Shown one piece after another: positions 1 to 5,893 of a stretch of 5,893 nt of DNA. Location of the stretch: the IMG/VR virus record IMGVR_UViG_3300045988_013400; one strand, given 5' to 3'. This DNA comes from a virus. The position numbers were made by a program, and so were the translations under genes. How positions within the stretch are numbered: position 1 is the stretch's first letter; the number at the start of each line of letters is the position of its first letter. A model generated the notes under the pieces. The model was not told where the DNA came from, did no database searches, and saw only the letters and a list, made by a program, of their open reading frames with translations.

Positions 1-99
1 ATTTTTTTTGTGACGTATCCTGCAACATATCTATATGTTTCTGGCACTGCTTGTGCTATCTGTATTTGACCCATGCCCCATAGGTTCGCTAGCCATTCA
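1..99. repeat. Terminal overlap copy A, identical to 5795..5893. This is the circular-contig closure of a 5,794-nt genome, not a biological terminal repeat.
   Basis: Base-by-base comparison: attttttttgtgacgtatcctgcaacatatctatatg...cgctagccattca occurs at 1..99 and again at 5795..5893. A single open reading frame (Rep) reads straight through the junction. Confidence 0.95.
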
Positions 100-662
100 C
101 TCGTAAAGTATCCGTTGTGTTGTATCTTGTATAGGTGTTTTAGGTCTGTTGGCTGCCATCCATACAGTATCATGTGATAATGTGGTCTTGCTGTCTGTTC
201 TCCGTACTCTCCCGCTACAAAATAGCGTAATTTGCCCCTATAAGCCTTTCTGAGACGTTTTAAGAATTTTTGAATGTCAGTATATAGCAACGTTTGGACG
301 CTTTCAGGGCGCTTCTCTCCCGGTTTCCAGACGTATTGCACTTTTCGCATGATTTCACCTGTTTTTACTATCATGCCCGGTACGTGATTATCATCATAGG
401 TTAGTGTAATAAACCAGACTTGCTCTTTTGGATAATCTCGTGCTTCTAATTCTATTCGTGTTGTCCAGTCCTCTTTTTGTCTGATTCTGCATCCGATGCA
501 CTGTCCGCATGGTATTAGCATGACATTTTTTCTGTACATCAGGTCTTCATATTTTAGCTGTTTCCCGCTTATTTCAGAAAAGCGGGCAAGTGAATACACC
601 CGCCCGCTTACGTCTTTATTTTCCGGGTTGTACAGCCTTATTAATGGCTTGTAACAACTCAT
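1..662 (-). CDS. VP4: Replication initiator VP4 (HUH rolling-circle endonuclease), 5' portion. The gene is complement(join(5437..5794,1..662)) on the circle, 339 aa in total.
   Basis: Absent from the ORF track because it runs off the window edge. Hand translation of the - strand in the frame of ORF 5437..5868 is open from the ATG at 662..660, with an in-frame TGA just upstream at 674..672. It reads MSCYKPLIRLYNPENKDVSGRVYSLARFSEISGKQLKYEDLMYRKNVMLIPCGQCIGCRIRQKEDWTTRIELEARDYPKEQVWFITLTYDDNHVPG...ARPHYHMILYGWQPTDLKHLYKIQHNGYFTSEWLANLWG and then joins MGQIQIAQAVPETYRYVAGYVTKK. Motifs seen: CGxCxGC, FITLTY (motif I), HYHMILY (HUH motif II), and YVAGYVTKK (two-tyrosine motif III, compare phiX174 protein A YVAKYVNKK). 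The ATG overlaps the VP2 stop as ATGA, and a GGGTGAT Shine-Dalgarno lies 8 nt upstream. Confidence 0.92.
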   Translation of the reverse strand, partial: MSCYKPLIRLYNPENKDVSGRVYSLARFSEISGKQLKYEDLMYRKNVMLIPCGQCIGCRIRQKEDWTTRIELEARDYPKEQVWFITLTYDDNHVPGMIVKTGEIMRKVQYVWKPGEKRPESVQTLLYTDIQKFLKRLRKAYRGKLRYFVAGEYGEQTARPHYHMILYGWQPTDLKHLYKIQHNGYFTSEWLANLWGMGQIQIAQAVPETYRYVAGYVTKK

Positions 663-1528
663 TTTAAATAATCACCCGGCTTTCGTTTTTCTCCGTATGA
701 CCCGGTTTTGTCTTGCGGTTTCATACTTCTGCTTTGTTCTGTGCCTTTTTGTTTTCCTACTTTATCTGTTGCCTTTGTGATGGCTTTGCTTGTGTTGTCT
801 TGGACTTCTGTAAGTGCTTTTTGCAGTCCGTACGGTGACATATGCGTTTCGCTAAGCATTTGTTGCCAGCTTTGCGCAGCGTTGTACCAGTCGCTTTGAC
901 TCCAGCTTGAACTTGAGTATGCATTTGGTACAAACCCGCCGCTTCTGCTTACTCCTAGTGCGCTGCTGCTTGCAAGCCCCATACTTGCCCCGCTGATTGT
1001 TCCTGCTGACCCGCCCGGTGTGCTTGCTCCACCGTTTGCAAATGCTAAGATTGGGTTAAGCCCTGCTTTTTTCATATCTTCAACGGCTCTTTGATATGCT
1101 GTACTGCTCATGTGCTCTTGCCATTCGCGGTTTGCTAGTGCTTCTGCACTGTTGTAGTTCATTGCTACGCTGTTTTCGATGTGGTTATATACGCCCTGCA
1201 TGATTGCTTGTAAGGTGTTATACCCCATTTGTTTAAGCATACTTTGACTGTTGTATTTGCCTTGCATGGCAGCTTCTTGCCCTTGGTATGCGTATGCCTT
1301 TTTAAGCCAGTCATCAACTTGCTGTATGTTTGTTCCTGATTGGCTTCCGCTCTCGGAGTGTCCACCGCCTTGGCTTATGCTGCCGCCTTGGCTTTGGCTG
1401 CCGCCTTCTTGACCCCATCCGCCAAATGCTCCGGCGATCTGTTTACCAGCGTTTGCAAATGTTCCAACTGTGCTTGCAATGTTTCCGGCCACGTTGAGCG
1501 CTGTTAAGAATCCTGATAATCCCGCCAT
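659..1528 (-). CDS. VP2: Minor capsid / DNA pilot protein VP2 (289 aa)
   Basis: ATG-started ORF immediately downstream of VP1. It carries the gokushovirus VP2 signature EWQEHMSSTAYQRAVEDMKKAGLNPILA, a hydrophobic/Gly-rich N-terminus, a GGSxSQ low-complexity repeat and a basic C-terminus. The stop TGA (661..659) overlaps the Rep ATG. Confidence 0.85.
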   Translation of the reverse strand: MAGLSGFLTALNVAGNIASTVGTFANAGKQIAGAFGGWGQEGGSQSQGGSISQGGGHSESGSQSGTNIQQVDDWLKKAYAYQGQEAAMQGKYNSQSMLKQMGYNTLQAIMQGVYNHIENSVAMNYNSAEALANREWQEHMSSTAYQRAVEDMKKAGLNPILAFANGGASTPGGSAGTISGASMGLASSSALGVSRSGGFVPNAYSSSSWSQSDWYNAAQSWQQMLSETHMSPYGLQKALTEVQDNTSKAITKATDKVGKQKGTEQSRSMKPQDKTGSYGEKRKPGDYLK

Positions 1529-1530
1529 TT

Positions 1531-1557
1531 TAAAAATAGCCCGGATTTCTCCGGGCT
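1531..1557 (-). terminator. Stem-loop plus T-run between VP1 and VP2. Candidate leaky intrinsic terminator/attenuator or mRNA-stabilising hairpin.
   Basis: The - strand reads AGCCCGGA-gaaa-TCCGGGCT (8-bp stem, 1557..1550 pairing with 1545..1538, GAAA tetraloop), followed by ATTTTTAAA and then the VP2 ATG (1528). The only Shine-Dalgarno (GGAGG, 1563..1559) sits upstream of the hairpin. Confidence 0.5.
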
Positions 1558-1567
1558 TCCTCCTTTC

Positions 1568-3250
1568 TTACAGTTTGTACAAGCCCGGTACGCTGTACAG
1601 TGGCATCCGTCTTGTGGTTTTGTTTGCTACTCGGATAGCTCCGAAAAATTGCGGTTCGTTCTCTACGATCAATGTCCTTGCGATTTCTTTTTTTCCTTCT
1701 GCCATCCACTCTTGCGATAGCATCGGCACGGTTGAATAGTTGTCGGCATAGTGCCAGAAATCTAATGTACCACTCGCGTTACTTCGCATTTTGCCAGATA
1801 CTCGATTCGGTTTCATTCTGTAGTCTGCCCATGCTTCTTGATAACCAAATGTTTCTTCATCTGTCGTATTGCCTGTGAGCATGATTTCTTTCTTTTTTAC
1901 CGGCTGCTCGCCAATATTTGCAAATTGAGGCACGTAATAGTCCAGTCTGTCCGTTCTGCTCCAGAAACGTTCAAGTCCCTGCTGGTACGAGTGATTGTGT
2001 CTCACGCAACAGACGCCGATTACAAAGCCGTGCTCCTCGAAAGATTTTGTGAAACTGCTTTCATTGATTGGCGTTACTGACATTGCGCCAGTTTCGCCGA
2101 TCGGCGTATTCTCGTTGGTCTGCTGTCCGCTGGTCTGTACGATCTGGTTAATATTGACGTGGTATCTGCCACCGCCAAGATATTCCGGCACTTGTACGGT
2201 TTTATCCGAGATAGTTACATCCCACAGTGCTTGTACCTGTTCGCGGTATCTGCTGCCACCTCTTGCAAGTGCTTCATAGTACTGCTGCACTGCTACGGCT
2301 TTTCTCAGTTCGTTAATGGTTGTTGCAGTTACTGCGCCGATGTCTGCATACATCCACCCTCCCGCGCCTAATTCGTTGGATATTTTTTCTTTTCCGGTAA
2401 ACTGCATCGCTTTTTTTTCTCCGGGTGCTCCTGTGGCATTTGTATAGCTCAGAGAGCCCGGCACGTCTGCACCGCTAGCGGCTACTACCATTTCTACCGG
2501 TCCTTTGAAATTCATGTAAGTTCCATTAGGGTCCCCTAATCTGATAGGTGCATTTCCTGTCATCGGCAGTGCCACTTCCGGCCCGCGTTGAGGATATGGC
2601 AAACAGCTTGTGAAGTAGTCGTGGAATTTGTTTACCGGTAAACATCTTCCCCCTGTTATTGCGTTTTTTAGCGCTTCTTCTATCGTTTCGCTTTGGGTGA
2701 TTTCCGTGTATGAAACGTCGCTGTCGTCTGTTTTGAATACTGCTGCATTACCTACGTTTTCGTCTCGGAAATATTCGTTCCATATTTTGACGTATGCTCG
2801 TACGGGCAGCGCGTTAATTTTGAAAGTCTTGTTTACTTTTGTCGGCACTCCCATATAGTCGAGAATTGAACCTTCCATTGGATATGTTGGATTGTTGTCG
2901 TTGCTTACTCTGATTTCTGGTACTTTATAGGTTTTTTCTGGCGACCATGGTCTTTCTTCTACTTCTCCCATGAATTGTTTGAAATGATCCCATAAGATTC
3001 TATTTGGACAGTAGAAATAGTAGAAGTCAATGAATGCATCGTCCATCACCGGATATTTTGGCGTTGTCATTCGGATGATCGCTGACGTGTCCACACTAAA
3101 TGTGTCGCCCGGCAATACTTCGTCTACGTAAAACGGAATCAATTTGCCGGAATCAAACGTTGTTAAAATCGTCTGGTCGCGGTTAAACCGTGTCCGGCTT
3201 GCTCTCATTTCTGGAATCTGGTTGAAGTGCCGTTCATTGTTTCGATTCAC
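1568..3250 (-). CDS. VP1: Major capsid protein VP1 (560 aa, phiX174 F-protein homologue, gokushovirus-size)
   Basis: The N-terminus HFNQIPEMRASRTRFNRDQTILTTFDSGKLIPFYVDEVLPGDTF is the canonical Microviridae capsid N-terminal signature. The 560-aa length, with a long central insertion, matches Gokushovirinae rather than the ~426-aa phiX-like F. The start is GTG at 3250..3248, preceded by AGGAG (3262..3258) at a 7-nt spacing. The next in-frame ATG would remove the conserved HFNQIP segment. Confidence 0.95.
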   Translation of the reverse strand: MNRNNERHFNQIPEMRASRTRFNRDQTILTTFDSGKLIPFYVDEVLPGDTFSVDTSAIIRMTTPKYPVMDDAFIDFYYFYCPNRILWDHFKQFMGEVEERPWSPEKTYKVPEIRVSNDNNPTYPMEGSILDYMGVPTKVNKTFKINALPVRAYVKIWNEYFRDENVGNAAVFKTDDSDVSYTEITQSETIEEALKNAITGGRCLPVNKFHDYFTSCLPYPQRGPEVALPMTGNAPIRLGDPNGTYMNFKGPVEMVVAASGADVPGSLSYTNATGAPGEKKAMQFTGKEKISNELGAGGWMYADIGAVTATTINELRKAVAVQQYYEALARGGSRYREQVQALWDVTISDKTVQVPEYLGGGRYHVNINQIVQTSGQQTNENTPIGETGAMSVTPINESSFTKSFEEHGFVIGVCCVRHNHSYQQGLERFWSRTDRLDYYVPQFANIGEQPVKKKEIMLTGNTTDEETFGYQEAWADYRMKPNRVSGKMRSNASGTLDFWHYADNYSTVPMLSQEWMAEGKKEIARTLIVENEPQFFGAIRVANKTTRRMPLYSVPGLYKL

Positions 3251-3254
3251 TTTT

Positions 3255-3671
3255 TTACTCCTTTTCCGTCATTTTGCTATTCGTTTGCGCCTGATCGGTG
3301 CTTTTTGCATTGTCTGTTTTCGTCATTTTAGACAATTCTTTAAGCTTCATTGCGTTTGCTTGTGCGGTCGCAATCATGCGGTGATACTCATGAATGTTTT
3401 GCGGAAATTCGGTGATGTCCACTTCTGCCCCCGTCATTGCTCCTTCGGATAAGCTTTTAAGGAACTGCGGGTCAAAACTAGCTTTTCGGACGATGCTTTT
3501 GATATCACATTCGTCTGCATAGCTTTCGATCTCCTGTTGAATGTCGATCGGTGCTGTTTCTTGGAGTACTTCTTCCCCGTTTTCGTCTTTCACCCAGACG
3601 TATTGTTTCCGGAATTTTTCTCCGCTTTCAGAAAAGAAGGGCTTTCGCCCTTCTTCATATCGTTTATTCAT
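3255..3671 (-). CDS. VP3: Putative internal scaffolding protein (VP3-like), 138 aa from the ATG at 3671
   Basis: Lies directly upstream of VP1. It is acidic and helical, with ADECDIKSIVRKASFDP resembling the ...CDIN.I..RF... core of gokushovirus VP3 as I recall it. The track start at 3710 is a TTG. The ATG at 3671..3669 has GGGAGGG (3686..3680) upstream and overlaps the preceding gene's stop (ATGAATAA). The family assignment rests on a remembered motif and on gene position only. Confidence 0.55.
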   Translation of the reverse strand: MNKRYEEGRKPFFSESGEKFRKQYVWVKDENGEEVLQETAPIDIQQEIESYADECDIKSIVRKASFDPQFLKSLSEGAMTGAEVDITEFPQNIHEYHRMIATAQANAMKLKELSKMTKTDNAKSTDQAQTNSKMTEKE

Positions 3672-3903
3672 GCGGCTTGCCCTCCCAGACTTTTTCGTTG
3701 TCGTTGACAAATTCGCCGTTTTCGTCGTTGAATTTTGCTAACTTATAGCCGGTATAATCTTCCGGCGACTGCCCTACAAAGGTTTTTTCGTCCTTTGCCA
3801 TTACATTGCACATTCTTGCAAACGTTGCGTTGTTCTTATTCTCGCCTACCCATGCATAGCATTTTGCTACGTTGTCCCATAGTCCATAATACAGATGCTC
3901 CAT
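3664..3903 (-). CDS. VP5: VP5-like non-structural protein (79 aa from the ATG at 3903), possibly involved in ssDNA synthesis/packaging
   Basis: MEHLYYGLWDNVAKCY...ATFARMC...SPEDYTGYKLAKFNDENGEFV follows the pattern I associate with chlamydiaphage/gokushovirus VP5 (short N-terminal beta strand ..D.KA..y, A.R.F, PEDY.LY.iG.fDd.tG.f). The track start at 3936 is a GTG that overlaps the ORF8-like gene. The ATG at 3903..3901 has AAGGA at a 7-nt spacing. Confidence 0.55.
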   Translation of the reverse strand: MEHLYYGLWDNVAKCYAWVGENKNNATFARMCNVMAKDEKTFVGQSPEDYTGYKLAKFNDENGEFVNDNEKVWEGKPHE

Positions 3904-3919
3904 TGTCTTTTCCTTTCTT

Positions 3920-4021
3920 TTACAGCCGGATGCCACCGCGCATGGGCTTCTGGTTAAGGTTGATAGCTTTCGTCTTTCTCGCGGTTACGTTGAACATGTG
4001 GCGATCTTTTGCGCCGCTCAT
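3920..4021 (-). CDS. ORF8: Small basic DNA-binding protein (gokushovirus ORF8 / phiX174 J-like), 33 aa. Not in the supplied ORF track.
   Basis: Hand translation from ATG 4021..4019 to TAA 3922..3920 gives MSGAKDRHMFNVTARKTKAINLNQKPMRGGIRL. It has 8 K/R in 33 aa and a C-terminal F..TA.kt...N......MRGGIRL, which matches my memory of chlamydiaphage ORF8 ending ..LFSRTA......N....IMRGGIRF. It fills an otherwise unexplained 89-nt gap in a gapless genome and starts 4 nt after the upstream stop. There is no strong Shine-Dalgarno, so expression is probably by translational coupling. Confidence 0.65.
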   Translation of the reverse strand: MSGAKDRHMFNVTARKTKAINLNQKPMRGGIRL

Positions 4022-4025
4022 TTTC

Positions 4026-4253
4026 TTACGATGTTGTGCCATCGTTATACTCCCTTCTGATTAGTTCCATTTCAATGGCGTTTGCAAAGCTTTTCACTTG
4101 CCAAGTTTCTTCTACTAGCCTTTTAGCGTCTTCGATATTTGCCACTTTTCTAAGCATTTTGTAATTGCCATCGATTTCTTTATACTTTCGTTCGAGTAGT
4201 TCTTCCAGTGCTTCTTTGGTCTGATCTCGCACGTTCCATGTCTTGTTCATCAT
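4026..4253 (-). CDS. Hypothetical protein, 75 aa, predicted all-helical and highly charged, with no recognisable family
   Basis: ATG at 4253..4251 with AGGAG (4264..4260) at a 6-nt spacing. It starts 3 nt after the upstream stop and has the same strand and codon style as its neighbours. No transmembrane segment or motif was recognised. Confidence 0.6.
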   Translation of the reverse strand: MMNKTWNVRDQTKEALEELLERKYKEIDGNYKMLRKVANIEDAKRLVEETWQVKSFANAIEMELIRREYNDGTTS

Positions 4254-4256
4254 GGC

Positions 4257-4379
4257 TTACTCCTTTTTTTCTTCGTTGATACTGTCGTGCAGTGCATGAT
4301 AGATTTCGTCAAGCTTTTCGAGAATCTGCATCATAATGCGAATTGCCTGCTTGACGTCTTTAATGCTGATTAGTGCCAT
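4257..4379 (-). CDS. Hypothetical small protein, 40 aa (MALISIKDVKQAIRIMMQILEKLDEIYHALHDSINEEKKE)
   Basis: The track ORF 4257..4451 starts at a GTG inside the peptidase gene. The ATG at 4379..4377 lies 1 nt after the peptidase TAA and is preceded by GGGGG (4390..4386) at a 6-nt spacing. The product looks like a single amphipathic helix. It is short, so the coding call rests on the Shine-Dalgarno site and the tight packing. Confidence 0.45.
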   Translation of the reverse strand: MALISIKDVKQAIRIMMQILEKLDEIYHALHDSINEEKKE

Positions 4380-4380
4380 T

Positions 4381-4773
4381 TTATACCCCCTTTCTGTATT
4401 TTTCATTTCGTGTGTCGAAATGTACCCAGTTGTCATATACGATGATGCCACCGCTGTTTGGCACGATGCTGTTTAGTACTTTTGCAAGTTCCTTTGGCGT
4501 TATTCCGTTCGCTCTGATGTCTGCTGCCATGCCTCTTGTATGGTAGCTGTATTTTGCTCCGCCTACTTTTTGGTTGTGGCTTACTGTGCGGTATCCGCTT
4601 GTGATTACAATCGGCTTATTGATTTTTTTTCGCGCGATTTCTAGAATGACTGCTAAATAATCGTCAACGAATACGATTGGCGTTCCGTCTTTGCATGCAA
4701 ATTCTTTTACTTTGAAGTGGTCTGTAACTTGTTCGTTTCCTTGCGCTTCTGCTAGATACGCTTTGATTTCCAT
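4381..4773 (-). CDS. Peptidase M15A-family (VanY/hedgehog-fold zinc D,D- or L,D-peptidase) cell-wall hydrolase, 130 aa, putative endolysin
   Basis: Motifs seen: ITSGYRTVSHNQKVGGAKYSYHTRGMAADI, which contains SGYR and the H-x6-D zinc ligands, and the third ligand in NWVHFD. This is the Peptidase_M15_3 / M15A pattern. The track start at 4848 is a TTG lying inside the promoter. The ATG at 4773..4771 (MEIKAYLAEAQ...) has AAAGGAG (AGGAG core at 4786..4782) at an 8-nt spacing. No signal peptide, transmembrane segment or cell-wall-binding domain is visible. Confidence 0.85.
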   Translation of the reverse strand: MEIKAYLAEAQGNEQVTDHFKVKEFACKDGTPIVFVDDYLAVILEIARKKINKPIVITSGYRTVSHNQKVGGAKYSYHTRGMAADIRANGITPKELAKVLNSIVPNSGGIIVYDNWVHFDTRNEKYRKGV

Positions 4774-4810
4774 GCCCTTTACTCCTTTCGTTTTCTGCAA
4801 TTCACATTGC

Positions 4811-4848
4811 ATTATAAGTATTTTATCATTTGTCAAGTCTTTTTTCAA
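4811..4848 (-). promoter_or_regulatory. Sigma-70/SigA-type promoter(s) driving the whole - strand gene string
   Basis: The - strand reads TTGAAA (4848..4843), a 17-nt spacer ending in TGa, then TAAAAT (4825..4820), which is a good -35 / extended -10 arrangement. Nested within it are a perfect TTGACA (4836..4831) and a perfect TATAAT (4816..4811), but these have only a 14-nt spacer. An AT-rich UP-like tract lies upstream (4849..4873). The first gene's Shine-Dalgarno and ATG follow about 30-45 nt downstream. Confidence 0.55.
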
Positions 4849-4873
4849 TATTTGTAATTATATTGTAATATTC

Positions 4874-4924
4874 ACTGTGCAAACTGGCAAGGTTGCCGCA
4901 GGCAATTTTGCCTTTTTGCACAGT
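4874..4924. repeat. 51-nt near-perfect palindrome (long hairpin/cruciform) built from alternating GGCAA/TTGCC pentamers
   Basis: Positions 4874..4897 pair with 4924..4901 around a 3-nt loop (GCA, 4898..4900). Of 24 positions, 20 are Watson-Crick pairs, 2 are G.T (4891/4907, 4892/4906) and 2 are mismatches (4884/4914, 4885/4913). Pentamers: GGCAA at 4886 and 4901, TTGCC at 4893 and 4908. Confidence 0.9.
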
Positions 4925-4925
4925 T

Positions 4926-4940
4926 CTTGCCGTAGGCAAG
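4926..4940. repeat. Second TTGCC-N3-GGCAA palindrome (cTTGCCgtaGGCAAg)
   Basis: A 6-bp stem with a 3-nt loop. It has the same 13-bp TTGCC-N3-GGCAA core as 4893..4905, and the two centres are 34 bp apart. Confidence 0.85.
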
Positions 4941-4953
4941 TTGTTAGCTCACT

Positions 4954-4991
4954 CTAACCGGTGCCCAGTTAGTCAGGCTAACCGTTTTCAA
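4954..4991 (+). repeat. 38-nt direct repeat copy A: one 24-nt hairpin unit ctaaccggtgcccagttagtcagg followed by ctaaccgttttcaa
   Basis: Identical at every base to 5391..5428. The unit folds as CTAACcGG-tgc-CCaGTTAG (8-bp stem with one mismatch). Confidence 0.95.
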
Positions 4992-5105
4992 AGTTTTCAA
5001 CACTTTCAACACTTTCAACAGGTTTTCAACAAAATGTTGCACAATGATTTTCGTCATTTTGACGAACTTTCAACAATTCAACAAGTTTTCAACAAAACTT
5101 TCAAC
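4986..5105. repeat. Iteron array: TTTCAAC(A) direct repeats in two clusters flanking a small hairpin
   Basis: Exact TTTCAAC begins at 4995, 5004, 5013 and 5024 (spacings 9, 9, 11) and at 5068, 5087 and 5099, with variants at 4986 (TTTCAAA) and 5076 (ATTCAAC). Outlying exact copies begin at 5153 and 5423. All are in the same orientation, and I found no exact copy in the coding regions by eye. Between the clusters, TTCGTC-atttt-GACGAA (5050..5066) forms a 6-bp hairpin. Confidence 0.9.
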
Positions 5106-5207
5106 AGCATTTTTTGCCTTTTATTTACGCTTTAGCGTTAAATTTTAGTACTTTTCAACTTTTCCACTACCCCTACTACTACTTCTACAACAAGTTAATA
5201 TTATATT

Positions 5208-5250
5208 GCGCGTGCGCGCGTGCGCGCTATCGCGCGTGTGCGCACGTGTA
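5208..5250. repeat. GC-rich alternating purine-pyrimidine block (Z-DNA-prone and self-complementary)
   Basis: gcgcgtgcgcgcgtgcgcgc (5208..5227) and cgcgcgtgtgcgcacgtgta (5231..5250) are each 20 nt of perfect Pu/Py alternation, separated by tat. Positions 5208..5248 are 78% GC (32 of 41) in an AT-rich genome. CGCGC (5223..5227) pairs with GCGCG (5232..5236) around the loop tatc, and the stem extends to 5216/5243 only through three G.T pairs on the + strand. Confidence 0.9.
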
Positions 5251-5302
5251 AATTAGATTATTTGATGGACAGAATAGTCTGATACATGGAGCCTTTAGAC
5301 GA

Positions 5303-5338
5303 CAAAAGCCCAGTACCTTACTTGATAGGTACTGGGCT
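5303..5338 (-). terminator. Rho-independent terminator downstream of Rep (end of the genome-length - strand transcription unit)
   Basis: The - strand reads AGCCCAGTACCT-atcaagta-AGGTACTGGGCT, a 12-bp perfect stem (5338..5327 pairing with 5318..5307) with an 8-nt loop, followed immediately by TTTG TCGTC. The T-run is short (4 T counting the last stem base). Confidence 0.6.
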
Positions 5339-5366
5339 AGGTGACACCATTTTCTAGTTAGTTAGA

Positions 5367-5428
5367 CTAACCGGTGCCCAGTTAGTCAGGCTAACCGGTG
5401 CCCAGTTAGTCAGGCTAACCGTTTTCAA
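5367..5428 (+). repeat. Tandem 2 x 24-nt hairpin units plus ctaaccgttttcaa. The last 38 nt (5391..5428) are direct repeat copy B.
   Basis: ctaaccggtgcccagttagtcagg occurs at 5367..5390 and 5391..5414, then ctaaccgttttcaa at 5415..5428. The array lies in the 3' UTR between the Rep stop (5437) and the terminator. Confidence 0.95.
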
Positions 5429-5436
5429 CGATATTG

Positions 5437-5893
5437 TTAAAGTGTCCCCCTCTTCTTCATCTGCTTCTTTATCACTCTTTCTTTTGTCTTACATTGCTCT
5501 GCAAAGTCTGCATTTTCATACTTAAGTCGGTTCTCTGCTATGACTGCCGCTTGTCTGTTCTGTTTAATTCTCCACAATCTTTGTGGGTTTTCAGCTTCCA
5601 TCATTTTTTCATAATAGCGCGGAATTTGTGCGCGTTTGCCGTTTGTGCATTGGATATATCCTTGCCGCCAGATTTCTTCTTTGTGCTCTTGGTAATAGTG
5701 ATCGCCTAAACCCGGTTTTAGGCTCATGCAAGCGAATGGTTTTGCTTGTCCTAGTTCGTAGTATGCGTTTGCTTTTTGACCGTCTATCTCATACATTTTT
5801 TTTGTGACGTATCCTGCAACATATCTATATGTTTCTGGCACTGCTTGTGCTATCTGTATTTGACCCATGCCCCATAGGTTCGCTAGCCATTCA
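5437..5893 (-). CDS. VP4: Replication initiator VP4, 3' portion (the C-terminal 119 codons plus stop are unique; 5795..5893 duplicates 1..99)
   Basis: ORF 5437..5868 translates as MGQIQIAQAVPETYRYVAGYVTKKMYEIDG.... The frame stays open upstream to the window end and continues at position 100 onward. The stop is TAA at 5439..5437. The track's M at 5868 is internal, not the true start. Confidence 0.92.
   Translation of the reverse strand, partial: EWLANLWGMGQIQIAQAVPETYRYVAGYVTKKMYEIDGQKANAYYELGQAKPFACMSLKPGLGDHYYQEHKEEIWRQGYIQCTNGKRAQIPRYYEKMMEAENPQRLWRIKQNRQAAVIAENRLKYENADFAEQCKTKERVIKKQMKKRGTL
5795..5893. repeat. Terminal overlap copy B (identical to 1..99)
   Basis: See the feature at 1..99. 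Confidence 0.95.

Follow-up and report, generated by a model that had tools for sequence, protein, structure and literature searches.

An M15 peptidase gene with no adjacent holin or export signal in a gut gokushovirus genome

How does a putative cell-wall peptidase reach the wall when its virus encodes neither an export signal for it nor a recognizable holin? The M15 gene studied here raises this question. The window, that is, the whole stretch of 5,893 nt that was analysed, holds a complete, circular genome of 5794 nt together with a terminal duplication of 99 nt (5795-5893 = 1-99). Judged by its gene content, the genome is a gokushovirus-type microvirus from the gut, as the earlier note had recognized. 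It is circular, belongs to the ~4.5-6.3 kb class and encodes on a single strand an F-type VP1, VP2, VP3, the VP4 Rep and VP5, and it is 88% identical in nucleotides to a record classified as Gokushovirinae (KX513868.1). Gokushoviruses are among the most abundant human gut viruses, and their lysis mechanism is the point of interest. The features are listed below.

1..662, − strand: Rep/VP4, 5' part (339 aa in full; circularised ORF, annotated as VP4 in relatives)
659..1528, − strand: VP2 DNA pilot protein (PHROG 8742, E 7.5e-126; Gly-rich N-terminus moderately hydrophobic, KD19 1.19)
1568..3250, − strand: VP1 major capsid protein (PF02305 Phage_F, E 1.1e-137)
3255..3710, − strand: VP3 internal scaffolding protein (PF09675 Chlamy_scaf, E 2.5e-10; PHROG 24309)
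3664..3936, − strand: VP5/ORF5-like protein (PF20577, E 1.6e-9; PHROG 1670)
3920..4042, − strand: ORF for a small basic protein with the C-terminal end PMRGGIRL, in 78/80 relatives; without a database match, it is presumably VP8-like and DNA-binding, after the gokushovirus ORF8 proteins
4026..4253, − strand: orf75, a 75-aa charged helical ORF, 3 nt after orf40 and in 66/80 relatives
4257..4379, − strand: orf40, a 40-aa gene without annotation, its ATG 1 nt past the M15 stop (TAAAATG)
4381..4773, − strand: M15 peptidase gene, 130 aa (Pfam, PHROG and fold matches, invariant catalytic residues)
4774..5436, − strand: Rep-M15 gap, 663 nt, non-coding and repeat-rich, no ORF with a family match
4782..4788, − strand: Shine-Dalgarno-like AAAGGAG, 8 nt 5' of the M15 ATG, read from the sequence
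4820..4848, − strand: promoter-like TTGAAA-17-TAAAAT with a TGn extended -10, from a consensus scan
4862..4890, − strand: second promoter-like site, TTGCCA-17-TACAAT, a consensus match alone
5307..5338, − strand: putative terminator-like hairpin, 12-bp stem with 7 G-C pairs and a T run
5437-5794, − strand: Rep/VP4, 3' part, joining 1..662 across the circular junction (5794->5437)

The M15 gene runs from the ATG at 4773 to the stop TAA at 4383-4381 on the − strand (393 nt, 130 aa). Its share of the genome, put earlier at about 7%, is 6.8%, because the true length is 5794 nt and the remaining 99 nt of the window are duplication. An HMM search, which the earlier note had proposed as a check on the zinc peptidase assignment, matched the product to Pfam Peptidase_M15_3 (PF08291; E 1.1e-21, 77.4 bits against a cut-off of 23.2) over residues 19-120, equivalent to profile positions 2-108 of 108. 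PHROG 894, "endolysin", was matched as well (E 8.8e-41). The three motifs read previously are all present, as SGYR at 59-62, H78-TRGMAA-D85 and V117-H118-F-D120. Residues S59, R62, H78, D85, H118 and D120 are invariant across 122 homologues (microviral and Clostridia), Y61 is invariant or nearly so, and strong purifying selection keeps M15 conserved in hundreds of genomes of microviruses.

Among solved structures the best match in both sequence and fold is 1LBU, the zinc D-Ala-D-Ala carboxypeptidase of Streptomyces albus G (MEROPS M15A). H78 and D85 of the shared H-x6-D align with H154 and D161 of 1LBU, and R62, the substrate-binding arginine typical of the family, aligns with the "GGFR" arginine of its SxxR-like region; D120 is the acidic residue that follows the third ligand. 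On this alignment and the invariance of the residues, H78, D85 and H118 are the putative Zn ligands. The two proteins differ in that their identity is ~27% over the core and that 1LBU, a secreted protein, has an extra N-terminal peptidoglycan-binding domain. The AF2 model of M15 is moderately confident (pLDDT 68.6; <50 for the N-terminal 34 residues). A Foldseek search of the PDB placed 1LBU at the top (E 6.9e-4), with Hedgehog N-domains, LysECD7, VanY, ChiX and T5 endolysin as further matches; VanXY was also among the fold matches, and M15 peptidases of BFVD matched the model with TMq up to 0.73. Structure prediction, the second check proposed, therefore recovered the LAS/Hedgehog-N-like fold, while the His/Asp/His site draws its support from the alignment and the invariance. 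The NCBIfam model of the L,D-endopeptidase MepK was matched weakly and in part (42 bits, where the cut-off is 185), and the Pfam profile search detected no binding domain or other extra domain. All the above indicate that the gene encodes a single-domain Peptidase_M15_3 / MEROPS M15A-like LAS zinc peptidase with intact catalytic residues, which would cleave peptidoglycan.

M15 peptidases had been described in the earlier note as sporadic in metagenomic microviruses. They are abundant, with 1258 clusters at the protein level and 221 loci in IMG/VR. The novelty implied for the gene does not hold either. Roux et al. described M15_3 peptidases in human-gut Gokushovirinae in 2012, with Faecalibacterium affinity, an endolysin proposal and the contrast to phiX174 E, and suggested Gram-positive/Firmicutes hosts for the M15-bearing viruses (PMC3394797); these points were repeated in later papers (PMC7062461; PMC9239249). 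The present gene shows no essential difference from the gut Gokushovirinae/Alpavirinae M15_3 genes of that study, with which it shares the Pfam family, the habitat, the Faecalibacterium/Clostridiales affinity and the proposed role of a horizontally acquired endolysin. In the human gut gokushovirus SH-CHD5 (KX513868.1 / MG945514.1) the gene is already annotated "peptidase M15" and its product is 96% identical in amino acids to the one studied here. Across 92% of their length the two genomes have a nucleotide identity of 88%, and in both the genes follow the order VP4 - gap - M15 - small ORFs - VP3 - VP1 - VP2. SH-CHD5 differs in its upstream non-coding/accessory region, which is ~990 nt long against 663 nt here and has other content, and its orf40 is without annotation. 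M15 in gut gokushoviruses is thus already known, a correct but ordinary finding. Added here are the prevalence counts, the holin adjacency (20/39 versus 1/72), the monophyly of the microviral sequences and the recognition of orf40 as a real gene.

No signal peptide or SAR domain was found in the M15 protein, and its N-terminal 30 residues are hydrophilic and acidic. Extending the frame from stop to stop, up to 4857, added hydrophilic residues throughout and no signal. Longer gene calls among homologues, considered as possible carriers of a hidden signal peptide, were rejected as hydrophilic read-through of upstream non-coding DNA. Hydropathy and the Pfam search agree in this respect with the earlier description of an enzyme lacking a signal peptide, a transmembrane (TM) segment and a binding domain. 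The C-terminal tail KYRKGV was rejected as a microvirus-specific export or packaging signal, as single-domain Clostridia homologues share a similar tail. The other ORFs of the − strand had likewise been described as free of TM helices. In the circularised genome, no coding-strand ORF of at least 25 aa in any frame contains a TM segment; the highest 19-residue Kyte-Doolittle mean, 1.19, lies at the Gly-rich VP2 N-terminus. A hidden coding-strand holin was also rejected in 72 relatives, where ORFs of at least 20 aa yielded just VP2 N-termini and one singleton. The singleton is a TM ORF inserted just upstream of M15 in the relative L018. It has 0 homologues in 5.8 billion proteins and no PHROG match, and was rejected as a recurrent microviral holin in favor of a one-off insertion.

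The locus lacks the adjacent small membrane protein of a canonical holin-endolysin cassette, M15 is not built as a secreted or SAR endolysin, and the coding strand, having no TM ORF in any frame, offers no short membrane-anchored peptide of the phiX174 E type. No membrane-permeabilising partner of M15 was found in the genome. A real membrane-protein gene could have been missed on the complementary (+) strand or as a very short ORF, which we consider extremely unlikely. Roux et al. saw one complementary-strand ORF beside the peptidase in another genome (PMC3394797). Many + strand ORFs here have Kyte-Doolittle means >1.6, and three (4373-4546, 4336-4476 and 4009-4164) stay open in most relatives. 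However, the T-richness of the + strand (AT skew -0.2 to -0.4) is enough to give hydrophobic translations, stops interrupt most antisense ORFs in relatives, and all three open ones are short. According to a frame calculation, at least one of them, 4373-4546, shares its wobble position with the sense gene and so stays open as a by-product. To our knowledge, complementary-strand transcription is not known in Microviridae. The complementary-strand membrane ORFs were accordingly rejected as a composition artefact.

The source of the enzyme, which the earlier note proposed to trace by phylogeny, could be followed through its cellular homologues. In a scan of 185,579 species genomes, 41/41 of these lie in Clostridia (Oscillospiraceae, Faecalibacterium, Acutalibacteraceae and others), with identities of at most 51%, or at most 47% over the full domain. 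No prophage copy or close match of the microviral genome was found in the same 185,579 genomes, and naming the host through a prophage was rejected as a route. The microviral M15 sequences are monophyletic in a neighbor-joining tree. Among tailed phages the nearest relative belongs to Faecalibacterium phage FP_Toutatis, where it is annotated as an endolysin (AUV56799.1; 46% identity, 137 aa, single-domain); its cassette includes an XhlA-like "hemolysin" membrane protein. This endolysin and the M15 proteins of Oscillospirales prophages resemble the microviral enzyme in identity (40-47%), in the 130-138-aa single-domain form, in the catalytic residues and in a similar basic C-terminal tail, R-x-x-K-x-R-W/K-x-G. 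The phage and prophage genes lie in lysis cassettes beside small TM proteins, in the typical case a two-TM ORF of 62-68 aa that ends at the M15 start, and about half of the Clostridia homologues carry added C-terminal wall-binding domains; the microviral M15 has neither. The frequency of wall-binding domains argues for the mature wall as the target of the family. A small, holin-like TM ORF adjoins M15 in 20/39 Clostridia loci and in 1/72 related microviral genomes, therefore the microviral clade kept the enzyme and not the holin.

The source of M15 supports Gram-positive-type Clostridia as hosts of gut gokushoviruses. The host of the present virus, assigned indirectly, is probably Oscillospirales or Faecalibacterium-like within the Clostridia. 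We know of no gokushovirus isolate from Gram-positive-type Clostridia. CRISPR spacers have led to the prediction that gut "Gokushoviridae" infect Clostridiales (PMC10159846).

On balance, we lean towards the view that M15 is an acquired endolysin of a gut gokushovirus with a Clostridia host, dependent on a separate membrane-damaging function of the gokushovirus. An ancestor of the microviral clade would have acquired the catalytic gene from the lysis cassette of a tailed phage or prophage of Clostridia without retaining the adjoining holin. The gene would now occupy the accessory slot that separates Rep from the structural genes. There it would be the first gene after a conserved sigma70-like promoter, with its translation coupled to that of two small conserved ORFs. 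The single-domain LAS/M15A zinc peptidase, made in the cytoplasm, would cut peptide stems or cross-links of peptidoglycan. It would reach the wall once a gokushovirus lysis function common to M15-less kin has compromised the membrane, and would then speed up or finish wall breakdown.

As M15 has no export signal and the genome no TM protein, access to the wall is most likely gained only after the membrane is compromised. The gene set is the same in the M15-less sister genomes, which contain no recognizable lysis gene, therefore a generic lysis route must exist (see also PMC7062461). That an M15 gene from a holin-containing cassette was kept without a holin in 71/72 genomes implies a holin-independent breach of the membrane. 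The puzzle of crossing the membrane is not special to the present genome.

Other small phages also lyse without a holin-endolysin pair, phiX174 E and the amurins among them. E differs in that its gene is overprinted in another one and encodes a TM peptide that inhibits MraY, whereas M15 is a free-standing enzyme on a coding strand with no TM ORF. Small phages habitually lyse with a single gene, and this supports a reading in which M15 stays in the cytoplasm and, like VanX/VanY, hydrolyses soluble murein precursors (D-Ala-D-Ala, UDP-MurNAc-peptides or lipid II stems), giving an amurin-like lysis for which export is unneeded. This would account for the missing holin and signal as well as the early gene position, and it agrees with the nearest solved relative, 1LBU, being a muramoyl-pentapeptide DD-carboxypeptidase and with VanY and VanXY among the fold matches. 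We nevertheless hold it to be very unlikely. The homologues of 40-47% identity adjoin holins or bear wall-binding domains, which argues for action on the assembled wall, and no sequence trait separates the microviral clade from these endolysin relatives. The TM ORF just 5' of M15 in L018 is what an enzyme needing exit would be expected to have, and recombinant M15 endolysins are generally tolerated in the cytoplasm.

The lytic enzymes of PRD1 and phi6 serve entry, and M15 might mainly or additionally do the same, a few virion-carried copies digesting the thick monoderm wall locally so that a tail-less 27-nm particle reaches the membrane. Consistent with this, the predicted Clostridia hosts have Gram-positive-type walls, and in tailed phages M15A domains form part of large tail-associated proteins (BFVD matches, 520-1191 aa). 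A microviral parallel is Gp7 of Ebor, a stand-alone wall hydrolase regarded as a lysis enzyme, which was detected in trace amounts in purified virions by LC-MS/MS (PMC11980548). Its degradation of peptidoglycan, shown by zymogram, speaks for the endolysin reading (PMC11980548). The trace may reflect contamination, and Gp7 may not be an M15 enzyme, as the methods text of its authors says "lysozyme"; unlike the present genome, that of Ebor has a gene for a predicted membrane protein of 45 aa, Gp1 (PMC11980548). Cultured Occultatumvirinae roseophages and Rhizobium microviruses have stand-alone M15 metallopeptidases, also regarded as lysis enzymes. They and Ebor differ from the present virus in belonging to other microvirus subfamilies with Gram-negative alphaproteobacterial hosts. 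An entry role appears distinctly unlikely to us, as the nearest homologues of M15 are free endolysins in lysis cassettes and not structural proteins, the protein has neither a capsid-binding domain nor any other additional one, and M15-less sisters, whose capsid genes are the same, presumably infect similar hosts.

The position of the gene counts against the endolysin reading, a promoter-proximal and apparently unregulated place being unusual for a late lysis gene; an entry factor fits it better, since a pure late lysis gene does not need it. The promoter-proximal position claimed earlier was borne out at the level of consensus. The best promoter-like site, TTGAAA-17-TGnTAAAAT at 4848-4820, is sigma70-like and lies directly 5' of M15, where it may function as a promoter. 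It overlaps a perfect TTGACA (4836-4831) and TATAAT (4816-4811), whose spacing is just 14 nt. The layout TTGAAA/TTGACA-N17-TAnAAT holds the same position 5' of M15 in diverged relatives, which also have AGGAG-like motifs at the matching position.

The small conserved orf40, without annotation, begins 1 nt after M15. By tblastn and protein searches, orf40 was found in 78/80 relatives at 68-98% identity; it falls into 542 protein clusters, 0 of them named. Its codon-position entropy (0.42/0.18/1.05) marks it as a real gene under strong purifying selection. AF2 placed residues 6-39 in a helix (pLDDT 88.8), and orf40 is predicted as a single long amphipathic helix. Its product is net acidic, with a hydrophobic moment of 0.70 and a mean hydrophobicity of ~0. 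Across lineages its conservation exceeds that of VP1. For orf75 no significant family match was obtained, the sole NCBIfam match scoring 16.5 bits against a 418-bit cut-off.

A phage-encoded partner might replace the holin, permeabilising the membrane or escorting M15. Candidates are orf40, orf75 as a chaperone-like factor on the model of mycobacteriophage Ms6 Gp1, and the VP2 N-terminus, the most hydrophobic segment of the coding strand. We think such a partner unlikely, although the adjacency of orf40 to M15, its strong selection and cross-lineage conservation, and its one long predicted helix of high moment all speak for it. An orf75-like gene and orf40 occur in M15-less genomes too, and orf40 was rejected as an M15-specific partner. 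Its acidity and near-zero mean hydrophobicity would be as compatible with a coiled coil as with a membrane-active helix. In phiX174, protein H has a comparable Gly-rich N-terminus, yet E is still required for lysis, which counts against VP2. No family match ties orf40, orf75 or VP2 to lysis.

A broader proposal is that a large gut gokushovirus clade releases a signal-less endolysin without a holin, either via a membrane-active factor, for which orf40 is the best candidate, or as a precursor-cleaving "enzymatic amurin". We give it little credence. If true, either would amount to a new way of lysing the host and could reveal the lysis function that has long been missing in gokushoviruses, with orf40 as a concrete candidate for the missing factor.

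An RNA element in the 663-nt gap was rejected, with no Rfam match. The hairpin at 5338-5307, ~100 nt past the Rep stop, would terminate the preceding transcription unit. The second promoter-like site, at 4890-4862, sits inside an imperfect 24-nt hairpin (4874-4924). The gap as a whole corresponds to the accessory-gene slot of the lineage, where relatives carry other ORFs.

Because the first and last 99 nt of the window are identical (1-99 = 5795-5893, an exact direct repeat), the window represents a circular genome of 5794 nt opened inside Rep/VP4, so that Rep is split over both window ends. Every gene of this genome lies on the - strand. Human gut gokushovirus SH-CHD5 (KX513868.1) shares 88% identity over 92% of it.

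Gene order of the circular genome
662-1 joined to 5794-5437, - strand, Rep/VP4, 339 aa
5436-4774, non-coding gap of 663 nt, Rep to M15
4773-4381, - strand, M15 peptidase, second gene, after Rep/VP4, in the direction of transcription
4379-4257, - strand, orf40, follows M15
4253-4026, - strand, orf75, follows orf40
4042-3920, - strand, VP8-like ORF, 40 aa, highly basic, C-terminal end ...PMRGGIRL
3936-3664, - strand, VP5 (PF20577)
3710-3255, - strand, VP3 (PF09675)
3250-1568, - strand, VP1 (PF02305, E 1.1e-137)
1528-659, - strand, VP2, pilot protein (PHROG 8742)

The VP8-like ORF overlaps its neighbors on both sides, and 78 out of 80 relatives carry it. It gave no Pfam, PHROG or NCBIfam match where tested, and is presumably similar to VP8/ORF8, a DNA-binding protein of the gokushoviruses of Chlamydia.

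The enzyme identity of M15 is near certain, and its ORF, coordinates and motifs agree with the earlier note. An HMM search returned Pfam Peptidase_M15_3 far over the curated cut-off (E 1.1e-21); as the match covers residues 19-120 of 130, no space is left for a second domain. M15 also matches PHROG 894 "endolysin" (E 8.8e-41) and shows a weak, sub-threshold likeness to the L,D-endopeptidase MepK in NCBIfam. The solved structure nearest in sequence is 1LBU, the Streptomyces albus G zinc DD-peptidase, whose H154 and D161 pair with H78 and D85 of M15. S59, R62, H78, D85, H118 and D120 are invariant in M15 and its homologs (81 microviral and 41 Clostridia sequences). The AlphaFold2 model is moderate (pLDDT 68.6); its core reaches 80-95, and residues 1-34 stay under 50. 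A PDB search with this model placed 1LBU on top, followed by Hedgehog N-domains, LysECD7, VanY, ChiX and the T5 endolysin, which, as judged from a predicted fold, is the LAS set. Predicted viral structures that matched were M15 peptidases (TM-score up to 0.73), those of other microviruses among them.

Such enzymes were described by Roux et al. in 2012 in five Gokushovirinae and six Alpavirinae from human samples; four of the five gokushoviral proteins grouped with Faecalibacterium prausnitzii genes adjoining holins. The authors proposed an endolysin role, drew the contrast to phiX174 E and speculated on Gram-positive hosts (PMC3394797). In later papers these peptidases figure as accessory lysis genes that recur among microviruses (PMC9239249; PMC7062461; PMC11499846; PMC9512667). 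A protein of KX513868.1 that is 96% identical to M15 already carries the GenBank annotation "peptidase M15". The gene is also abundant: tblastn matched 659 phage records, 1258 protein clusters were found at E ≤ 1e-5, and 221 IMG/VR loci matched. The best 120 of the 1258 clusters came from microvirus-size contigs throughout, except for one 10-kb contig. "Sporadic", the word used earlier for its occurrence in microviruses, is therefore wrong. The observation is real and was correctly read, yet it is already published and common; what interest remains is confined to the question of holin-independent access and to the conserved small gene orf40 beside M15.

A scan in which a single genome stood for each prokaryotic species found 41 homolog loci, all belonging to Clostridia (Oscillospiraceae, Oscillibacter, Dysosmobacter, Papillibacter, Faecalibacterium, Acutalibacteraceae, one Lachnospiraceae and one Peptococcaceae), with identity up to 51%, or up to 47% over the full domain; no microviral prophage was among them. 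About half of these homologs are bare 131-138-aa domains like M15 with a similar basic C-terminal tail, whereas the remainder bear wall-binding domains. The nearest tailed-phage relative is the endolysin of Faecalibacterium phage FP_Toutatis (137 aa, 46% identity), whose gene adjoins an XhlA-like membrane protein. Microviral M15 proteins form a single clade in a neighbor-joining tree. Independently of this, CRISPR spacers predict Clostridiales hosts for gut "Gokushoviridae" (PMC10159846).

The reported lack of an export signal and of a holin held up. The N-terminus of M15 is hydrophilic, reading the frame back to the preceding stop reveals no hydrophobic stretch, and longer gene calls of homologs are hydrophilic read-through with no signal peptides. 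It is very unlikely that M15 acts on cytoplasmic precursors instead. Among coding-strand ORFs of at least 25 aa on the circular genome, the 19-residue hydropathy mean does not exceed 1.19, a maximum reached in the glycine-rich VP2 N-terminus. Hydrophobic ORFs do occur on the + strand because that strand is T-rich; most are interrupted by stops in relatives and were rejected as membrane genes. Three short ones remain open, for which a by-product is the simplest explanation; for the + strand ORF 4373-4546, at least, our own frame calculation puts the wobble position on that of the sense gene. A missed membrane gene is highly improbable.

Of 39 Clostridia or phage loci, 20 have a small TM ORF adjoining the M15 gene, typically encoding a 62-68-aa two-TM protein that ends at the M15 start codon, versus 1 of 72 related microviral genomes. 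This indicates that the microviral clade retained the enzyme without the holin, whose absence is the rule. The one exception is L018 (IMGVR_UViG_3300045988_062519, 2775-2942). There, an insert of ~120 nt codes for a 46-55-aa single-TM, holin-like protein; the shared promoter and ribosome site lie directly on one side of it and the M15 ATG directly on the other. The ORF has no homolog in any database searched.

We lean modestly towards M15 being an acquired endolysin that would digest the cell wall during release from a Clostridia host, gaining access after membrane damage by a putative generic gokushovirus lysis function. For microvirus Ebor, a peptidoglycan hydrolase was verified biochemically, and traces of it were found in virions (PMC11980548). 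That M15 is a virion-borne entry enzyme is unlikely; its role is likely at exit.

A so far overlooked partner, for example orf40, orf75 or VP2, is a rather unlikely alternative to a generic function. orf40 (40 aa, MALISIKDVKQAIRIMMQILEKLDEIYHAL..., window 4257-4379, - strand) starts 1 nt past the M15 stop. Of 80 relatives, 78 carry it at 68-98% identity, also those whose VP1 is just 35-48% identical; it is the most conserved protein in this gut gokushovirus group (VP1, 35-91%). Its codon-position entropy of 0.42/0.18/1.05 is the pattern of protein-level purifying selection. A single long amphipathic helix is predicted (pLDDT 88.8, hydrophobic moment 0.70). All 542 of its clusters in the protein database are unnamed, and almost all GenBank relatives leave it unannotated. 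It is not M15-specific, as it also occurs in M15-less relatives.

KT264799, MG945157 and MG945423 lack M15 and share the small ORFs, VP8, VP5, VP3, VP1 and VP2; they contain no other recognisable lysis gene, which makes membrane breach a general gokushovirus question rather than one peculiar to the window genome. Their Rep-proximal slot is occupied by other small ORFs, and M15 is one among several alternative cargos of it. Relatives carry unrelated small accessory ORFs in a hotspot that extends from Rep to the first conserved gene.

Accessory ORFs in the slot of related loci
L002, L004, L007, L009, L010 and L012, upstream of M15
L124 (KT264799.1), 3702-3902
L125, 1460-1645

The slot of L124 also holds a 24-aa strongly hydrophobic mini-ORF, MVDVIQSIAIMLLSIAVIINAKRR (3972-4046), absent from L125 and L126; it may encode a lysis peptide or have arisen by chance.

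M15 is putatively promoter-proximal, as described earlier; the best - strand promoter-like sites genome-wide sit directly upstream of it.

Putative signals upstream of M15
4848-4820, - strand, promoter-like site, TTGAAA-17-TGnTAAAAT
4890-4862, - strand, promoter-like site, TTGCCA-17-TACAAT
5338-5307, - strand, strong terminator-like hairpin after Rep

When the 230 nt preceding M15 were aligned across 20 relatives, TTGAAA/TTGACA, 17 nt, (TGn)TAnAAT and a ribosome site of AGGAG type stayed in place amid diverging sequence, which gives the putative promoter good circumstantial support. Three tandem copies of a 24-nt unit, GGTTAGCCTGACTAACTGGGCACC (- strand), lie just past Rep (window 5357-5428) and a fourth ~390 nt downstream (4949-4991), with TTGAAAAC adjoining every occurrence; most of the non-coding region is thus flanked by direct repeats, pointing to a scar left by recombination or insertion, or else to sites of protein binding. 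The tract ACACGTGCGCACACGCGCGATAGCGCGCACGCGCGCACGCGC (5205-5250), alternating purine-pyrimidine, GC-rich and partly palindromic in surroundings of 40% GC, resembles Z-DNA-forming or cruciform-forming sequence and matched no Rfam family. A dozen or so copies of GTTGAAA(A/G) spaced by 8-9 nt (4985-5170) resemble iterons or stacked -35 boxes, and many relatives have comparable GTTGAAA/GTTAAAA runs ahead of M15 (L005, L006, L008, L011, L016, L017, L020-L022). Between VP1 and VP2, a terminator-like hairpin (1538-1557, - strand) with an 8-bp stem, six G-C pairs and a T run might attenuate read-through to VP2 and Rep.

Follow-up and report, generated by a model that had tools for sequence, protein, structure and literature searches.

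The stretch of DNA analysed here (the window; 5,893 nt, IMG/VR record IMGVR_UViG_3300045988_013400) is the circular genome of a gokushovirus, a small gut phage, and because it ends with a 99-nt terminal redundancy its unit length is 5794 nt. All credible genes lie on the minus strand, and the ends of the Rep/VP4 and peptidase M15 genes make positions 4774-5436 exactly the spacer between the Rep stop codon and the peptidase ATG (Table 1). The original prediction of a single 663-nt non-coding region amounting to about 11% of the genome was borne out (11.4% of 5794 nt), as was its statement that genes elsewhere overlap or are at most 16 nt apart, except for the 39-nt VP1-VP2 spacer with its hairpin (1538-1557). 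The repeats, palindromes and GC island ascribed to the region are likewise all present.

Table 1. Genes and features of the window, with emphasis on the spacer between Rep/VP4 and peptidase M15 (strand "." = no strand assigned).
Feature	Position	Strand	Description
Rep/VP4	662, through the wrap, to 5437	-	Stop codon 5437-5439
Peptidase M15	4773..4381	-	Pfam PF08291, 77 bits; start codon 4771-4773
VP5-like, Chp2-type scaffold protein	after peptidase M15	-	
VP1	3250..1568	-	
VP2	1528..659	-	
Non-coding region, whole	4774..5436	.	Rep/VP4 stop to peptidase M15 start
Promoter-like site, sigma-70/sigma-A type	4820..4848	-	TTGAAA-17-TAAAAT with upstream TG; consensus scan
Second promoter-like site	4890..4862	-	TTGCCA-17-TACAAT; in the 3' arm of I3
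Long imperfect hairpin I3	4874..4924	.	DNA fold -19.4 kcal/mol, z=-4.6
Small hairpin beside I3	4926-4940		
38-nt perfect direct repeat, right copy	4954..4991	+	CTAACCGGTGCCCAGTTAGTCAGGCTAACCGTTTTCAA; one 24-nt unit plus the terminal iteron of M
Eight DnaA-box-like 9-mers	4994..5110	+	Starts 4994, 5003, 5012, 5023, 5067, 5075, 5086, 5098
Palindrome	5050-5066		TTCGTCATTTTGACGAA; enclosed by the box array
Tandem box pair	5152..5168	+	TTTTCAAC and TTTTCCACT, 8-nt register; TTTTCCACA here in many relatives
4-nt GC spacer and DnaA-trio-like run	5169..5187	+	ACCC, then CTA CTA CTA CTT CTA
CAACAAG and AT-rich run	5188..5207	.	GTTAATATTATATT; candidate unwinding element
GC island	5208..5251	.	Alternating CG/CA quasi-palindromes
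Spacer	5252..5306	.	Conserved among close relatives only
Hairpin H1	5307..5348	-	12-bp perfect stem, 5307-5318 / 5327-5338; z=-6.0
85-nt insertion	5352..5436	.	2.5 tandem 24-nt units (about 5357-5428)
38-nt direct repeat, left copy	5391-5428		Within the 85-nt insertion

Judged by its comparison with relatives, the spacer is not one module but a mosaic in which four or more cassettes evolve independently. Conservation is limited to 4992-5351, the stretch that includes the box-rich module M and the hairpin H1. The part from 4774 to 4991 is a variant cassette common to few genomes only. It carries a promoter-like site directed toward the peptidase and the remaining operon, where a promoter had been anticipated (4848..4811), and relatives have strong TTGACA-17-TAAAAT sites at the equivalent relative position; consensus matches are what suggests the promoter and terminator boundaries, between which 4849..5302 would be untranscribed. 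The hairpin I3 in the same cassette is common to loci L107, L150 and L185 at 84-89% identity with compensatory changes, and is a candidate single-strand (complementary-strand) origin or insulator. At the other end, the insertion next to the Rep stop codon is strongly self-complementary (z=-5.75) and was absent in 80 of 80 close relatives with mapped spacers; an exact-pattern scan of viral contigs found its 24-nt unit in one other contig only (L209). The GC island folds no better than its shuffles (z=-0.9); relatives have blocks of this type on the borders of M, and M inversions have their breakpoints there.

The gene-sense loop of H1 reads ATCAAGTA and its gene-sense leader GGTGTCACC (5340-5348), which holds a GTGTCAC motif. 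Its stems were counted by script, since MAFFT misaligned the two stem classes, and the 121 loci gave 31 distinct 5' arms with stems of 9-17 bp. The loop core ATCAAG is invariant across these 121 relatives and the stem covaries, with many compensatory changes. Genomes with 46% Rep identity have other H1 stems and the identical loop, and in the clade whose Rep identity falls below 42% another hairpin is present, located 12 nt upstream of VP4 and preceded by the same GTGTCA leader. The hairpin thus follows the Rep lineage, and M does not. A terminator had been predicted at 5338..5303, and a terminator-like hairpin indeed occupies 5338..5307 on the minus strand, with TTTTGTCG after the 12-bp stem in the window; a T-rich tail (five or more T among the 8 nt that follow the stem), however, occurs in only 35 of the 73 distinct H1 versions. 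A plain terminator is an insufficient description, and H1 appears to be more than that because its loop is invariant, its stem covaries and the T tract is found in about half of its versions. H1 has the sequence features expected of a stem-loop rolling-circle origin, namely a rep-adjacent position, a conserved loop and a covarying stem, and we consider it a candidate Rep-recognised rolling-circle origin that may at once serve to terminate rep. The loop contains CTTGATA, which we take to be the nick core of phiX and pC194, on the non-gene strand; this 7-mer is missing from the comparable hairpins of Chp2, phiMH2K and SpV4. The strand of CTTGATA and the gene-sense composition (A 37%, T 19%) led us to consider negative-sense packaging, in which the non-coding strand would be the packaged one; the composition argument was dropped because phiMH2K shows the same skew.

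Module M (4992-5207, about 215 nt) contains ten DnaA-box-like TTTTCAACA/TTTTCCACA boxes on the same strand, and is ordered as boxes, then TTTTCAAC, TTTTCCACT, ACCC and CTACTACTACTTCTA in direct succession, then the AT-rich run. The array 9-mers read TTTTCAACA, CTTTCAACA or AATTCAACA, and the main iteron, TTTTCAACA, deviates from the E. coli consensus at position 6. Five trios occupy 5173-5187, the complementary strand consisting of 3'-GAT-5' repeats, and the AT-rich run beyond them extends for about 14-20 nt up to the GC island, which is presumably shorter than the AT-rich region of B. subtilis. Trios and AT-rich run, CTACTAC..CTACAACAAGTTA, are the most conserved part of M, and the trio run is near-invariant among 70 unique modules that were fetched independently by Rep similarity. 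The strict motif, a box with three consensus trios (CTACTACTA), arose in 1 of 2000 shuffles of the window. Across 166 unique modules, DnaA boxes with at most one mismatch to TTWTNCACA have a median of 5 on one strand and 0 on the other, and at least one perfect box is present in 104 of them; by variant, TTTTCCACA occurs 138 times in the modules and the canonical TTATCCACA 17 times. Over the whole window, TTWTNCACA with at most one mismatch is not enriched (12 observed, 14.3 expected), and the unusual feature is the local one-strand cluster only, not the box count of the window. In the controls Chp2, phiMH2K and SpV4, neither a comparable box cluster nor a CTACTACTA run is present. Spo0A boxes (TGTCGAA), one mismatch away from the iteron, were also considered and rejected, with no exact copy in 167 modules.

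Each of the 46 complete relatives whose Rep identity is at least 89% has M, which also occurs in 47 GenBank gokushoviruses and in at least 119 IMG/VR contigs. All 46 keep both hairpin and M, so the original prediction is not refuted by relatives that lack the region without replacement. M has 70-77% nucleotide identity where the Rep and VP1 proteins have 37-46% and 39-44% identity, respectively. It lies in the same orientation after Rep in 149 cases, inverted after Rep in 11 and inverted before Rep in 27, a tally that fits a self-contained double-stranded DNA element. For plasmid origin homology, blastn against 72,556 plasmids gave no match, and a scan of 185,579 species-representative genomes for the core of M with CTACTACNNCTACAACAAGTT found no chromosomal copy. 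That scan returned 16 matches, of which the one real match is a 5.7-kb microvirus contig in the MAG 'Bacteroides sp. CAG:545'; the other 15 showed neither phage genes nor any likeness to M beyond the match, and the five whose context was read lie in GC-rich stretches with no DnaA box nearby.

The order of elements in M corresponds to the register of the basal unwinding system (BUS) of Firmicutes oriC, in which a 9-mer box and an 8-mer box are followed by 4 nt of GC spacer ('spacer 12') and by CTA trios (PMC8287927 supplement), and which reads TTATCCACA-AATCCACA-GGCC-CTACTATTAC.. in B. subtilis and TTATCAACA-AATCCACA-CTCC-CTACTACTA.. in C. acetobutylicum, with TTTTCAACA GGT TTTTCAACA in the oriC of R. 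albus (PMC8287927). The pair and spacer register of M equals that of the B. subtilis, S. aureus, Listeria, C. acetobutylicum and C. botulinum BUS entries (PMC8287927), and the box variant TT(A/T)TCAACA is common to M and the C. acetobutylicum, C. botulinum and R. albus entries. The published search rule places a DnaA box with at most two mismatches to TTATCCACA within 0-16 bp of the trios (PMC8287927). In the window, TTTTCCACT (5160-5168) has two mismatches and lies 4 nt from the trios, and 132 of 167 unique modules pass the same rule, 60 of them with one mismatch. A second tandem box directly upstream (at most four mismatches) is present in the window and in 139 of the 167 modules, and 130 of the 167 have a spacer of 4 nt. 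The permissive published rule as such is non-discriminating on the window (6 hits, 9.2 in shuffles), and our comparison therefore builds on the strict motif, on the register and on the match to dnaA-linked origins.

That match comes from metagenomic loci. The exact R. albus 26-mer had no match in metagenomes and a looser pattern succeeded, with a dnaA homolog adjoining 8 of the 120 pattern hits. One of these loci, L273, has the gene order rnpA, dnaA, 700-nt spacer, dnaN, recF; its DnaA scores 467 bits on TIGR00362 and is 81-87% identical to proteins labelled Ruminococcus sp. or R. flavefaciens by NCBI. The L273 spacer holds 15 TTTTCAACA/TTTTCCACA boxes, ends with ACTTTTCAACTTTTCCACAGCCCCTACAACAAC..., has an exact 25-mer in common with 7 phage modules and has three exact 18-mers in common with the window. 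A second origin, at L337/L338, reads GATTTCAACTTTTCCGCACCCCTTACTACTACTACAACATTATATA. Global identity between M and the L273 origin is 54% over 129 aligned nt, so the likeness lies at the level of motif and architecture and possibly reflects convergence, not capture. The chromosomal neighbours dnaA and dnaN are missing around M, which is flanked by Rep and peptidase M15. Because M sits in a phage spacer and the bacterial matches sit in dnaA-dnaN spacers, M would work like a BUS or mimic one and is no chromosomal origin.

Taken together, we think it reasonably probable that the region is a replication-control region of separable cassettes whose core, M, is a copy or mimic of a Clostridia (Ruminococcus-type) origin that binds host DnaA; on this sequence evidence, the phage probably recruits the host initiator. 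From the architecture and conservation of M and its match to a real oriC, we infer that host DnaA would bind the M boxes on the double-stranded replicative form, oligomerise onto the trio strand and open the AT-rich run. The unwound M would then admit the host helicase-loading and priming machinery to the phage DNA, with DnaA-dependent replicative-form replication or plasmid-like persistence as the outcome. H1 (5307-5338), with its covarying stem, would be the Rep-specific element, most likely the rolling-circle nick/termination site and possibly the rep terminator; priming of complementary-strand synthesis is a possible role of the structured hairpins at 4874-4991, and the promoter at 4848-4820 would restart transcription. 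The need for a DnaA module is not obvious because phiX174-type phages are not known to require DnaA for replication. The earlier proposal of a dedicated cis-acting region for replication, Rep or host-factor binding, or recombination is strongly supported in its replication and binding parts by the comparison with relatives, but the region is not a single module, and a reading of it as a dif/XerCD recombination site was not supported. No dif-like 28-mer with XerC and XerD arms is present: against the dif sequences of E. coli and B. subtilis, the best match was 17/28, within the shuffled range (mean 16.9-17.1, maximum 19-20).

It is a serious but rather unlikely alternative that M binds DnaA and is no origin, its ten boxes forming a sink or sensor on the multicopy replicative form that titrates the initiator, delays or shuts off host initiation, or couples phage transcription and replication to DnaA status. 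The box evidence is identical for both readings and explained equally well by either; ten boxes in about 215 nt equal or exceed the density of the Ruminococcus origins examined, and independence of orientation and position suits a cluster of binding sites. There is also precedent: in B. subtilis, DnaA-box clusters of oriC (incA, incB, incC) in multicopy are inhibitory to chromosome initiation, and datA of E. coli is a locus that titrates DnaA. A pure sink, however, needs no trios, 4-nt spacer or AT-rich run, yet it is the trios and the AT-rich run that are conserved most, and the register of box pair, 4-nt spacer and trios is kept in 130 of 167 modules.

We regard it as quite improbable that the M iterons bind a phage protein (VP4/Rep or a small DNA-binding protein) and that M is an enhancer of Rep-dependent rolling-circle initiation. 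Short direct repeats near a rep-adjacent stem-loop, in a module that always flanks rep, just after or just before it, recall the iterons near the stem-loop of CRESS-DNA viruses and those of iteron plasmids. The iterons, however, stay the same between Rep lineages of only 37-46% identity, in which the hairpin does change from lineage to lineage; M keeps neither a fixed distance from the hairpin nor a fixed orientation to it; and identical 9-mers and the box pair adjoin dnaA in bacterial chromosomes, where there is no phage Rep. Less probable still, and by a wide measure unlikely, is a tolerated hot spot for insertion, duplication and recombination in which the hairpin does no more than terminate rep and the remainder lacks any sequence-specific function. 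Different cassettes flank M in different genomes, the insertion in the window is duplication-derived and unseen in the 80 mapped close relatives, and about half of the H1 versions have the T-rich tail; but every complete close relative keeps M and H1, M is conserved beyond the protein genes across deep lineages, and the H1 loop does not change as its stem covaries.

That the conserved core encodes a small RNA or small protein is scarcely credible: homologs of M do contain stop-free stretches of 40-76 codons, and a few GenBank records carry an auto-annotated 'hypothetical protein' over M, but these reading frames have neither a conserved start codon nor a ribosome-binding site, and the conservation of M tracks the 9-mer motifs, following neither reading frame nor helices. 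The statement that 4774-5436 has no credible minus-strand reading frame agrees with this, and hidden genes were dismissed: the reading frames within the region (80, 88, 45 and 37 aa) have no Pfam match, and substitutions in the conserved core have no 3-nt periodicity (p=0.30). Searches of the region with a tRNA model and with Rfam found no tRNA and no family at threshold, the sole Rfam match being mir-8196 at 27 bits (gathering score 59), and M as a whole folds weakly (z=-2.45).

Returning to the preferred reading of M as an origin copy or mimic, we put forward tentatively, as a possibility on the doubtful side, that a large clade of mammalian-gut gokushoviruses has a portable Ruminococcus-type origin cassette, captured or modelled, which gives it two replication modes, is exchanged among microviruses with about 40% identical Rep and capsid proteins and reveals the host genus of metagenomic phages that otherwise lack a host. 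The two modes would be DnaA-dependent theta (minichromosome-like) replication or persistence from M, and Rep-dependent rolling-circle production of single strands from the hairpin. Capture and convergence could be told apart through TTTTCAACTTTTCCACAGCCCCTAC and whole-M similarity among Oscillospirales genomes.

In guts, gokushoviruses rank with the most abundant phages that have single-stranded DNA, and to our knowledge their replication signals are essentially unmapped; in the literature collection searched by full text, no paper linked DnaA boxes to gokushoviruses. If the reading is true, a look-alike of a chromosome origin in a rolling-circle phage would mean a microvirus that recruits or titrates host DnaA. 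The one gut-type gokushovirus system in cultivation shows plasmid-like persistence (PMC7062461), for which M would offer a concrete mechanism. For metagenomic phages without a host, M would also be a sequence-based host clue, here pointing to Ruminococcus and Oscillospiraceae by indirect assignment. A 'junk' spacer whose conservation across deep lineages exceeds that of the genes bears on genome annotation and classification, and its defined DNA pieces of 20-220 nt are directly testable with purified DnaA and VP4.

Among known systems, phiX174 belongs to the same virus family and has a Rep (HUH) protein as well. Its 30-bp (+) origin lies inside gene A, with the recognition/nick sequence CAACTTG/ATATTAATAAC on the gene-sense (viral) strand, and a primosome assembly hairpin lies ahead of gene G; complementary-strand origins of the G4 type are a related signal. 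The origin candidate of the present phage, in contrast, lies outside rep. The phiX174-type 30-bp (+) origin is absent from the phage, in which only the 7-mer CTTGATA is present, on the non-gene strand, and we know of nothing in phiX that resembles the module of DnaA boxes and trios. The plasmid origins of pSC101 and P1 (oriR) carry DnaA boxes. Like datA, they have clustered boxes away from the origin or chromosome that recruit or titrate the initiator, a role for which the phage cluster is a candidate, but they are not known to have the unwinding register of box pair, spacer and trios, and in P1 oriR and pSC101 the boxes occur alongside 17-22-bp iterons for the plasmid Rep.

For nicking and for complementary-strand priming, one expects conserved intergenic hairpins in this family; the hairpin is discussed in PMC9865509. 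The rolling-circle plasmids of the pC194, pUB110 and pT181 families, with their double-strand and single-strand origins, and the CRESS-DNA viruses share with the phage a stem-loop next to rep whose loop is invariant and whose stem covaries, and a further likeness lies in separate, interchangeable structured cassettes that are candidate single-strand origins. The phage loop differs from the canonical nonanucleotide, and the iterons near the hairpin match host DnaA boxes and not lineage-specific Rep sites. Enterogokushoviruses have dif-like motifs in non-coding regions and XerC/XerD-mediated lysogeny (PMC7062461); a host-machinery motif in a gokushovirus non-coding region as a route to persistence is the common element, and in the present phage the motif points to DnaA as the host factor in place of XerCD.

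The closest comparison is with the chromosomal BUS of Firmicutes, such as incC boxes 6 and 7 plus DnaA-trios in B. subtilis, and with the dnaA-dnaN origins of Clostridia and Ruminococcus. M differs from them in its setting, a rolling-circle phage with 5.8 kb of single-stranded DNA, in its compact size of about 215 nt and in occurring in either orientation at two genomic positions; the box nearest to consensus is the trio-proximal one in M, not the upstream box, and the short AT-rich run is bounded by a GC island. The two are alike in their tandem boxes in 8-nt register, 4-nt GC spacer, at least three 3'-GAT-5' trios and additional same-strand boxes upstream, with AT-rich DNA beyond the trios as a candidate unwinding element in M, and with Ruminococcus-type origins the likeness extends to exact 18- to 25-mers.

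The window represents a circular gokushovirus genome, and its 99-nt terminal redundancy gives a unit length of 5794 nt (44% GC), so the percentages reported here are based on 5794 rather than 5893 nt. Every credible gene lies on the - strand. The nearest GenBank genomes are the human-gut gokushoviruses KX513868 (87% identity) and KT264791 (84%), and many pig, monkey and human faecal genomes in the same comparison are near 75% identical to the window. The single long gene-free region of the original prediction was confirmed: it extends exactly from the Rep stop to the peptidase start (663 nt, 11.4% of the unit genome), the remaining intergenic gaps are ≤16 nt or overlaps except for the hairpin-bearing 39-nt VP1-VP2 spacer, and the repeats, palindromes and GC island described in it are all present. 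The ORFs within it lack any Pfam match, and consensus scans recovered both the predicted promoter and the predicted terminator-like hairpin (5338..5307), between which 4849-5302 would be untranscribed. The peptidase is presumably the lysis enzyme; several relatives carry other small genes between the promoter and the peptidase. The gene-sense (-) strand of the whole window has 37% A versus 19% T (AT skew 0.33); phiMH2K is similar (0.29), and Chp2 and SpV4 have no such skew.

Features of the gokushovirus genome and its gene-free region, in window coordinates
Feature	Coordinates	Strand	Remarks
Terminal direct repeat	1-99 = 5795-5893		exact, 99 nt
Rep/VP4	662 wrapping round to 5437	-	339 aa
VP2	1528..659	-	
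VP1-VP2 spacer hairpin	1538-1557	-	GC-rich, 8 bp, T-rich tail; terminator- or attenuator-like
VP1	3250..1568	-	
Small ORFs		-	include VP5-like protein and Chp2-type scaffold protein
Peptidase M15	4381-4773	-	PF08291, 77 bits; first gene past the spacer
Gene-free region	4774..5436		
Promoter (predicted)	4848..4820	-	TTGAAA-17-TAAAAT with TG
Hairpin cassette I3	4874-4924		z=-4.6 versus shuffles
38-nt direct repeat	4954-4991 and 5391-5428		perfect; brackets H1, GC island and M; 437-nt period
Module M	about 4992-5207		about 215 nt
M part 1		+	eight 9-mers, TTTTCAACA, CTTTCAACA or AATTCAACA, one orientation
M part 2			palindrome TTCGTCATTTTGACGAA
M part 3			AT-rich spacer, about 40 nt
M part 4		+	TTTTCAAC / TTTTCCACT / ACCC / CTA CTA CTA CTT CTA / CAACAAGTTAATATTATATT
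GC island	after M part 4		
Hairpin H1	5307-5338		perfect 12-bp stem, z=-6.0
Extra segment	5352-5436		85 nt

Module M, a block of DnaA-box-like 9-mers, a box pair, a spacer, trios and an AT-rich run, is kept in all 46 complete close relatives. It also occurs in 47 GenBank gokushoviruses, whose samples came from human, pig, monkey, dog, mink and raccoon, and at least 119 microvirus-sized IMG/VR contigs carry it; a search of plasmids gave no match. Because its nucleotide identity (70-77%) lies above the protein identity of Rep (37-46%) and VP1 (39-44%) in the same comparisons, this non-coding block is conserved better than the genes. Over unique modules, the 9-mer occurs as TTTTCAACA (470 times), TTTTCCACA (138) and TTATCCACA (17), and the median number of boxes with ≤1 mismatch to the DnaA-box consensus TTWTNCACA is five for one strand and zero for the opposite one. 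A perfect box is present in 104 of 166 unique modules, the box-trio spacer is 4 nt long in 130 of 167 modules, and the fold of the whole module is weak. M can have either orientation and lie on either side of rep: in 149 cases it follows Rep in the same orientation, in 11 it follows Rep but is inverted (two Rep clades), and in 27 it is inverted and lies between VP2 and VP4. The boundaries of the inversions are GC-rich CGCGCAC-type quasi-palindromes, which may have a role in these rearrangements.

Conserved independently of the Rep lineage, M is built of box-pair, spacer and trio units identical to those of dnaA-linked bacterial origins. A metagenome scan with TTTTCAACANNTTTTCAACA gave at least 120 loci, and among the matches listed eight have a dnaA homolog beside them. 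At locus L273, the gene order is rnpA, dnaA, a 700-nt spacer (29% GC), dnaN and recF, and the DnaA (TIGR00362, 467 bits) is 81-87% identical to NCBI proteins labelled Ruminococcus sp. or R. flavefaciens. Its spacer contains 13 TTTTCAACA and two TTTTCCACA boxes, ends upstream of dnaN with ACTTTTCAACTTTTCCACAGCCCCTACAACAACAACAATATATTTATC, has the exact 25-mer TTTTCAACTTTTCCACAGCCCCTAC in common with seven phage modules, and shares three exact 18-mers with the window. Two further dnaA-dnaN spacers carry GATTTCAACTTTTCCGCACCCCTTACTACTACTACAACATTATATA (L337/L338, MAGs labelled Oscillospiraceae) and TTTTCCACAGACTATACAATAACAACAATTATATC (L335/L336). Since the global identity between the window module and the L273 origin is only 54%, and searching species-representative genomes with the M core revealed no copy in a chromosome, we claim mimicry of a chromosomal origin, as judged from motifs, register and short exact matches, and not a recent wholesale capture. 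Within the GC-rich DNA of a 43-kb contig (L260, ERZ808245 NODE-136), an AT-rich island (13960-14150) has GTTTTCAAC box arrays and TTTTCAACTTTTCAACTCGACCTACTACTACTACTTATATAAAAAG with an unwinding register identical to that of M; the stretch examined contains no dnaA, and the island may represent the origin of a plasmid or prophage, or else a chromosomal one unlinked to dnaA.

The second conserved element is the hairpin H1 next to rep, which folds far better than its shuffles. Hairpins of this type were found at 121 loci, among which the 5' arm has 31 versions and the stem spans 9-17 bp. Several stem changes are compensatory (AGCCCAGTACC to AGCCAAGTACC, AGCCTAGTACC or AGCCCAGTGCC, with the other arm changed to match), while the loop core ATCAAG and the GTGTCA upstream of it show little or no variation. 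Where Rep is only 46% identical, the stems are quite different (GGGCCTATTCC/GGAATAGGCCC) and the loop and leader are unchanged; a clade with Rep identity below 42% has a different hairpin that keeps the GTGTCA leader, 12 nt upstream of the VP4 start. The hairpin thus tracks rep in both position and lineage, and we infer that H1 is a rolling-circle replication origin recognized by Rep. A role as a terminator is possible, yet a T-rich tail is present in only 35 of 73 distinct versions, and this role leaves the invariant loop unexplained. The loop (5319-5326) reads TACTTGAT on the + strand, so that CTTGATA, which we take to be the phiX174/pC194 nick core, lies opposite the strand that carries all the genes; this similarity is either a coincidence, or the strand that is nicked and packaged is the complement of the gene-sense one.

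Comparison with 80 IMG/VR relatives (Rep identity ≥89%) and GenBank supported the idea of a dedicated cis-acting region, but this region is a mosaic rather than one module, and only 4992-5351 is common to them. In relatives the hairpin lies ≤11 nt past the Rep stop, where the window has an extra 85 nt built of 2.5 copies of a 24-nt unit, seen by exact-pattern scan of viral contigs in only one further contig (L209), and a copy of the junction between the last iteron of M and the downstream sequence. This copy creates the perfect 38-nt direct repeat, which may have arisen by duplication of the junction, and recombination between its two copies would excise a 437-bp circle with both candidate origins. 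Downstream of M, the window has the 24-nt unit and I3, the latter shared with L107, L150 and L185 with compensatory changes. Most close relatives (L002, L004 and others) have there a different, conserved GC-rich structured block, GCGCACAGCGCT...GGCGCTAAAGCGCC, of about 85 nt from M to the promoter (e.g., rotated L002 1375-1460), whose consensus fold includes three pairs with compensatory changes and which could be an alternative single-strand origin; TACGGCAAG is common to this block and the window cassette. A strong predicted sigma-70-type promoter follows next downstream in every genome compared. Separately, the 8781-nt contig L016 (IMGVR_UViG_3300045988_086966) has H1 and a Rep that is 94% identical, and about 90 nt further on unrelated T-rich DNA replaces M; it is an assembly chimera or else a microvirus carrying a large insert of foreign DNA. 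Two more contigs, L008 and L048, are likewise too long (10.7-10.9 kb).

We suggest that host DnaA would bind M on the double-stranded replicative form, where the box pair may guide DnaA to form a filament along the trio strand and the AT-rich run may open, giving host helicase loaders and primase access. The replicative form would then replicate in a DnaA-dependent way or persist like a plasmid, with VP4 at H1 making single strands meanwhile. The main rival explanation is that M merely titrates or senses DnaA; the strong conservation of the trios, spacer and AT-rich run makes a pure DnaA sink less likely. A phage protein is an unlikely binding partner, given that the M motifs adjoin dnaA in bacteria and show no covariation with Rep. 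A coding reading was rejected, as the ORFs have no Pfam match and conservation tracks short motifs rather than the reading frame, as were an RNA reading (no tRNA and no Rfam family at threshold in 4774..5436) and, after testing, dif and Spo0A readings.

The sigma-A-type promoters with extended -10, the strong Shine-Dalgarno sites and the origin match point indirectly to hosts in Ruminococcus and Oscillospiraceae. The microvirus contig L102 (CAVKUS010000079.1, 5739 nt), which is of complete size and carries M, is binned in a 'Bacteroides sp. CAG:545' assembly, probably a binning artefact and unfit as host evidence. The same caution applies to a DnaA labelled Alistipes sp. (P0114), which has 81% identity with the Ruminococcus-type protein. 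A full-text literature search, covering few subscription-journal papers, returned none tying DnaA boxes, DnaA-trios or iterons to gokushovirus or microvirus non-coding regions. This kind of element is already known; its occurrence as a portable cassette in a single-stranded-DNA phage with rolling-circle replication appears to be new.

Chp2, phiMH2K and SpV4 contain nothing comparable to the M motifs. The published search rule for basal unwinding systems (BUS) of bacterial oriC is permissive on this genome (6 matches versus 9.2 in shuffles); three consensus trios no more than 16 nt from a box were seen in only 1 of 2000 shuffles that preserve dinucleotides. By the published definition, the DnaA box is TTATCCACA and the trio 3'-GAT-5' (PMC10721633, PMC8287927), and the trio run of C. 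difficile is 5'-CACCTACTACTATTACTACTATGA (PMC7561715). The BUS of B. subtilis reads TTATCCACA / AATCCACA / GGCC / CTACTATTACTTCTACTA, and those of C. acetobutylicum (TTATCAACA / AATCCACA / CTCC / CTACTACTA..) and C. botulinum (TTATTAACA / TATCAACA / AGCC / CTACTACTA..), like the S. aureus and Listeria entries, have a 9+8+4 register, while R. albus oriC contains TTTTCAACA GGT TTTTCAACA (all from the supplementary table of PMC8287927). The phage module has the 9+8+4 register in common with these Firmicutes systems, and the 'CAACA' variant of its boxes is one that Clostridia origins natively carry.

Follow-up and report, generated by a model that had tools for sequence, protein, structure and literature searches.

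The non-coding region and its repeats

The window (the whole stretch of 5893 nt that was analysed, IMG/VR record IMGVR_UViG_3300045988_013400) is the genome of a gut gokushovirus, a small single-stranded-DNA phage. The genome is circular and, allowing for a terminal redundancy of 99 nt in the window, its true length is 5794 nt. Every gene is on the minus strand. VP4, a rolling-circle protein, is the sole initiator candidate among the ORFs, and VP5 (3664-3936) matches a PHROG annotated as DNA-binding. The repeats lie in a non-coding region of 588 nt (4849-5436), and the conserved module to which most of them belong is placed between VP4 and the endolysin gene. At 5307-5338, ~100 nt from the array, lies a conserved hairpin whose ACTTGAT loop is phiX174-like, and promoter-like sites precede the first gene, with the array 120-250 nt upstream of them.

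The original prediction described nine exact copies of TTTCAAC and two variants, all in one orientation and confined to the non-coding region. The count bears this out: the exact copies start at 4995, 5004, 5013, 5024, 5068, 5087, 5099, 5153 and 5423, all on the plus strand, the variants are at 4986 (TTTCAAA) and 5076 (ATTCAACA), and the 7-mer is absent from the whole of the genome outside 4849-5436. Dinucleotide-preserving shuffles (n = 200) contained 1.2 copies on average and at most 6, with nine reached in none of them. The first cluster has start-to-start spacings of 9, 9 and 11 nt, the second of 8, 11 and 12 nt. The direct repeats said to carry single copies are also real (38-43 nt; 4949-4991 and 5386-5428, 95% identical), but the copies at 4986 and 5423 fall in a 24-nt tandem repeat with no match in 182 relatives and lie outside the conserved array. 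The functional unit is better taken as a 9-mer, present eleven times, than as the 7-mer TTTCAAC(A), and the array runs on to 5208 through (CTA)n and AT-rich tracts that had been left unlinked to it. The features of the region are these:

4954-4991, plus strand: genome-specific repeat built of CTAACCGGTGCCCAGTTAGTCAGG units, with the degenerate copy TTTTCAAAG at its end; unmatched in 182 relatives
4992-5208, plus strand: whole conserved module, a putative DnaA-box array followed by an unwinding element; 213-217 nt, BLAST edges in relatives at 4992/4993 and 5201-5205, inverted copies included
4994-5031, plus strand: box cluster 1, TTTTCAACA, CTTTCAACA, CTTTCAACA and TTTTCAACA starting at 4994, 5003, 5012 and 5023
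5035-5043, plus strand: further DnaA-box-like 9-mer, TGTTGCACA, with one mismatch to TTWTNCACA
5050-5066: lineage-specific dyad or hairpin, TTCGTC-ATTTT-GACGAA, core CGTCA-N3-TGACG
5067-5106, plus strand: box cluster 2, CTTTCAACA, AATTCAACA, TTTTCAACA and CTTTCAACA starting at 5067, 5075, 5086 and 5098
5107-5151: variable linker from cluster 2 to the unwinding element; commonest-letter mean frequency 0.64 versus 0.90 in the boxes
5152-5168, plus strand: two abutting co-oriented boxes, TTTTCAACT (5152-5160) and TTTTCCACT (5160-5168), corresponding to DnaA-box#6/#7 of the basal unwinding system
5169-5172: C-rich 4-nt spacer ACCC, free in sequence (entropy 1.65 bits)
5173-5193, minus strand: putative DnaA-trios; plus strand CTA CTA CTA CTT CTA CAA CAA, minus strand 5'-...TAG AAG TAG TAG TAG-3' (3'-GAT-5' units)
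5194-5208: AT-rich stretch GTTAATATTATATTG, the predicted unwinding site
5209-5250: alternating purine-pyrimidine G+C-rich tract flanking the module, outside it; found in 70 relatives
5367-5428, plus strand: the 24-nt tandem repeat again, specific to this genome, with the VP4 stop on one side and the conserved hairpin on the other; carries the ninth TTTCAAC (5423)

In relatives the 24-nt tandem repeat is absent and the VP4 stop directly precedes the block that starts at 5351 of the window.

The box array

Eleven co-oriented 9-mers of DnaA-box type start at 4994, 5003, 5012, 5023, 5035, 5067, 5075, 5086, 5098, 5152 and 5160. The main form, TTTTCAACA, departs from the consensus TTWTNCACA at position 6 only, and in relatives the canonical TTTTCCACA substitutes for it. 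Counted over the genome with up to one mismatch, TTWTNCACA is not enriched (12 found, 14 expected); only the local clustering is unusual. Cluster 1 conserves positions 2-9 of its boxes and leaves position 1 free, while position 6 toggles between A and C among the relatives, the fourth box being TTTTCCACA in 11 of 47 representatives. In the phage module as a whole the toggling affects boxes 3, 4 and 11. Most lineages keep the box at 5035 as (T/A)GTGCACA or GTTGCACA. Characterised DnaA boxes show strong conservation of C at position 6, so the phage boxes, most of which have A there, may be weak sites or may bind something else.

The hairpin noted between the clusters at 5050-5066 is real and appears in the minimum-free-energy fold, but it is lineage-specific. 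Its GTCA...TGAC core occurs in 109 of 156 unique modules; the arms change on one side only, with no compensatory changes, and the segment is replaced in whole lineages, so that it does not qualify as a conserved structure. A second hairpin, at 4874-4924, places a perfect box, TTTTGCACA, in its duplex stem and is common to only ~4 relatives.

Several other identities for the region were rejected. The only Rfam match was to a miRNA, at chance level (E = 0.24), and no tRNA or tmRNA turned up. A small protein was discounted too: a single open frame spans the array, its differences between the two orientation lineages are mostly non-synonymous, and conserved ORFs are lacking. The resemblance to a -35 box, which had also been pointed out, adds nothing: the -35-like hexamers lack partners, and a promoter scan places its sites outside the array with the exception of one weak match. 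No match to a plasmid origin was found among 72 556 plasmids, and a comparison by eye with a dif/XerCD site near 5192-5220 was unconvincing.

The putative unwinding element

The array ends in an ordered series of parts: TTTTCAACT, TTTTCCACT, ACCC, CTA CTA CTA CTT CTA, CAACAAG and TTAATATTATATT. Of 47 representatives, 32 have C at position 6 of the proximal box and 34 have A at position 9; with both, the box is a perfect TTTTCCACA. The spacer reads TTGC, GCCC, ACCT, GCCT or TACT in relatives; its length is fixed at 4 nt in the window-type lineages and is one nt less in a divergent coding-strand lineage (range 3-4 nt). Conservation is 97% for trios 1-3 and 5 and 99% for the CAACAA that follows; trio 4 is variable. 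The plus strand of the tract is also TnnT-rich, of the type recognised by DnaD.

These parts agree one by one with a basal unwinding system. There is a co-oriented pair of boxes (up to two mismatches allowed) immediately upstream of the trios. The spacer of ~4 nt lies within the limit of 16 nt from the first box. On the strand opposite the boxes are GAT GAT GAT GAA GAT, when at least three trios of the form 3'-(G/A)A(T/A)-5' are expected. Past the trios is an AT-rich tract that should melt easily, the 25-mer 5183-5207 being the second least stable of the genome (-24.5 kcal/mol; genome-wide mean -32.6, sd 2.8). The combined box-spacer-trio pattern had no match in 2000 shuffles of the window. 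In the B. subtilis unwinding system two co-oriented boxes stand upstream of a strand reading CTACTATTACTTCTACTA (PMC10201434, PMC10721633, PMC8287927), the orientation of boxes 6/7 on the CTA strand being taken from PMC10201434 and PMC10721633 and from the host loci described later in the text. In C. difficile the strand reads CACCTACTACTATTACTACTATGA, with three boxes before it and the unwinding element after it (PMC7561715).

The trio consensus does not account for the invariant CAACAAGTTA after the trios, and the AT-rich tract is short at ~13-15 nt; both were counted against a DnaA-origin reading.

Conservation and orientation among microviruses

The module recurs in related microviruses, being present in 62 of 3604 GenBank microvirus records and in more than 160 IMG/VR contigs. 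It is an accessory element. No box-trio element was found in phiMH2K, Chp2 or SpV4, and with only 62 of the 3604 GenBank records carrying it, the module cannot be regarded as a general gokushovirus feature. The original prediction knew of no such iterons as a recognised feature of microvirus origins, and a literature search agrees: among the papers it covered, none joins Microviridae or gokushoviruses with DnaA boxes.

Nucleotide identity of the module is 75-85% across gokushovirus lineages whose VP1 and VP4 are ~40-45% identical in amino acid sequence. In the boxes the commonest letter averages a frequency of 0.90 and in the trios 0.97-0.99, against 0.45-0.66 in spacers and linkers; the spacing of the boxes is conserved as well. 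Conserved boxes and trios set among variable spacers fit protein-binding motifs. A regular expression for box-box-spacer-(CTA)3 matches 136 of 163 distinct microvirus contigs.

The module is also portable. Of 165 genomes, 120 carry the array on the non-coding strand and 42 on the coding strand, and the module is downstream of VP4 in some lineages and upstream in others. It is inverted relative to the conserved hairpin even in close relatives such as L010 and L036. When it is inverted, the G+C-rich tract of 5209-5250 keeps its place and adjoins the box end instead of the AT-rich end. Portability and use of both orientations fit a function exerted on duplex DNA by a host protein that is itself highly conserved, and the latter argues against both Rep iterons and a single-strand origin. 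The argument from strand presupposes packaging of the coding strand, the rule in known microviruses.

Match to Clostridia chromosome origins

The closest bacterial counterparts lie in Acutalibacteraceae-like loci, namely L194 (GCA_054290065.1), L199 (GCA_045638005.1) and the metagenomic L195-L198. These host-like genomes have the gene order dnaA-dnaN-recF-gyrB-gyrA, with the box-trio layout inside the dnaA-dnaN spacer. That spacer reads TTTTCCACC ATTTTCACA GCCT CTACTACTACTTCTA...GTTATATATATC in L194, TTTTCCACT GTTTCCACC GCCC CTACTACTACTA in L195 and TTTTCCACA G TTTTCACA GCCC CTACTACTACTGCTA...GTTATATATATC in L199. All three have (CTA)3-4 in the register of the phage and a 4-nt spacer, GCCT or GCCC, and in L194 and L199 the counterpart of the AT-rich stretch is GTTATATATATC. 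The regular expression that recovers the phage elements has one match per host locus of ~20 kb, and it falls in the dnaA-dnaN spacer.

The best identities between host and microvirus are 19/19 and 33/38, the latter between GACTTTTCAACAGTTTCAACAGGCCCTACTACTACTAC of microviruses L153/L170 and GACTTTTCCACTGTTTCCACCGCCCCTACTACTACTAC of hosts L195/L196; of the five differences in this 38-nt alignment, four are C/A changes at position 6 of a box or next to it. The array itself has a host counterpart near gidA, where a three-box cluster (TTTTCAACATTTCAACACATTTTCAACA in L183/L199, TTTTCCACTTTTCCACAAGTTTTCAACA in L194) has the same offsets of 8 and 11 nt as the first three boxes of cluster 2, and where TTTCAAC and TTTCCAC replace one another at orthologous sites of L199, L194 and L195. 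Ahead of the dnaN ribosome-binding site, L199 has the box TTTTCAACC, where L194 and L195 have CTTTCCACA. Judged by these substitutions, TTTCAAC and TTTCCAC are interchangeable both in the phage module and at orthologous host sites.

Phage and host thus share a near-identical unwinding element, CACAGCC(C/T)CTACTACTAC...GTTATATATA, as well as the three-box geometry and the toggling. They differ in that TTTCCAC predominates in the hosts (16-21 copies per 20 kb against 5-6), TTTCAAC in the phage. Similarity is confined to stretches of ~20-40 nt, and the phage element may have been captured from a host origin or may have converged on one. Other bacterial matches (L184/L188, L185/L187 and L189) are outside the origin region, and their neighbouring genes are uninformative.

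A putative host-type mini-origin

We consider it probable (roughly 0.7) that the TTTCAACA repeats are DnaA boxes ending in a Firmicute-type basal unwinding system, and that together they make up a mini-origin dependent on the host initiator. Order, strand, spacer length and trio register equal those of the published unwinding system, which supports this reading. What can be seen directly is the architecture, the pattern of conservation, the portability and the match to host origins, and from these the module seems to be a portable mini-origin of host type, its end nearly copying the DNA-opening element of a Clostridia chromosome origin. It differs from a bacterial chromosomal oriC, which is chromosomal and usually beside dnaA, in lying in a microvirus genome; it resembles part of an oriC in its predicted working and is itself no oriC.

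DnaA binding, unwinding and all the downstream steps are our inference from sequence, and would proceed as follows. The incoming single strand would be converted to the double-stranded replicative form, on which host DnaA-ATP would fill the box array cooperatively. The boxes at 5152-5168 would anchor a DnaA oligomer extending along the trio strand (minus strand of the window, from 5187 to 5173), and the duplex would melt at ~5183-5208. The exposed TnnT-rich strand and the AT-rich tract could then let the helicase-loading proteins of the host act. The likely use would be amplification or maintenance of the replicative form by host factors alone, with titration of host DnaA as a possible side effect. 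Two pieces of background sit less easily with the proposal: the known replication of a microvirus, phiX174, runs without DnaA, and oriC plasmids of B. subtilis require more than the dnaA-dnaN spacer. Tentatively, the double-stranded form of some gut gokushoviruses may even be a DnaA-dependent mini-chromosome, coupled to the cell cycle and sustaining a plasmid-like carrier state, rather than the intermediate of a purely lytic rolling-circle phage.

The boxes could instead serve to titrate or recharge DnaA, as datA and DARS do in E. coli, and so arrest or deregulate host initiation, or the level of DnaA-ATP could control nearby phage promoters. In favour are the number of sites, with eleven boxes on each of many copies of the replicative form, and the place of the array upstream of the promoter-like sites; independence of orientation fits this reading too. 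For such a role boxes alone would suffice, yet the trio tract with its fixed distance of 4 nt to the proximal box is the most conserved part, and in known systems this part serves duplex opening. We therefore regard a sponge or regulator as unlikely.

Binding by a host protein or by Rep had been proposed from the start, and the two halves of that proposal fare differently. The host half is strengthened by the DnaA-box 9-mers and by the trio element matching host origins. The Rep half, with VP4 binding the repeats to position itself for nicking at a nearby rolling-circle origin, is now very improbable. The repeats are direct, phased and restricted to the non-coding region, with the phiX174-like hairpin close by, and in being short direct repeats of a small rolling-circle replicon they recall the iterons of CRESS-DNA viruses and rolling-circle plasmids. 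Rep-specific iterons co-vary with their cognate Rep, however, and the TTTCAACA array recurs with VP4 proteins only 37-46% identical to that of the window. Nor has the array a fixed place or orientation at the nick-site stem-loop: in 42 of 165 genomes its direction is reversed with respect to hairpin and genes, and one divergent lineage has it at the opposite side of VP4. Arrays of this kind occur moreover in bacterial chromosomal origin regions, where there is no VP4. Theta-plasmid iterons, which are repeats of 17-22 bp bound by an initiator that the plasmid encodes close by, are a poor match to 9-mers in a genome with no initiator besides VP4.

A complementary-strand origin is equally hard to sustain. 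It would work through folding of the module in the packaged single strand, where RNA polymerase, primase or a primosome would be recruited, as at the sso elements of rolling-circle plasmids or at the phiX174, G4 and M13 minus origins. A microvirus infecting Gram-positive bacteria must have some minus-strand origin, and the module folds slightly better than its shuffles (z = -2.9 for the plus strand and -2.4 for the minus strand). This class of origin is strand-specific and extensively structured, but a quarter of the genomes carry the complement on the coding strand, the fold consists of three or four short local hairpins with ~70% of the module unpaired, and the hairpin tested, at 5050-5066, shows no covariation. 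Direct repeats, besides, cannot form the duplex boxes required by domain IV of DnaA.

Finally, sites for another host or phage protein (a response regulator, Spo0A or the 'DNA binding protein' VP5), with a coincidental likeness to the unwinding system, can be given little credence: TGTTGAA on the minus strand is one base from the Spo0A box TGTCGAA and VP5 has its DNA-binding annotation, but the variable base, which would have to be C in a Spo0A box, is never C and toggles only between two forms of the DnaA box, VP5 is also present in gokushoviruses lacking the module, and coincidence leaves it unaccounted for that host dnaA-dnaN spacers match at 19/19 and 33/38.

Likeness to known systems

The nearest relatives in design of the putative mini-origin are Firmicute origins, as represented by incC of B. 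subtilis (box#6/#7, trios and DnaD recognition element) and oriC2 of C. difficile. Shared with these are the abutting co-oriented boxes, the spacer of ~4 nt, (CTA)n with strand and register alike, then a complementary strand rich in TnnT and an AT-rich tract; B. subtilis incC even has CTT at trio 4, as has the phage. The phage element differs in residing in a 5.8-kb single-stranded-DNA phage away from dnaA, in having A and not C at position 6 of most boxes, in its AT-rich tract of ~13-15 nt, in the invariant CAACAAGTTA past the trios and in its nine further boxes within 160 nt, all in a single orientation.

Runs of close, same-orientation, non-consensus 9-mers nucleated from a stronger box are known from the low-affinity DnaA-site arrays of E. 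coli oriC and from the datA and DARS clusters. The phage array is alike in this arrangement, although the E. coli examples are chromosomal, lack a trio tract and are unrelated in sequence. pSC101, RK2, F and P1 have origins in which a few DnaA boxes accompany iterons for an initiator of the replicon's own. They too are mobile replicons that recruit host DnaA, as is predicted for the phage, but the phage encodes only the rolling-circle VP4 as initiator and its element looks self-sufficient in host-type signals. Single-strand initiation signals include sso, the phiX174 primosome assembly site and the R6K 'A site', a hairpin with a DnaA box. A DnaA link to a single-stranded replicon is a possible common feature, and the phage, too, has a box in the stem of a hairpin (4874-4924); the module, unlike these signals, is largely unstructured and occurs in both orientations.

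Implications

If the DnaA-origin reading is true, the module would be a second replication signal, dependent on the host initiator, in the Microviridae, a family thought to replicate by rolling circle only. It would offer uncultured gut microviruses a route to amplify or to persist as episomes. It would also provide a sequence-based clue to the host of phages for which no host has been cultured, pointing here to Clostridia of the Oscillospirales/Acutalibacteraceae type. A natural, compact (~215 bp), orientation-independent box-plus-trio cassette, pared down by selection, would in addition make a test object for minimal DnaA-driven origin opening and for position-6 box variants. Should some of these phages be maintained as mini-chromosomes, this could explain the long persistence of Microviridae in the gut without integration, and competition for DnaA could perturb the replication control of their hosts.

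Genome organization

The window is a circular gokushovirus (Microviridae) genome whose nearest GenBank records are human-gut gokushoviruses (85-88% nt identity). An exact terminal redundancy of 99 nt (1-99 = 5795-5893) implies circularity and a true length of 5794 nt. All genes are carried on the minus strand.

Features of the genome
VP4 (Rep), split across the window ends, stop at 5437, minus strand
VP2, 1528-659, minus strand
VP1, 3250-1568, minus strand
Chp2-type scaffold protein, 3710-3255, minus strand
ORF5/VP5, 3936-3664, minus strand
Peptidase-M15 endolysin, 4848-4381, minus strand
Non-coding region, 4849-5436 (588 nt)

At 4820-4848 on the minus strand, a promoter-like TTGAAA-17-TAAAAT with a TG extension falls inside the TTG start listed for the endolysin ORF. 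Translation therefore probably begins further downstream, which would extend the non-coding region somewhat beyond 588 nt.

The repeat array and its conservation

The nine TTTCAAC copies of the original prediction were found at their expected places, all on the plus strand and within the non-coding region; shuffled sequences contained 1.2 on average, and none of 200 reached nine. The variant copies, the hairpin at 5050-5066 and the direct repeats (38-43 nt) are likewise present. The 7-mer is a real repeat, but the repeating unit is actually a 9-mer and the array is continued by a (CTA)n tract. Two copies, those at 4986 and 5423, exist but lie inside a 24-nt tandem repeat (CTAACCGGTGCCCAGTTAGTCAGG; 4954-4991 and 5367-5428), which flanks block 4992-5366 on both sides and has no match in any of 182 relatives. 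This tandem repeat looks like a recent duplication or insertion, its ends including box-like TTTTCAA(A/C).

Conservation within the module (approximately 4992-5208), as mean frequency of the commonest letter in an alignment of 47 representatives, mutually <90% identical
9-mer, positions 2-9: 0.90
9-mer, first position: 0.76
Segment separating the two clusters, and linker 5107-5151: 0.64-0.66
4-nt spacer: 0.45
CTACTACTA...CTA: 0.97
CAACAA: 0.99

Within the 9-mers it is mainly position 6 that varies, between A and C; relatives also have some T/A at position 3. These changes convert TTTTCAACA to TTTTCCACA or TTATCAACA, the former of which fits the DnaA-box consensus TTWTNCACA without mismatch. 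In the box closest to the (CTA)n tract, position 6 is C in 32 of the 47 representatives and position 9 is A in 34.

A candidate unwinding element

The module ends, on the plus strand, with TTTTCAACT (5152), TTTTCCACT (5160), ACCC, CTA CTA CTA CTT CTA CAA CAA and GTTAATATTATATTG. In the literature, four features define the basal unwinding system of bacterial origins: DnaA boxes (one or two, co-oriented), a spacer of ~4 nt, three or more DnaA-trios (3'-GAT-5') and an AT-rich tract (PMC8287927, PMC6669920, PMC10721633). In B. subtilis the trio-complementary strand reads 5'-CTACTATTACTTCTACTA-3' with the boxes on its 5' side, and it is also bound by DnaD via TnnT repeats (PMC10201434); in C. difficile three boxes precede the tract 5'-CACCTACTACTATTACTACTATGA-3' and the unwinding element follows it (PMC7561715). 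In order, polarity and register, and in the length of its spacer, the phage element is the same as these. No match to the combined box-spacer-trio pattern arose in 2000 shuffles of the window, and only one 25-mer of the genome is less stable than that at 5183.

Distribution, portability and orientation

Conservation in relatives, which the original prediction required, is extensive: nearly all of the 80 relatives recovered by a VP4-based search of IMG/VR carry 5-10 motif copies with the same spacing. A BLAST search of GenBank phages with the non-coding region found the conserved block in 62 microvirus records, and a pattern search of IMG/VR returned at least 119 stretches, those among the matches listed being microvirus-sized (2.4 to 6.3 kb). 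The module encodes no protein and matches no RNA family or tRNA.

Block 4992-5205 is inverted relative to VP4 in six of the 80 relatives, the adjoining hairpin block keeping its orientation. Among 165 distinct genomes the array lies on the non-coding strand in 120 and the coding strand in 42, and is absent or ambiguous in three. The module remains 75-85% nt identical even between genomes with VP1 and VP4 only ~40-45% aa identical, and one such lineage has it upstream instead of downstream of VP4. Three IMG/VR contigs (L048, L008 and L016) exceed one genome in length. L048 (10.7 kb) has the module in both orientations, with eight motif copies per strand, and so may join two lineages, as a chimera or a heterodimer. 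Among the close relatives, the module is lacking only from L016 (8.8 kb).

Counterparts at host chromosomal origins

When bacteria were scanned with the three-box pattern, each species represented by a single genome, short TTTTCAACA arrays turned up in several Clostridia and one Bacteroidales genome. Longer contigs of an Acutalibacteraceae genome (L183) and its relatives, reached via the gene adjoining its array, share the order parB-gidB-gidA, array, deacetylase, gyrA-ycxB-gyrB-remA-recF-S4-dnaN, spacer, dnaA. This locus is the chromosomal origin region.

Boxes at origin loci of Acutalibacteraceae-like Clostridia (L194, GCA_054290065.1; L199, GCA_045638005.1; L195, metagenomic)
dnaA-dnaN spacer, L194: TTTTCCACC ATTTTCACA GCCT CTACTACTACTTCTA...GTTATATATATC
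dnaA-dnaN spacer, L195: TTTTCCACT GTTTCCACC GCCC CTACTACTACTA
dnaA-dnaN spacer, L199: TTTTCCACA G TTTTCACA GCCC CTACTACTACTGCTA...GTTATATATATC
gidA-proximal cluster: L199 TTTTCAACATTTCAACACATTTTCAACA; L194 TTTTCCACTTTTCCACAAGTTTTCAACA; L195 TTTTCAACATTTTTCCACA...TTTTCCACA
Box preceding the dnaN ribosome-binding site: L199 TTTTCAACC; L194 and L195 CTTTCCACA

Microvirus copies align with the host dnaA-dnaN spacers with 19/19 and 33/38 identities, four of the five differences in the latter being C/A at box position 6 or its neighbour. One regular expression matches each 20-kb host locus once, at the dnaA-dnaN spacer, and also 136 of 163 distinct microvirus contigs. The second phage cluster has the same 8- and 11-nt offsets as the host three-box cluster. 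Orthologous host boxes toggle as the phage boxes do, indicating that these bacteria use TTTCAAC as a DnaA-box variant.

In two host species a Spo0A-box-like TGTCGAA follows the three DnaA boxes of the gidA-proximal cluster (L199 9715-9735, L194 7785-7800). A Bacteroidales contig (L190) has twelve TTTCAAC copies, in both orientations, in an AT-rich spacer (3505-3919). The spacer directly follows a primase-helicase gene (BT4734-like N-terminal domain plus DUF5906) and is possibly the DnaA-assisted origin of the probable mobile element to which that gene belongs.

Neighbouring hairpins and tracts

Just after the VP4 stop, a hairpin at 5307-5338 (flanks 5300-5351; plus strand AGCCCAGTACCT-TACTTGAT-AGGTACTGGGCT, bracketed by CACCTAG/CTAGGTG) is homologous to a hairpin of the non-coding region of Chlamydia phage Chp2 (~2905-2950). 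Its loop ACTTGAT resembles the phiX174 nick context CAACTTG^ATATT. The loop lies on the coding strand in Chp2 and on the non-coding strand in the window's clade (116 genomes), where the coding-strand sequence resembles a terminator, a hairpin with TTTTG behind it. Either this hairpin is not the nick site or the antisense strand is packaged in this clade.

A 40-nt alternating purine-pyrimidine G+C-rich tract (GCGCGTGCGCGCGTGCGCGCTATCGCGCGTGTGCGCACGTG, 5209-5250), prone to Z-DNA or cruciform formation, occurs in 70 relatives and keeps its place when the adjoining module inverts. In single-stranded DNA, an imperfect 24-bp hairpin (4874-4924), common to only about four relatives, pairs a perfect DnaA box, TTTTGCACA (4914-4922), within its basal stem, an arrangement that recalls the DnaA-dependent 'A-site' primosome signal. 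Chp2 has two perfect TTTTGCACA matches 12 bp apart in its non-coding region (2820-2840, minus strand), near repeated TTTTGGGC units and with no trio tract there.

A probable mini-origin of host type

The reading that best suits the sequence comparisons is of the iterons as DnaA boxes and of the module as a host-type mini-origin. The module's orientation independence, its portability and its conservation, which outlasts that of the phage proteins, are all in keeping with a site on duplex DNA that serves a strongly conserved host protein. The module may be a DnaA sponge or regulator, a sub-case of the same DnaA-binding model. The trios, and how far they lie from the proximal box, are under selection, which points to a role in opening the duplex and not just in titration. 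The original prediction had proposed sites for Rep or a host protein; the host part survives as putative DnaA boxes, and Rep iterons are disfavoured, as the repeats do not co-vary with VP4 and the module varies in position and orientation. A single-strand origin is similarly disfavoured by the occurrence of the module in either orientation and by its weak, non-covarying structure. Spo0A boxes are excluded by the identity of the varying base.

The mini-origin reading has weak points: the A at position 6 of the phage boxes deviates from the consensus, the module has only a short AT-rich tract and an invariant CAACAAGTTA that is not accounted for, and it is an accessory element, present in 62 of 3604 GenBank microvirus records and absent from cultured gokushoviruses.

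Boxes, trios and the other component parts are already well known. Searches of the literature for gokushovirus and DnaA, and for Microviridae and 'DnaA box', found no report, in agreement with the earlier view that such iterons are not established in microvirus origins; judged by title, none of the papers found to mention both DnaA-trios and bacteriophage concerns trios in a phage genome. As far as can be told, a conserved, invertible origin-type cassette in a single-stranded-DNA rolling-circle phage is new.

DnaA-ATP would assemble on the replicative form and open the duplex at ~5183-5208, which could then permit helicase loading. If this is true, the replicative form would be amplified or maintained by host factors alone, to the presumed benefit of the phage.

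Follow-up and report, generated by a model that had tools for sequence, protein, structure and literature searches.

A strand-selected GC-rich hairpin in the non-coding region of a gut microvirus, a tentative single-strand origin

What does a GC-rich, self-pairing island of 44 bases do in the non-transcribed, non-coding spacer of a microvirus? The window, by which we mean the whole stretch of 5,893 nucleotides analyzed here, holds the full circular genome (5794 nt) of a gokushovirus-like microvirus from the human gut, with every gene on the minus (coding) strand. Among ssDNA phages of the human gut gokushoviruses predominate, and we know of no gokushovirus replication origin that has been mapped. 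An earlier interpretation made from the letters alone (hereafter the sequence-only reading) had suggested that this island could be an origin hairpin or else a dif-like attP in folded form.

The island and its surroundings

The features of the spacer, by position in the window, are:

4820..4848, minus strand: predicted sigma-70-type promoter (TTGAAA-17-TAAAAT with TG), where the spacer ends
4985..5168, no strand assigned: iteron array of ~10 TTTCAAC/GTTGAAA, called by repeat finders and conserved across groups
5173..5196, minus strand: motif AACTTGTTGTAG, the invariant 12-mer, followed by (GTA)n; the plus strand reads CTACTACTACTT-CTACAACAAGTT
5197..5206, no strand assigned: spacer between the 12-mer and the island, an AT-rich, sequence-variable stretch always found here in relatives
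5207..5250, plus strand: GC island, an imperfect hairpin with arms at 5207-5227 and 5231-5250 and a break or loop at ~5227-5230 (CTAT)
5307..5338, plus strand: hairpin H1, 12-bp stem, loop TACTTGAT (5319-5326), candidate Rep nick hairpin (dso)
5317-5328, plus strand: TTACTTGATAGG, spanning the H1 loop
5340..5348, plus strand: box GGTGACACC, adjoining H1 on its 3' side and kept there in relatives
5356..5421, no strand assigned: 24-nt repeat AGTTAGTCAGGCTAACCGGTGCCC, 2.8 copies, called by repeat finders
5437..5794, minus strand: 3' part of the Rep/VP4 gene, which runs 662->1 and then 5794->5437

The island thus lies between the Rep-distal hairpin/terminator and the promoter. Rep/VP4 is a protein of 339 aa with an HUH motif (PHYHMILY) and YVAGYVTKK. 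The predicted promoter serves a gene cluster that opens with an M15 peptidase, with a visible ribosome-binding site and ATG, and the style of promoter and Shine-Dalgarno sequence suggests a Firmicute host. The iteron array, which has a small hairpin (TTCGTCA-TTT-TGACGAA, 5050-5066) at its center, forms with the 12-mer a module of ~213 bp. A further copy of the AGTTAGTCAGGCTAACCGGTGCCC repeat lies at 4949-4991, and the copies bracket the whole origin region; this repeat is lineage-specific, found besides the window only in L199 and L200. Because L199, from an independent HMP sample, has an identical non-coding region, the island is no one-off assembly artefact. An exact look-up of the capsid protein of the window returned no record.

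Two perfect alternating purine/pyrimidine tracts make up the island, as the sequence-only reading had noted, although the first is one nucleotide longer than was claimed (5207-5227, 21 nt; 5231-5250, 20 nt) and the G+C content of the two 20-nt tracts is 80% (32/40) instead of 78%. The genome around them had been called AT-rich, which overstates the case at 44% G+C genome-wide; G+C reaches 73% across 5207-5250 and is 38% in the remaining non-coding region. The longest alternating run averages 13.2 nt over 500 dinucleotide-preserving shuffles and attains 20 nt or more in 3 of them; in the window, two runs of at least that length are separated by 3 nt. The proposed core CGCGC-tatc-GCGCG is present at 5223-5236, as are GTGCGCA at 5238-5244 and AGTTAATATTA at 5193-5203. 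AT-rich mirror flanks likewise exist (5192-5207 and 5249-5264), but their pairing is weak, and we reject a flank-to-flank stem, the right flank not being kept in relatives.

Folding of both strands bears out the claim that extending the stem takes G.T pairs on the plus strand and C.A mismatches on the coding strand. The plus-strand island forms a continuous stem of 19-21 bp, in which five of the pairs are G.T and one is T-A (-20.9 kcal/mol), and the coding strand forms two short helices separated by an internal loop of C.A mismatches (-16.3 kcal/mol).

Drift and strand-specific selection

The island is carried by 75 of 80 close relatives; viruses whose Rep is 44-58% identical have different islands of the same design, and position and polarity are constant across lineages with Rep 44-96% identical. 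Tract lengths range from 17 to 28 nt, and the tracts are always split by a break of ~0-4 nt that puts them out of phase, the loop itself being variable (ATA, AA, AAA, GTA or none). Drift within the island consists almost exclusively of transitions: in one alignment set, g2, the transition:transversion ratio is 27:2, compared with 156:109 for the flanking sequence (p=1.7e-4). On the plus strand, which is also the strand of CTTGATAG, we count 923 G-C, 222 G.T and 95 A-T pairs with only 66 unpaired C; the other strand has 11 G.T pairs, and 399 A and 309 C are left unpaired there. The sequences counted are related, so that these counts are not independent events. Mean folding energies across relatives are -25.4 kcal/mol for the plus strand and -20.3 for the other, and z scores against alternation-preserving shuffles are -1.64 and -0.76, respectively. 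The islands also show a CA/TG strand bias of 157:41. We conclude from the strand-asymmetric drift, 222 versus 11 G.T pairs, that the island is a conserved DNA hairpin selected on the plus strand.

These counts bear directly on the view that the island has no function and is a self-propagating GC microsatellite or palindrome, maintained by slippage and acting mainly as a hotspot of recombination and assembly breaks. TRF reports a period of 8 (GCGCGTGC) with 4.5 copies, the tracts vary in length, and deletions, insertions, an inversion boundary, rearrangement breakpoints and contig ends cluster at the island or its edges. The pattern of change speaks against such an origin, which we find quite improbable: a packaging-constrained virus of 5.8 kb keeps the place and polarity of the island across all those lineages, transversions are depleted relative to the flanks, plus-strand A faces T far above the 24% expected from pyrimidine composition (95 paired versus at most 66 possible A.C), and the 20-fold G.T asymmetry exceeds the ~1.8-fold mutational asymmetry of coding DNA.

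The island behaves in these sequences as a dispensable, cassette-like unit. In L037, L080, group B and part of the group with Rep 44-47% identical it is missing or a different hairpin takes its place, and it is not essential, since several genomes that appear complete lack it; L200, which has neither H1 nor the first island arm, would likewise count against an essential role if its contig is real. Lineages in which the iteron/12-mer module is inverted retain the island unchanged, though it then lies ~210 bp from AACTTGTTGTAG and the upstream sequence differs.

Z-DNA or a cruciform offers another account, in which the island would be a duplex-level dso element that absorbs or senses stress in supercoiled RF and thereby aids or regulates Rep nicking or termination. 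The sequence fits insofar as both tracts are alternating, CG-rich and longer than the ~12 bp or so that Z-DNA requires, being 20-21 bp each and mostly CpG; to this extent the earlier label of a Z-DNA-prone element stands. The tracts adjoin an AT-rich stretch and invariant motifs, and alternating (CG)n tracts are deletion-prone, so that retention of the island implies selection. With energy parameters reportedly those of Peck & Wang and of Ho et al., a rough B-Z estimate for a 5.8-kb circle has one tract flipping near sigma -0.043 and both near -0.05, close to native plasmid superhelicity, as for the (CG)n/(CA)n tracts known from plasmids; at the unrestrained sigma found in vivo (~-0.03), however, no transition is estimated. 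The island also departs from plasmid tracts in being bipartite, out of phase and strand-asymmetric in CA/TG, with compensatory A-T pairs, features that point to selection on a single-stranded fold. Z-DNA is blind to which strand has CA and which TG and leaves the 157:41 bias and the skew in G.T pairs unexplained; the out-of-phase break would cost a Z-Z junction and suits a hairpin loop; a mismatched palindrome is poor at cruciform extrusion; and inverted-module lineages keep the island away from AACTTGTTGTAG. We therefore consider a duplex-level role unlikely. We regard the Z-DNA-prone alternation as most plausibly a by-product: the only drift open to an ancestral (CG)n-like palindrome is by C>T changes that leave G.T pairs, and these keep purines and pyrimidines alternating.

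Selection for G.T pairs on one strand might instead reflect good G.U pairs in RNA, with the island serving as a terminator or processing hairpin of an antisense transcript read from the plus strand. The hairpin is indeed strongest on that strand, which has weak promoter-like matches, but neither in the window nor in its relatives is the stem followed by a U-tract, there is no T-run on either side, and a terminator consensus scan did not call the island. Searches of the window for tRNA, tmRNA and Rfam families gave nothing relevant and no Rfam match, no conserved plus-strand promoter or ORF lies upstream, and the island is unchanged in the inverted-module lineages, whose upstream sequence differs. 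An RNA signal is thus very improbable.

A dif-like attachment site and the search for integrated copies

The second proposal of the sequence-only reading, an attP, which we considered in duplex and in CTX-type folded form, for integration by the XerCD of the host, has real precedents: XerCD integrates enterogokushoviruses at a dif motif carried by the phage, and dif-like sites flank microvirus proviruses of Bacteroidetes (PMC7062461, PMC3091885). Like the attP of the enterogokushovirus EC6098 and the folded attP of CTXphi, the island is a palindromic, non-coding element in a small ssDNA phage that lacks an integrase, and it contains GTGCGCA. Its identity to E. coli dif reaches 17/28 at 5220(-), which is the chance-level maximum of the genome over 11.6 kb of sites; identity of the island region to B. 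subtilis dif is 14/28. On a PWM built from 11 dif sites, on which true difs score 21-37 bits, the island region scores 1.2 bits and the best site in the genome 7.6 (shuffle maximum 7.2 +/- 2.8). The 11-6-11 dif architecture and the conserved ATAA-N6-TTATG core are missing, with no TTATG or CATAA within 5170-5290, and in place of the two inverted dif-like sites of a CTXphi-type attP there is an alternating CG/TG stem, whose arms do not resemble dif. From one relative to the next the sequence of the island changes freely, which would not be expected of a site that must match a host dif. The closest GenBank relatives (KX513868, KT264791, KT264792 and KX513877) are listed as "n/a", with no dif site, in the HMM survey of Kirchberger & Ochman.

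Nor did we find an integrated copy. A search of 185,579 species genomes (species representatives only) for an exact 19-base motif gave 16 matches, in which the single microvirus is a free contig of 5.7 kb; an initial capsid scan showed no integration, and the 120 nearest capsid clusters consist of contigs of at most 6.8 kb or a concatemer, none integrated. One contig, L014, seemed to offer a prophage junction at the start of the island and was rejected as a chimeric assembly, because in its flanks lie portal, Mu-F and terminase genes of a tailed phage and an unrelated bacterial gene. An attachment site thus retains next to no probability. Other contigs proved to be fusions of two different microviruses (L006 and L046) or a concatemer (L201).

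The neighboring hairpin and a possible single-strand origin

Hairpin H1 starts 56 nt downstream of the island on the plus strand and is the sole CTTG[AT]T site within a strong hairpin in the genome of the window. Its loop, TTACTTGATA, is invariant among relatives, which fall into at least four unrelated stem families; 8 of 13 stem pairs have changed on both sides, and the covariation score of 0.326 (0.120 in shuffles) is reached by 0 of 500 shuffles. Homologous hairpins are present in Chp2, SpV4 and phiMH2K. The GGTGACACC box, which on the coding strand consists of GGTGTCA repeats preceding the hairpin, has counterparts in GGTGA of Chp2 and in TGACACC after the equivalent hairpin of group B. 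Read on the minus strand, H1 is also a terminator-like hairpin after Rep.

The H1 loop (TTACTTG^ATA) matches the nick consensus CTTG^ATA of phiX174 protein A and of the Reps of pC194-type plasmids; we verified the phiX174 nick site, CAACTTG^ATA, and CTTGATA is the Rep_1 nick site (PMC10378824). By analogy, Rep would cut the plus strand between G5324 and A5325. We consider H1 a credible dso. Like the phiX174 origin, CAACTTG^ATATTAATAAC, and pC194/pUB110-type dsos with CTTG^ATA, the H1 loop carries ACTTGATA, and the microvirus Rep shares with protein A the HUH and the two-tyrosine Y-x-x-x-Y motifs. Close to H1 there are also an AT-rich stretch and a GC-rich dyad, as in phiX174 and pC194, the 30-bp origin of phiX174 being followed by CCCCGAAGGGG. 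In contrast to phiX174, a hairpin loop presents the motif here, outside rep in non-coding sequence and on the strand antisense to the genes. The 30-bp origin itself, CAACTTGATATTAATAACACTATAGACCAC, does not occur within rep, and all that is common to it and this genome is ACTTGATA in the H1 loop and AACTTG in the 12-mer, both non-coding.

The 12-mer deserves attention in its own right. AACTTGTTGTAG is exactly kept in viruses with Rep just 37-58% identical, and the loop of the phiMH2K hairpin contains the same 10-mer, ACTTGTTGTA. Its likeness to phiX174 and to that loop led us at first to favor AACTTG^TTGTAG on the coding strand as the nick site; we demoted it in favor of H1 because its orientation relative to the genes is reversed in some lineages and no hairpin forms here. 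With this second CTTG motif, on the opposite strand, AACTTGTTGTAG is an alternative nick site. The island itself holds no conserved nick sequence in its loop, as the dso of an HUH Rep would, and with a loop of 0-4 nt that varies it is not the nick site.

The 3' end of the island lies a median of 74 nt 5' of CTTGATAG, in the H1 loop, on the same strand (105 loci). If H1 is the dso, this is where most RCR plasmids have their sso, just upstream of the dso, and for an sso the fold matters more than the exact sequence (PMC4595007). The origin-type roles that the sequence-only reading had listed as alternatives, a complementary-strand origin or priming signal, gain support from where the hairpin lies, from its conservation and from its selection on one strand. 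We posit that the island belongs to the rolling-circle replication origin region of this gut gokushovirus-like microvirus, and that its likeliest function is to signal the copying of the ssDNA genome, as a single-strand (complementary-strand) origin (sso/ssi), an identification that we hold at just short of an even chance. Rep would nick within the H1 loop, and the nicked strand would be displaced and then circularized; the island, as the last element to become single-stranded, would fold into a stem of ~20 bp of G-C and G.T pairs, at which host RNA polymerase or primase could start complementary-strand synthesis. The nick position, the displaced strand and priming at the island are parts of this scheme that we infer.

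The known ssos (ssoA, ssoU and ssoT of Gram-positive plasmids, sso1 of ICEBs1, ssi/PAS of phiX174, and that of G4) resemble the island in being non-coding, strand-specific and strongly folding elements of ssDNA, those of RCR elements lying a short way 5' of the nick on the displaced strand, with structure kept while sequence drifts, and in being dispensable or exchangeable between relatives. In L004, L008, L038 and L121 two or three extra GC-rich hairpins adjoin the island, as multi-hairpin ssDNA origins do. The likeness has limits. Ssos are multi-branched and 150-300 nt long, whereas the island is an alternating CG/TG palindrome of ~44 nt, and phiX174 and G4 have their complementary-strand origin far from the viral-strand origin. 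The island also lacks CS-6, the signature of ssoA, defined as TAGCGT/A in the terminal loop (PMC10378824), and has only TAGCGC, on the coding strand of some variants. Two further points count against a single-strand origin: a hairpin does not need strict alternation, and if the coding strand is packaged, the island there is the weaker, C.A-interrupted hairpin (-16 kcal/mol). To our knowledge, all characterized Microviridae package the coding strand.

The packaged strand and its implications

These hairpins also bear on the sense of the packaged strand. The only nick-type hairpin, with loop TTACTTGATA, and the G.T-tolerant island hairpin both lie on the non-coding strand, whereas the homologous hairpins of Chp2, SpV4 and phiMH2K lie on the coding strand. 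It is a serious possibility, which we nevertheless rate below an even chance, that the strand cut by Rep, displaced and packaged in this large clade of gut viruses is the one antisense to all genes ("negative-sense" Microviridae), with the island as the complementary-strand origin of that strand. The non-coding strand is T-rich: read on the coding strand, 4-fold sites in the capsid gene are 46-48% A and 11-12% T, the opposite of Chp2 and SpV4 (T 51-65%) but the same in direction as phiMH2K, a composition that is suggestive only. On terminal branches the coding strand shows a 1.7-1.9-fold excess of G>A over C>T, which largely restates base composition and gives no independent proof of the packaged strand. 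We discarded the polarity of rare variants (singletons) in VP1, for which counts are too small and groups inconsistent.

Our literature searches turned up no mention of these motifs, nothing relevant on Z-DNA in Microviridae and no paper on a nick site of a gokushovirus. The locus provides a concrete origin architecture, in which a covarying hairpin with a CTTG^ATA loop, a structure-selected GC hairpin in the position of an sso and an iteron module stand together, and which predicts packaging of the mRNA-complementary strand throughout the clade. Antisense packaging, if true, would matter for the preparation of ssDNA viromes and for their annotation and quantification. Whatever its role in replication, the island is a hotspot of contig breaks and chimeras in microvirus assemblies.

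The island in its non-coding region

Bases 1-99 recur at the 3' end of the 5893-base stretch, so the window represents a complete circular genome of 5794 nt, with all genes on the minus strand. Its closest GenBank records are gut gokushoviruses of human, pig and monkey, among them KX513868 and MG945514 (88% identity across 92% of the genome) and KT264791.

Genes of the window
1568-3250, minus strand: major capsid protein, Phage_F
659-1528, minus strand: VP2-like protein
3255-3710, minus strand: scaffold protein, Chlamydia-phage type
minus strand: ORF5-like protein
minus strand: M15 peptidase
662->1 then 5794->5437, minus strand: Rep/VP4, 339 aa, with an HUH motif and the two-tyrosine motif YVAGYVTKK

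The island, a GC-rich self-pairing stretch at 5207-5250, lies in the sole large non-coding region (about 4775-5436), between a sigma-70-type promoter (4848-4820) and a terminator-like hairpin (5338-5307), both on the coding strand, and thus in untranscribed DNA; that it acts as an RNA-level signal is very improbable. The alternating purine/pyrimidine tracts picked out by the sequence-only reading are perfect runs of 21 nt (5207-5227, arm 1) and 20 nt (5231-5250, arm 2), and every short motif it listed occurs where it had placed it. G+C content is 80% for the two 20-nt tracts; the remainder of the non-coding region has 38% and the genome as a whole 44%. Over 500 shuffles that preserved dinucleotides, the mean length of the longest alternating run was 13.2 nt, and 20 nt was reached in 3; the window has two runs of at least 20 nt, 3 nt apart. 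On the + strand the island folds into a single continuous 19-21-bp stem that includes five G.T pairs and a single T-A pair (-20.9 kcal/mol; fold z = -6.5 for its 196-nt context), and on the coding strand, as had been anticipated, C.A mismatches at the same positions leave two short helices (-16.3 kcal/mol). L199, an independent HMP assembly, has an identical non-coding region.

GC-rich alternating tracts occupy the equivalent place in 75 of 80 close relatives (IMG/VR genomes, Rep 89-96% identical), where, as throughout, the loci are related metagenomic assemblies compared by sequence only and the counts are not independent events. The tracts are 17-28 nt long, and the 0-4 nt of the central break between them read A-rich on the coding strand (ATA, GTA, AA, AAA). 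Nucleotide differences are nearly all transitions: in set g2, which aligns better, transitions to transversions were 27:2 for the island and 156:109 for its flanks (p = 1.7e-4), and in set g1, which has more gaps, 26:13 and 109:109 (p = 0.06). Groups with Rep 44-58% identical have the same design in other sequence, e.g. TGCACGCGCACGCGCACG-TAAT-CGCGCACGCGCACGTGCA; in some other groups this position is taken by another hairpin or lacks one, and in several lineages two or three extra GC-rich hairpins adjoin the island. Judged by these comparisons, the island is kept as a design rather than as a sequence. Five contigs (L005, L009, L037, L080, L200) are without the island, H1 (the hairpin at 5307-5338) or the 12-mer (the invariant motif on the island's other side), and may be defective genomes, chimeras or real variants.

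Strand-specific selection on the fold

We oriented 105 loci (64 distinct islands) by the adjacent CTTGATAG motif, which lies on the window + strand, and folded each strand. The + strand forms 923 G-C, 222 G.T and 95 A-T pairs and leaves only 66 C unpaired; its complement forms 11 G.T pairs and leaves 399 A and 309 C unpaired. Mean stability is -25.4 kcal/mol for the + strand vs -20.3 for the complement, and relative to alternation-preserving shuffles the + strand fold has excess stability (mean z = -1.64), the coding-strand fold hardly any (z = -0.76). On the coding strand CA outnumbers TG by 157:41, and the rare A's of the + strand stand opposite T in at least 59% of cases, with 24% expected from pyrimidine composition. 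Mutation bias in coding DNA is ~1.8-fold and alone is insufficient to account for a 20-fold G.T asymmetry. The simplest reading of these patterns is that purifying selection acts on the single-stranded fold of the + strand, in which C>T changes would persist as G.T pairs and G>A changes would be purged or compensated.

A duplex-level role, with Z-DNA or a cruciform helping nicking, is unlikely. Alternation would be preserved without any need for Z-DNA, because a (CG)n-like palindrome tolerates only transitions; a simple energy estimate places the B-Z transition only at sigma ~-0.043 or lower; and Z-DNA, being blind to which strand carries CA and which TG, leaves the strand asymmetry unexplained, just as a duplex-level role leaves the out-of-phase break between the tracts.

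A candidate origin and the strand it would package

H1 has a perfect stem of at least 7 bp in at least 130 of 183 related loci, with stems from at least four unrelated families (AGCCCAGTACC, CTCAGCCAAGTA, GTGGGCCTAATCC, GCGGTATATA) and an invariant loop, T(T)ACTTGATAG on the + strand, followed by GGTGACACC. Eight of 13 pairs have changed on both sides, giving a covariation score of 0.326 vs 0.120 in shuffles (0 of 500 as high; slid controls collapse), and the T-run after H1 is missing in most relatives. Judging from this conservation, H1 is far more than a terminator. The window's own loop (5319-5326, TTACTTGATA) matches the phiX174/pC194 nick consensus: ACTTG^ATA is the phiX174 protein A nick sequence, confirmed in NC_001422 (origin annotated at 4306), and pC194-type Rep_1 plasmids are nicked at CTTGATA (PMC10378824). 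Three cultured gokushoviruses each have one strong H1-like non-coding hairpin.

Hairpins of cultured gokushoviruses and the second module of the window
Chp2 hairpin: CTAGCGTATAACAG-TCTACTTGATC-TGTTATACGCTAG-GTGA
SpV4 hairpin: GGGGCATATA-TTACTTGTTAT-ATATGCCCC
phiMH2K hairpin: GTTCGGCTAC-GGACCCTACTTGTTGTAA-GTAGCCGAAC
4985-5196: module of ~213 bp with AACTTGTTGTAG, (GTA)n, ~10 GTTGAAA iterons and a small hairpin (TTCGTCA/TGACGAA)

The invariant nick-type loop, the hairpins of cultured relatives and the fact that, of seven CTTG[AT]T sites on both strands of the window, only that at 5321 (+) lies in a strong hairpin make H1 the leading candidate for the hairpin nicked by Rep. On the + strand 56 nt separate the end of the island from the H1 stem 3' of it. 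The comparisons show that the island hairpin is conserved, that it is selected on the + strand and that a covarying hairpin with a nick-type loop follows closely downstream; they identify the neighbourhood as a putative replication origin. In Chp2 (L252), positions 2811-2900, upstream of the origin-like hairpin, hold iteron-like GC blocks with A-tracts between them (GTGCAAAAAA, GCCCAAAAAAAGGGCC, TTGCCCCCAAAA), which suggests that an iteron-plus-hairpin layout of the origin is general in gokushoviruses.

On the side of the island opposite H1, an AT-rich spacer leads to the invariant coding-strand motif AACTTGTTGTAG-NN-GTAGTAGTAG of the second module, which is retained unchanged even where Rep identity is as low as 37% and has ACTTGTTGTA in common with the phiMH2K loop. 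Its orientation relative to genes, H1 and island is reversed in seven close relatives and all group B genomes, one set of relatives in which it lies 70-90 nt upstream of the Rep start (loci listed with the module: L008, L027, L034, L037, L061, L064, L192; in group B, e.g. L092, L099, L102). The module may be a Rep 'bind' locus, by analogy with the distant bind locus of pMV158 (PMC1851628).

We posit that Rep nicks the H1 loop on the + strand, that the nicked strand is displaced, and that the island, as the last element exposed on it, would fold and recruit host priming for complementary-strand synthesis. The island would then be a single-strand origin, a reading whose chances we put just short of even. 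Single-strand origins usually lie upstream of the double-strand origin, depend on structure more than sequence, function in a single orientation and are dispensable at a price (PMC4595007; PMC5714925), a picture that the proposed role would fit.

The two strand-specific signals, the H1 loop of nick type and the G.T-tolerant fold of the island, both belong to the strand antisense to all genes, which is also the T-rich strand. In Chp2, SpV4 and phiMH2K the homologous hairpins belong to the sense strand. Should Rep cut H1 in the way that its relatives nick CTTG^ATA, the non-coding strand would be the one packaged in this clade, a possibility we regard as real if somewhat doubtful. To our knowledge, all characterised Microviridae are taken as positive-sense, which sets a prior against it, and on the coding strand the AACTTGTTGTAG motif is another possible nick site. 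At coding-strand 4-fold degenerate sites of the capsid gene (1568-3250, minus strand) and its relatives, composition is extreme, with A at 46-48% and T at 11-12%; Chp2 (T 51%) and SpV4 (T 65%) have the reverse bias, and phiMH2K (A 46%, T 27%) leans the same way as the window.

Integration, breakpoints and assembly artefacts

The sequence-only reading had left a choice between an origin hairpin and a folded dif-like attP; position and strand-specific selection favour an origin-related role, and the attP, for which dif/XerCD-type integration in microviruses is a real precedent (PMC7062461, PMC3091885), has become scarcely credible. A PWM built from 11 dif sites scores 1.2 bits at the island vs 21-37 at true sites, its best score genome-wide is 7.6 bits (shuffle maxima 7.2 +/- 2.8), and the E. 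coli dif match at the island edge (17/28 identity) is at chance level. A published dif survey scored the closest relatives 'n/a', island sequence varies freely among relatives, and a search of species-representative genomes and the 120 nearest capsid clusters found zero integrated copies. The sole microvirus match in 185,579 species genomes was L092 (CAVKUS010000079.1), a free 5.7-kb contig binned in a 'Bacteroides sp. CAG:545' MAG. Because the clade's TTGACA/TATAAT-type promoters and strong AGGAG ribosome-binding sites look more Firmicute-like, this binning is weak evidence on the host.

The island is a breakpoint hotspot; that it is an unstable repeat without function is, in our view, improbable. 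Contigs start or end inside it (L003, L078), its first base is the switch point of a chimera (L014), a deletion begins in arm 1 (L005), many genomes have a 37-nt hairpin inserted 3' of arm 2, a 213-bp inversion has one end at the island edge, and in the close relative L200 a 390-nt replacement ends exactly between the arms. L014 proved to be a microvirus/tailed-phage/bacterial chimera, an assembly artefact, and other artefacts cluster at the island: L006 and L046 each fuse two distinct microviruses, L201 is a concatemer of 1.7 units, and L199 opens with a 20-nt fold-back copy of window 5253-5272.

L200, whose capsid is 98% identical to the window's, has ~390 nt of GC-rich DNA in place of H1, spacer and arm 1 (L200:1-480 and 6050-6085). 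On the opposite strand this DNA codes for a 70-aa Cys_rich_KTR protein (PF14205, E = 1.6e-12), of a family that we take to be typical of Firmicutes/Clostridia, and supplies a terminator for it; the replacement reflects either capture of a gene from a host or chimeric assembly. Between the iterons and the promoter lies an imperfect 24-nt inverted repeat (4874-4924), the interior of which (4886-4912) was predicted as terminator-like on the + strand (GGCAAGGTTGCC-GCA-GGCAATTTTGCC + TTTTT). Direct copies of a different 24-nt repeat (AGTTAGTCAGGCTAACCGGTGCCC), which recurs only in the near-identical L199 and L200, stand at 4949-4991 and 5356-5421, either side of the entire origin region, and may be the footprint of recombination at GTTGAAAAC.
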